Source: a virus
Lineage: Duplodnaviria; Heunggongvirae; Uroviricota; Caudoviricetes
IMG/VR virus record: IMGVR_UViG_3300032893_000479
Span: 1 to 10,367 of that record
Length of the DNA: 10,367 bases
Direction: 5' to 3' (one strand)
Shown here: positions 1 to 10,367 of the stretch, piece after piece
How the letters are laid out: each line of letters opens with the position of its first letter
Position numbering within the stretch: position 1 is the stretch's first letter
The notes under the pieces: generated by a model
Database searches by the model: none
Told to the model about the DNA's origin: nothing
The model's input: the letters and a program-made list of their open reading frames with translations, nothing else
Made by a program: the position numbers and the translations under genes

Positions 1-831
1 TCATATGTAACCCTCCCGCCGCCCTTCAACCGTATTGTAAAACGGCACGTCTCTATTAGCGATATCGAAATCGACTTTGAAAATAATGAATTTACCATTG
101 CAGCCCGGATTAAATTTGCTGTCGATAGTCAGTCGGCCGCCCAATTTTGTTTTTGGATCAAGCAAATATTTTACGCGCACGCCGTGCTCAGTTTGTTCAG
201 GAACACCGATCATTCCGCTGTTGGCGCTCAATACGTGCTCAACATTTTGCAACGGTTTTCCAACGTCTTTGACATACAACGTACCGTCTTCCACGAACGC
301 GTTAACATTGGCAATTTGATTTAATTTGCCCACTTGACGAATCGTCGCGCCTGCGAATTGATAATTTTCAACGTTCGTATCCGTCGCTTGGAATACTAGT
401 CCGACGCCAATATCCGACGCGATCCGAGCCGCTAGCGTGGACAATTTAATTGTTGACAGCATCGATCGTGCAACGATTGCGCCTGTTGCAAATTGATTGC
501 TAATAGCGCTCATTGTCAACGCTATTTCTGGCGGCTGACTTGCCTGAGCCCGCTGTATATCACCGCTGAACAATCTGTAATACCCCGTACTAGATCGTCC
601 AGCTTCGATAATCAACCGTTTTGGCGATCGCAAGAAATTGTAGGGGGTGACTTGCGTTAGAATATAATTGCGCACGTCGGCCGCGAGATTGTAAATAGTA
701 ACTGTAGCCTCGTTATTCAATTCGTTGGCGTACAGCGTGCCGCGCGCAACAATACGCAAATCATCGTAGTAGCGCATTTGCCCGTCGATTTGTATTCCGA
801 CGCGCAGCAAGCGATCGTCGAAGCTACCCAT
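1..831 (-). CDS. Hypothetical protein (276 aa), candidate baseplate hub / distal tail protein by position
   Basis: Complete ORF with ATG at 829..831 and stop TGA at 1..3. Third gene after the TMP in the same orientation. Function inferred only from synteny. Confidence 0.4.
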   Translation of the reverse strand: MGSFDDRLLRVGIQIDGQMRYYDDLRIVARGTLYANELNNEATVTIYNLAADVRNYILTQVTPYNFLRSPKRLIIEAGRSSTGYYRLFSGDIQRAQASQPPEIALTMSAISNQFATGAIVARSMLSTIKLSTLAARIASDIGVGLVFQATDTNVENYQFAGATIRQVGKLNQIANVNAFVEDGTLYVKDVGKPLQNVEHVLSANSGMIGVPEQTEHGVRVKYLLDPKTKLGGRLTIDSKFNPGCNGKFIIFKVDFDIANRDVPFYNTVEGRREGYI

Positions 832-1144
832 TGCGCAAATTCTCCAACTCGGCGCCAGTCATGAATAACAAAAAATGCGTCGTTCCGAATTTTGTATAAT
901 CAGGATATTCCAGATTGGTATCCCAGTAGAAATTGCCGTAGCCGGCTTCAAGGTACCGATAAGGCAAAATACCTGTTATGGGCATGCAACGTGTATTTTG
1001 TATTAAGGTTATGCCGTCGCGAATAACGGTTGAAAACATCATACCCGACTCAATCGTTCGCAACGTGATGTCGTACCTCACGTTATCGAACGTGATCGTA
1101 AAATTCTGATTTGGTAATTGCTGAAGCGGTATATTTTGCGGCAT
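824..1144 (-). CDS. Hypothetical protein (106 aa), probable tail/baseplate-associated component
   Basis: ATG start overlapping the upstream stop by 1 nt (TAATG), and overlapping the downstream gene by 8 nt. Coding is supported by operon context. No motif recognised. Confidence 0.4.
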   Translation of the reverse strand: MPQNIPLQQLPNQNFTITFDNVRYDITLRTIESGMMFSTVIRDGITLIQNTRCMPITGILPYRYLEAGYGNFYWDTNLEYPDYTKFGTTHFLLFMTGAELENLRNG

Positions 1145-1635
1145 TAGTAAAAAATCCTATGCAATATAGATTCGCTGCCACTTTGTTCGCCGCGCTTTAC
1201 CGTAGACTGATCGGTAGGTTTGCGAACATTGTTTGCCGCCAATTGTTGAAATTGCGCTTTAACAAATATTGCTTGTTTCAAATTGATAACGATTTTAATT
1301 GTTTTCCACAATTCCGGTTCTTCCTCATGCGGCATGCTAACGATAATCATATCCTGATACACATCGGACCGCGTTTGCACGATGAGCTTATCGCCGCTAA
1401 TCCAACGTTGCTTAATCGCAGCGTAAACGTCTTTAGCGTCATTTCCCGGTATCATCACGATCAAATCTATTTCCACCGGATCGATCACGCGGGCGTCCGT
1501 GATGCTGATTCCACTTTCTAGCGGATGTTCGAACGATCTGGACGTTTCGAAAATAGACGCGCGCATTGCTTCCGATGTCGGAAACAATTGCGTGTAATCC
1601 GCGTCATATAGACCAACAATTTCTTGTTCTGTCAT
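1144..1635 (-). CDS. Hypothetical protein (163 aa), probable tail/baseplate-associated component
   Basis: ATG start overlapping the TMP stop (ATGA). First gene after the TMP, where distal tail or baseplate initiator proteins are normally encoded. Acidic composition. No motif recognised. Confidence 0.4.
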   Translation of the reverse strand: MTEQEIVGLYDADYTQLFPTSEAMRASIFETSRSFEHPLESGISITDARVIDPVEIDLIVMIPGNDAKDVYAAIKQRWISGDKLIVQTRSDVYQDMIIVSMPHEEEPELWKTIKIVINLKQAIFVKAQFQQLAANNVRKPTDQSTVKRGEQSGSESILHRIFY

Positions 1636-3197
1636 GCCATCAGCCCGTCATCGTGTTGATAGATAGCGCTGTTGATATACAACTTTAAGGCGTCGCTGAT
1701 ATTTTGCGCCACTTCGTTGGCATCTTTCGCTTCGGTTATTACGTCGATTTTATCGATGCTGATTGAATTTTGCTGACTACGAGCTGTCGCCATATTTGTG
1801 ATCGAAGATGATGTCTGCGGCAGCAGCGGATTACGCGACATCATTGCTAATTGTTGTTGCGCGTTATTTGTCAGCGGATTTTCTATTTGCGGTAAATCAA
1901 CGGCACCGCTTTCTGGATTGAACATATCTTTAAATTTTTGCCATATTTCAGGTATTTTTGAAATTTTATCAACAACGAAATTGAAAACTTTTTGGACCCA
2001 GTTGAAATAAACTTCCCACGCTTTTGATGCAAACTCAGCGGCACTCGCGGCAGCTTCGCCAAACCATCGCAGCGCCTGCGCAGTTTTCGGAAAGCGTTTT
2101 TCCAGTTTGTCCAAAAATTTATCCATGCTTGCGCCAGCAGTTTCTAATGCGGCGCTAAAGCCTTTTGTAAAAACATCTGATAAGAAGTCGGCAACGATAC
2201 CGATCCATTCTTTCAAATATTTAAAAACTTCGACAACTTTATCGATTGCCTCTTTAAACAACGGATATTTTTTTGCCAACTCACCGATCACGCTTGCGTG
2301 ACCGTTTAAATACGCATTGAAATCGTCCCAAATAAGCGCGGCGGCGGCGGCCACTGCAATCAACGCCATCCACGGGGCGAGAAATGCAATGGTTGCAATC
2401 GTCGCTCTAACGAGCGCTGGAACAAGGATTCCCGATAATGCAACGCCAAGCGATACAAAAAATTTCGTCATGAATGCGCTGTTGTTTCGCATCCACATCA
2501 ATATTTTTTCCAGCAGTTTGAAAAACTCGGTGAGATATGGCATTACCGCCACGGCAAGCCGACGCTTGATATCTTCAAAAACTAAGTTCGTCATGCGTTG
2601 CTGAATCACGAACTTAGTTGAAATTTCGACTTGTTCTTTTGTTACAACGCCAAGTTCTTTTTGTTTGGCAATGAATTCGTCTAGCGCTTTGCCGCCCATT
2701 TGCAGCAGATTGATCGTGCCGATATCGAGACCGAAACGCTCGCCCAATCGTTGCGCTTGAATTTTGCTAAGCCCTTCGAATCTTCCCTGTATCTGCTTCA
2801 GCGTTTCGATAGGGTCGCGACCGTAACGACTCAATGCTTCAAGACTGCGCGCAAATCCTTCCGCCGTGCCGCCTGCTAGCTCCGCAGCCTGTGTCCACGC
2901 GCTATACTGCTCCGCCGATACTTTTGCTTGTTGCGCGTTTAGCCCGAGCTGTCGCGTGCTTTCAGCAACGTCGAATACCATCGATTTCAGGGAATGAAAT
3001 GCGAGAAAGCTCGCACCGAGCGACGCCGCACTTTTAACGGCATCGACAAGGTGCTTGCCGAGCATGTCGGCCGCTTTATCGGTTTTATTGAGGGTGTCGC
3101 CGAGTTGTTTGCTTTGCTTATCGGAATGCGCAAGCCCTTCGTCCAGTTTGCTGGCGTCGGATTCGAACAGGAAGTAAAAAACGTCGAGAATATTCAC
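1632..3197 (-). CDS. Tail tape measure protein (TMP)
   Basis: 521-aa ORF immediately 3' of the chaperone/frameshift pair. Predicted largely alpha-helical, with a long central hydrophobic segment (approx. residues 246..290, FFVSLGVALSGILVPALVRATIATIAFLAPWMALIAVAAAAALIW) typical of TMPs, plus regularly spaced aromatic residues. Apparent start is GTG at 3195..3197, preceded by AGGA at about 10-nt spacing. The stop overlaps the next gene as ATGA. Confidence 0.8.
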   Translation of the reverse strand: MNILDVFYFLFESDASKLDEGLAHSDKQSKQLGDTLNKTDKAADMLGKHLVDAVKSAASLGASFLAFHSLKSMVFDVAESTRQLGLNAQQAKVSAEQYSAWTQAAELAGGTAEGFARSLEALSRYGRDPIETLKQIQGRFEGLSKIQAQRLGERFGLDIGTINLLQMGGKALDEFIAKQKELGVVTKEQVEISTKFVIQQRMTNLVFEDIKRRLAVAVMPYLTEFFKLLEKILMWMRNNSAFMTKFFVSLGVALSGILVPALVRATIATIAFLAPWMALIAVAAAAALIWDDFNAYLNGHASVIGELAKKYPLFKEAIDKVVEVFKYLKEWIGIVADFLSDVFTKGFSAALETAGASMDKFLDKLEKRFPKTAQALRWFGEAAASAAEFASKAWEVYFNWVQKVFNFVVDKISKIPEIWQKFKDMFNPESGAVDLPQIENPLTNNAQQQLAMMSRNPLLPQTSSSITNMATARSQQNSISIDKIDVITEAKDANEVAQNISDALKLYINSAIYQHDDGLMA

Positions 3198-3756
3198 TAT
3201 CGATTATTCCTGTTCGCATGCTCTGCGGCTAAGTATTCGTTGGCGCGCCGTACAATCAGAACCTCCGCCATATCACAGAGGTCTTGCAACGTGTAGACCG
3301 TGGCCAGCTCATGCGGCGTCGCTAATCTTTCGCCGGTGACTGCGCCCGCAATTGGGTCAACATTTGCGTAATCAATGCTTGGAACTTGCCCGAGAATTGA
3401 TCGAGGTAATGTGACAGCGCGCCTTTCGCGAAAAAACTGCAATTGTATTCCATCATTGCCCACTCGATCCGTATCAGCGCCTCGTAATCTGGTACATGGT
3501 TGTTGATGAGATCGAGAGAACCCAACCGCAGAGGGTCGGCGCCCGCAATGGGCACCGCAACATGCGACAGAATTTTTATCATCAGCGCTTCGTTAGTTTT
3601 GTAGTCGCCAATTTTCGGCGCGGCAGTCAGCGGATATTGCGTGACAATTTCACGACCTGCCGTTGCCGAAAATTTACTGATGATAAAAATTTTTTCCGAT
3701 CCGTCCATGAGCTTTATCGGTTGTTCTTTTGGCTGTAGCAGCGGAAGATGATTCAT
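3197..3756 (-). CDS. Tail assembly chaperone, long form produced by programmed -1 frameshift (approx. 186 aa: frame 0 from 3756 to the slippery site, then -1 frame to 3197)
   Basis: Frame-0 codons AGT TTT TTC (plus coordinates 3438..3430) give, after a -1 slip, CAG TTT TTT CGC..., which continues open for 77 codons to a TAG at 3197..3199 that overlaps the TMP start. The -1 frame ORF has no credible independent start (the track's start is a GTG in the middle of the chaperone gene with no RBS). Confidence 0.55.
3322..3756 (-). CDS. Tail assembly chaperone (short, in-frame form; gpG/gp E-like role)
   Basis: 144-aa ORF immediately 5' of the tape measure gene. An overlapping ORF (3197..3463) in the -1 frame runs from inside this gene to exactly the TMP start, and a T_TTT_TTC slippery heptamer lies in the overlap. 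This is the conserved chaperone frameshift architecture of tailed phages. Confidence 0.65.
   Translation of the reverse strand: MNHLPLLQPKEQPIKLMDGSEKIFIISKFSATAGREIVTQYPLTAAPKIGDYKTNEALMIKILSHVAVPIAGADPLRLGSLDLINNHVPDYEALIRIEWAMMEYNCSFFAKGALSHYLDQFSGKFQALITQMLTQLRAQSPAKD
3430..3436 (-). other. Putative -1 programmed ribosomal frameshift slippery heptamer T_TTT_TTC (X_XXY_YYZ)
   Basis: Plus-strand gaaaaaa at 3430..3436 is TTTTTTC on the coding strand, positioned as T TTT TTC relative to the chaperone frame. It lies in the overlap between the chaperone ORF and the -1 frame extension ORF. A short GC-rich palindrome (CGCG AAAGG CGCG) follows immediately but is a weak and atypically close stimulatory element. 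Confidence 0.55.
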
Positions 3757-4199
3757 AGTGCGGACACCTTATTTTCGAATGCGAAAATGTAGGGCTTTGA
3801 CTTCATGCGCCCCTGACTCGCAACAGGATTGCCCGGAATGGCCGACGTGATAGCCCCTTTCGACAAAGTGATCACATTGCCGCTCGGGTAAACCAGCGTC
3901 AAAGTTATGATATCGCGTGCGGGCCGCTTGCCTGCGGCAACACGATTCGCCTCCGCAATAATGCCGAGCGCGATATCGTCGAGCGAACCGGGCACCACGG
4001 CCAGCGTTGCCATGATGGGGTTAGGCTTTGACCATGTGATCAAATTGCCGTTGAGCCCCATTGCAGTTTGCGCCAGCTCCAAGGCTGCGATATCGAGCGG
4101 ATCGATATCGTCGGCGAACTGCGTGATAGGCACGCCGACCGGAAAAGTAACGCTAGCCTTAACCGTGGCGATTAGACCAAAACCTGAAATATCGGACAT
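3753..4199 (-). CDS. Putative tail tube protein
   Basis: 148-aa ORF with ATG start and a good RBS, positioned between the putative sheath and the tail assembly chaperone. Size and position are typical of myovirus tube proteins. The final 4 nt overlap the chaperone start (ATGA). Confidence 0.55.
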   Translation of the reverse strand: MSDISGFGLIATVKASVTFPVGVPITQFADDIDPLDIAALELAQTAMGLNGNLITWSKPNPIMATLAVVPGSLDDIALGIIAEANRVAAGKRPARDIITLTLVYPSGNVITLSKGAITSAIPGNPVASQGRMKSKPYIFAFENKVSAL

Positions 4200-4207
4200 T
4201 GCTGTAA

Positions 4208-4213
4208 TCTCCC
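4208..4213 (-). promoter_or_regulatory. Shine-Dalgarno motif (GGGAGA) for the putative tail tube gene
   Basis: The 16-nt intergenic gap 4200..4215 reads on the minus strand CCGGGAGATTACAGCA ATG; GGGAGA lies 8 nt upstream of the ATG at 4197..4199. Confidence 0.5.
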
Positions 4214-4215
4214 GG

Positions 4216-5730
4216 TTAGATTAAGTTGTGAGTGCCTTCGACTTTGCGGATCACGTCATCTTTCGAATAGATCAGCAAATACGTTGCTTTATAGATGGTT
4301 TGATTGTTGACGACTTCCGGCACGATAACGACATTGTACCAGTAGCCAATGCCTTGCACTTGTTGCCAAGCGTTGCTATCACCGCTCTGCAACGCAATAT
4401 CGGCCTTTTGCAACGGCGTAAGCACTTTGCCGATGCTAATTGTACCGTTGAACAGTGCTTGATCTACGCCGTCTTGAAGTAGATTGAGGCATATCGAGCG
4501 ACCGGCTTCGTCAGCATCGATTTTCGGCAGCACCAGCAACGCGTTCATGAACGACGCAGTGAGATACGACGACAACCACTGTTCGTTGCCGTAAACGTTT
4601 TGATCTGCCGGCGACGTATTCGGACCAAACAGCGAACCGCGCTGATAGAAAGATACGTTCTGACCGTTGATCTGCGTGTTACCGTAATAGTTAACGCGAA
4701 TCGCATCCAGCGAGTCCGACGTGGGCGTATCGGTAACCAATGCGGTCACCGGAAATTGTTGGAACATATAGTTGGACGTTGAATTTTGTTTCGTGTAGTC
4801 CGTTGCCGCAAGCTGAATCATCGGAATCATTTCCGGGTATTCGTTCGGATAATTTATCGGATCGTTTATCGTCATGGCGGTCCCCGCGATTTGACCGATC
4901 GCAGACGCGATTACCGACGCAGACGCTTGATCACAGGCGAGCATGAATTGGTACGAGACACTATTTGACGCGTTCCATTCTACAATTTCTGCCCAATCGC
5001 CTATGTCCGTAGTTGCCATGAACAAAAACGAACCGTAATTATTACTTATCTGATCTGCTGCAATAACTGCATCTAATGCCGACGAACCAGCCGTGCCGAC
5101 AACATCGATTGCGCCATCCGCAACGTACAGATTTAGCAAATTTCCAACATCGGTAGCACCTGAGCCGGCCTGTAAAAATGTAAGTGAACCTGCGCCCGCA
5201 ACACCGCCAACAACAACGAATCGATTATTCGTCGAATCGTAGGTTACCGTGCAAGTGGTCAGCTGCGGATCGGAGTTCGTTCGCAAACGCGTTTGCAACA
5301 ACGAAGCAATGTTGGCGTAGCTAGTGGCAGTCGAGAAATTGATGCTACCGATTGAGATAGGGCCGCCACCAGTGCTTACCGATACGGTACCGGCCGTAGT
5401 GGAAATAAGGCCGCTCAGAGCAGTCGGCGATTTTCCGCCGAATACACGGGCAGCAAACGCGTTCGGCTGCCAGCCAGCAAAACAAATCTTTTTCGCCTGG
5501 GTTAGCTGTTTGGAAACCCAGCCAAAATAAAACGCTGCACGACGATACTCTTCTGATGAAGTGCCAAAGAATGCGGCAACATCATCTACCGATGTGTATT
5601 CGATGATGTTATCGGTAGATACTAACGGATTGCTAGTAAAAATTCTTCCGATAAGCTCGCGCACTTGCACAATAGCCGAACCGCCGACACCAGACCGAAT
5701 ATCAACATATTTGCGGTAATTAATGGACAT
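4216..5730 (-). CDS. Putative contractile tail sheath protein (DUF3383-like by recollection)
   Basis: 504-aa ORF with ATG start and a strong RBS. Located directly 5' of a ~150-aa tube-sized gene, then chaperone/frameshift and tape measure, which is the canonical myovirus order sheath-tube-chaperone-TMP. Size is typical of phage sheaths. Contains a G/S/T/A-rich low-complexity internal region. Family assignment was not verified by search. Confidence 0.6.
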   Translation of the reverse strand: MSINYRKYVDIRSGVGGSAIVQVRELIGRIFTSNPLVSTDNIIEYTSVDDVAAFFGTSSEEYRRAAFYFGWVSKQLTQAKKICFAGWQPNAFAARVFGGKSPTALSGLISTTAGTVSVSTGGGPISIGSINFSTATSYANIASLLQTRLRTNSDPQLTTCTVTYDSTNNRFVVVGGVAGAGSLTFLQAGSGATDVGNLLNLYVADGAIDVVGTAGSSALDAVIAADQISNNYGSFLFMATTDIGDWAEIVEWNASNSVSYQFMLACDQASASVIASAIGQIAGTAMTINDPINYPNEYPEMIPMIQLAATDYTKQNSTSNYMFQQFPVTALVTDTPTSDSLDAIRVNYYGNTQINGQNVSFYQRGSLFGPNTSPADQNVYGNEQWLSSYLTASFMNALLVLPKIDADEAGRSICLNLLQDGVDQALFNGTISIGKVLTPLQKADIALQSGDSNAWQQVQGIGYWYNVVIVPEVVNNQTIYKATYLLIYSKDDVIRKVEGTHNLI

Positions 5731-5732
5731 AG

Positions 5733-6266
5733 TTAAACCCTCTTGAGTTGCACATCTATGGCGGTTAATTGTCTTTGTGCGCTGCGCACGGTGTCGGTAT
5801 GTGTAAGTATTACATCAAAACTCGGCTCAGCTTGCCACTGCGATCTGTCGTTATCACTTTTCGGATTCGGCACCGTCGTAATCCTCAAAATATTTGCGCC
5901 GCCCGCGATCAACGCTTTTTGAAACGGCCAATCGTTCATGATCAGCGCGAATCTGTTCAACAAATCCGATGCGGTGTCACTTGTAACATCTTCAGGGGTG
6001 CTGTTAACCACTGCGTTAATTTGGACCGTTGTCATTATGACCTGCTCAACGATACGCCAATAATTCGTACCATCCCATTGCGAATATTTTGCTGGTGATC
6101 CGTAACGTTGATTGACAACGATATTCATCGACAAATAACGCGATTGCGGGCGCCCTTGTTGTGTCGGTTGAAAATTTTGCACAAAAGGCACGTCGCTATA
6201 GCCGGCCGCATCCAACAATGGGCGCGCTGTTGAAAGAATCAGACGAATCAAATCTTTTTCTTTCAT
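5733..6266 (-). CDS. Putative tail terminator / sheath-proximal neck protein (hypothetical)
   Basis: 177-aa ORF with ATG start, ending 2 nt upstream of the putative sheath gene start. In myovirus modules the gene immediately 5' of the sheath is commonly the tail terminator or tail completion protein. Assignment is by synteny only. Confidence 0.35.
   Translation of the reverse strand: MKEKDLIRLILSTARPLLDAAGYSDVPFVQNFQPTQQGRPQSRYLSMNIVVNQRYGSPAKYSQWDGTNYWRIVEQVIMTTVQINAVVNSTPEDVTSDTASDLLNRFALIMNDWPFQKALIAGGANILRITTVPNPKSDNDRSQWQAEPSFDVILTHTDTVRSAQRQLTAIDVQLKRV
5738..5742 (-). promoter_or_regulatory. Shine-Dalgarno motif (GAGGG) for the putative sheath gene
   Basis: Minus-strand sequence AAGAGGG TTTAACT ATG: GAGGG lies 7 nt upstream of the ATG at 5728..5730. 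Confidence 0.5.
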
Positions 6267-6709
6267 CAGTCGTAACCTATGCCCGGCATGTCGTATCCGA
6301 GCCCCGGCGTGTCGTATGCAAGTGCGCTAGGCACGACGATAGGGCCAATATCAACGGCTATCGTGTATGCCCAACCGTCTAGCACGTACCAGTCATTATC
6401 GTTGATCATCTGATAACGCCTGCCGTTCCATTCGAACTGGTCGCCACCGTCGCCCCGATCGAGAGAAATTATCCCCTCTTGGATAAAAAGTTCAACGTAA
6501 TTTTTTTTCAAATCGAAACCAAGCGCGGCGTATTTAGAACGATTGACTGCTTGTACGCTGCAATCGCCGACATCTATTCCAAGTTCGAAAGTTGACACGT
6601 AATAGCCAATTTCATTGAGCTGTCGGCTTGCGCATTTGAAATAACGTACCGTTTGCGGCGCGATCAGCGCAAGAGCACTGTACAACAAGTTTGATCCGGG
6701 CACGCTCAT
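6266..6709 (-). CDS. Putative neck / tail completion protein (hypothetical)
   Basis: 147-aa ORF with ATG start, ATGA overlap with the upstream gene and 1-nt overlap with the downstream gene. Lies between the adaptor-type genes and the gene preceding the sheath. C-terminus carries a short tandem peptide repeat (PGLGYDMPGIGYD). Confidence 0.4.
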   Translation of the reverse strand: MSVPGSNLLYSALALIAPQTVRYFKCASRQLNEIGYYVSTFELGIDVGDCSVQAVNRSKYAALGFDLKKNYVELFIQEGIISLDRGDGGDQFEWNGRRYQMINDNDWYVLDGWAYTIAVDIGPIVVPSALAYDTPGLGYDMPGIGYD

Positions 6710-7245
6710 TTGCTGCCAACCTCGCTTGTTAGCGTGGCAATCATATGGTCGCTATCGTTCAGCGGCTTATCGCTGACGCCGCTATAATCTGGTGGATTCG
6801 GCCCCTTGAGCGCTGCCGCCGCTTCGCCGACAGTCTTCCCGGTAATTTTGCGCCCTTGTCTGCGCCATAAACGCAATACCATCGTAATGGGCGACAAAGG
6901 CGGTGTAAAAATGTTGGATAATGTTTGAAGAATATCGCCTTCGGCCTGTTGTGCAACGCCTTTCAAAACATCTTCAACGGTCAATTCGCCGCGCATAGCC
7001 ATTGCTGCACCTTCGCCCATTAACTTTTTCCATTCTTCGCCGCGCTGCGCTTCCGTTGTGCGCATGAATGAGCGCGAGCCACCGTCGCGAAATTCCTGTA
7101 TCGCCGCCACGTAGGCCACGGGGGTGCCGTCCTCGTATTTTGCAGACTCAAACCAACCGACACGCGATGCCAACTTGCTGAGCTTTCTGCTTTCTCGCTC
7201 GAATCTCAGCCGTGAGGCAGTTTTCTTATGCACCAATTTGCCCAT
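6706..7245 (-). CDS. Putative head-tail joining / head closure protein (HK97 gp10-like)
   Basis: The ORF track begins at a TTG (7246..7248), but the second codon is ATG (7243..7245) and overlaps the upstream stop as TGATG, so I place the start at 7245 (179 aa). The segment RVGWFESAKYEDGTPVAYVAAIQEFRDGGSRSFMRTT resembles the HK97 gp10 family pattern. Basic N-terminus. Position fits a neck gene. Confidence 0.45.
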   Translation of the reverse strand: MGKLVHKKTASRLRFERESRKLSKLASRVGWFESAKYEDGTPVAYVAAIQEFRDGGSRSFMRTTEAQRGEEWKKLMGEGAAMAMRGELTVEDVLKGVAQQAEGDILQTLSNIFTPPLSPITMVLRLWRRQGRKITGKTVGEAAAALKGPNPPDYSGVSDKPLNDSDHMIATLTSEVGSK

Positions 7246-7688
7246 CAAAAACTACCGCCAAATTTGCGGAAGCCTGCGCGCTCGCAGCTGCCGCCAATAT
7301 AAAAACCGCCTGACGATTTGACGCTGAAAAAAGCCCACAAACGCATGCCGTATGGCGTCAGAGATAGCCATTGCTGCCACGCATTTTTAACGGGTGGCGC
7401 TTGCACGGTGACGCTAACCTTATCGATCGATGACGCAGTGACCGCGCCGACTTGGCCTTGACCGCGCTGCGCGTTGAGATTTGCTTGCCACTGCATCATG
7501 TGAGCGGTCATCAAATAAAGCGCCTCGGTGATTTCTGCCGCGCTCATCAGACACCATTCCTGCGGATACAGATAAACTTTCGCCGTATCGAAATACGCTT
7601 GTATATAGGCGTCGGAATACGCCGAAGTGCTGGCGAATGCCGGAAATTCTGCGCGAAAATCTGCAATGACAATAACAATATCGCTCAT
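7245..7688 (-). CDS. Putative head-tail adaptor/connector protein (DUF4054-like by recollection)
   Basis: 147-aa ORF with ATG start and 4-nt ATGA overlaps to both neighbours. Small protein between a head-proximal gene and the neck genes. The N-terminal sequence (MSDIVIVIADFRAEFPAFAS...) resembles the phage adaptor family I recall as DUF4054; this was not verified by search. Confidence 0.45.
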   Translation of the reverse strand: MSDIVIVIADFRAEFPAFASTSAYSDAYIQAYFDTAKVYLYPQEWCLMSAAEITEALYLMTAHMMQWQANLNAQRGQGQVGAVTASSIDKVSVTVQAPPVKNAWQQWLSLTPYGMRLWAFFSVKSSGGFYIGGSCERAGFRKFGGSF

Positions 7689-9454
7689 GATTTTAACCCG
7701 TAAGCCGGTTTGACTCCCGAATAGTTTATCGTGTTTTCGTTCGAATAGACGGGGCTTTTGTAATTTTGCTCAGGAATCAAAATAGGCGGCGTGTAATTGT
7801 TGTCGAAAGTATCGCTAAACAACGACAAAGCGCGAGTGCGCAATCCGTTCAATGGTACGTAAAGGGGATCGCCGATTGTGTAAACGCCGTACCCCACCGC
7901 AGTGGCAGAGTCTTGATACAAACAAATTTCAGCTGCATTAAAACCGGAATAAATTGCGCTAATGTACAAATTAGAATACACGGCACCGGCTTCGCTTGGC
8001 TCAGTAACACATGCCGAAGAAAATACCGCACCCGAGCGAATAGCGCTAAGCACTCGGTTTTCGCAAGTGTACGTACTAGTTTTGAGCTGCCATCCGTTCG
8101 CGTAGCAATAAGCCGCAAGAGCGTCCCAAATTTGACGCATGCTCAAACCTTGCCACACCAATGAAAAACTTGTCGTCGTACCGTCTGCTTTTAGCACGAT
8201 GTTAGTCGTTGTCAAATCAATTTTTGCTGCCGTCGACGGTCCGCGCACGCCGAAAGTGGCTACGTAATTGCCGAGTTCATTTTTTATTTTTACTTGCATG
8301 ACGGGGCTGTTGCCAGCCGAATAATAGTTATTCCATTCGGCATCTTCGCTGCTGTCCCAACCGGCGACAATATTGCTGCCGGTCTGGATGTCGCCAGCTG
8401 CAAGGGGTGTCGTCCAACATACGCCTATCGGAAATAATGGCGCGGCCGGAGTGCTGGTGTGGAACACTGCGATGGCACCGAGCGCATATGAATAATCTGC
8501 AGCGACTTCAGCGGGACGATGCGGACCGTAATAACTATCGTCGAGCACCGCGCGCATGAATACGCCGCTGGTCGGCACGAAGCCGTCATTTCCGGGCGCT
8601 TCTATTGCGCCCGGACCTTCGTCGGGAAATATGCTCGGCGGATTGCCGCGATAGTATTGCGCAAGCCTGTCATCCAGATAGTACGGATAATTATCGATAA
8701 ATAAATTTTCTGTTTGTCGTCCGTTGCGATCGACGATGTTCGGAATGTTGAATTTCGGCGGTAAATGCACGGCAAGCGTGGTCACCCACGCTTGCCGGTA
8801 CGTCTGCGAGTAAAGTTTTGGAATACTCGTTCGATTTAATTGTTCGGCAGCAATGCTGCGATCGATGATACCTTTTGCAAAAGTCTCATCGTAGTTTGTC
8901 GATACCGGCATGTTGAAAACAGATACAACATCAAGCGGTGTCGTGTACGGGTGCAAATATTTTTGCGGATTGACTTCGACCATGAACGCGGGCAGCGTCG
9001 GCTTCGGACTGATCGGCAAATTTTGCAAATTGGCGTTTGCTTGCGCCTGCGTAGGATCAGGATTTGCAACAATGCCGACAGTAGAAATGTTTGGATTTGC
9101 TGCGATGTAATCGGAAATTTTGAAAAGATTTTTGCAGATCACTGAATTGGTCAAATCGCCAATACCGGGCAAATAAGGGAAATCGATCGCAGGACAAGTG
9201 CCAATGAAAAGAATAACTTTCAGGCCGCCTGCGACAGGATGATTAATCATCGTATCGAGAAAAGTTTTAACATCGGCCCACGTAGTCAATCTTGCCGATG
9301 TATCCAATGCGCCGGACAATAGTAATTTGTTTTGCGCGGGAACGTTGCGTTGCGCCATGTAATAATTGAGCACATCGACAGCGGCCGGCACTGACGAACG
9401 TGCGACAACGAGAATATCCGCAGGCGTGATAGGCACGGGGGTGATGATCGCCAT
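7685..9454 (-). CDS. Large hypothetical structural protein (589 aa); candidate major capsid or head decoration protein by position, function unknown
   Basis: Long uninterrupted minus-strand ORF with ATG start at 9452..9454, preceded by GGAG (plus coordinates 9463..9466) at 8-nt spacing. Sits immediately 5' of the putative head-tail adaptor gene and overlaps it as ATGA. Composition is N/S/T/Y/G/P-rich. I recognise no motif. Confidence 0.5.
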   Translation of the reverse strand: MAIITPVPITPADILVVARSSVPAAVDVLNYYMAQRNVPAQNKLLLSGALDTSARLTTWADVKTFLDTMINHPVAGGLKVILFIGTCPAIDFPYLPGIGDLTNSVICKNLFKISDYIAANPNISTVGIVANPDPTQAQANANLQNLPISPKPTLPAFMVEVNPQKYLHPYTTPLDVVSVFNMPVSTNYDETFAKGIIDRSIAAEQLNRTSIPKLYSQTYRQAWVTTLAVHLPPKFNIPNIVDRNGRQTENLFIDNYPYYLDDRLAQYYRGNPPSIFPDEGPGAIEAPGNDGFVPTSGVFMRAVLDDSYYGPHRPAEVAADYSYALGAIAVFHTSTPAAPLFPIGVCWTTPLAAGDIQTGSNIVAGWDSSEDAEWNNYYSAGNSPVMQVKIKNELGNYVATFGVRGPSTAAKIDLTTTNIVLKADGTTTSFSLVWQGLSMRQIWDALAAYCYANGWQLKTSTYTCENRVLSAIRSGAVFSSACVTEPSEAGAVYSNLYISAIYSGFNAAEICLYQDSATAVGYGVYTIGDPLYVPLNGLRTRALSLFSDTFDNNYTPPILIPEQNYKSPVYSNENTINYSGVKPAYGLKS

Positions 9455-10367
9455 TACAACAACTCCACGCAGACGGCGCGAGCGCTCATCGTGAACTCAT
9501 TCGGCGACACGATCGACAAGTTATTTATGCCGATAATCAAACGCACGTTGATATCGACAGATATGCAAGGATAATTTGTCGGACCGAAAGCGAAATCTCC
9601 GTTGTAAATGGGTATTGCGTCGCTAGGCGAACCGCCTTTTTTAATTGTCAATGTGCCGCCCGTATTCGACACGTGGAAAGGAATTTCAAAAGAGCCGACT
9701 TTTCCGGCGTATGTGCCGCGTGTGCCTTTTATGGCGACAAAAATTCGTCCAACAAGATCGCCTTGTCGGTTATTGGTGCCGGCCATTGACAAGAATTCGC
9801 CGCCAGAAGTGAATTGATCGAACGTAAAACGCGGTACGACTACGTCCACGCTTTGCGAAAATCCTTCATTCGCAAATACCACGCTATTGTTATACAGCGA
9901 GTCGATGCCGTAGCCGGCATGGAACAACGGCGAAATCGATGAGATTAGATTGCCGAACCCAAAAACGATATTTTGGCTTTGCAACTGATAGCCCGCATTT
10001 CCGCTCCCTATGCAAATACTGAAAGGGCCGGAAATACTGTTATTCATCCCCCATATGAAATTATAAATAACGTTCGCATTCGGATCGAAAGTAATATCGT
10101 CAAAAGTGATAACCGATTGTTGATATGCTTTGCCGAATTCTGCCGGCAATTGTTTGATTGCCGCTTTTGTTTTGATATTGTTGTAGCCGCTTGTCGCATC
10201 GCCGATATCAATATTGATGCTATACAGCATCGCGCTTAATGCCGGCACTACGCCGGACATCGAACACTGAAGTGCATTGCCAAAAAATCGAATTTCATTG
10301 ATCACGGTGGCGACGCCGACAGTCAGCATCGGCAGCTGAAAGACTGCGACTTTTTTAGCAGCGGTGC
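9454..10367 (-). CDS. Hypothetical protein, probably virion (head-associated) structural protein; 5' end likely outside the window
   Basis: Minus-strand ORF 9454..10329 (291 aa from the first ATG). The same frame stays open with no stop from 10330 to the window edge at 10367, and there is no Shine-Dalgarno motif before the ATG at 10329, so the true start is probably beyond the window. Stop TAA overlaps the ATG of the next gene by 1 nt (TAATG). Protein is rich in N/S/G/T/Y/F, which suggests a beta-rich structural protein. No family recognised. Confidence 0.5.
   Translation of the reverse strand, partial: TAAKKVAVFQLPMLTVGVATVINEIRFFGNALQCSMSGVVPALSAMLYSINIDIGDATSGYNNIKTKAAIKQLPAEFGKAYQQSVITFDDITFDPNANVIYNFIWGMNNSISGPFSICIGSGNAGYQLQSQNIVFGFGNLISSISPLFHAGYGIDSLYNNSVVFANEGFSQSVDVVVPRFTFDQFTSGGEFLSMAGTNNRQGDLVGRIFVAIKGTRGTYAGKVGSFEIPFHVSNTGGTLTIKKGGSPSDAIPIYNGDFAFGPTNYPCISVDINVRLIIGINNLSIVSPNEFTMSARAVCVELL
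9463..9466 (-). promoter_or_regulatory. Shine-Dalgarno motif (GGAG) for the 589-aa gene
   Basis: Minus-strand sequence GTGGAGTTGTTGTA ATG: GGAG lies 8 nt upstream of the ATG at 9452..9454, inside the 3' end of the upstream gene. Confidence 0.4.

What the first reader, a model, noticed from the sequence alone, without database searches (positions are those of the whole stretch)
1..1635. Three small proteins after the tape measure (163, 106, 276 aa) with no recognisable baseplate signatures
In myovirus modules the genes directly after the TMP encode distal tail or baseplate hub, spike and wedge proteins, often with recognisable features such as LysM or lysozyme domains, gpJ-like wedges or glycine-rich spikes. 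Here the three translationally coupled genes are short and show none of these by eye; the 163-aa protein is markedly acidic. They may be a divergent or minimal baseplate initiator set, with the larger hub, wedge and fibre genes lying beyond position 1. Small proteins in this slot directly affect host range and injection.
Basis: inference. Interest (0 to 1): 0.5.

Follow-up and report, generated by a model that had tools for sequence, protein, structure and literature searches.

The report
Ordinary inner baseplate core of a myophage
The three small genes after the tape measure are recognisable members of three known phage baseplate families (tube initiator, plug/spacer, central hub) already seen in cryo-EM structures of phages Pam3, E217 and Pa193, so the locus is ordinary.

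Summary
The three minus-strand ORFs (163, 106 and 276 aa) exist at the stated coordinates and overlap one another and the tape measure gene. The claim of "no recognisable baseplate signatures" fails once profiles are used. The 163-aa protein is a Dit-like tube initiator (Pfam PF21821; family profile hits Pam3 gp17 at 4e-10 and E217 gp37 at 1e-8; the predicted fold matches). The 106-aa protein is the Pam3 gp18 / E217 gp33 / Pa193 gp34 plug, also called adaptor or spacer (PF22479; pLDDT 96 model, TM 0.82-0.86 to the solved proteins). The 276-aa protein is itself the baseplate hub (PF22759 E217_GP41, 7.6e-76, full length). The parent metagenome contig continues past position 1 with spike, sheath initiator, two wedge proteins and a fibre. 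That gives the gene order implied by the gene numbering of the minimal myophage Pam3. The same order holds in most of 80 related viral contigs. The acidity of the 163-aa protein is mild (pI 4.96) and is not conserved in its family. Verdict: a new member of a known kind, of low interest. In passing, I found a G/GT-type -1 frameshift site in the tail chaperone gene, and two large ORFs without recognisable relatives (369 and 589 aa) in the head-neck region.

The parts
1632..3197 (-). Tape measure protein, 521 aa, GTG start. Its stop overlaps the start of the next gene (ATGA).
   Evidence: PHROG tape-measure families: phrog_34923 1.6e-38, phrog_8125 3e-19. No Pfam hit. It sits between the chaperone pair and the baseplate genes.
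1144..1635 (-). Tube initiator (Dit-like; Pam3 gp17 / E217 gp37 / Pa193 gp38 family), 163 aa. It has an N-terminal tube-like beta-sandwich (about residues 8-121) and a C-terminal arm with two short helices (140-149, 158-162).
   Evidence: Pfam PF21821 Dit_like, 6.6e-11, 42.9 bits against a cut-off of 24.2. Family profile A1 against the PDB: Pam3 gp17 4.1e-10, E217 gp37 9.9e-9, Pa193 gp38 1.2e-8. AF2 model pLDDT 84. Foldseek: 8eon_A 1.9e-8, 7yfz_a 1.1e-5, SPP1 Dit 7e-4.
824..1144 (-). Baseplate plug / adaptor / spacer (Pam3 gp18 / E217 gp33 / Pa193 gp34 family), 106 aa. Two-layer beta-sandwich plus a C-terminal helix.
   Evidence: Pfam PF22479 Pam3_gp18, 2.3e-15. phmmer against the PDB: Pa193 gp34 5e-7, E217 gp33 9e-7. 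Profile A2: 7e-20, 1e-19, and Pam3 gp18 5e-4. AF2 pLDDT 96. Foldseek TM 0.86 / 0.84 / 0.82 with rmsd 1.5-2.2 A.
1..831 (-). Baseplate hub (E217 gp41 / Pa193 gp42 family; counterpart of Pam3 gp19), 276 aa.
   Evidence: Pfam PF22759 E217_GP41, 7.6e-76, residues 8-270 on profile positions 1-279 of 279. PHROG 196 baseplate hub 1.4e-45. PDB: 8eon_E gp41 5.9e-20, PhiTE hub 4.5e-5, Phi92 gp137 7.6e-4, Pam3 gp19 0.055.
3753..4199 (-). Tail tube protein, 148 aa. Context: the tube that is predicted to grow from the 163-aa initiator ring.
   Evidence: Pfam PF22764 E217_Gp32, 7.8e-56.
4216..5730 (-). Tail sheath protein, 504 aa. Context: it shows that the tail is contractile.
   Evidence: Pfam PF11863 (E217 gp31-type sheath) 8.3e-102; PHROG 205 tail sheath 1.2e-46.

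Best explanation
The three genes encode the inner core of a simple (Pam3/E217-type) myophage baseplate.

Inferred from the solved homologues:
- Three copies of the 276-aa hub form the trimer that carries the spike, which is encoded just beyond position 1.
- Six copies of the 163-aa tube initiator form a tube-like ring on the hub. This ring bridges the three-fold hub to the six-fold tube and seeds polymerisation of the 148-aa tube protein around the tape measure.
- Six copies of the 106-aa plug sit between the C-terminal arms of the initiator, the hub and the helical bundle of each wedge. They latch the outer wedge ring to the central hub-spike.
- When the wedge ring rearranges on triggering, the plug is released (E217 loses gp33 and the tail tip on contraction). 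The hub-spike is then freed, the sheath contracts and DNA exits through the tube.

Shown here: family membership, predicted folds, gene order and its conservation. Inferred from homologues: stoichiometry, contacts and release.
For: - Family membership of all three is above the curated Pfam cut-offs.
- Direct and profile sequence matches go to chains built into cryo-EM maps of the E217, Pa193, Pam3, PhiTE, Phi92 and Bas63 baseplates.
- Predicted structures match those chains. For the 163-aa protein, Foldseek gives 1.9e-8 to E217 gp37 and 1.1e-5 to Pam3 gp17. For the 106-aa protein, TM is 0.82-0.86 to Pa193 gp34, E217 gp33 and Pam3 gp18.
- The parent contig, whose reverse complement is identical to the window, continues with a spike (PF18352 4.4e-16), a 113-aa gp25-like sheath initiator (phrog_120 5e-15; weak PF10934), a 400-aa wedge (phrog_6 1e-35), a 219-aa wedge (PF11041 4e-41) and a 535-aa fibre (phrog_26622 2.6e-41).
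- This is the order implied by Pam3 gene numbering, gp13 to gp24 (PMC9942802).
- The order tube > TMP > 163 > 106 > hub > spike > sheath initiator > wedge > wedge is complete in 53 of 80 related IMG/VR loci. Of 76 loci with enough upstream DNA, 73 have both small genes. It also holds in Leptolyngbya phage Lbo-JY16 and two metagenome contigs.
- The roles of the homologues are described in PMC9942802 (tube initiator hexamer, six plugs, trimeric hub), PMC10329688 (gp33 adaptor lost on contraction), PMC11456595 and PMC11972413 (the spacer adapts the outer C6 environment to the inner C3 one).
Against: - No direct evidence exists for this phage: no virion proteomics, no structure, no cultured isolate.
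- Single-sequence matches of the 163-aa protein to solved proteins are weak (E 0.014-0.066). The assignment rests on the Pfam hit, the family profile and the predicted fold.
- The C-terminal arm of its model has low confidence (pLDDT 51-67 over residues 131-163), so the proposed clamp on the plug is not shown.
- The published descriptions of what the plug homologue touches differ. E217 gp33 binds the gp37/gp38 C-termini. Pa193 gp34 binds the hub. Pam3 gp18 lies between the initiator helices and the wedge bundle.
- PHROG labels for the 163-aa protein are inconsistent ('tail fiber protein', 'endolysin'). I take these as annotation noise.
Confidence: 0.9

Rival explanations
1. The cap is of the Pbunavirus (E217/Pa193) type rather than the Pam3 type. 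In that case the 163-aa protein acts as one half of a heterodimeric 'ripcord' pair beneath an extra tube-B ring, and not as a homohexameric tube initiator.
For: The best fold and single-sequence matches of the 163-aa protein are E217 gp37 and Pa193 gp38 ripcord-1. The plug and hub are also closer in sequence to the E217/Pa193 proteins than to the Pam3 ones.
Against: Only one Dit_like gene and one tube gene are annotated on the whole 22.7-kb contig, which runs from terminase to lysis genes. No paralogue and no tube-B gene lie between the tube gene and the wedge genes. The gene order matches Pam3 numbering, with the TMP gene before the initiator, whereas Pa193 numbers its TMP gp41, between ripcord-2 gp39 and hub gp42. 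The family profile scores Pam3 gp17 best (4.1e-10).
Confidence: 0.07
2. One or more of the three are assembly-only or otherwise non-structural proteins, such as chaperones, that are absent from the mature virion.
For: They are small and translationally coupled, and no proteomics exists for this phage.
Against: Homologues of all three are modelled in the mature virion maps of several phages (PDB 7yfz, 8eon, 8env, 9b45, 9cuy, 9ndy). A separate chaperone pair lies upstream of the TMP gene.
Confidence: 0.02
3. The small proteins are host-range determinants, that is receptor-binding or receptor-modulating factors.
For: Some PHROG families that match the 163-aa protein carry the label 'tail fiber protein'.
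Against: In every solved homologue these proteins lie in the inner core, between tube, hub and wedge, and not at the periphery. A separate 535-aa fibre gene with a conserved fibre N-terminus lies downstream. The three proteins are conserved at 37-44% median identity across 80 loci, like the other core parts, which is not the pattern expected of fast-evolving receptor binders.
Confidence: 0.01

Closest known systems
Cyanophage Pam3 minimal baseplate: gp17 tube initiator, gp18 plug, gp19 hub (PDB 7yfz; PMC9942802)
   Same: The run of sheath, tube, two intervening genes, tube initiator, plug, hub, spike, sheath initiator, wedge, wedge and fibre matches the order implied by Pam3 gene numbering gp13-gp24, and there is a single initiator gene. 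The family profile of the 163-aa protein hits gp17 best (4.1e-10). The 106-aa protein belongs to the Pfam family named after gp18, and its model superposes at TM 0.82. Sizes are similar (gp17 191 aa, gp18 106 aa, gp19 229 aa).
   Different: Sequence similarity is low (16-20% in the fold alignments). The hub matches Pam3 gp19 only weakly by sequence (E 0.055) and is 47 residues longer. I did not examine whether the Pam3 disulfide-linked wedge and fibre arrangement applies here.
Pseudomonas phages E217 and Pa193 (Pbunavirus) baseplate cap and adaptors: gp37/gp38 ripcords, gp33/gp34 adaptor ('helical bundle'), gp41/gp42 hub (PDB 8eon, 8env, 9b45; PMC10329688, PMC11456595)
   Same: The hub is a full-length member of PF22759, about 26% identical by tblastn (E 6e-20 by phmmer). 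The plug model superposes at TM 0.84-0.86 with 29% identity. The initiator shares the gp37 fold (Foldseek 1.9e-8). The neck, sheath and tube proteins of the window also fall in E217-named Pfam families.
   Different: E217 and Pa193 have an extra tube-B ring (gp36/gp37) and a heterodimeric gp37/gp38 pair. Here only one Dit-like gene is present. Gene order also differs: by their gene numbers, the Pbunavirus adaptor and sheath initiator genes directly follow the tube gene, and Pa193 numbers its TMP gp41, between ripcord-2 gp39 and hub gp42.
Tube initiator, spacer and hub of other simple myophage baseplates: PhiTE (9cuy), Bas63 (9ndy), Phi92 (21vq), XM1 (7kh1)
   Same: Significant fold or profile matches exist for the corresponding proteins. 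The PhiTE paper describes the spacer as an adaptor between the outer C6 wedge ring and the inner C3 hub.
   Different: They are more distant, and the PhiTE tube initiator carries large N- and C-terminal insertions that are absent here.
Leptolyngbya phage Lbo-JY16 (PP438408), the closest sequenced isolate
   Same: Gene-for-gene synteny from the sheath gene through the wedge genes. The hub is 43% identical.
   Different: Its three proteins are annotated only as 'structural protein' or 'baseplate protein'. It lacks the two large ORFs that this contig carries between the capsid and adaptor genes.

Membership tests
Dit-like tube initiator (Pfam PF21821; Pam3 gp17 / E217 gp37) | Sequence score above the curated family threshold | tested here: met
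   42.9 bits against a cut-off of 24.2, E 6.6e-11. All 33 relatives carry PF21821. Profile A1 hits Pam3 gp17 at 4.1e-10 and E217 gp37 at 9.9e-9.
Dit-like tube initiator (Pfam PF21821; Pam3 gp17 / E217 gp37) | N-terminal tube-like beta-sandwich/barrel fold | tested here: met
   The AF2 model has pLDDT above 89 for residues 11-120. Foldseek hits are tube initiators, Dit proteins and tube proteins only: 8eon_A 1.9e-8, 7yfz_a 1.1e-5, 2x8k SPP1 Dit 7e-4.
Dit-like tube initiator (Pfam PF21821; Pam3 gp17 / E217 gp37) | C-terminal arm with two helices that reaches outward to the plug and wedge | tested here: inconclusive
   The model shows helices at 140-149 and 158-162, but with pLDDT 51-67. T145 and G149 are invariant in the family. 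No multimer model could be made.
Dit-like tube initiator (Pfam PF21821; Pam3 gp17 / E217 gp37) | Hexameric ring between the tube and the trimeric hub in the virion | not testable with these tools
   This needs cryo-EM or a multimer prediction.
E217/Pa193 heterodimeric ripcord pair (gp37 + gp38) | Two paralogous Dit-like genes plus a tube-B gene | tested here: not met
   The 22.7-kb contig has only one PF21821 gene and one tube gene. PF22760 Gp38_E217 scores below its cut-off (17.7 against 27).
Baseplate plug / spacer (Pfam PF22479 Pam3_gp18; E217 gp33, Pa193 gp34) | Sequence score above the curated family threshold, in a single-domain protein of about 100-110 aa | tested here: met
   57.3 bits against 24.2, residues 3-96 on profile positions 2-100 of 101. 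Profile A2 hits Pa193 gp34 at 7e-20, E217 gp33 at 1e-19 and Pam3 gp18 at 5e-4. The median length of 78 relatives is 105 aa.
Baseplate plug / spacer (Pfam PF22479 Pam3_gp18; E217 gp33, Pa193 gp34) | Two-layer beta-sheet (Ig-like) fold with a C-terminal alpha-helix | tested here: met
   The AF2 model has pLDDT 96.3, seven strands and helix 97-105. TM is 0.86, 0.84 and 0.82 to 9b45_A, 8env_G and 7yfz_h.
Baseplate plug / spacer (Pfam PF22479 Pam3_gp18; E217 gp33, Pa193 gp34) | Six copies wedged between hub, initiator and wedge; released on contraction | not testable with these tools
   Known for Pam3 and E217 from cryo-EM. Inferred here.
Baseplate hub (Pfam PF22759 E217_GP41) | Full-length match above the curated threshold | tested here: met
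   255.4 bits against 27, covering profile positions 1-279 of 279. PDB 8eon_E 5.9e-20 over residues 7-270.
Baseplate hub (Pfam PF22759 E217_GP41) | Followed by, and partnered with, a trimeric spike gene | tested here: met
   The next gene on the contig (237 aa) has the PF18352 spike N-terminal OB domain at 4.4e-16 and a faint GpV apex motif. The hub-then-spike order holds in 80 of 80 related loci.
LysM / lysozyme-bearing hub or spike proteins (P2 gpX, T4 gp5 type) and gpW/gp25 sheath initiator | A LysM, lysozyme or GPW_gp25 domain in any of the three proteins | tested here: not met
   No such Pfam hit at E<=1 for any of the three. The gp25-like protein is the separate 113-aa gene downstream (phrog_120 5e-15; weak PF10934).

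The most novel reading that the evidence does not exclude
This uncultivated lineage has Pbunavirus-like hub and plug sequences but Pam3-like gene order and part count. It may build the smallest cap of the E217-like phages: a single homohexameric initiator ring that makes the 6-to-3 symmetry transition by itself, with an unusually short C-terminal arm (163 aa, the shortest of its 34 relatives, whose median is 183 aa). It would then be an evolutionary intermediate between the two solved architectures. Relatives number at least 80 IMG/VR contigs, many of 40-47 kb.
Probability: 0.35. Interest if true: 0.2.

Novelty: new member of a known kind. Interest (0 to 1): 0.12.

Why it matters
It matters mainly as annotation. 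The three 'hypothetical' genes after the tape measure in this phage can be named tube initiator, plug/spacer and hub. So can their counterparts in at least 80 related viral contigs and in isolates such as Leptolyngbya phage Lbo-JY16, where they are labelled only 'structural protein'. It also shows that the Pam3-type simple baseplate module is widespread in metagenomes. It does not open a new question about injection or host range.

Tried and rejected
- Megablast of the whole window against 50,697 phage records found nothing.
- Single-protein word-index searches found only the query itself for the 106-aa protein and the 589-aa protein. The exhaustive representative search was needed for the 106-aa family.
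- A single-protein scan of IMG/VR with the hub found no relative. A three-sequence alignment was needed.
- NCBIfam added nothing beyond a below-threshold 'phage protein' subfamily hit for the hub.
- Antisense + strand ORFs inside the region (1111..1521, 77..319, 493..660) have no family support and were dismissed as spurious.
- An Rfam scan of the window found no RNA family.
- Acidity of the 163-aa protein was rejected as a functional hallmark because it is not conserved in the family.
- The PHROG labels 'tail fiber protein' and 'endolysin' for the 163-aa protein were rejected as annotation noise, given the fold and the PDB matches.
Full report
**Observation**

All long ORFs of the window lie on the minus strand and form one late-gene array. 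The three ORFs of the finding are real:
- 1635..1144 (163 aa)
- 1144..824 (106 aa)
- 831..1 (276 aa, with its stop codon at the first three bases of the window)

They follow a 521-aa protein (3197..1632) that matches tape-measure PHROG families (phrog_34923, 1.6e-38). The junctions are ATGA, TAATG and an 8-nt overlap. No promoter-like or terminator-like site above the shuffle expectation lies in 1-3400. Both points fit a translationally coupled operon.

'Markedly acidic' is overstated. The 163-aa protein has pI 4.96 and net charge -7, while the sheath (4.50) and a neck protein (4.32) in the same window are more acidic. Family members range from pI 4.5 to 9.2.

**What the proteins are**

Profile searches overturn the title of the finding.
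- The 163-aa protein matches Pfam PF21821 Dit_like: 42.9 bits against a cut-off of 24.2.
- The 106-aa protein matches PF22479 'Cyanophage baseplate Pam3 plug gp18': 57.3 bits against 24.2.
- The 276-aa protein matches PF22759 'Baseplate hub gp41' over the whole profile: 255 bits, E 7.6e-76.

Direct sequence searches of the PDB hit chains built into cryo-EM maps of phage baseplates.
- The 163-aa protein hits E217 gp37, Pa193 gp38 'ripcord-1' and Pam3 gp17 'tube initiator', but weakly (E 0.014-0.066).
- The 106-aa protein hits Pa193 gp34 and E217 gp33 (5e-7 and 9e-7).
- The 276-aa protein hits E217 gp41 / Pa193 gp42 'tail hub' (5.9e-20), then the PhiTE hub, Phi92 gp137 and, faintly, Pam3 gp19.

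**Strengthening the two weaker assignments**

For the 163-aa protein, 33 relatives were found, all carrying PF21821, and aligned (A1). The profile hits Pam3 gp17 at 4.1e-10, E217 gp37 at 9.9e-9 and Pa193 gp38 at 1.2e-8.

An AlphaFold2 model (mean pLDDT 84, and above 89 over residues 11-120) shows a beta-sandwich with one long helix, followed by a low-confidence C-terminal arm with two short helices. Foldseek against the PDB returns E217 gp37 (1.9e-8), Pa193 gp38, E217 gp38, Pam3 gp17 (1.1e-5) and the PhiTE tube initiator. Tube and Dit proteins of many tailed phages and tailocins follow, including SPP1 Dit.

For the 106-aa protein, the word-index search found only itself. The exhaustive search of 1.84 billion cluster representatives found 503 relatives at E<=1e-3, nearly all about 100-110 aa. 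A 78-sequence profile (A2) hits Pa193 gp34 (7e-20), E217 gp33 (1e-19), Pam3 plug gp18 (5e-4), and the Phi92, PhiTE and Bas63 'spacer' proteins.

Its model is very confident (pLDDT 96.3). It superposes on Pa193 gp34, E217 gp33 and Pam3 gp18 at TM 0.86, 0.84 and 0.82, with rmsd 1.5-2.2 A. After seven baseplate proteins, nothing else in the list is significant.

**Surroundings**

An exact-sequence look-up placed the hub on a 22.7-kb ENA metagenome contig. The reverse complement of the window is identical to part of that contig.

Beyond position 1 the contig continues with:
- a 237-aa spike (PF18352 OB domain, 4.4e-16)
- a 113-aa gp25-like sheath initiator (phrog_120 5e-15; weak PF10934)
- a 400-aa wedge protein (phrog_6, 1e-35)
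- a 219-aa wedge protein (PF11041, 4e-41)
- a 535-aa fibre (phrog_26622, 2.6e-41)
- small genes, including a weak M15 peptidase hit and DUF7940

Upstream of the window the contig has terminase, portal, Mu-F-like, scaffold, cement and major capsid genes. Within the window, the neck, sheath and tube proteins fall into E217-named Pfam families.

The run of sheath, tube, two intervening genes (here the chaperone and the TMP), initiator, plug, hub, spike, sheath initiator, wedge, wedge and fibre matches the order implied by Pam3 gene numbering gp13-gp24. In that paper gp13 is the sheath, gp14 the tube, gp17 the tube initiator, gp18 the plug, gp19 the hub, gp20 the spike, gp21 the sheath initiator, gp22/gp23 the wedge and gp24 the fibre (PMC9942802).

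**Conservation**

The closest sequenced isolate is Leptolyngbya phage Lbo-JY16 (hub 43% identical), with gene-for-gene synteny. Two other metagenome contigs show the same TMP > Dit_like > Pam3_gp18 > E217_GP41 order.

A scan of IMG/VR with a hub alignment gave 80 loci, with hubs 37-49% identical and many contigs of 40-47 kb. By tblastn, 53 of them show the complete order tube > TMP > 163 > 106 > hub > spike > sheath initiator > wedge > wedge. Most of the rest show truncated versions of the same order. Of 76 loci with enough upstream DNA, 73 have both small genes. The module is therefore a conserved and common one.

**Mechanism (inferred from the solved homologues)**

- In Pam3, a trimeric hub carries the trimeric spike. 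[quoted passage not shown] Six plug monomers sit between those helices and fix the wedge helical bundle to the hub. Dissociation of the wedge ring is proposed to release the plugs and then the hub-spike (PMC9942802).
- In E217, the adaptor gp33 binds the C-terminal ~40 residues of gp37/gp38. On contraction gp33 is lost together with the tail tip, while the wedge 'nut' travels up the tube with the sheath (PMC10329688).
- In PhiTE, the spacer adapts the outer C6 environment to the inner C3 one (PMC11972413).

I therefore assign the 276-aa protein as the hub trimer, the 163-aa protein as the homohexameric tube initiator, and the 106-aa protein as the releasable plug or spacer.

The contig has a single Dit-like gene and a single tube gene, so the cap is of the Pam3 type. 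It is not the Pbunavirus type, which has a tube-B ring plus a gp37/gp38 heterodimer. Even so, the plug and hub sequences are closer to the Pbunavirus proteins than to the Pam3 ones. Stoichiometry, contacts and release are inferences and were not shown here.

- The baseplate assignment and the prediction that wedge and fibre genes lie beyond position 1 are correct.
- The premise of 'no recognisable signatures' is wrong, because the families were defined from the 2023-2024 cryo-EM structures and are in Pfam.
- The 'larger hub' beyond position 1 does not exist. The 276-aa protein is the hub.
- None of the three has a LysM, lysozyme or gp25 domain. The gp25-like protein is a separate downstream gene.
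- These are inner-core parts, so a role in triggering and injection is plausible, but a role in host range is not.

**Verdict**

This is an ordinary, well-understood module: a new member of a known kind, useful mainly for annotating these genes in related phages and contigs.

**Noticed in passing**

1. The 144-aa gene between the tube and TMP genes has a canonical -1 slippery heptamer, T_TTT_TTC, at 3436..3430. Behind it an open -1 frame runs to the TMP start. This predicts a G/GT-type chaperone pair.
2. Two large ORFs lie between the capsid genes and the head-tail adaptor gene: 369 aa (partly in the window) and 589 aa (9454..7685). Neither has a Pfam, PHROG, PDB-sequence or phage-genome match. 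For the 589-aa protein, the 5.8-billion-protein collection holds only the protein itself. Related genomes have only one ~130-141-aa gene in that slot.

Noticed in passing
window 3197..3756 (- strand); slippery site at 3436..3430: The 144-aa ORF between the tube and tape measure genes (3756..3322) contains a canonical -1 slippery heptamer, T_TTT_TTC, at codons 107-109. The -1 frame is open from there to 3197, at the tape measure start. This predicts a lambda G/GT-type pair of tail assembly chaperones, of 144 aa and about 185 aa. The gene caller of the source contig left this stretch uncalled.
   Followed up: partly
window 7685..9454 (- strand, 589 aa) and 9454..10367 (- strand, C-terminal part of a 369-aa ORF; full gene at L001 269-1378): Two large ORFs lie between the major capsid gene (plus a 129-aa gene) and the E217 gp27-like head-tail adaptor gene. 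Neither has a Pfam, PHROG, PDB-sequence or tblastn match in 50,697 phage records. The 589-aa protein found only itself in the 5.8-billion-protein search, apart from a faint N-terminal 34-residue NCBIfam TIGR03790 hit far below its cut-off. Related genomes (L003 Lbo-JY16, L005) have only one ~130-141-aa gene in this slot. It looks like a lineage-specific insertion, possibly a head decoration, head fibre or moron.
   Followed up: partly
window 9454..10329 (- strand): The 291-aa ORF listed in the window is a truncation artefact. On the parent contig the gene is 369 aa and starts beyond the window end, at 10563 on the window's scale.
   Followed up: yes
L007-L086 (IMG/VR loci): At least 80 uncultivated viral contigs, many of 40-47 kb, carry the same tail-baseplate module, with hubs 37-49% identical. 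This indicates a sizeable and mostly uncultured group of Pam3/Lbo-JY16-like small myophages.
   Followed up: partly
L001 15629-16054 and 16071-16346: Downstream of the fibre gene the contig has a 142-aa protein with weak M15 peptidase hits, a likely endolysin as in Lbo-JY16. It also has a 91-aa DUF7940 protein (9e-22) of unknown role.
   Followed up: no

What the first reader, a model, noticed from the sequence alone, without database searches (positions are those of the whole stretch)
1..10367. Complete neck-plus-contractile-tail module: complete phage/prophage versus phage-derived particle is undetermined
Every gene in 10.4 kb is on one strand with stop/start overlaps (ATGA, TAATG/TGATG) or gaps of 16 nt or less, indicating one translationally coupled late transcript. 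Adaptor and neck-type genes upstream of the sheath argue for a head-bearing phage rather than a headless tailocin, but terminase, portal and an unambiguous capsid gene are not visible in the window. Whether this is an active phage, a prophage remnant or a domesticated particle needs the flanking sequence.
Basis: inference. Interest (0 to 1): 0.35.

Follow-up and report, generated by a model that had tools for sequence, protein, structure and literature searches.

The report
Myovirus neck-tail operon with orphan insert
The window is the neck and contractile-tail part of the late operon of a real, head-bearing phage of the E217/PB1 structural type, which is ordinary apart from two orphan genes inserted between the head genes and the neck genes.

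Summary
All 14 reading frames are on the minus strand, with 1-8 nt overlaps or gaps of 2 and 16 nt. The one 124-nt "gap" is filled by the -1 frameshift extension of the tail chaperone.

Eleven products match E217/PB1-type neck, sheath, tube, tape-measure and inner-baseplate families.

The phage-versus-tailocin question is largely settled. The window is identical to part of a 22.7-kb metagenome contig.
- Upstream lie a terminase C-terminus, portal, MuF, DUF2213, cement and major capsid protein.
- Downstream lie the spike, outer baseplate, tail fibre, endolysin and holin.
- No bacterial gene is present.

So this is a fragment of a head-bearing myovirus genome, not a tailocin or contractile injection system. 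Temperate or virulent lifestyle stays open because the replication half of the genome is missing. The tail module is also not complete within the window.

The one unusual feature is a 2.9-kb insert of two genes (369 aa and 589 aa) between the last head gene and the adaptor.
- It is absent from all 88 related loci.
- The 369-aa protein had no detectable homolog in the searches run.
- The 589-aa protein is a distant relative of the uncharacterised TIGR03790 family. Its nearest relatives sit in podovirus structural modules.
- Function is unknown for both.

The parts
9454..10367 (-). g07: the 3' 303 codons of a 369-aa orphan protein. The full gene runs to window-equivalent position 10563, outside the window. 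It is the first gene of the 2.9-kb insert.
   Evidence: Gene call on the contig. No Pfam, PHROG, NCBIfam, PADLOC or PDB-sequence hit. It is a singleton in the 5.8-billion-cluster database, has no tblastn hit in GenBank phages, and is absent from 88 related loci. Its codon usage fits the rest of the phage.
7685..9454 (-). g08: a 589-aa protein, distant relative of the uncharacterised TIGR03790 family. It is the second gene of the insert.
   Evidence: TIGR03790 matches the N-terminus only, E 1.5e-4, below the cut-off. A full HMMER scan found 22 distant homologs, E 8e-23 to 8e-4. Shared motifs are listed. 20 of 21 aligned members hit TIGR03790. Homologs lie in podovirus structural modules. The AF2 model has pTM 0.72 but no Foldseek match below E 0.1.
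7245..7688 (-). Head-to-tail adaptor (E217 gp27 / DUF4054 type), 147 aa
   Evidence: PF13262 E 1e-18. phrog_302 E 2.3e-33. The role of gp27 is described in PMC10329688.
6706..7245 (-). 179-aa neck protein (Neck1 / tail-completion type)
   Evidence: phrog_222 E 1.7e-26. Conserved at this position in 70 related loci.
6266..6709 (-). Collar protein (E217 gp28 type), 147 aa
   Evidence: PF22755 E 3.2e-34
5733..6266 (-). Gateway / tail terminator (E217 gp29 type), 177 aa
   Evidence: PF22756 E 9.9e-32 and PF23961 E 4.9e-7
4216..5730 (-). Tail sheath (DUF3383 / E217 gp31 type), 504 aa
   Evidence: PF11863 E 8.3e-102. phrog_205. 433 phage records match at under 60% identity.
3753..4199 (-). Tail tube (E217 gp32 type), 148 aa
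   Evidence: PF22764 E 7.8e-56
3322..3756 (-). Tail assembly chaperone, short (G-like) form, 144 aa
   Evidence: It sits between the tube and TMP genes, and is conserved in 67 related loci. The equivalent gene is annotated as a chaperone in Yersinia phage P744.
3197..3436 (-). -1 frameshift extension of the chaperone (GT-like form, predicted 186 aa). The slippery heptamer T TTT TTC is at 3436-3430. The stop overlaps the TMP start (TAGTG).
   Evidence: Sequence read directly. Fusion built and heptamer located. The extension peptide hits phrog_3976 at E 7.2e-12 and is conserved in 41 related loci at the same place.
1632..3197 (-). Tape measure protein, 521 aa, GTG start
   Evidence: phrog_34923 E 1.6e-38 and other TMP PHROGs
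1144..1635 (-). Inner baseplate (cap) protein, Dit-like / E217 gp38-like, 163 aa
   Evidence: PF21821 E 6.6e-11. PF22760 E 0.0027, below its cut-off.
824..1144 (-). Baseplate plug (Pam3 gp18 type), 106 aa
   Evidence: PF22479 E 2.3e-15
1..831 (-). Baseplate hub (E217 gp41 type), 276 aa. Its stop codon ends at window position 1.
   Evidence: PF22759 E 7.6e-76, full length

Best explanation
The window is the central part of the late structural operon of a tailed phage with a contractile tail of the E217/PB1/BcepB1A structural type.

Shown: gene identities, gene order, tight coupling and the flanking genes.
- The contig runs from the terminase large subunit (C-terminal part) through portal, MuF-like protein, DUF2213 protein, cement and major capsid protein.
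- It continues with a conserved 129-aa protein, the two orphan genes, adaptor, Neck1-like protein, collar and gateway.
- Then come sheath, tube, a chaperone with a -1 frameshift, tape measure, inner baseplate and hub.
- It ends with spike, sheath initiator, J-like wedge, Wedge1, fibre, and then a membrane protein, endolysin and holin.

Inferred from the E217 cryo-EM work:
- Twelve adaptor subunits dock on the portal.
- Hexameric collar and gateway step the symmetry down and cap the tube and sheath.
- The tape measure (521 aa) sets a tail length of roughly 75-80 nm, using about 0.15 nm per residue.
- The chaperone and its frameshifted long form load the tape measure during tube assembly.
- The Dit-like, plug and hub proteins close the distal end of the tube.

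The two inserted genes are co-transcribed and translationally coupled to the adaptor gene. Most likely they encode accessory proteins made late. My best guess, at low confidence, is a virion-attached pair: g07 as a fibre-like protein and g08 as an alpha/beta, possibly envelope-acting, protein.
For: - Family matches for 11 of the 14 frames; a twelfth, the chaperone, is assigned by position and conservation.
- The window is an exact substring of ENA contig ERZ27256510 k141_1519920. That contig's genes include portal (PF06381, E 5.7e-77), MuF, DUF2213, Phage_cement, MCP (PF09950, E 3.7e-9), a terminase C-terminus 45-54% identical to the gene upstream of the portal in relatives, spike N-domain, sheath initiator, phrog_6 wedge, Wedge1, fibre, endolysin (phrog_894, E 4.5e-10) and holin (phrog_1356, E 1.4e-24).
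- Genes g01-g24 are syntenic in 88 related loci. Median query coverage is at least 0.79 for 20 of the 22 conserved genes (TMP 0.65, fibre 0.23), so there is no sign of decay.
- The frameshift site and its extension are conserved.
- Neck protein roles are taken from PMC10329688.
- Cultured relatives at about 40% sheath identity are complete phages: Erwinia RF1, Yersinia P744, BcepB1A, Xanthomonas Carpasina.
Against: - Only about half of a genome of the expected 36-47 kb is available. No replication, lysogeny or regulatory genes have been seen.
- The terminase is truncated by the contig end, and its Pfam hit is weak (E 0.0049).
- Some relatives lie inside bacterial chromosomes, for example Singulisphaera sp. 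PoT and Planctomycetaceae MAG contigs. A prophage state is therefore possible.
- Nothing here shows that particles are made.
- The role proposed for g07 and g08 rests on position and context only.
Confidence: 0.85

Rival explanations
1. It is an integrated prophage, intact or cryptic, of an uncultured bacterium rather than a free virulent phage. The structural operon would be the same, but the element would reside in a chromosome.
For: Sheath relatives at 37-43% identity with the same gene order occur inside large bacterial contigs. These include a complete 9.8-Mb Singulisphaera chromosome and a 1.03-Mb Planctomycetaceae contig.
Against: No bacterial gene, integrase, tRNA or attachment repeat is present in 22.7 kb. 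All conserved genes are full length. Many relatives are free phage genomes of 36-68 kb. This rival is compatible with the best explanation on everything except lifestyle.
Confidence: 0.3
2. It is a headless phage-tail-like particle, either an R-type tailocin or an extracellular contractile injection system.
For: Within the window alone there is no capsid, portal or terminase gene.
Against: Portal, MuF, cement, MCP and a terminase C-terminus lie immediately upstream on the same strand. A portal-binding adaptor, collar and gateway are present in the window. No contractile-injection-system hallmark, such as an AAA+ ATPase or PAAR/VgrG-type spike family, was hit.
Confidence: 0.02
3. It is a domesticated, head-bearing particle (gene-transfer-agent-like) that has kept its structural and lysis genes but lost autonomous replication.
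For: The replication and regulatory half of the genome has not been seen, so its absence cannot be excluded.
Against: Known gene transfer agents are siphovirus-like and lie among conserved host genes, and there are no host genes here. The module is a singleton lineage with at most 47% full-length sheath identity to anything else. It was not seen conserved across host genomes, as a domesticated element would be.
Confidence: 0.05

Closest known systems
Pseudomonas phage E217 / PB1-like phages (Pbunavirus), neck, tail and baseplate-cap proteins gp27, gp28, gp29, gp31, gp32, gp38 and gp41 (cryo-EM, PMC10329688)
   Same: The same Pfam families occur in the same order: adaptor, collar, gateway, sheath, tube, baseplate cap and hub. 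The flanks add Pa193_gp24, cement, MCP, the spike N-domain and the sheath initiator.
   Different: - Sequence identity is low. All 433 sheath hits in GenBank phages are below 60%, and the best is 42%.
- A 179-aa Neck1-like gene lies between the adaptor and the collar.
- The expected genome size is about 40-47 kb, as in BcepB1A-type relatives, rather than about 66 kb.
- The two-gene insert upstream of the adaptor is absent from every relative examined.
Erwinia phage RF1, Yersinia phage vB_YenM_P744 and Burkholderia phage BcepB1A (42-47 kb myoviruses)
   Same: These are the best sheath matches among cultured phages, at 39-42% identity. Gene order is the same from terminase to tail fibre, including the roughly 115-nt chaperone-to-TMP spacing that holds the frameshift extension.
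   Different: In RF1 the small post-MCP gene is followed directly by the adaptor gene, whereas here 2.9 kb intervenes. No DNA-level similarity was found by megablast.
TIGR03790 family (NCBIfam; uncharacterised secreted bacterial proteins), for g08 only
   Same: Shared features are the N-terminal strand-helix motif (VLVV..., YY..R.IP..N), a central IDD.IAAE motif, and C-terminal GA...G...EP and GDPLY.PF motifs.
   Different: g08 scores 21 bits and its phage relatives 32-48 bits, against a cut-off of 67. Only the cellular proteins P0048 and P0049, whose N-termini look like signal peptides by eye, pass. The phage forms are about 200 residues longer, with a beta-rich insert. No publication mentions the family.
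Lambda G/GT-type tail assembly chaperone frameshift (established knowledge: Xu, Hendrix and Duda 2004)
   Same: Two overlapping frames lie between the tube gene and the tape-measure gene. There is an X XXY YYZ slippery heptamer (T TTT TTC), a -1 shift, and an extension ending at the TMP start.
   Different: No sequence similarity to lambda G/GT. Frameshifting was not measured.

Membership tests
E217/PB1-type contractile-tail virion module | Portal-binding head-to-tail adaptor of the gp27 / DUF4054 family | tested here: met
   PF13262, 67.9 bits against a cut-off of 23.9
E217/PB1-type contractile-tail virion module | Collar (gp28) and gateway/terminator (gp29) directly upstream of the sheath gene | tested here: met
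   PF22755, 117.8 bits, and PF22756, 110.5 bits, both against a cut-off of 27. Order is confirmed by coordinates.
E217/PB1-type contractile-tail virion module | DUF3383-type sheath and gp32-type tube | tested here: met
   PF11863, 342 bits. PF22764, 188 bits.
E217/PB1-type contractile-tail virion module | Baseplate cap and hub (gp36-38 tube-like proteins, gp41 hub) and gp43-type tip | tested here: met
   gp41 PF22759, 255 bits. Dit_like, 42.9 bits. gp38, only 17.7 bits, below its cut-off. Pam3 gp18 plug, 57 bits. Spike N-domain PF18352, 59 bits, lies outside the window.
Complete tailed phage (as opposed to tailocin) | Terminase, portal and major capsid genes contiguous with the tail genes | tested here: met
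   Portal PF06381, 259 bits. MCP PF09950, 36.7 bits against a cut-off of 26.8. The terminase is C-terminal only, 45-54% identical to the relatives' gene upstream of the portal.
Complete tailed phage (as opposed to tailocin) | Lysis genes | tested here: met
   Endolysin phrog_894, E 4.5e-10. Holin phrog_1356, E 1.4e-24, and DUF7940, 77.8 bits.
Complete tailed phage (as opposed to tailocin) | Replication, regulation or lysogeny module; genome termini | not testable with these tools
   The contig ends at 22.7 kb, and no longer contig carries these proteins.
R-type tailocin / extracellular contractile injection system | Absence of head and packaging genes next to the tail cluster | tested here: not met
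   Head and packaging genes lie immediately upstream.
TIGR03790 family (g08) | Score at or above the curated NCBIfam cut-off of 67 bits over the full model | tested here: not met
   21.4 bits, N-terminal 34 residues only. The link is transitive, through homologs that score 32-48 bits and share the C-terminal motifs.
G/GT-type frameshifted tail chaperone | Slippery heptamer plus a conserved overlapping -1 ORF between the tube and TMP genes | tested here: met
   T TTT TTC at 3436-3430. Extension conserved in 41 loci, and phrog_3976 E 7.2e-12.
G/GT-type frameshifted tail chaperone | Production of both the short and the long protein | not testable with these tools
   Needs proteomics or a reporter assay.

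The most novel reading that the evidence does not exclude
g07 and g08 may form a previously undescribed accessory cassette of phage virions. g07 would be a fibre-like protein. g08 would be a member of a phage-specific branch of the uncharacterised TIGR03790 superfamily, whose cellular members look secreted. The cassette would have been exchanged between podovirus tail modules and the head-neck junction of this myovirus. It would act on the host envelope, or decorate the neck or head, in a way not yet known for any cultured phage.
Probability: 0.3. Interest if true: 0.45.

Novelty: new member of a known kind. Interest (0 to 1): 0.25.

Why it matters
The question as posed has an ordinary answer: this is a phage, not a tailocin. 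That matters mainly for correct annotation of this contig as viral.

The lineage is deep-branching. No relative exceeds about 47% full-length sheath identity in GenBank phages, IMG/VR, the GTDB genomes or the JGI metagenomes. It therefore adds diversity to a structurally well-understood tail type.

The only lead of wider interest is g08. It ties the uncharacterised bacterial TIGR03790 family to phage structural modules of two morphotypes. That gives a concrete place to look for the family's function.

Tried and rejected
- Megablast of the whole window against GenBank phages and complete E. coli genomes: no match.
- Exact 41-mer of g08 against JGI metagenome contigs: no match.
- Word-indexed protein search of g07, g08 and the A1 profile: only self, plus one 527-aa partial hit.
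- Single-sequence AF2 of g08: unusable, pLDDT 32.
- AF2 with the 21-sequence alignment gave pTM 0.72. Foldseek against PDB and BFVD then returned only generic flavodoxin/Rossmann-like local matches at E > 0.1, so no fold assignment was made.
- PDB sequence searches with g07, g08 and the A1 profile: nothing.
- PADLOC: no defence-system match for g06, g07, g08 or g10, so there is no support for a defence or anti-defence reading from that library.
- Pfam on all A1 members: nothing beyond one fn3 hit.
- Flanking direct or inverted repeats around the insert: only short chance-level matches, so no sign of a mobile-element insertion.
- Rfam and tRNA scans of the contig: empty.
- Homology between g07 and the genes upstream of g08 homologs in podoviruses: none. 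Those neighbours share an N-terminal FPALKYLFKC-like motif among themselves only.
- A regular-expression search for the g07 N-terminal motif in all fetched loci found only g07 itself. My recollection that it resembles fibre N-termini is therefore untested.
- The 51-54-aa proteins listed in the sheath's 90% cluster are unrelated sequences, a database artefact.
Full report
**Observation**

The window carries one chain of reading frames, all on the minus strand. In transcription order the junctions are overlaps of 1, 4, 1, 4 and 1 nt, gaps of 2 and 16 nt, then overlaps of 4, 1, 4, 1 and 8 nt.

The single exception is 124 nt between the chaperone stop at 3322 and the GTG start of the tape measure gene at 3197. 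An ORF in the -1 frame (3197-3463) covers this stretch. Its stop overlaps the tape measure start as TAGTG.

Consensus promoter-like and terminator-like sites on the contig are no more frequent than in shuffled sequence. The description of a tightly coupled single-strand gene block is therefore correct. It is also correct that the window holds no terminase, portal or capsid gene.

**What the genes are**

Pfam and PHROG profiles identify the following:

| Window coordinates | Product | Key evidence |
|---|---|---|
| 7245-7688 | Head-to-tail adaptor, E217 gp27 / DUF4054 | Pfam, PHROG |
| 6706-7245 | Neck1 / tail-completion-type protein | phrog_222 |
| 6266-6709 | Collar, gp28 | Pfam |
| 5733-6266 | Gateway / tail terminator, gp29 | Pfam |
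| 4216-5730 | Sheath, DUF3383 | 342 bits |
| 3753-4199 | Tube, gp32 | Pfam |
| 3322-3756 | Tail chaperone | position and conservation |
| 1632-3197 | Tape measure | several TMP PHROGs |
| 1144-1635 | Dit-like inner baseplate protein | Pfam |
| 824-1144 | Plug, Pam3 gp18-like | Pfam |
| 1-831 | Hub, gp41 | 255 bits |

The roles of gp27, gp28, gp29, gp31, gp32, gp36-38 and gp41 are known from the E217 cryo-EM structure (PMC10329688, read).

In the chaperone gene the heptamer T TTT TTC lies at 3436-3430, in the X XXY YYZ phase. A -1 slip there joins 109 residues of the chaperone to a 77-residue extension, giving a 186-aa long form. That extension matches phrog_3976 (E 7.2e-12). It is conserved at the same place in 41 related loci. 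This is the G/GT arrangement known from lambda and many other tailed phages (established knowledge). Frameshifting itself is inferred, not measured.

**Surroundings**

The sheath protein is encoded, residue for residue, on ENA metagenome contig ERZ27256510 k141_1519920 (22,694 bp). The reverse complement of the whole window is an exact substring of that contig. The window also appears to be a 10,367-bp JGI/IMG contig in its own right.

Upstream, on the same strand, lie:
- the C-terminal 254 residues of a protein 45-54% identical to the gene that precedes the portal in relatives, with a weak terminase nuclease-domain hit
- a portal (PF06381, E 5.7e-77)
- a MuF-like protein
- a DUF2213 / Pa193_gp24 protein
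- a cement protein
- a 377-aa major capsid protein (PF09950)
- a conserved 129-aa protein (phrog_3714)

Downstream lie a spike N-domain protein, a sheath initiator, a J-like wedge protein (phrog_6), Wedge1 and a 535-aa fibre. After these come a small membrane protein, an endolysin (phrog_894, E 4.5e-10) and a holin (phrog_1356, E 1.4e-24; DUF7940).

There is no bacterial gene, tRNA or Rfam element.

The element is a head-bearing phage genome fragment.

**Relatives**

No DNA-level match exists in GenBank phages or E. coli genomes. At protein level the sheath finds 433 phage records, all below 60% identity. The best are Erwinia phage RF1 (42%), the Xanthomonas Carpasina group (41%), Yersinia P744 (40%) and BcepB1A (39%), along with the PB1-like Pseudomonas phages.

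Scans of IMG/VR, of one genome per GTDB species, and of JGI metagenomes found nothing above about 47% identity over the full sheath.

Genes g01 to g24 of the contig are syntenic across 88 related loci. Median query coverage is at least 0.79 for 20 of the 22 conserved genes; the tape measure (0.65) and the fibre (0.23) are lower. The genes here therefore look intact rather than decayed.

Some relatives lie inside large bacterial contigs. These include a complete Singulisphaera chromosome and other Planctomycetes assemblies. The clade therefore includes integrated forms. The lifestyle of this phage cannot be read from the half-genome available.

**The one unusual feature**

In 60 of the 62 related loci that contain both genes, the small post-capsid gene (g06) is followed by the adaptor gene within 210 nt. 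The other two loci have gaps of 447 and 529 nt. Here the distance is 2.9 kb and holds two genes.
- g07 is 369 aa. Its 3' 303 codons occupy window 9454-10367.
- g08 is 589 aa and occupies window 7685-9454.

Neither has a homolog in any related locus, nor in 50,697 GenBank phage records. Neither has a neighbour in the word-indexed search of 5.8 billion protein clusters.

Their codon usage fits the rest of the phage and is frame-specific. They are translationally coupled to each other and to the adaptor gene. No flanking repeats suggest a mobile element. They are therefore real, resident genes.

An exhaustive HMMER scan of 1.84 billion representatives found 22 distant homologs of g08, with E from 8e-23 to 8e-4 and mostly 545-616 aa long. 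The alignment shows shared motifs at both ends and in the middle:
- an N-terminal VLV.YR..D ... YY..R.IP..N
- IDD.IAAE
- YR.GA....QS
- SR...A...GA....G...EP
- a terminal GDPLYRPF

Twenty of the 21 aligned proteins hit NCBIfam TIGR03790. Only two cellular members, whose N-termini look like signal peptides by eye, pass its cut-off. The phage-type members score 32-48 bits and g08 scores 21 bits, against a cut-off of 67.

The phage-type homologs lie in podovirus structural modules. These carry Terminase_6N, P22_portal, Phage_capsid_3, SU10_adaptor and Phage_stabilise, and the homolog comes after the adaptor and small tail genes, or between the terminase and the portal.

An AlphaFold2 model built with this alignment is moderately confident (pTM 0.72, pLDDT 63.7). 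It shows an alpha/beta core with a beta-rich insert. Foldseek finds nothing below E 0.1 in PDB or BFVD. PADLOC gives no hit, and no paper mentions TIGR03790.

g07 had no detectable relative in the searches run; unlike g08, it was not put through the exhaustive HMMER scan or a structure prediction.

My reading is that both are late-expressed accessory proteins, probably virion-associated. This rests on operon position and on the structural-module context of the g08 homologs. I hold it at roughly 30% confidence.

**Comparison and novelty**

As a neck-and-tail module this is a new, deep-branching member of a known and structurally solved kind, and it works like E217. Membership of the E217-type module is met on every profile-based criterion tested. 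The exception is the weak gp38 match. Membership of g08 in TIGR03790 proper is not met. It belongs to a related, undescribed, phage-borne branch.

**Verdict**

"Head-bearing phage" is right. "Complete tail module" is not, because the outer baseplate and fibres lie outside the window. Prophage versus free phage stays open.

Interest is low for the question as posed (0.25). The g07-g08 insert is a modest lead.

Noticed in passing
window 7685-10367 (L003 5168-8046): A two-gene, 2.9-kb insert (369-aa orphan plus 589-aa TIGR03790-like protein) lies between the post-capsid gene and the adaptor gene. It is absent from all 88 related loci. In 60 of the 62 loci that contain both genes, those two genes are at most 210 nt apart.
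   Followed up: yes
window 3430-3436 and 3197-3463: A T TTT TTC slippery heptamer and a conserved -1 ORF give a predicted 186-aa long form of the tail chaperone. This explains the only apparent intergenic gap in the window.
   Followed up: yes
L003 5123-5150 (outside the window, about 200 nt beyond window end 10367): A terminator-like hairpin with an 11-bp GC-rich stem, followed by a U run, lies between the 129-aa post-capsid gene and g07. MFE is -19.9 kcal/mol and z is only -1.5. A second GGCGG...CCGCC+T-run site follows the capsid gene at L003 4673-4689. They may attenuate transcription between the head genes and the neck/tail genes.
   Followed up: partly
L058 8849-9868, L059 680-1441, L056 883-1587: The genes immediately upstream of g08 homologs in podovirus contigs share an N-terminal motif (FPALKYLFKC-like), but show no similarity to g07. 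This may be a conserved partner protein of the phage TIGR03790-like family.
   Followed up: partly
L050, L051, L052, L055 (genome contigs): The same head-neck-tail gene order, at 39-43% sheath identity, occurs in Planctomycetes assemblies, including a complete Singulisphaera sp. PoT chromosome. Cellular TIGR03790 proteins are, from memory, also common in that group. No link to the host of this phage was established.
   Followed up: no
L003 20247-21245: The lysis region at the contig end contains a 94-aa membrane/coiled-coil protein with weak spanin-like hits. It also contains a 142-aa endolysin with a weak Peptidase_M15_4 match, and a DUF7940 holin. The contig breaks right after it.
   Followed up: partly
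protein cluster of the sheath: The 90%-identity cluster that holds the sheath protein also lists 31 unrelated 51-54-aa proteins from megabase-sized ENA contigs. This looks like a clustering artefact of the database, not biology.
   Followed up: yes
whole window: The window length equals that of a JGI/IMG contig (10,367 bp) carrying the same tape measure protein, so the window ends are probably assembly breaks. The ENA contig covers it exactly and extends it on both sides.
   Followed up: yes

What the first reader, a model, noticed from the sequence alone, without database searches (positions are those of the whole stretch)
1632..3197. Short tape measure protein predicts a short contractile tail; apparent GTG start
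Tail length in tailed phages scales with TMP length at roughly 0.15 nm per residue (established for lambda-like and other phages). A 521-aa TMP therefore predicts a tail of the order of 75-80 nm, which is short for a myovirus. The central hydrophobic block (plus coordinates approx. 2328..2462) is a typical TMP feature thought to take part in membrane channel formation. The start appears to be GTG, overlapping the TAG of the frameshift extension, with an AGGA motif about 10 nt upstream.
Basis: partly seen in the sequence, partly recalled or inferred. Interest (0 to 1): 0.4.

Follow-up and report, generated by a model that had tools for sequence, protein, structure and literature searches.

The report
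Ordinary tape measure gene, small myophage
The 521-residue gene is a genuine, full-length tail tape measure protein of a small contractile-tailed phage; its GTG start is well supported, and the roughly 75-80 nm tail it predicts is normal for this group of phages.

Summary
There is a minus-strand ORF at 1632-3197 (521 aa). It starts at GTG, which shares one base with the TAG of a -1 frameshift extension, and AGGA lies 10 nt upstream. A 45-residue hydrophobic block sits at 2328-2462.

The protein is a tape measure protein (TMP) on three grounds:
- **Homology:** it matches PHROG TMP families and the virion-located Pa193 gp41.
- **Synteny:** the order is sheath, tube, chaperone with a conserved T_TTT_TTC frameshift, TMP, tube initiator, plug, hub.
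- **Conserved ends:** both termini align with relatives.

An in-frame TAA three codons upstream, together with invariant residues from position 4, leaves GTG as the only canonical start.

Structurally solved phages of the same simple-tail type give 1.4-1.5 Å per residue, or about 25 residues per tube ring (Pam3, XM1, Pa193). That predicts a tube of about 75-79 nm with about 20 rings.

"Short for a myovirus" holds only against T4, P2 or PB1-like phages. Within this very large family (2,018 cluster representatives at E≤1e-30) the top 150 hits are 451-754 aa long, with a median of 546, and 34% are shorter than 521.

This is a new member of a known kind and of low interest. The tail length itself remains an untested inference.

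The parts
3322..3756 (-). Tail assembly chaperone, gpG-like, 144 aa (the zero-frame product)
   Evidence: It sits between the tube gene and the TMP. It is 64% identical to the equivalent gene in the closest relative L003. Its position matches BcepB1A gp15, annotated 'pre-tape measure frameshift protein'. It has no Pfam or PHROG hit of its own.
3430..3436 (-). -1 slippery heptamer T_TTT_TTC, at codons 108-109 of the chaperone
   Evidence: It is the only X_XXY_YYZ site in the chaperone frame within the part scanned, 3322-3560, which covers the overlap with the -1 ORF. The same or a T_TTT_TTT heptamer, followed by a 75-79 codon -1 extension, is present in BcepB1A, Bordetella IFTN2, L003, KLEP17-4 and Lbo-JY16. 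No significant downstream RNA structure was found (z -0.34).
3197..3430 (-). -1 frame extension of 77 codons, giving a predicted 186-aa gpGT-like fusion; it ends at TAG 3199..3197
   Evidence: Frame arithmetic and translation. PHROG 3976 at 7e-12. 54% identity to the out-of-frame region of L003 by tblastn.
3208..3211 (-). AGGA Shine-Dalgarno-like motif, 10 nt upstream of the GTG
   Evidence: L003 has AGGA at the equivalent place upstream of its ATG.
1632..3197 (-). Tape measure protein CDS, 521 aa, GTG start, TGA stop
   Evidence: PHROG 34923, 8125, 2276 and 9570 'tail length tape measure protein'. tblastn hits to annotated TMPs of BcepB1A and of Bordetella, Vibrio, Shewanella and Yersinia phages. 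The family profile hits the Pa193 gp41 TMP, PDB 9b45. The AF2 model is 80% helix at low confidence.
3153..3188 (-). Conserved N-terminal motif, residues 4-15 (LDVFYFLFESDA), which fixes the start
   Evidence: F7, F11 and D14 are invariant, and L4 and A15 are at least 90% conserved across 19 homologues, whose own Met lies 0-2 residues before the equivalent position. Pa193 gp41 aligns from its residue 5.
2823..2828 (-). Junction R124/Y125, where this protein and its nearest relative lack a 29-residue segment present in the other 17 aligned family members
   Evidence: Alignment A1, columns 129-157 (coordinates).
2703..2732 (-). Most conserved core motif, GLDIGTINLL (residues 156-165)
   Evidence: G156, D158, T161 and L165 are invariant. 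The motif lies inside the stretch matched by all TMP PHROGs and inside the region aligned to Pa193 gp41.
2328..2462 (-). Central hydrophobic block, residues 246-290; likely two membrane-span-length helices separated by R264
   Evidence: Kyte-Doolittle analysis. Its position is conserved as a hydrophobic stretch across the family (columns 276-340). AF2 predicts helix with pLDDT below 50.
1635..1721 (-). Conserved C-terminal helix and tail, residues 493-521 (...DDGLMA); proposed hub/spike anchor
   Evidence: L504, D516 and G518 are invariant, and D492, A511 and D517 nearly so. Helix 493-514 is predicted. The analogy is to Pa193 gp41 residues 840-858, which bind the tail tip and hub (PMC11456595). 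The anchoring role here is inferred.
1144..1635 (-). Downstream Dit-like / tube-initiator gene; its ATG overlaps the TMP stop (ATGA)
   Evidence: Pfam Dit_like at 6.6e-11. Overlap confirmed. Same order as in L003, BcepB1A and the Bordetella phages.

Best explanation
Window 1632-3197 (minus strand) encodes the full-length tail tape measure protein of a small phage of about 40 kb class with an E217/Pam3/XM1-type simple contractile tail.

Translation starts at the GTG. It is probably coupled to termination of the -1 frameshifted chaperone (TAGTG overlap), and it ends coupled to the tube-initiator gene (ATGA overlap).

Proposed mechanism, by analogy with solved phages of this tail type:
1. The largely alpha-helical protein is held by the G/GT-like chaperones.
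2. Its conserved C-terminus docks on the hub/spike.
3. Tube and then sheath rings polymerise around it until its N-terminus is reached and the gateway/terminator protein caps the tail.

At 1.43-1.51 Å per residue, or about 25.4 residues per ring, 521 residues give a tube of about 75-79 nm. That is about 20-21 rings including the initiator, so about 19-20 sheath discs.

After contraction the protein is expelled. Its central hydrophobic hairpin may then insert into the inner membrane as part of the DNA conduit.

Shown here: gene identity, start, frameshift context, conservation and hydrophobic block. Inferred: the ruler function for this particular phage, the tail length, C-terminal anchoring and any membrane role.
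For: Homology:
- TMP PHROGs, best 1.6e-38.
- tblastn hits to annotated TMPs in 104 phage records.
- The family profile hits the virion-resolved Pa193 gp41 TMP at 2.2e-07, aligned from the N-terminus.

Synteny:
- The window runs adaptor, neck, collar, gateway, sheath, tube, chaperone, TMP, Dit-like, Pam3_gp18 plug, E217_gp41 hub.
- It is colinear at 37-64% identity with the closest relative L003, and in the same order as BcepB1A and Bordetella IFTN2.

Frameshift: a conserved T_TTT_TTC with a 77-codon extension ending at the TMP start.

Start codon:
- TAA 3 codons upstream, with conserved residues from position 4.
- The relative L003 has ATG at the same place, with AGGA upstream and a TAATG overlap.
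- Lbo-JY16's TMP is also annotated with a GTG start.

Full length: the C-terminus ...DDGLMA aligns with the family end.

Shape: DSSP of the AF2 model gives 80% helix.

Calibration:
- Pam3: 588 aa, 840 Å, 22 rings plus initiator (PMC9942802).
- XM1: 479 aa, 18 rings (PMC10457771).
- Pa193: 858 aa, about 1300 Å (PMC11456595).
- IFTN1/2: 537 aa, 82/89 nm (PMC10269795; CDS length).

Phage context: the window is 100% identical to part of a 22.7-kb contig carrying a terminase fragment, portal, scaffold, MCP, spike, sheath initiator and wedges, with no other TMP candidate in the 19.4 kb read.
Against: - No Pfam family reaches E<=0.01 for this protein, although some relatives carry PF10145.
- NCBIfam gives only far-sub-threshold hits.
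- The AF2 model has mean pLDDT 57, so the helical content is indicative only.
- Residues 427-492 are predicted non-helical and fall in the family's variable region, so their contribution per residue to length is uncertain.
- Negative-stain tail lengths reported for the near-identical Bordetella phages range from 75 to 109 nm, so that calibration point is noisy.
- No particle, proteomic or expression data exist for this metagenomic contig.
- The last 3.2 kb of the larger contig was not read.
Confidence: 0.9

Rival explanations
1. The gene is the TMP, but translation starts at the first ATG (codon 45). That would give a 477-residue protein and a correspondingly shorter predicted tail.
For: ATG is the commoner start codon, and codon 45 is the first ATG in frame.
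Against: - Residues 4-15 are among the most conserved in the family: F7, F11 and D14 are invariant across 19 homologues.
- They also align with the N-terminus of Pa193 gp41.
- Relatives start with Met at the position equivalent to the GTG.
- No Shine-Dalgarno-like motif precedes codon 45 in the 20 nt shown (AAACCGATAAAGCGGCCGAC), whereas AGGA precedes the GTG.
Confidence: 0.03
2. The protein is chiefly a tail-associated lysin or tail fibre, as several homologues are annotated ('tail-fiber/lysozyme protein', 'lytic tail protein'), and not a length ruler.
For: PHROG 12278 'tail fiber protein/lysozyme' (6e-13) and PHROG 2013 'lytic tail protein' (4.9e-09) match residues 127-354. Acinetobacter phage homologues are annotated as lysozyme-like. 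Some family members of 660-697 aa carry PF18013, the phage tail lysozyme domain.
Against: - The region shared with those proteins is the TMP core, not a lysozyme domain.
- No Pfam lysozyme or other enzymatic domain is detected in this 521-aa protein.
- The lysozyme-bearing relatives are longer by about the size of that domain.
- Gene position and the frameshifted chaperone are those of a TMP.
Confidence: 0.03
3. The gene is a TMP homologue, but the locus is a tailocin, a contractile injection system or a decayed prophage. The predicted length would then describe a headless particle, or nothing that is assembled.
For: The window alone lacks recognisable capsid genes. Two orphan ORFs (7685-9454 and 9454-10367) sit where a capsid gene was expected.
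Against: - The window is 100% identical to part of a 22.7-kb contig that carries a terminase fragment, portal, MuF-like protein, scaffold, cement and major capsid genes directly upstream.
- Head-to-tail adaptor, neck, collar and gateway genes are intact.
- All ORFs are uninterrupted and translationally coupled.
- Whether it is a free phage or a prophage cannot be decided.
Confidence: 0.04

Closest known systems
Tape measure proteins of simple-baseplate myophages: Burkholderia phage BcepB1A gp14 (666 aa), Bordetella avium phages vB_BaM-IFTN1-8 (537 aa), Vibrio phage BT-1011 (520 aa), Shewanella phage 1/41 (491 aa), Pseudomonas phage KLEP17-4 and Leptolyngbya phage Lbo-JY16 (488 aa)
   Same: - Detectable sequence homology, including the N-terminal FxFLFESDA motif, the GLDxGTINLL core, the central hydrophobic block and the C-terminal DDGVxA end.
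- Identical gene order.
- The same T_TTT_TTY -1 frameshift in the preceding chaperone.
- Similar length.
   Different: - Only 23-33% identical to any isolated phage; the best metagenomic relative is 43% identical.
- It lacks a 29-residue segment after residue 124 that the other 17 aligned family members have.
- It lacks the lysozyme domain present in the 660-697 aa versions.
Pseudomonas phage Pa193 / E217 (Pbunavirus) tape measure protein gp41, PDB 9b45
   Same: - The family profile aligns to its N-terminal 288 residues at E 2.2e-07.
- The surrounding tail and neck proteins belong to the Pfam families defined on E217: gp27, gp28, gp29, gp31, Gp32 and gp41.
- It has a C-terminal helix plus a short tail, as in the part of gp41 seen bound to the tail tip and hub.
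   Different: - Pa193 gp41 is 858 aa with a putative transglycosylase domain and measures a tail of about 130 nm.
- This protein is 521 aa with no enzymatic domain.
- No sequence match was obtained beyond the N-terminal half.
Cyanophage Pam3 and Vibrio phage XM1, 'minimal' myophages with solved whole-tail structures
   Same: - The same simple tail architecture; the Pam3_gp18 plug family is present.
- Comparable TMP size (588 and 479 aa) and short tails (22 and 18 rings).
   Different: Homology between this TMP and the Pam3 or XM1 TMPs was not tested, because their sequences were not retrieved. They serve only as a mechanistic and metric calibration.
Lambda gpH with gpG/gpGT and T4 gp29: the classical tail-length rulers (from established knowledge, not tested here)
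   Same: The ruler principle, a chaperone pair made by a -1 programmed frameshift just upstream, and hydrophobic segments in the TMP.
   Different: No sequence similarity was detected. Lambda is a siphovirus, and the T4 tail is far more complex.

Membership tests
Phage tail tape measure protein (TMP) | Significant sequence similarity to proteins established or curated as TMPs | tested here: met
   PHROG 34923 (1.6e-38), 8125, 2276, 9570 and 3336, all 'tail length tape measure protein'. The family profile hits Pa193 gp41 (PDB 9b45) at 2.2e-07. tblastn hits annotated TMPs.
Phage tail tape measure protein (TMP) | Encoded directly downstream of a tail assembly chaperone pair produced by a programmed -1 frameshift (gpG/gpGT arrangement) | tested here: met
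   T_TTT_TTC at 3436..3430. The 77-codon -1 extension ends at a TAG overlapping the TMP start. The arrangement is conserved in five relatives. The frameshifting itself has not been demonstrated.
Phage tail tape measure protein (TMP) | Gene lies between the tube/chaperone genes and the tube-initiator/baseplate hub genes | tested here: met
   Order: sheath (4216-5730), tube (3753-4199), chaperone, TMP, Dit-like (1144-1635), plug (824-1144), hub (1-831). The order is the same in L003, BcepB1A and IFTN2.
Phage tail tape measure protein (TMP) | Long, predominantly alpha-helical protein without a compact globular fold | tested here: inconclusive
   The AF2 model is 80% helix by DSSP with helices up to 58 residues long, but mean pLDDT is 57 and pTM 0.33. 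No coiled-coil predictor was available.
Phage tail tape measure protein (TMP) | Pfam TMP domain (PF10145 PhageMin_Tail or equivalent) | tested here: not met
   No Pfam family at E<=0.01, although homologues P0032, P0033 and P0037 carry PF10145. Many accepted TMPs lack a Pfam hit, so this lowers the formal assignment only slightly.
Phage tail tape measure protein (TMP) | Central hydrophobic, membrane-span-like segment(s) | tested here: met
   Residues 246-290, Kyte-Doolittle maximum 2.26. The position is conserved across the family. Membrane insertion was not tested.
Phage tail tape measure protein (TMP) | Present inside the tail tube of the virion, with its length setting the tail length | not testable with these tools
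   This needs particles, cryo-EM or mass spectrometry, and length mutants. The only support is by analogy with Pam3, XM1 and Pa193.
E217/Pam3/XM1-type simple contractile tail module | Co-occurrence of the family-specific neck, sheath, tube, plug and hub proteins | tested here: met
   Pfam E217_gp28, E217_gp29, DUF3383 (E217_gp31_N), E217_Gp32, Pam3_gp18, E217_GP41 and DUF4054 (E217_gp27). Spike, sheath initiator, a 400-aa gene at the position of L003's weak Baseplate_J gene (no Pfam hit of its own in L004) and Wedge1 follow in the extended contig L004.

The most novel reading that the evidence does not exclude
This TMP and its nearest relative both lack a 29-residue segment after R124 that the other 17 aligned family members have. 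That is about one tube ring's worth of ruler, given 25-26 residues per ring in Pam3 and XM1. The lineage could therefore be a natural one-ring-shorter tail variant. Paired with its longer relatives, it would offer a ready-made natural test of the ruler mechanism in simple myophages. My evidence neither supports nor excludes this, and family lengths show no ring-sized quantisation.
Probability: 0.2. Interest if true: 0.25.

Novelty: new member of a known kind. Interest (0 to 1): 0.12.

Why it matters
It matters little beyond correct annotation. The work confirms the gene call, the non-ATG start and the frameshifted chaperone for an uncultured phage. It also gives a testable morphological prediction: a tube of about 75-79 nm with about 19-20 sheath discs. 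Finally, it shows that TMPs of about 450-600 aa are the norm across a very large, mostly metagenomic family of simple-baseplate myophages, so a 'short' TMP should not be flagged as unusual there.

Tried and rejected
- **Pfam and NCBIfam on the TMP:** no usable hit.
- **Exact-sequence look-up of the TMP:** nothing found. The larger contig was reached through the neighbouring 589-aa protein instead.
- **More TMP-length versus tail-length calibration points:** the BcepB1A paper is not held, the Yersinia P744 paper gives no tail length, and no papers were found for KLEP17-4, Lbo-JY16 or BT-1011.
- **RNA structure downstream of the slippery site:** not different from shuffles (z -0.34).
- **Ring-sized quantisation of TMP lengths in the family:** none. 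The best Rayleigh R was 0.18 at an 18-aa period, against a null 95th percentile of 0.22.
- **Alternative ATG start at codon 45:** rejected on N-terminal conservation.
- **Lysin reading:** rejected because no enzymatic domain is present.
- **Tailocin reading:** rejected because head genes are present on the extended contig.
- **AF2 model of the 589-aa orphan:** unusable at pLDDT 32.
- **Fold searches:** none run, because both models were low-confidence.
- **Plus-strand ORFs inside 1632-3197 (for example 2317-2604 and 2994-3296):** treated as antisense shadows of a strongly supported CDS and not searched separately.
Full report
**Observation**

The window carries a single minus-strand operon of tail and neck genes. 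The ORF at 1632..3197 encodes 521 residues.

- Its first codon is GTG (3197..3195).
- The G at 3197 is also the last base of the TAG that ends the -1 frame ORF 3197..3463.
- AGGA lies at 3211..3208, 10 nt upstream.
- An in-frame TAA sits three codons upstream. Before the first ATG at codon 45, the only candidate starts are the GTG and non-canonical codons: ATT at codon 3 and CTG at codons 10 and 18.
- The stop TGA (1634..1632) overlaps the ATG of the next gene.
- Plus-strand 2328..2462 encodes residues 246-290, a 45-residue hydrophobic block with a Kyte-Doolittle 19-residue maximum of 2.26. It is the only such block in the protein.

**Identity**

Pfam gives nothing for this protein. PHROGs gives five 'tail length tape measure protein' families, the best at 1.6e-38. 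tblastn against 50,697 phage records finds 104 records, all below 60% identity. The best hits are annotated TMPs of 39-47 kb myophages: BcepB1A, Bordetella avium vB_BaM-IFTN phages, and Vibrio, Shewanella, Yersinia, Pseudomonas, Leptolyngbya and Campylobacter phages.

A profile built from 19 metagenomic and genomic homologues hits the tape measure protein gp41 of Pseudomonas phage Pa193 (PDB 9b45). That protein was located in the tail lumen by cryo-EM. The hit has E 2.2e-07 and is aligned from residue 5 (PMC11456595).

The neighbouring genes belong to the Pfam families defined on phages E217 and Pam3:

| Role | Family | Window coordinates |
|---|---|---|
| Adaptor | DUF4054 / E217_gp27 | 7245-7688 |
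| Neck1-like | PHROG 222 | 6706-7248 |
| Collar | E217_gp28 | 6266-6709 |
| Gateway / terminator | E217_gp29 | 5733-6266 |
| Sheath | DUF3383 | 4216-5730 |
| Tube | E217_Gp32 | 3753-4199 |
| Tube initiator | Dit-like | 1144-1635 |
| Plug | Pam3_gp18 | 824-1144 |
| Hub | E217_gp41 | 1-831 |

The order is identical in BcepB1A, Bordetella IFTN2 and the closest metagenomic relative L003. Against L003, every gene from adaptor to hub is 37-64% identical, and the TMP is 43% identical.

**Chaperone frameshift**

The 144-aa ORF 3322..3756 precedes the TMP. Its codons 108-109 lie in the heptamer T_TTT_TTC (3436..3430). This is the only X_XXY_YYZ site in that frame within the part scanned, 3322-3560, which covers the overlap with the -1 ORF. 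A -1 slip there opens 77 further codons ending at the TAG that overlaps the TMP start, giving a 186-aa fusion.

The same heptamer, or T_TTT_TTT, with a 75-79 codon extension ending at or next to the TMP start occurs in BcepB1A (annotated there as gp15/gp15'), IFTN2, L003, KLEP17-4 and Lbo-JY16. The extension peptide is 54% identical in L003. No significant RNA structure follows the site. This is the classical gpG/gpGT arrangement that marks the gene downstream as the TMP (established knowledge).

**Start codon and completeness**

In the 19-sequence alignment, F7, F11 and D14 are invariant and L4 and A15 are nearly so. Homologues begin with Met zero to two residues before the position of the GTG. 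L003 has ATG at the equivalent place, with AGGA upstream and a TAATG stop/start overlap. The Lbo-JY16 TMP is also annotated with a GTG start. Together with the upstream TAA, this leaves GTG as the only canonical start. The C-terminus (...YQHDDGLMA) aligns with the family's conserved end (D516 and G518 invariant), so the protein is full length.

**Shape**

An AlphaFold2 model built on the alignment has low confidence (mean pLDDT 57). It is 80% helix, with helices up to 58 residues long. Residues 427-492 form a non-helical stretch that coincides with the family's variable region. The hydrophobic block is conserved in position across the family and is followed by a conserved DD..AF..G.(D/N)S..GE..KKWP motif.

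Relative to the other 17 aligned homologues, this protein and its nearest relative lack 29 residues after R124.

**Tail length**

Calibration comes from solved phages of the same simple-tail type, plus isolated relatives of this TMP:

| Phage | TMP length | Tail | Per-residue / per-ring | Source |
|---|---|---|---|---|
| Pam3 | 588 aa | 840 Å; 22 tube rings plus initiator, rise 37.2 Å | 1.43 Å per residue; 25.6 residues per ring | PMC9942802, |
| XM1 | 479 aa | 18 rings plus initiator | 25.2 residues per ring | PMC10457771, |
| Pa193 | 858 aa | about 1300 Å | 1.51 Å per residue | |
| Bordetella IFTN1/2 | 537 aa | 82 and 89 nm, negative stain | the series ranges from 75 to 109 nm, which shows the noise of such measurements | |

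Applied to 521 residues, these figures give 74.5-78.9 nm, or about 20-21 rings including the initiator. It refers to the tube; an overall tail measured on micrographs would include the baseplate and neck.

**Is it short?**

Compared with Pa193 (130 nm), or from general knowledge with T4 and P2, the answer is yes. Within its own family it is not.

- Isolated relatives have TMPs of 488, 488, 491, 520, 537, 581 and 666 aa.
- An exhaustive profile search of 1.84 billion cluster representatives finds 2,018 relatives at E<=1e-30 and 40,096 at E<=1e-3.
- The top 150 of these are 451-754 aa long, with a median of 546, and 34% are shorter than 521.
- The longest versions carry a lysozyme domain.
- Lengths show no ring-sized periodicity.

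**Larger TMP elsewhere?**

The window is 100% identical over all 10,367 bases to part of a 22,694-bp ENA contig. The 19.4 kb I could read adds, upstream, a terminase fragment, portal (570 aa), MuF-like protein, scaffold, cement protein and major capsid protein. Downstream it adds the spike, sheath initiator, a 400-aa gene at the position of L003's baseplate J-like gene, and a wedge protein.

The only genes larger than the TMP are the portal and a 589-aa orphan between the head and neck genes. The orphan has no TMP similarity and is not predicted helical, although its model is unusable. This context also rules out a headless tailocin.

**Mechanism and verdict**

The gene is an ordinary tape measure protein. 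It most likely works as in Pam3, XM1 and Pa193:

1. It is held by the chaperones.
2. It is anchored by its conserved C-terminus on the hub/spike.
3. It is encased by tube and sheath until the gateway protein caps the tail.
4. It is expelled on contraction.

A role for the hydrophobic hairpin in a membrane conduit is plausible but is documented mainly for siphophages (discussion in PMC11456595). It is untested here.

The finding is a correct annotation with a reasonable morphological prediction. It is a new, divergent member (at most 43% identity to anything known) of a very large known family, and of low interest.

Noticed in passing
window 7685-9454 (-) and 9454-10367 (-); equivalent to L004 6566-9444: Two adjacent orphan genes of 589 aa and 369 aa are inserted between the head genes and the head-to-tail adaptor. 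The 369-aa gene runs off the window end; the 291-aa ORF listed in the window is its 3' part. The closest relative, L003, goes straight from a 142-aa protein to the adaptor. Neither gene has a Pfam or PHROG hit. The 589-aa gene has no tblastn hit in 50,697 phage records and only a weak sub-threshold NCBIfam hit (TIGR03790, residues 13-46). Each finds only itself among 5.8 billion proteins. Their GC content (0.47-0.50) is not clearly foreign. They could be a head fibre, a decoration protein or a moron; this remains unexplained.
   Followed up: partly
whole window; L004 6762-17128: The window is 100% identical, with no gaps, to part of a longer 22,694-bp ENA metagenome contig (ERZ27256510 k141_1519920). 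That contig supplies the missing head genes and the rest of the baseplate. The window's JGI contig ends exactly at the hub gene's stop codon.
   Followed up: yes
window 3430-3436 (-) and 3197-3463 (-): The -1 slippery heptamer T_TTT_TTC and the length of the extension (75-79 codons) are conserved across very distant hosts (Burkholderia, Bordetella, Pseudomonas, a cyanobacterium), even though the chaperone itself has no Pfam or PHROG family. No downstream stimulatory RNA structure was detected (z -0.34).
   Followed up: partly
window 6266-6709 (-): The collar protein (E217_gp28 family) is 147 aa here against 124 aa in the closest relative. The extra C-terminal ~25 residues (…DTPGLGYDMPGIGYD) look like a short Gly/Tyr/Asp-rich repeat lying outside the Pfam domain (residues 12-121).
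   Followed up: no
window 1632-2200 (-), the C-terminal third of the TMP, continuing into the Dit-like gene: GC content falls to about 0.44 across the 3' part of the TMP and the following gene, against 0.49 for the window and 0.59-0.60 in the capsid region of L004. This coincides with the family's variable region, and the cause was not examined.
   Followed up: no

What the first reader, a model, noticed from the sequence alone, without database searches (positions are those of the whole stretch)
3197..3756. Programmed -1 ribosomal frameshift in the tail assembly chaperone (G/GT-like), with slippery heptamer T_TTT_TTC at 3430..3436
The 144-aa chaperone ORF (3322..3756) and a -1 frame ORF (3197..3463) overlap by 142 nt. 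The -1 frame ORF ends exactly at the TMP start and has no believable start of its own. Inside the overlap the coding strand reads AGT TTT TTC in frame 0, a canonical X_XXY_YYZ slippery heptamer on which Phe-tRNAs can re-pair to TTT TTT in the -1 frame. The predicted products are a 144-aa short form and a roughly 186-aa long form (first ~109 residues shared, then 77 residues from the -1 frame). The slip site is unusually far upstream (about 75% through the gene, against the last few codons in lambda G), and the downstream element is only a short CGCG/CGCG palindrome abutting the heptamer, so the stimulatory structure and the efficiency are open questions.
Basis: partly seen in the sequence, partly recalled or inferred. 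Interest (0 to 1): 0.6.

Follow-up and report, generated by a model that had tools for sequence, protein, structure and literature searches.

The report
Conserved tail-chaperone −1 frameshift site
This is an ordinary but real case of the ribosomal frameshift that tailed phages use to make two versions of a tail-assembly chaperone, and the same slippery sequence is kept in about 150 related phages and prophages.

Summary
All genes are on the minus strand, in the order sheath, tube, 144-aa ORF (3756..3322), a −1 ORF ending at 3197, then the tape measure gene. T_TTT_TTC (3436..3430) is in frame. A −1 slip there gives a 186-aa product.

The heptamer alone is not beyond chance. Conservation is:
- Of 157 homologous loci, 155 carry T_TTT_TTN at the same codons (83 of 85 after dereplication).
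- The Ser codon ends in T in 82 of 83 (20.5 expected). The first Phe codon is TTT in 84 of 85 (44.7 expected).
- The −1 frame stays open 72–83 codons in all 156 complete loci. It encodes a conserved peptide and usually ends on the tape measure start.
- In 54 of 85 loci it has no start codon of its own.

Burkholderia phage BcepB1A already annotates E/E′ at the identical heptamer, so this is a new member of a known kind.

Two details need correcting. The CGCG palindrome is not conserved, and no conserved downstream RNA structure exists. The early slip site (35 codons before the stop, against 6–7 in lambda and P2) is a family trait. It lies at the end of the confidently folded chaperone domain, and selection keeps the zero-frame tail open.

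The parts
3322..3756 (-). Short chaperone form ('G'/'E'-like), 144 aa. Residues 1–109 form the shared chaperone domain. Residues 110–144 are a tail found only in the zero-frame product.
3430..3436 (-). Slippery heptamer T_TTT_TTC, covering the third base of Ser107 and the codons of Phe108 and Phe109.
   Evidence: Conserved as T_TTT_TTN in 155 of 157 loci and in 83 of 85 dereplicated loci. Ser codon NNT in 82 of 83 against 20.5 expected; Phe108 TTT in 84 of 85 against 44.7 expected. The T is kept even where Ser is replaced by Arg (CGT, L076) or Gly (GGT, L082). U_UU.U_UU.Y is among the efficient motifs in E. coli (PMC4066793).
3197..3430 (-). −1-frame segment ('T'/E′-like): 77 codons plus the TAG stop. 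It can only be read after the slip.
   Evidence: Matches phrog_3976 (7e-12) and the C-terminal parts of phrog_4774 and phrog_20369 'tail assembly chaperone'. The fused product aligns with phrog_20369 colinearly across the junction, 78–183 against 86–191 of 195. tblastn finds 28 phage records, with 49% identity to BcepB1A E′. The motif ATLxELxTxYTLEDAFDLWE..RYNE.LA is conserved, and third-position diversity is 0.65 against 0.43 and 0.40 in the non-overlapped part.
3322..3429 (-). Dual-coding overlap: 35 zero-frame codons plus the stop, which also encode the first 36 codons of the −1 segment.
   Evidence: Codon-position diversity changes at the heptamer from 0.32/0.20/0.57 upstream to 0.45/0.46/0.49 downstream. 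The zero frame is open for at least 35 codons in 85 of 85 loci, against 23.6 expected when the −1 frame is recoded synonymously.
3448..3451 (-). GGAA, 11 nt upstream of the heptamer. Many relatives have GGAG here, a possible weak Shine-Dalgarno-like stimulator. This is tentative.
   Evidence: GGAG is present in 29 of 85 loci. The Glu codon is GAG in 38 of 56 against 21.7 expected. The window has only GGAA.
1632..3197 (-). Tape measure protein gene, 521 aa. Its GTG start overlaps the −1-frame stop (TAGTG).
   Evidence: Matches phrog_34923 and other tape measure families. In relatives the −1 stop overlaps or abuts the next long ORF's start, at −4 or −1 nt in 41 of 68 scored loci.
3753..4199 (-). 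Tail tube gene, immediately upstream of the chaperone. The two ORFs share 4 nt (3753..3756).
   Evidence: PF22764 E217_Gp32, 7.8e-56.
4216..5730 (-). Tail sheath gene.
   Evidence: PF11863 (8e-102) and phrog_205 tail sheath.

Best explanation
The window carries the tail module of a contractile-tailed phage similar to E217, Pam3 and BcepB1A.

Most ribosomes translating the gene between the tube and tape measure genes read straight through ...Ser-Phe-Phe. They stop at the TAG at 3324..3322 and make a 144-aa chaperone.

A minority slip back one base when the two tRNA-Phe sit on UUU (P site) and UUC (A site) of U_UUU_UUC. Both can re-pair with UUU UUU. These ribosomes then read 77 more codons in the −1 frame. 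They stop at the TAG at 3199..3197, which overlaps the GTG start of the tape measure gene. The result is a 186-aa long form with the same 109-residue chaperone domain and a different C-terminal domain.

By analogy with lambda G/GT and P2 E/E+E′, I infer that the shared domain coats the tape measure protein. I also infer that the −1 domain recruits the tube protein, and that the slip rate fixes the ratio of the two forms.

Shown here: the site, its frame, its conservation, coding in both frames, the lack of an independent start, and the chaperone fold. Inferred: that slippage really occurs, how often, and what each form binds. The slip seems to depend on the heptamer alone, or on a weak upstream SD-like element in some relatives, because no conserved downstream RNA structure exists.
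For: - Gene order is sheath, tube, chaperone, tape measure.
- The heptamer is in frame and the fused product is 186 aa.
- 155 of 157 homologous loci carry T_TTT_TTN at the same codons, and 83 of 85 after dereplication below 85% nt identity.
- Synonymous sites are fixed far beyond codon usage.
- The −1 frame is open 72–83 codons in 156 of 156 complete loci, against a median of 11 for the +1 frame.
- The −1 peptide is conserved and shows a third-position excess.
- The coding periodicity changes exactly at the heptamer.
- In 54 of 85 loci there is no ATG, GTG or TTG in the −1 frame between its upstream stop and the heptamer. In 7 loci a −1-frame stop lies two codons upstream of the slip point; in those read directly (e.g. 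L019, L021) it is a TAG abutting the T run.
- The −1 stop overlaps or abuts the tape measure start.
- The fused product matches a tail assembly chaperone PHROG across the junction.
- The model has the chaperone fold.
- BcepB1A annotates gp15 E and gp15′ E′ at the identical TGCAGTTTTTTCGCGAAAGGC.
- P2 uses T_TTT_TTG at the equivalent gene.
- U_UU.U_UU.Y is an efficient −1 motif in E. coli (PMC4066793).
Against: - No protein or ribosome data exist for this phage or, as far as I found, for any member of this family. The BcepB1A annotation is itself a prediction.
- The window has no stimulatory structure: fold z-scores are −0.07 and +1.27, RNAalifold gives 0 pairs on 60 sequences, and Rfam has no match. 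Efficiency could therefore be low.
- The heptamer string alone is no rarer than chance in the window.
- The loci are phylogenetically related, so the counts overstate the number of independent events.
Confidence: 0.92

Rival explanations
1. Transcriptional slippage. RNA polymerase stutters on the run of six T and adds one extra U to some transcripts. Ordinary translation of those mRNAs then gives the same long product.
For: The site is a homopolymeric T run of 6 (7 in 21 of the 85 dereplicated loci). UUUUUUU is under-represented in E. coli genes, partly attributed to transcriptional slippage (PMC4066793). The protein outcome would be the same, so sequence analysis cannot fully separate the two mechanisms.
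Against: - The run is only 6 long in 64 of 85 loci (T_TTT_TTC, A or G). From general knowledge, efficient bacterial slippage needs about 8–9 or more identical bases.
- The seventh base follows the ribosomal rule (Y in 81 of 85) rather than extending the run.
- The register relative to the reading frame is fixed.
- The equivalent P2 site T_TTT_TTG is annotated as a translational frameshift.
Confidence: 0.04
2. There are two separate genes. The −1 ORF is translated on its own from an internal start (GTG 3463 or TTG 3442) as an independent protein of about 80 aa.
For: The ORF lister finds a GTG start at 3463. PHROG families of about 67–72 aa (phrog_3976, phrog_4625) show that annotators sometimes call such ORFs as stand-alone genes.
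Against: - 54 of 85 relatives have no ATG, GTG or TTG at all between the nearest upstream −1-frame stop and the heptamer, and 77 of 85 have no ATG.
- Peptide conservation and the change in codon periodicity start at the heptamer.
- The fused product aligns across the junction with chaperone families of 170–195 aa.
- No promoter-like site lies in front of the −1 ORF; the one sigma-70-like match (3707..3680) is in the 5' part of G and within chance, 1 found against 1.3 expected.
Confidence: 0.02
3. There is no recoding. The −1 ORF is a non-functional overlapping frame and the heptamer is a by-product of a conserved Ser-Phe-Phe motif.
For: S-F-F is invariant at the protein level. In-frame slippery heptamers are common in the window, 13 in 13 genes.
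Against: - Codon choice is fixed well beyond what the amino acids require (82 of 83 and 84 of 85 against 20.5 and 44.7 expected). It holds even where Ser is replaced.
- The 40-odd codons downstream of the G stop carry a conserved peptide with a third-position excess.
- These codons are homologous to annotated chaperone C-termini.
Confidence: 0.02

Closest known systems
Burkholderia phage BcepB1A gp15 E / gp15′ E′ ('pre-tape measure frameshift protein', AY616033)
   Same: It is a direct homologue: 52% identity for the short form and 49% for the −1 segment. The gene order is the same (sheath gp17, tube gp16, E/E′, tape measure gp14). The context TGCAGTTTTTTCGCGAAAGGC is identical, and E′ is annotated as starting in the same heptamer. 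The slip is also 35 codons before the E stop.
   Different: In BcepB1A the −1 stop lies 47 nt before the tape measure start instead of overlapping it. Overall DNA similarity is limited to 148 bases around the slip site. That frameshift is a prediction in the record, not an experiment I could find.
Phage P2 E / E+E′ (myovirus tail chaperone frameshift)
   Same: It is a contractile-tailed phage with the gene between tube (FII) and tape measure (T). It uses a −1 slip on a T-run heptamer, T_TTT_TTG. The −1 stop overlaps the tape measure start.
   Different: The P2 slip is about 7 codons before the E stop, against 35 here. E is 91 aa, against 144. I detected no sequence similarity.
Phage lambda G / GT (Levin 1993; Xu, Hendrix & Duda 2004, 2013, 2014, as summarised in PMC5009743)
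   Different: Lambda is a siphovirus and its heptamer is G_GGA_AAG. The overlap of G and T is 19 nt, so the slip is about 6 codons before the stop, and G and GT differ by only a few residues at the G end. Here the short form keeps its own tail of 35–52 residues, which selection maintains.

Membership tests
G/GT-type tail assembly chaperone with conserved −1 frameshift (Xu, Hendrix & Duda 2004) | The gene pair lies between the major tail or tube gene and the tape measure gene, on the same strand. | tested here: met
   Tube at 4199..3753 (PF22764), chaperone at 3756..3322, tape measure at 3197..1632.
G/GT-type tail assembly chaperone with conserved −1 frameshift (Xu, Hendrix & Duda 2004) | The second ORF overlaps the first in the −1 frame and lacks a start of its own. 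| tested here: met
   142-nt overlap. In the window the only candidates are a GTG and a TTG. No start codon at all in 54 of 85 relatives.
G/GT-type tail assembly chaperone with conserved −1 frameshift (Xu, Hendrix & Duda 2004) | An in-frame X_XXY_YYZ slippery heptamer lies inside the overlap. | tested here: met
   T_TTT_TTC at 3436..3430, codons 107–109.
G/GT-type tail assembly chaperone with conserved −1 frameshift (Xu, Hendrix & Duda 2004) | The heptamer and the open −1 frame are conserved among homologues. | tested here: met
   155 of 157 loci, and 83 of 85 dereplicated. The −1 frame is open 72–83 codons in all complete loci.
G/GT-type tail assembly chaperone with conserved −1 frameshift (Xu, Hendrix & Duda 2004) | The N-terminal domain has the tail assembly chaperone fold. 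| tested here: met
G/GT-type tail assembly chaperone with conserved −1 frameshift (Xu, Hendrix & Duda 2004) | Two proteins are made in a fixed ratio, both are needed for tail assembly, and neither is in the virion. | not testable with these tools
   Needs proteomics, reporter assays or genetics.
−1 PRF signals with a downstream stimulatory hairpin or pseudoknot (IS3/IS911 type, coronavirus type) | A stable structure, conserved or covarying, lies 5–9 nt after the heptamer. | tested here: not met
   Window fold z-scores are −0.07 and +1.27. RNAalifold gives 0 pairs on 60 sequences. The CGCG palindrome pairs in 36% of cells, equal to shuffles. A weak purine/UUUCUU helix pairs in 78% against 74% and is absent in the window. 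The family-wide energy percentile is only mildly low. No Rfam match.
dnaX-type −1 PRF with an upstream Shine-Dalgarno-like stimulator | An SD-like sequence lies 6–17 nt upstream of the heptamer. | tested here: inconclusive
   GGAG sits 11 nt upstream in 29 of 85 relatives, and GAG is enriched at that codon (38 of 56 against 21.7 expected). The window has only GGAA.
Programmed transcriptional slippage | A long homopolymer run, typically 8–9 or more (general knowledge). | tested here: not met
   The run is 6 T in the window and in 64 of 85 relatives, and 7 T in 21.

The most novel reading that the evidence does not exclude
This family may be a distinct sub-type of chaperone recoding. The slip occurs at a domain boundary 35–52 codons before the stop. 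The short and long forms therefore carry alternative C-terminal modules, encoded in a 105–156-nt stretch that selection keeps open and coding in both frames. Frameshifting would work from the heptamer alone, with no RNA structure, in hosts from Enterobacterales to Planctomycetes, Cyanobacteria and Gastranaerophilales. That would make it a natural model for structure-independent −1 frameshifting, and for a chaperone whose short form has a function the long form lacks.
Probability: 0.4. Interest if true: 0.4.

Novelty: new member of a known kind. Interest (0 to 1): 0.25.

Why it matters
The practical value is in annotation. The 77-codon −1 segment is missing from the gene calls of the source contig, where a 124-nt gap is left. 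It is also unannotated in the two relatives whose feature tables I read, phages Lbo240-yong2 and KLEP17-4. In the remaining GenBank hits only a 'hypothetical protein' or nothing lies under the match, and only BcepB1A records the frameshift.

The family gives a very clean comparative signature: one heptamer fixed at synonymous sites across 85 diverged lineages in several bacterial phyla. That could serve as a benchmark for frameshift predictors. It could also serve as a test case for −1 slippage without a downstream structure. It does not change what is known about tail assembly.

Tried and rejected
- **Downstream stimulator.** I folded 50 and 97 nt after the heptamer and found nothing better than shuffles. 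I ranked the 40-, 60- and 90-nt windows after the heptamer in 85 loci against other windows of the same loci. The shift was only mild (median percentile 0.34–0.42), and the window itself ranked 0.42–0.81. RNAalifold on 60 sequences gave no pairs. Rfam gave nothing.
- **Direct family assignment of the short form.** Pfam and PHROGs gave no hit, and a profile search of PDB sequences gave nothing meaningful. Only the fold comparison placed it.
- **Near-identical DNA in GenBank phages.** None found; only a 148-bp match to BcepB1A around the slip site.
- **Independent start for the −1 ORF.** Rejected.
- **Chance significance of the heptamer.** The motif count alone is not significant, so the argument rests on conservation.
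- **Not done.** I ran no further search on the −1 domain alone or predict its structure. The tools would not accept the fused or locus-derived sequences needed for a useful alignment.
Full report
**What is in the window.** All long ORFs are on the minus strand and form one tail module:
- collar, gateway and terminator proteins similar to E217 gp28 and gp29
- sheath at 5730..4216 (PF11863, phrog_205)
- tube at 4199..3753 (PF22764, 7.8e-56)
- a 144-aa ORF at 3756..3322 with no Pfam or PHROG hit
- a 125-nt stretch with no zero-frame gene
- a 521-aa tape measure ORF at 3197..1632
- Dit-like, Pam3-gp18-like and E217-gp41-like baseplate genes

The source is a 22.7-kb metagenome contig. Its gene calls leave 10436..10559 of locus L004 empty, and that gap is exactly the −1 segment.

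**Checking the observation.** On the minus strand the sequence reads ...GAA TAC AAT TGC AGT TTT TTC GCG AAA GGC GCG... Counting from the ATG at 3756, AGT, TTT and TTC are codons 107–109. So T_TTT_TTC at 3436..3430 is in the X_XXY_YYZ register. Reading 3756..3430 in frame 0 and 3430..3197 in the −1 frame gives 109 + 77 = 186 residues with the junction NCSFF/RERRAV. The −1 stop TAG (3199..3197) shares its G with the tape measure GTG. Every number in the finding is right.

The motif alone is not beyond chance. TTTTTTC occurs 5 times in the window against 4.5 expected. The 13 genes contain 13 in-frame X_XXY_YYZ heptamers, although this one has the longest −1 ORF behind it.

**Relatives.** The −1 peptide matches phrog_3976 and the C-terminal parts of phrog_4774 and phrog_20369, which is named 'tail assembly chaperone'. 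The fused 186-aa product aligns with phrog_20369 colinearly across the junction, residues 78–183 against profile positions 86–191 of 195.

tblastn finds the −1 peptide in 28 GenBank phage records. The best is Burkholderia phage BcepB1A at 49% identity. That record annotates gp15 E ('pre-tape measure frameshift protein') and gp15′ E′ ('alternative C terminus'). E′ starts in the identical context TGCAGTTTTTTCGCGAAAGGC, and the gene order is the same: sheath, tube, E/E′, tape measure. A cyanophage (Lbo240-yong2) and a Pseudomonas phage (KLEP17-4) have AGTTTTTTC and AGTTTTTTT at the same place, but no annotation of the −1 part.

**Comparative test.** A protein search gave 188 homologues of the short form, all about 140–155 aa. 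Scans of viral and genome collections gave 151 more loci. Their hosts include Yersinia, Proteus, Morganella, Providencia and Xenorhabdus. They also include Mycoavidus, Mycetohabitans, Bartonella, Planctomycetes and Gastranaerophilales.

- In 157 loci the homologous N-x-S-F-F/L codons carry T_TTT_TTN in 155. After dereplication below 85% nt identity the count is 83 of 85.
- The Ser codon is AGT or TCT in 82 of 83, against 20.5 expected from each locus's own codon usage. The first Phe codon is TTT in 84 of 85, against 44.7 expected.
- Where Ser is replaced by Arg (CGT) or Gly (GGT), the T is still kept.
- The −1 frame is open for 72–83 codons in all 156 complete loci. The +1 frame has a median of 11.
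- The −1 stop overlaps or abuts the start of the next long ORF in most loci.
- The −1 peptide is well conserved (ATLxELxTxYTLEDAFDLWE..RYNE.LA). Downstream of the zero-frame stop it shows third-position diversity of 0.65, against 0.43 and 0.40 at positions 1 and 2.
- Codon-position diversity in the zero frame is 0.32/0.20/0.57 in the 27 codons before the heptamer and 0.45/0.46/0.49 in the 25 after it. The second frame therefore becomes coding right at the heptamer.
- In 54 of 85 loci there is no ATG, GTG or TTG in the −1 frame between its nearest upstream stop and the heptamer. In seven loci a −1-frame stop lies two codons upstream of the slip point; in those read directly (for example L019 and L021) it is a TAG abutting the T run. 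The −1 domain can only be reached by changing frame, and only at or just after the heptamer.

**The early slip site.** In lambda the G/T overlap is 19 nt, and in P2 the annotated slip (T_TTT_TTG) is 20 nt before the E stop. Here the slip is 35 codons before the stop, and 35–52 across the family. This is a family trait, not an anomaly. The zero frame stays open for at least 35 codons in 85 of 85 loci. Only 23.6 would be expected if the −1 peptide were kept and its codons redrawn at random. Selection therefore keeps a tail specific to the short form, and the 105-nt overlap is truly dual-coding.

**Stimulators.**
It pairs in 36% of alignment cells, the same as shuffles.
- The 50 and 97 nt after the heptamer fold no better than shuffles, with z-scores of +1.27 and −0.07.
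- RNAalifold predicts no pairs on 60 sequences.
- A weak purine/UUUCUU helix seen in many relatives pairs in 78% of cells against 74% for shuffles, and does not form in the window.
- The family-wide folding energy after the heptamer is only mildly low.
- Rfam has no match.
- Upstream, GGAG lies 11 nt before the heptamer in 29 of 85 loci. GAG is over-used at that Glu codon, 38 of 56 against 21.7 expected. This fits an SD-like stimulator within the 6–17 nt range used by Sharma et al. (PMC4066793). The window has only GGAA.
- U_UU.U_UU.Y is among the efficient heptamers in E. coli and gives more than 0.1% slippage without stimulators. The family uses Y at position 7 in 81 of 85 loci.

**Mechanism and rivals.**
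- *Best explanation (0.92):* tandem −1 slippage of two tRNA-Phe on U_UUU_UUC. It yields a major 144-aa form and a minor 186-aa form that act as in lambda G/GT and P2 E/E+E′ (roles summarised in PMC5009743). The binding roles and the efficiency are inferred.
- *Transcriptional slippage on the T run (0.04):* it cannot be excluded from sequence. The run is short and the seventh base follows the ribosomal rule.
- *Independent initiation (0.02):* contradicted.
- *A non-functional overlap (0.02):* contradicted.

**Verdict.** The finding is real and correctly interpreted, but it is a new member of a known kind, and its closest phage relative already carries the annotation. Interest is modest. The points worth keeping are the very clean synonymous-site signature across distant hosts, the absence of any downstream structure, and the long dual-coding overlap that gives the short form its own C-terminal tail.

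Noticed in passing
L153:2833-2845 (Escherichia sp. E1V33 prophage): This is one of only two loci without the T run. It reads TCT TTC TTC GAA AAG. The −1 frame is still open for 77 codons and still encodes the conserved peptide. The A_AAG tetramer two codons downstream could be a relocated slip site.
   Followed up: partly
L105:2809-2815 (Singulisphaera sp. PoT chromosome): The T run is shifted by one base relative to the frame (TCG TTT TTT CGC, i.e. G_TTT_TTT). Only the A-site tRNA can re-pair perfectly. The −1 ORF is intact at 79 codons.
   Followed up: no
window 3448..3451 and the same position in relatives: Many relatives have GGAG 11 nt upstream of the heptamer, and GAG is over-used at that Glu codon (38 of 56 against 21.7 expected). 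This may be an SD-like stimulator. The window has GGAA.
   Followed up: partly
window 869..875 (−), in the Pam3-gp18-like gene 824..1144: An in-frame T_TTT_TTG lies 15 codons before the stop and has a 50-codon open −1 frame behind it. It is probably chance, and I did not check it in relatives.
   Followed up: no
window 7326..7332 (−), in gene 7245..7688: This is a second in-frame T_TTT_TTC, with a 24-codon −1 ORF. It has no obvious meaning.
   Followed up: no
L004:10436-10559; L002:2661-2760; L003:2646-2757: The −1 chaperone segment is left as an unannotated gap in the source contig's gene calls. The same is true of GenBank phages Lbo240-yong2 and KLEP17-4. Among the 28 GenBank hits, only BcepB1A annotates the frameshift.
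   Followed up: yes
window 7685..9454 (−); L004:3194-6072: Two large ORFs (369 and 589 aa) lie between the capsid genes and the E217-gp27-like gene. Neither has a precomputed Pfam family in an otherwise well-annotated E217-like structural module.
   Followed up: no
loci L088–L100, L095–L097, L102, L105, L110, L137–L148: The same chaperone module with its heptamer occurs in prophages of very distant hosts. These include endofungal Mycoavidus and Mycetohabitans, bee-gut Bartonella, Planctomycetes, Gastranaerophilales (Melainabacteria), Muribaculaceae and Eubacteriales MAGs.
   Followed up: no

Follow-up and report, generated by a model that had tools for sequence, protein, structure and literature searches.

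What is the function of a large orphan gene that stands directly before a phage's head-to-tail adaptor gene? The question arises from a 10,367-nt stretch of metagenomic phage DNA (Caudoviricetes; the complete stretch is called the window here), in which a gene for a 589-aa protein (P0001) lies at 7685..9454 on the minus strand. A preliminary description of the window, made from the letters of the DNA, put this gene where the major capsid or decoration protein would normally be encoded. It also regarded the gene as the most unusual one in the window, and on that point we agree.

A two-gene insertion in a structural operon

The gene call on the parent contig is identical to the open reading frame, which runs from an ATG to a stop codon at 7685..7687. 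The product has a mass of 63.9 kDa and a pI of 5.0, and no open reading frame in the window is longer, as had been stated at the outset. A GGAG ribosome binding site is read from the sequence at 9463..9466 (minus strand), 8 nt before the ATG at 9454. The TAA of the upstream gene (9456..9454) shares one base with this ATG, giving a TAATG junction, and the stop of the 589-aa gene overlaps the start of the adaptor gene in an ATGA junction. The ribosome binding site and the ATGA overlap had both been noted before and are confirmed. Since the gene is translationally coupled on both sides, it is presumably made late together with the structural proteins. Scans for promoters and terminators revealed nothing that sets the insertion apart from the operon. 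The base composition of the gene resembles that of the adjoining genes and does not indicate a recent foreign origin. At the protein level A, P, T, S, N, Y and G are high and K, E and R are low, and the earlier characterization as N/S/T/Y/G/P-rich largely stands.

The surrounding genes form a standard structural module of the E217/PB1/Pa193 type. In brief, they encode a gp27-type adaptor, a gp28 collar, a gp29 gateway, a DUF3383 sheath, a gp32 tube and a gp41 hub, and the upstream part of the module also holds portal, Mu-F-like protein, protease/scaffold, cement and capsid genes. The adaptor gene (E217 gp27 type, DUF4054) is located at 7245..7688 on the minus strand, is recognized by PF13262 (E=1e-18) and phrog_302 (E=2e-33), and is the downstream border of the insertion. 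The E217 protein gp27 serves as head-to-tail adaptor (PMC10329688). Nothing equivalent to the 589-aa protein belongs to the virion gene set of E217, and the virion atlases of E217 and Pa193 are empty at the corresponding position (PMC10329688).

In phages Gekk3-15, FoX7 and Bas99 the gene order is capsid, a gene of approximately 140 aa and adaptor, with no gene in the slot of the 589-aa gene. A fused query, consisting of the 129-aa small post-capsid protein and the adaptor, matched at a single place in 353 of the 435 records of related phages, and among the matches listed all two-piece rows span 0.73-0.96 kb. In the contig studied here, the distance from the post-capsid gene, which takes the E217 gp26 position, to the adaptor gene is 2.94 kb. 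The 2.9-kb insertion between them consists of two orphan genes, encoding 369 aa and 589 aa, and is a rare addition to a myovirus structural operon that is otherwise of the standard E217/PB1-like kind. Megablast with the complete window as query gave no match in phages or in E. coli genomes, and the adaptor protein used as query found no relatives among viral contigs.

The upstream gene of the pair (P0025) extends past the end of the window. Its 3' part covers 9454..10367 on the minus strand, and the full gene, encoding 369 aa, is found at L001 6566..7675. What had been listed as a neighbouring 291-aa ORF is in fact this window-truncated 3' part. The 369-aa protein has no PHROG, Pfam or PADLOC match and no tblastn match in phages, and it is a singleton among 5.8 billion clusters.

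The full contig also bears on the idea that led the preliminary description, a large or fused major capsid protein or a head decoration protein. Upstream of the window, the parent contig carries a cement/decoration gene (PF22758) and the gene for the major capsid protein (PF09950, phrog_264). This capsid protein, of 377 aa, is of the HK97 type and shows 52-55% identity to its counterparts in known myoviruses of Aeromonas, Xanthomonas and E. coli. Within the truncated window, only the length of the gene and its location upstream of the adaptor favour a capsid or decoration protein; the window is cut short of the actual capsid and cement genes, and related phages have the slot empty. A decoration role in the usual sense is already filled by the PF22758 cement protein. 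The full contig and the predicted structure, which is gingipain/caspase-like, together overturn the capsid reading, and with separate PF09950/phrog_264 and PF22758 genes and no capsid-type fold or profile match we reject it as hardly credible.

A metagenome-only family with bacterial relatives

No family could be recognized by eye in the 589-aa protein, and profile searches against Pfam and PHROGs likewise gave no direct match. PADLOC had no match at E<=0.1 for the 589-aa protein, the 369-aa partner or three relatives, and tblastn searches with the 589-aa protein and three relatives against 50,697 phage records were also negative. A word-indexed protein search, using the single sequence and then an alignment, returned the query itself and one bacterial TIGR03790 protein only. 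An exhaustive HMMER search (phmmer) identified 22 distant relatives with 25-36% identity. Alignment A1, of 15 sequences, has 23 invariant columns and the joint alignment A2 has 19; both are collinear. With 22 distant homologues and the 23 columns that are invariant in A1, the ORF is a real gene and not a chance reading frame. No cultured phage carries a relative, and the 589-aa protein belongs to a previously undescribed phage family known from metagenomes only. Its role can therefore be approached only by synthesis or heterologous expression.

Eight of the nine relatives whose contigs were examined adjoin phage structural genes, and these contigs are mostly podovirus-like. In the podovirus-type contigs the gene is located within or beside the structural module (P22 or SU10 portal plus adaptor), and relatives there also adjoin tail, adaptor and lysis genes. 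Two of the genes stand just 5' of cell-wall hydrolase genes. Some relatives are fused to an Ig-like or FN3 domain, as judged from sub-threshold matches. The partner genes in podovirus contexts are nearly all orphans themselves, and the 369-aa partner shows no relationship to them; the "cassette" may therefore not be one functional unit. Counter-defence and toxin-antitoxin genes occur near two relatives, a Tad2-like gene in contig L012 and BrnT/BrnA plus HicA in contig L013.

The NCBIfam model TIGR03790 matches the 589-aa protein over residues 13-46 only, with 21.4 bits (E=1.5e-4) against a curated cut-off of 67 bits, and by this threshold the protein is therefore not a TIGR03790 member. All 17 phage-clade relatives scanned gave matches below the cut-off (20.7-47.9 bits), at the N- and C-terminal ends of the profile, and the N- and C-terminal motif blocks of TIGR03790 are present in the same order in the phage clade. 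Among the remaining relatives are genuine TIGR03790 proteins from bacteria (P0022, P0023 and P0024), which pass the cut-off with 107-341 bits against 67. Positions invariant in A2, across phage and bona fide TIGR03790 proteins, are V16, Y32, R36, E204, G326-A327, S334, G475, E485-P486, G504, GDPLY and P534.

Predicted fold and the active-site crest

The predicted fold of the 589-aa protein is that of a gingipain catalytic domain (C25, clan CD), with an A-subdomain and a six-stranded caspase-like B-subdomain. The assignment comes from a single AlphaFold model with a mean pLDDT of 58 and 261 residues below 50. As modelled, the protein has the caspase-hemoglobinase alpha/beta fold of clan CD with the two-subdomain catalytic domain of C25. 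No HK97, jelly-roll or beta-tulip match to the model was found; structure prediction had been proposed earlier as a check for an HK97 or jelly-roll fold and points to a gingipain/caspase-like one instead. Among the viral structures of BFVD nothing matched (best E=0.38). Searches of PDB sequences with phmmer and hmmsearch returned chance-level matches only, none of them to a protease, and Pfam clan CD models gave nothing at E<=10 against 10 family members. Aligning the family with RgpB or RgpB plus Kgp in hhalign gave probabilities of 0.15-1.4%, which are not significant.

The putative N-terminal alpha/beta A-subdomain comprises residues ~10-95 (9170..9427; all features in this section are on the minus strand) and is supported by the model, the MAFFT alignments with RgpB and the TIGR03790 N-terminal match. 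It contains the motifs 'ILVV..(9)..YY...R.VP..N' and 'LKVILFIGTCPAIDFP', and its modelled elements (E14-19, H23-36, E43-46, H59-70, E80-85) have a pLDDT of 82-94. The alternation of strands and helices had been read from the sequence as an alpha/beta domain rather than the start of an HK97 fold, in agreement with the gingipain-like A-subdomain of the model. Among the 21 members covering this region, Y32 (9359..9361) is conserved in all and R36 (9347..9349) in 20.

The first part of the predicted B-subdomain, residues ~150-340 (8435..9007), is defined by alignments and the model. It includes E204 (8843..8845), which aligns with RgpB E132, Y308-Y309-G310 (8525..8533) after strand 295-303, and S334 (8453..8455) after strand 321-331. 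The second part, residues 467-535 (7850..8056, from alignments), holds R467, G475 and G504, a strand at 478-482 followed by E485-P486 (7997..8002), and a strand at 524-528 followed by G528-D-P-L-Y532 (7859..7873). G475, E485-P486, G504 and the G528, D529 and P530 of the last motif each occur in all 23 members.

A beta-rich domain of 95 residues (372-466; 8057..8341), with seven strands and one long helix, is inserted after strand 4. It is found in most phage members and is lacking in the bacterial TIGR03790 proteins and in P0017; its W455 is kept in 21 of 23 members, with gaps in P0002 and P0017. No informative fold match was obtained for this domain, the best, a weak one, being to the surface domain of a tail-sheath protein. 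The C-terminal tail, residues 536-589 (54 residues; 7688..7849), is specific to the 589-aa protein, since in alignment A1 the relatives stop a few residues past GDPLY.PF. It is predicted to be disordered (pLDDT 33-40). The protein has no signal peptide and no recognizable attachment domain, with approximately 10 residues before the first core strand, and neither a coiled-coil nor a fibre-type repeat was found in it.

In the clan CD dyad, strand 3 is followed by His-Gly and strand 4 by (Ala-)Cys (PMC12445089). This conserved His-Cys pair is absent from the 589-aa protein. The family has no conserved His column, and the only conserved Cys is C87 in the A-subdomain (14 of 15 sequences), which is confined to the phage clade. 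Tyr309 and Ser334 probably stand where H211 and C244 of RgpB would be, a mapping that comes from one-to-one matching of the six strands and not from a residue-level structural alignment. The MAFFT and hhalign alignments disagree around the putative dyad. In all three MAFFT modes the anchors pair as L15/I13, Y32/W30, R36/R34, E204/E132 and IGDP/FGDP (589-aa protein/RgpB), using RgpB and Kgp sequences that were checked against PDB. Across the 23 members, S334 is found in 22, and E485-P486 and GDP in all; position 308 is aromatic in all 23 and position 309 is Tyr in 18, His in three, Phe in one and Leu in one. The loops after strands 3, 4, 5 and 6 (Y308; S334; E485-P486; G-D-P-L-Y) are near-invariant across phage and bacterial members. 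Because these loops of the active-site crest are so well kept without the His and Cys, we infer a functional pocket at the canonical place that uses other chemistry.

Possible roles of the 589-aa protein

Based on these observations, we suggest, with somewhat better than even confidence, that the gene product is a divergent TIGR03790-superfamily protein carried by a phage, with a gingipain fold and a remodelled site, acting as a late, envelope-acting virion accessory protein. The 589-aa gene and the orphan 369-aa gene form an insertion outside the conserved E217/PB1-type virion gene set and would be expressed late with the structural proteins through translational coupling. The pocket at the clan CD crest would be retained with changed chemistry, as a serine-nucleophile hydrolase or a ligand-binding site. 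The 589-aa protein would be carried on the virion or released with it and would bind or cleave a component of the host cell envelope, and the 369-aa partner may be its attachment or fibre subunit. Among the candidates offered earlier, a virion-associated enzyme lies nearest to the evidence: the protease-family fold is in its favour, whereas the catalytic dyad is not conserved and the place in the virion is deduced from gene position.

Loss of the canonical His-Cys dyad would also suit a non-catalytic appendage, that is, a pseudo-protease scaffold or adhesin that forms, with the 369-aa partner, a head- or neck-attached fibre or whisker beside the adaptor. The gene lies directly 5' of the neck genes and is coupled to them, and neck-whisker genes adjoin neck genes in some myoviruses. 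Ig-like and FN3 domains, to which relatives appear to be fused (sub-threshold matches), are characteristic of phage structural proteins exposed at the surface. The disordered tail specific to the myovirus copy could be an attachment peptide, and the inserted domain has its best, though weak, match in a tail-sheath surface domain. However, Ser334, Glu485-Pro486 and Asp529/Tyr532 are near-invariant from the phages to the secreted bacterial TIGR03790 proteins, which points to a conserved pocket and exceeds the needs of a scaffold. With no coiled-coil or fibre-type repeat in the protein, and nothing at that position in the E217 and Pa193 virion atlases, we consider an appendage unlikely, if still a serious contender.

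The position of the gene alone would also fit a non-structural passenger. A moron pair in the late operon could act in counter-defence by mimicking, trapping or cleaving caspase-like or CHAT defence proteases of the host or their substrates, or else supply a late intracellular enzyme. The two-gene insertion is missing from hundreds of related phages, both of its genes are orphans, the predicted fold is common to CHAT and caspase-like proteases of bacterial defence, and Tad2-like (L012) and BrnT/BrnA plus HicA (L013) genes occur near relatives. Against such a passenger stand the negative PADLOC search, the tight translational coupling to both adjacent genes, the lack of a separate promoter or terminator in the scans, and a base composition like that of its neighbours. 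Relatives recur in or beside structural modules and not in early or accessory regions, and a protein of ~64 kDa with an N/S/T/Y/P-rich, charge-poor, surface-type composition is atypical of small anti-defence proteins. We regard a passenger as decidedly unlikely.

The envelope-acting accessory protein that we favour can be extended into a more speculative proposal, which we think improbable as it stands. The phage clade and bacterial TIGR03790 would then constitute an unrecognised enzyme family on the clan CD scaffold with a serine-centred site (Ser334; Glu485, Asp529, Tyr308/Tyr532), the first serine-type or non-peptidase catalytic variant of the fold. Phages would have recruited it, with the beta-domain added, as a new class of enzyme that is carried on the virion, acts on the envelope and passes between the structural modules of myoviruses and podoviruses.

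If the fold and the Tyr/Ser/Glu/Asp crest hold, the architecture of a virulence protease would exist with a different chemistry. One family would occur in secreted proteins of environmental bacteria (TIGR03790) and in structural modules of uncultured phages of two morphotypes, and an uncharacterised NCBIfam family would gain a structural frame and testable catalytic residues. The insertion would also represent a new type of accessory module in otherwise rigid head-neck-tail operons. For annotation, the lesson is that a large orphan ORF beside an adaptor gene should not be presumed to encode a capsid component.

Comparison with known systems

Compared with the E217/PB1/Pa193-type module, in which the gp26-position gene directly adjoins gp27, the 369-aa and 589-aa genes are additions. 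The 589-aa protein has no PHROG or Pfam match to tail fibres or tailspikes, and its model is gingipain-like alpha/beta, unlike a beta-helix, a fibre or the folds known from depolymerases.

Separase, CHAT-domain proteases (Craspase/Csx29, SAVED-CHAT, DdvA), PorU, legumain, clostripain-type C11 peptidases, metacaspases and caspases are less similar to the 589-aa protein than the gingipains are, and we know of no such clan CD member in a phage structural module. These other members all retain the His-Cys dyad (PMC12445089). RgpB and Kgp, the Porphyromonas gingivalis gingipains (MEROPS C25, clan CD; PDB 4ief, 1cvr, 4rbm), share collinear anchors with the 589-aa protein at 9-12% identity only, a similarity below sequence-profile detection. 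The endopeptidase activity of C25 is directed by Arg or Lys as the P1 residue. Their His211-Cys244 dyad is not kept, and Tyr309 and Ser334 probably take its place. The Ig-like C-terminal domain, pro-domain and type IX secretion signal of gingipains have no equivalents in the 589-aa protein, which in turn has the 95-residue insert after strand 4, is phage-encoded and lacks a signal peptide.

TIGR03790 consists of uncharacterised secreted bacterial proteins, and no paper in the literature searched names the family. The phage clade differs from it by the missing signal peptide, the 95-residue insert, the long variable loops (~590 aa against a 316-position profile) and an extra conserved 'SR' (R467). 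TIGR03790 and the 589-aa protein share 'LVV..YY...R.IP..N' and, in the same order, the motifs 'GA(I/V).....S', 'G.A...G...EP' and 'GDPLY.P(F/Y)'.

The 589-aa gene and its structural module

The 589-aa gene (7685..9454, minus strand, ATG start) is the longest entry in the ORF list of the window and encodes a protein of 63.9 kDa with a pI of 5.0, high in A, P, T, S, N, Y and G and low in K, E and R. Its start overlaps the TAA of the preceding gene (TAATG), a GGAG is located at 9466..9463, 8 nt 5' of the ATG, and at its 3' end the TGA stop and the start codon of the next gene share the sequence ATGA. The size, ribosome binding site, ATGA overlap and composition reported in the preliminary description all agree with the sequence. 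The 589-aa gene is a real gene of the late operon. The neighboring 291-aa ORF is the 3' part of a 369-aa gene (9454..10367, minus strand; the full gene at 6566..7675 of the parent contig, L001).

Profile searches assigned all remaining minus strand genes in the window to an E217/PB1-type contractile tail module. In brief, these encode the adaptor (DUF4054 / E217 gp27 type, phrog_302), a Neck1/tail completion protein (phrog_222), collar (E217 gp28), gateway (E217 gp29), sheath (DUF3383), tube (E217 gp32), tape measure (several PHROG tape-measure families) and baseplate hub (E217 gp41). The head genes sit past the end of the window, on the parent contig (ENA metagenome ERZ27256510, k141_1519920, 22.7 kb), of which L001 is numbered as the reverse complement of the window. 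Upstream on L001 are genes for the portal, a Mu-F-like protein and a protease/scaffold protein (Pa193_gp24, phrog_3778), together with those for a cement protein (PF22758) and a major capsid protein of 377 aa (PF09950, phrog_264). Counterparts of this capsid protein in Aeromonas phage Gekk3-15, in Carpasinaviruses of Xanthomonas, in Burkholderia phages and in Wifcevirus-type phages of E. coli share 52-55% identity with it. Separate genes thus already fill the capsid and decoration roles, which refutes the earlier proposal that the 589-aa protein is a capsid or decoration protein.

Two further observations concern the tail genes. The Neck1/tail completion gene (6706..7248, minus strand) is listed with a TTG start overlapping the adaptor stop, giving 180 aa; in the contig gene call it begins one codon later and has 179 aa. 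It is found between the adaptor and collar genes, whereas its counterpart in Gekk3-15 and Bas99 is placed beyond the collar and gateway positions, so that the neck module is ordered slightly differently. Just upstream of the tape measure gene, a 144-aa ORF (3322..3756) overlaps an 88-aa ORF (3197..3463) on the minus strand (3197..3756). A slippery heptamer, T TTT TTC, is located at 3436..3430 in the zero frame of the 144-aa ORF, and the -1 frame stays open up to the tape measure start codon. These ORFs look like a tail assembly chaperone pair with a programmed -1 frameshift.

A rare two-gene insertion

On L001 the capsid gene is followed by a 129-aa gene (phrog_3714), the 369-aa gene and the 589-aa gene. 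Phages Gekk3-15, FoX7 and Bas99 encode the capsid, a hypothetical protein of about 140 aa and the DUF4054 adaptor, with no gene between the last two. We searched phage records by tblastn with the 129-aa protein fused to the adaptor. Both halves matched in one place in 353 of the 435 matching records, and only three records had more than one matching place; the two-piece matches listed each span 0.73-0.96 kb. On L001 the two genes are 2.94 kb apart. The reference order from the cryo-EM structure of E217 is gp24 decoration, gp25 capsid, gp27 adaptor, gp28 collar and gp29 gateway, and none of the 19 virion gene products built in that study corresponds to the 369-aa or 589-aa gene (PMC10329688). 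With no equivalent in these phages and the wider spacing on L001, the 369-aa and 589-aa genes are thus a rare, lineage-specific two-gene insertion.

The base composition of the two genes does not differ from that of the neighboring genes, and a scan found no promoter- or terminator-like site between the insertion and the rest of the operon. Searches with the 369-aa protein found no homologue in 5.8 billion clusters, no tblastn match in phages and no profile match. By eye, its N-terminus (DPTQPPQGQTPASSATLRAQFASAAQDIDDLQAQI) resembles a short helical or coiled stretch ahead of a beta-rich body in which N, S, G and F abound.

The sole notable hairpin in the scan lies outside the window, in a 67-nt intergenic gap directly 3' of the major capsid gene (L001 6071..6087). 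It is GC-rich (GGCGG-CTAGTCC-CCGCC), is followed by the T-run CCTTTTTC, and may be a terminator or attenuator; such elements are often present after phage capsid genes. The closest cultured relatives of the 129-aa and adaptor pair are Leptolyngbya phage Lbo-JY16 (45.5% identity) and Bordetella phage vB_BaM-IFTN6 (37%), both small phages of about 40-42 kb; the capsid protein, by contrast, is most similar to those of 61-68 kb myoviruses. Possibly the contig comes from a mosaic or intermediate lineage.

Relatives and predicted fold

The 589-aa protein gave no tblastn match in 50,697 phage records and was a singleton among 5.8 billion clusters in a word-indexed search. An exhaustive phmmer search of 1.84 billion representatives found 22 proteins at E<=1e-3 (25-36% identity, mostly 530-660 aa), one of which, P0014, is a repeat protein and probably a spurious match. 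All 17 phage-clade relatives scanned matched a single NCBIfam model, TIGR03790, below its cut-off and at its two ends (profile 2-40 and about 259-310). Three bacterial relatives (P0022, P0023 and P0024), with N-termini that look signal peptide-like by eye, score 107-341 bits, above the TIGR03790 cut-off of 67, and are genuine members of that family. TIGR03790 was not mentioned in the literature searched, and tblastn with the target and relatives found no family member among the cultured phages in the collection. The 589-aa protein belongs to a phage clade known from metagenomes only, which is related to the TIGR03790 proteins of bacteria. The phage-clade alignment (15 sequences) is collinear end to end with 23 invariant columns. 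After adding the bacterial proteins, V16, Y32, R36, E204, G326-A327, S334, G475, E485-P486, G504, G528-D-P-L-Y532 and P534 remain invariant, and residues about 340-466 form an insert absent from the bacterial proteins and P0017 in the joint alignment.

Contigs of nine relatives were looked up; each appears phage-derived, and E217-type contigs are not among them. P0005 follows an SU10-type adaptor and precedes a P22 gp10-like gene, P0002 (1,212 aa, weak Ig-like match) lies between the terminase and a P22-type portal, P0012 is upstream of an SU10-type portal and capsid, P0003 and P0016 are just upstream of cell wall hydrolase genes, and P0009 (weak FN3 match) is downstream of a terminase. An orphan gene of 234-339 aa directly precedes the family gene in seven of the nine contexts. 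Upstream-gene proteins are weakly related in pairs (L007_146 and L014_138, E=1e-13; L012_309 and L016_255, E=1.6e-6; L007_339 and L005_234, E=5e-4), and the 369-aa partner has no detectable relationship to the partners in podovirus-type contexts. This suggests a cassette of two or three genes that is conserved among the podovirus-type contigs and differs from the partner in the window.

In the podovirus-type contigs (L005, L007, L010, L012, L013, L014 and L016) a 119-244 aa gene precedes the orphan, and many orphan products share, by eye, an N-terminal (N)FP(A/C)(L/V)K(F/Y) motif. BrnT/BrnA toxin-antitoxin genes and a weak HicA match are found between the terminase and the cassette in L013 (6084..8002), and a Tad2-like anti-Thoeris gene lies 1.6 kb downstream of P0012 (L012 6247..6564).

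An AlphaFold2 model built on the 15-sequence alignment (pTM 0.70, mean pLDDT 58) has a pLDDT of 65-94 in the conserved core and below 50 in variable loops and the C-terminal tail. Its structure matches, with scores, are the mature domain of gingipain RgpB (15.7, 274 residues aligned), gingipain Kgp (14.6), separases (7.6-11.1), CHAT-domain proteases (6.5-9.8), PorU (8.4), legumain (6.7), C11 proteases (5.3-6.2), metacaspase (6.1) and caspases (5.3-5.8). This one medium-confidence model predicts a clan CD caspase-hemoglobinase fold in the two-subdomain gingipain form. Nothing similar was found among the BFVD predicted viral protein structures (best E=0.38), and sequence profiles alone did not detect the gingipain relationship. 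RgpB and Kgp sequences were checked against PDB 4ief and 4tkx before alignment. The RgpB/target pairs I13/L15, W30/Y32, R34/R36, E132/E204 and terminal FGDP/IGDP were consistent in three MAFFT modes and lend independent sequence support to the predicted fold. Y32, R36 and E204, common to gingipains, probably maintain it.

A conserved crest and its possible role

Members of clan CD are defined by their fold and by conservation of a His-Cys dyad set in His-Gly and Ala-Cys motifs (PMC12445089). The phage clade has no conserved His column. One Cys alone is conserved, C87 (14 of 15); it belongs to the N-terminal A-subdomain, and the bacterial members lack it. The canonical dyad is therefore missing under any alignment of the middle region. 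MAFFT and hhalign were inconsistent around RgpB H211 and C244, and we therefore matched the six B-subdomain strands one to one: target 214-217 with RgpB QALCIAS, about 251-254 with TKIIKCY, 295-303 (then Y308-Y309-G310) with ISLANYTGHG, 321-331 (then S334) with PFIFDVAC, 478-482 (then E485-P486) with TVAIIAST, and 524-528 (then GDP) with TWTVFGDP. From this matching we infer that Tyr309 takes the position of His211 and Ser334 that of Cys244. Among 23 members, position 334 is Ser in 22 (the exception is an alignment gap), 308 is Tyr in 20 and Trp in three, and 309 is Tyr in 18, His in three, and Phe and Leu in one each; Glu-Pro at 485-486 and Gly-Asp-Pro at 528-530 are found in all, and Tyr532 in 22. 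These positions are at the C-terminal ends of strands, the site of the active-site crest in clan CD enzymes.

The His-Cys dyad is thus not conserved, and a Tyr/Ser/Glu-Pro/Asp-Pro-Leu-Tyr crest is. We suggest that the crest would form a putative functional pocket whose chemistry does not use cysteine, namely a serine-type hydrolase or else a site for ligand binding, and that the protein may be an accessory component, on the virion or released with it, acting on the host envelope. The main rivals are that it is a pseudo-protease with a purely structural role, forming an appendage at the head-neck region, or a non-structural passenger gene, for example with a counter-defence function. Among the three candidates of the preliminary description, the virion-associated enzyme is nearest to the evidence. 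The gingipain fold and superfamily are kinds already known; undescribed so far, within the searches made, are the phage clade, the dyad replacement, the inserted domain and the occurrence within structural modules in two phage morphotypes.

What the first reader, a model, noticed from the sequence alone, without database searches (positions are those of the whole stretch)
9454..10367. N/S/G-rich ORF running off the window edge, head-proximal and of unknown family
The frame stays open to position 10367 and the ATG at 10329 has no RBS, so the protein is longer than 291 aa. Its composition (many N, S, G, T, F, I, few charged residues) resembles beta-rich structural or decoration proteins. Together with the 589-aa gene it forms a head-proximal pair that I cannot assign. 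Which of the two, if either, is the major capsid protein is unresolved from sequence alone.
Basis: seen in the sequence. Interest (0 to 1): 0.4.

Follow-up and report, generated by a model that had tools for sequence, protein, structure and literature searches.

The report
Orphan phage fibre-like gene, not capsid
The open reading frame is a real 369-residue phage gene whose start lies 196 bases beyond the window. It is not the capsid protein: most likely it is a fibre or spike protein, with an N-terminal motif shared with tail fibres of other phages and an otherwise unique body, so it is a fairly ordinary find.

Summary
The minus-strand frame 9454-10367 is open to the window edge, and the ATG at 10329 is an internal Met79.

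The parent contig (ENA k141_1519920, 22.7 kb) gives the full gene. It is 369 aa, with an ATG 196 nt beyond the window and a GGGGA ribosome-binding site 7 nt upstream.

The window belongs to an E217/PB1-like myovirus. Portal, MuF, scaffold, cement protein and the HK97-type major capsid protein (377 aa, about 55% identical to annotated capsid proteins) all lie further upstream. Neither the 369-aa nor the 589-aa protein is the capsid protein.

The pair is a 2.9-kb lineage-specific insertion between the conserved gp26-like gene and the gp27 head-to-tail adaptor gene. These two genes are adjacent in 33 of 34 related loci.

Both proteins are sequence orphans. Nothing matched among about 15 billion proteins, Pfam, PHROGs, NCBIfam, PADLOC or PDB. 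AlphaFold single-sequence models failed (pLDDT 32).

One informative match exists. Residues 1-44, which lie outside the window, fit a Met1-anchored motif (42.8 bits). The same motif heads collagen-like, BppL_N-containing and tailspike-like phage fibre proteins.

Best reading: an accessory trimeric fibre or receptor-binding protein with a novel distal domain, possibly working with the 589-aa partner. Its attachment site is unknown. It is a new member of a known kind, of modest interest.

The parts
9454..10367 (-). C-terminal 303 codons (residues 67-369) plus the stop of the 369-aa orphan gene P0001. The first 66 codons, including the informative N-terminal motif (residues 1-44), the ribosome-binding site and an upstream terminator-like hairpin, lie beyond the window edge (L001 6522-6761).
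   Evidence: No homologue.
7685..9454 (-). 589-aa orphan partner gene P0003. Its ATG overlaps the stop of P0001 (TAATG) and its end overlaps the start of the gp27 adaptor gene by 4 nt (window 7685-7688). The only hint is that residues 13-46 resemble the N-terminus of TIGR03790, at 21 bits against a cut-off of 67.
7245..7688 (-). Head-to-tail adaptor gene (DUF4054 / E217 gp27 family). This is the conserved downstream flank of the insertion.
   Evidence: role of gp27 from PMC10329688

Best explanation
P0001 is a late-expressed virion appendage protein of the fibre or spike (receptor-binding) type. It belongs to a two-gene cassette inserted between the gp26-like gene and the gp27 adaptor gene of an E217/PB1-like myovirus. 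Its first 44 residues or so form a short module, with a Pro-rich leader followed by an amphipathic helix. In other phages the same module sits at the extreme N-terminus of trimeric fibre or tailspike proteins. Here it most likely nucleates trimerisation and/or docks the protein to the particle. Residues 45-369 are a unique, beta-rich, poorly charged domain that would be the distal, host-surface-binding part. That would explain why it has no detectable homologue, since distal receptor-binding domains turn over fastest. The translationally coupled 589-aa protein is probably a co-assembling partner, either a distal subunit, an enzymatic subunit or an assembly factor. What is shown: the gene model, the insertion, the orphan status, membership of the N-terminal module, and the composition. 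What is inferred: trimer formation, incorporation into the virion, receptor binding and the role of the partner. Whether it attaches at the neck or head (suggested by gene position) or at the baseplate is open; I rate the two about equally likely.
For: (1) The gene sits inside the late structural operon, between the capsid and neck genes. It is tightly coupled to its neighbours and has codon usage typical of this phage.
(2) A profile built from the N-termini of 14 other proteins, with P0001 left out, scores P0001 at 42.8 bits (E 1.8e-15 for one sequence). The match runs Met1 to Met1. The next best unrelated ORF among 1,917 held ORF segments scores 6.6 bits (an earlier 4-sequence profile gave 43.4 bits).
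(3) Proteins carrying the module are fibre or spike proteins:
- L054 389 aa has Pfam Collagen (4.6e-20) starting right after the module, and many tail-fibre PHROGs (phrog_6320, 2e-36).
- L052 578 aa has two BppL_N matches and tail-fibre PHROGs.
- L062 873 aa matches the PDB 7vul tail fibre protein (4e-24).
- L063 has three tandem paralogues.
- L065 and L061 have tail-fibre-like repeats.

(4) The module family is real independently of P0001. The L054 N-terminus matches RP13 ORF45 at E 3e-5, and a consensus query matches it at 9e-9, across the whole phage collection.
(5) P0001's composition (DEKR 0.12, GNST 0.32) matches the sheath (0.13/0.33), the cement protein (0.10/0.33) and the canonical tail fibre (0.12/0.37). 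It does not match internal or enzymatic proteins (0.25-0.32).
(6) The only other insertion at this junction among 34 related loci (L023) also carries structural cargo: a phrog_3758 virion structural protein and an extended adaptor.
Against: Nothing beyond residue 44 matches anything, so the distal-domain function is pure inference. Both AlphaFold2 single-sequence models are unusable (pLDDT 32.0 and 32.3), so no fold evidence exists. The module carriers were collected with patterns derived partly from P0001, which inflates the profile score somewhat. P0001 also has Q where the family has a nearly invariant N (RAQF instead of RxNF). The phage already has a canonical tail fibre (535 aa, phrog_26622) after the baseplate wedge genes, so a second fibre is not required. 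Fibre genes are not normally found between the capsid and adaptor genes in this phage group. The strongest solved-structure match of the module is marginal: P22 tail-needle gp26 coiled coil, E 0.012, summed over repeats.
Confidence: 0.58

Rival explanations
1. The cassette is a non-structural accessory insertion (a moron). It would be expressed late but act in the infected cell, for example in superinfection exclusion, host-envelope modification or anti-defence. The N-terminal resemblance would then be a recycled helix with no structural role.
For: The pair is absent from 33 of 34 related loci, so it is dispensable for virion assembly in this phage group. Both proteins are orphans. A strong terminator-like hairpin directly precedes the cassette and was not seen at this junction in most relatives. 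The 589-aa protein has a weak alpha/beta, enzyme-like N-terminal hint (TIGR03790, 21 bits).
Against: There is no promoter-like site between the hairpin and the ATG (20 nt). There are no flanking repeats or mobile-element marks. Codon usage is fully that of the phage. There is no PADLOC hit. The composition is that of exposed virion proteins. The module is so far seen only on fibre or spike type proteins, or on short ORFs inside structural modules.
Confidence: 0.2
2. A variant of the best explanation with a specific location: a head or neck fibre (analogous to phi29 gp8.5 head fibres or T4 fibritin whiskers) that docks on the capsid, the gp27 adaptor or the gp28 collar, not on the baseplate.
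For: Gene order in structural modules usually follows assembly neighbours, and the cassette lies exactly between the capsid/gp26-like genes and the adaptor gene, with which the 589-aa gene overlaps. In L054 two module-bearing fibre genes lie between the portal and the head maturation protease. In L023 the same junction holds an adaptor with a ~450-aa N-terminal extension. The canonical tail fibre slot is already occupied.
Against: Most other carriers of the module sit with tail genes or just before lysis genes, and have tail fibre or tailspike domains. No docking partner was identified. The phi29 and T4 analogies rest on my knowledge of those systems, not on any similarity tested here.
Confidence: 0.28
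3. One reading: one of the pair is the major capsid protein or the capsid cement/decoration protein.
For: Only the head-proximal position and the beta-rich composition.
Against: A bona fide major capsid protein (377 aa; PF09950; 52-55% identical to the best annotated capsid proteins, with matches in 560 phage records) and an E217-type cement protein (PF22758) are encoded upstream on the same contig. Neither orphan hits any capsid, scaffold or cement family in Pfam or PHROGs, even at E up to 10. E217 needs only gp24 and gp25 for its T=9 shell (PMC10329688).
Confidence: 0.03
4. The ORF is not a gene, merely a chance open frame.
For: There is no homologue, so conservation cannot be tested.
Against: The ORF has 369 codons at 48.7% GC. 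It has a ribosome-binding site, its stop and the next start overlap, its codon usage and GC3 are typical of the phage, and Met1 aligns with a recurrent N-terminal module. No competing ORF longer than 88 aa lies on the other strand.
Confidence: 0.01

Closest known systems
Uncurated N-terminal fibre module: M-[AV]-S-x-I-D-P-T-x-P-x-x-G-(6-7 residues)-R-x-N-F-x-x-A-x-x-[DE]-I-x-x-L-Q. Carriers include Ralstonia phage RP13 ORF45 (BCG50063.1), Thiohalocapsa phage LS06-2018-MD04 TPMD04_24 (WBC28574.1), and IMG/VR proteins in L052, L054, L055 and L058-L065.
   Same: The first 44 residues or so of P0001 align from Met1 with 34-45% identity and score 42.8 bits against the family profile. Carriers lie in structural gene modules. 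The long ones have collagen, BppL_N, tailspike or tail-fibre domains after the module.
   Different: Everything after residue 44 is unrelated to any carrier. P0001 has Q25 in place of the near-invariant N and a 2-residue insertion. It is the only carrier seen in an E217-like myovirus and the only one between a capsid gene and an adaptor gene. The module has no Pfam or PHROG model and no solved structure, so its exact role (trimerisation or docking) is unknown.
E217/PB1-like tail fibre (E217 gp46; here the 535-aa protein at L027 13731-15338)
   Same: In E217 the fibre N-terminus forms a trimeric coiled coil that docks on a loop of baseplate protein gp45 (PMC10329688). That is the kind of N-terminal attachment proposed for P0001. 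The two have similar composition.
   Different: There is no sequence similarity. The canonical fibre has its own N-terminal domain (phrog_26622) and sits after the wedge genes. P0001 is an extra gene at a different position.
phi29 gp8.5 head fibre and T4 fibritin (Wac). This is an analogy from established knowledge, not tested here.
   Same: These are dispensable trimeric fibres encoded next to capsid or neck genes, with an N-terminal anchor and a helical segment. They are attached to the head or neck and aid adsorption.
   Different: No sequence or fold similarity could be tested. P0001 has at most about 3 heptads of predicted helix, not a long coiled coil, and comes with a 589-aa partner.
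E217 gp25 major capsid protein and gp24 cement protein
   Same: Head-proximal position and a beta-rich, low-charge composition.
   Different: Both families are present as separate genes upstream on the contig. P0001 and P0003 match neither.

Membership tests
HK97-fold major capsid protein of E217/PB1-like phages (PF09950) | Sequence match to the capsid family, and being the only such gene in the head module | tested here: not met
   No Pfam or PHROG hit for P0001 or P0003 at E up to 10. The capsid gene is L001 4913-6046.
E217 gp24-type cement/decoration protein (PF22758) | Match to the beta-tulip cement family | tested here: not met
   No hit. A separate 168-aa PF22758 gene lies upstream of the capsid gene.
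N-terminal fibre module family (uncurated; defined here from 14 carriers) | Motif anchored at Met1: S3, I5-D6-P7, P10, G13, R23, N25-F26, A29, I33, L36-Q37 | tested here: met
   42.8 bits, E 1.8e-15 for one sequence, profile positions 1-42 against residues 1-44. All invariant columns are kept. The near-invariant N25 is Q in P0001. Caveat: the carriers were partly ascertained with P0001-derived patterns.
N-terminal fibre module family (uncurated) | The module is followed by a recognisable fibre or spike domain (collagen repeats, BppL_N, beta-helix tailspike, tail-fibre repeats) | tested here: not met
   Residues 45-369 match no family and no other carrier. There are no Gly-X-Y runs and no internal repeats. 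Short carriers (127-152 aa) also lack such domains.
Phage tail fibre / tailspike (receptor-binding protein) in general | Homotrimeric, elongated, beta-structured fold incorporated in the virion | not testable with these tools
   AlphaFold2 without an alignment gave pLDDT 32. No homologues exist to build an alignment. Virion incorporation needs proteomics or cryo-EM.
TIGR03790 family (for the 589-aa partner) | Whole-protein score at or above the NCBIfam cut-off of 67 bits | tested here: not met
   21.4 bits; only residues 13-46 align to profile positions 2-35 of 316.
Known anti-phage defence or counter-defence proteins (PADLOC-DB) | Match to any PADLOC model | tested here: not met
   No hit for either protein at E up to 0.1.

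The most novel reading that the evidence does not exclude
The 369/589-aa pair would be a previously unseen head- or neck-attached receptor-binding appendage of an E217-like contractile-tailed phage, built from two orphan folds. The gp26-like/gp27 junction would be a recurrent docking and insertion point for neck decorations in this phage group. The second example would be L023, where the adaptor itself carries a ~450-aa outward extension. The ~42-residue N-terminal module would then be an undescribed, portable attachment or trimerisation tag, exchanged among myo-, podo- and other phages.
Probability: 0.2. Interest if true: 0.5.

Novelty: new member of a known kind. Interest (0 to 1): 0.3.

Why it matters
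If the reading is right, this uncultured phage carries an extra receptor-binding appendage with a completely new distal domain. It would add one data point on how contractile-tailed phages of the therapeutically used E217/PB1 type gain host-range modules. It would also bring out a short, uncurated N-terminal motif that could help annotate fibre and spike genes now labelled "hypothetical". By itself it does not challenge any current view: orphan fibre genes in poorly sampled phage lineages are common, and here the capsid protein is at most 60% identical to anything public.

Tried and rejected
**Searches for homologues**
- Word-indexed search of P0001 and P0003 against 5.8 billion clusters returned only the proteins themselves.
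- Exhaustive phmmer of P0001 against 1.84 billion representatives gave itself plus P0002. P0002 is a 758-aa protein of tandem internal repeats (fasciclin/FAS1-like by my reading; no family scan was run on it). Four of those repeats each match the same 44-residue stretch, so I rejected it as a repeat-inflated chance hit.
- The third homologue search, spent on a 2-sequence N-terminal alignment, returned nothing, not even the query itself.
- Pfam, PHROGs, NCBIfam and PADLOC found nothing for P0001.
- PDB sequence searches found nothing significant.
- tblastn against 50,697 phage records found nothing for either full protein.

**Structure**
- AlphaFold2 single-sequence models of both proteins were unusable (pLDDT 32). 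I therefore ran no fold search, since matches to such models are meaningless.

**Other checks**
- Self-comparison found no internal repeats in either protein and no similarity between them.
- A search for closer relatives of the phage, to date the insertion, found none above 60% capsid-protein identity in IMG/VR or JGI metagenomes.
- The gp27 and P0003 queries found nothing in IMG/VR.
- No repeats or mobile-element marks flank the cassette.
- The window holds no tRNA or Rfam feature.
- Literature searches for the motif strings and for the run accession found nothing.
- The idea that residues 172-235 are YadA-like (Hep_Hag) head repeats was considered from memory. The Pfam scan at E up to 10 does not support it.
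Full report
**Observation**

All long ORFs of the window are on the minus strand. The frame ending at the TAA stop at 9456-9454 is open up to base 10367. The ATG at 10329 has no Shine-Dalgarno sequence.

An exact-sequence look-up of the neighbouring 589-aa protein recovered the parent contig, ENA ERZ27256510 k141_1519920, 22,694 bp. The window is the reverse complement of L001 6762-17128. On the contig the ORF begins at L001 6566, 196 nt beyond the window, with GGGGA 7 nt upstream. It encodes 369 aa, and the ATG at 10329 is Met79.

D+E+K+R is 12.2%, against 21.3% in the other proteins. I, G, A, S, N, F and T are enriched. Codon usage and GC3 are indistinguishable from the flanking phage genes.

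**Genomic setting**

Pfam and PHROG scans identify the window as the neck-to-baseplate part of an E217/PB1-like myovirus:
- gp27 adaptor (DUF4054)
- Neck1
- gp28 collar
- gp29 gateway
- sheath (DUF3383)
- tube (E217_Gp32)
- chaperone
- tape measure
- Dit-like protein
- E217_GP41

The functional names come from the E217 cryo-EM study (PMC10329688).

Upstream of the finding, the contig carries the following genes:
- a truncated 254-aa ORF of unassigned function at the contig end
- portal
- MuF
- the Pa193_gp24-type scaffold
- a PF22758 cement protein
- a 377-aa major capsid protein, 52-55% identical over about 99-100% of its length to the best annotated capsid proteins (matches in 560 phage records in all)
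- a 129-aa gp26-like protein (phrog_3714)

Neither the 369-aa nor the 589-aa protein is the capsid or cement protein.

Downstream of the baseplate wedge genes, the phage has a canonical 535-aa tail fibre (phrog_26622), followed by lysis genes.

**The pair is an insertion**

I collected 34 related loci in which both the capsid and gp27 genes were seen. They came from INPHARED, IMG/VR and JGI metagenomes, with some redundancy.
- In 33 of them the distance from the capsid gene to gp27 is 424-657 nt, which just fits the gp26-like gene.
- In this phage the distance is 3,398 nt.
- The one other exception, L023 (2,253 nt), holds a phrog_3758 virion structural protein. It also holds a gp27 domain that lies in one ORF with a ~450-aa N-terminal extension.

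No repeats or mobile-element marks flank the cassette. A 10-bp GC-rich hairpin followed by U residues precedes it. That hairpin is absent at this junction in most relatives.

No relative has a capsid protein more than 60% identical. The lineage is poorly sampled, which makes orphan accessory genes unsurprising.

**Orphan status**

P0001 and P0003 found only themselves among 5.8 billion clusters. Exhaustive phmmer of P0001 against 1.84 billion representatives added only a spurious hit to a protein of tandem internal repeats. Pfam, PHROGs, NCBIfam, PADLOC, PDB sequences and tblastn against 50,697 phage records gave nothing.

The sole exception is a sub-threshold TIGR03790 N-terminal match for P0003: 21 bits against a cut-off of 67.

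AlphaFold2 without an alignment failed for both proteins, with pLDDT 32.0 and 32.3. I therefore ran no fold search.

**The one informative signal**

The part of P0001 that lies outside the window is its N-terminus: MVSRIDPTQPPQGQTPASSATLRAQFASAAQDIDDLQAQI.
- A weak tblastn hit to Ralstonia phage RP13 ORF45 aligns Met1 to Met1.
- Pattern scans of IMG/VR then recovered 13 more carriers.
- The Thiohalocapsa phage LS06-2018-MD04 protein TPMD04_24 also carries the motif.
- A profile built from the 14 other N-termini scores P0001 at 42.8 bits (E 1.8e-15 for one sequence), over profile positions 1-42 and residues 1-44. The best unrelated ORF among 1,917 held segments scores 6.6 bits.

The family exists independently of P0001. 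The L054 N-terminus and the consensus query hit RP13 at E 3e-5 and 9e-9 across the whole phage collection.

One caveat applies. The scan patterns were partly derived from P0001, so the score is somewhat inflated. P0001 also replaces the near-invariant N25 by Q.

The module has no Pfam or PHROG model and no solved structure. Its best PDB match is marginal: the trimeric coiled coil of the P22 tail needle gp26, at E 0.012.

**What carries the module**
- L054 389 aa: collagen triple-helix repeats begin right after the module (Pfam 4.6e-20), with many tail-fibre PHROGs. It is followed by a 229-aa paralogue. Both lie between the portal and the head protease.
- L052/L053 578 aa: BppL_N matches and tail-fibre PHROGs, followed by a SPRY/DUF7483 structural protein.
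- L062 873 aa: homologous to the PDB 7vul tail fibre (4e-24).
- L063: three tandem 480-491-aa paralogues after a 1,150-aa protein.
- L061, L064, L065: tail-fibre-like repeats, judged by eye.
- RP13 ORF45, L055 and L060: short proteins of 127-152 aa, each followed by a larger ORF. RP13 ORF45 lies just after a baseplate wedge gene.

The module therefore marks the N-terminal end of fibre or spike type virion proteins across different phage types. Collagen directly after it implies that it sits at the end of a trimer.

**Mechanism proposed**

P0001 is an accessory fibre or receptor-binding protein.
- The N-terminal module serves trimerisation and/or docking.
- The unique beta-rich body (residues 45-369) binds the host surface.
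- The translationally coupled 589-aa protein acts as co-assembling distal subunit, enzymatic subunit or assembly factor.

Composition supports an exposed virion protein. By amino-acid composition, P0001 is closest to the sheath and baseplate proteins of the contig. Its charged and G/N/S/T fractions match those of the sheath, the cement protein and the canonical tail fibre.

The attachment site is open. Gene position, the L054 arrangement and the extended adaptor in L023 argue for the neck or head. The context of most other carriers argues for the tail.

My confidence that it is a virion fibre or spike type protein is about 0.58. The main rival, at about 0.2, is a non-structural late accessory gene. 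The capsid/decoration and spurious-ORF readings are effectively excluded.

**Comparison and novelty**

P0001 works like a modular phage receptor-binding protein, with a conserved N-terminal end and a fast-evolving distal domain. It meets the sequence definition of the uncurated N-terminal module family. It fails to show any of the downstream domains seen in the long carriers. Membership of the tail fibre/tailspike class by fold cannot be tested here.

I rate it a new member of a known kind, interest about 0.3.

The most novel reading not excluded is a head- or neck-attached appendage at a recurrent insertion junction of E217-like phages, using a portable attachment tag (probability about 0.2).

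Noticed in passing
window 3430-3436 (minus strand), in the overlap of ORFs 3322-3756 and 3197-3463: A slippery heptamer T_TTT_TTC lies in the zero frame of the 144-aa ORF. The 88-aa ORF is in the -1 frame, and the tape-measure gene is directly downstream. This is the classic programmed -1 frameshift of tail assembly chaperones (G/GT type).
   Followed up: partly
L023 7548-9746 (IMGVR_UViG_3300033120_000739): This is the only other insertion at the gp26-like/gp27 junction among 34 related loci. It holds a 133-aa phrog_3758 virion structural protein, and a gp27 (DUF4054) domain fused in one ORF to a ~450-aa N-terminal extension (GC3 0.80 in that frame). The extension contains two segments that look alike by eye, though a BLAST self-comparison did not confirm this. 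It may be an adaptor that displays extra domains at the neck.
   Followed up: partly
L001 1-44 of P0001 (outside the window); L026 4001-4381; L052 5001; L054 5001 and 6181; L055, L058-L065; L066 6001-7065: A roughly 42-residue, Met1-anchored N-terminal motif (MASNIDPTKP..G..TT.SVRANFQAAK.EIEALQ) is shared by fibre or spike proteins of unrelated phages. It has no Pfam or PHROG model, and its carriers are annotated only as 'hypothetical protein' in the two deposited phages that have it (RP13 and Thiohalocapsa phage LS06-2018-MD04). Short carriers (127-152 aa) are each followed by a larger ORF.
   Followed up: partly
L001 6522-6548 (would be window 10581-10607, beyond the edge): A 10-bp GC-rich hairpin followed by U residues (about -25 kcal/mol for the 76-nt stretch) lies between the gp26-like gene and the start of P0001, only about 20 nt before the ATG. 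It may be a leaky terminator that lowers expression of the cassette and neck genes relative to the capsid genes. It is not obvious at this junction in most relatives.
   Followed up: partly
whole contig (L001, L027): The phage lineage is isolated. Its capsid protein is at most 60% identical to anything in INPHARED, IMG/VR or JGI metagenomes. The same phage is 100% identical at nucleotide level over 6,769 bp in JGI contig Ga0335069_10034821, and its 276-aa E217_GP41-type protein is encoded with 100% amino-acid identity on a Logan contig from run SRR8879131.
   Followed up: partly
window 7685-9454, residues 13-46 of the 589-aa protein: There is a sub-threshold match to the N-terminus of the uncharacterised family TIGR03790 (21 bits, cut-off 67). 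The low-confidence AlphaFold model shows a beta-alpha-beta pattern there, which hints at an alpha/beta (enzyme-like) N-terminal domain.
   Followed up: no
L027 15348-16346 (outside the window): A lysis cassette (lipoprotein-like 94 aa, endolysin-like 142 aa, holin DUF7940 91 aa) follows the canonical 535-aa tail fibre gene directly, at the end of the contig.
   Followed up: no
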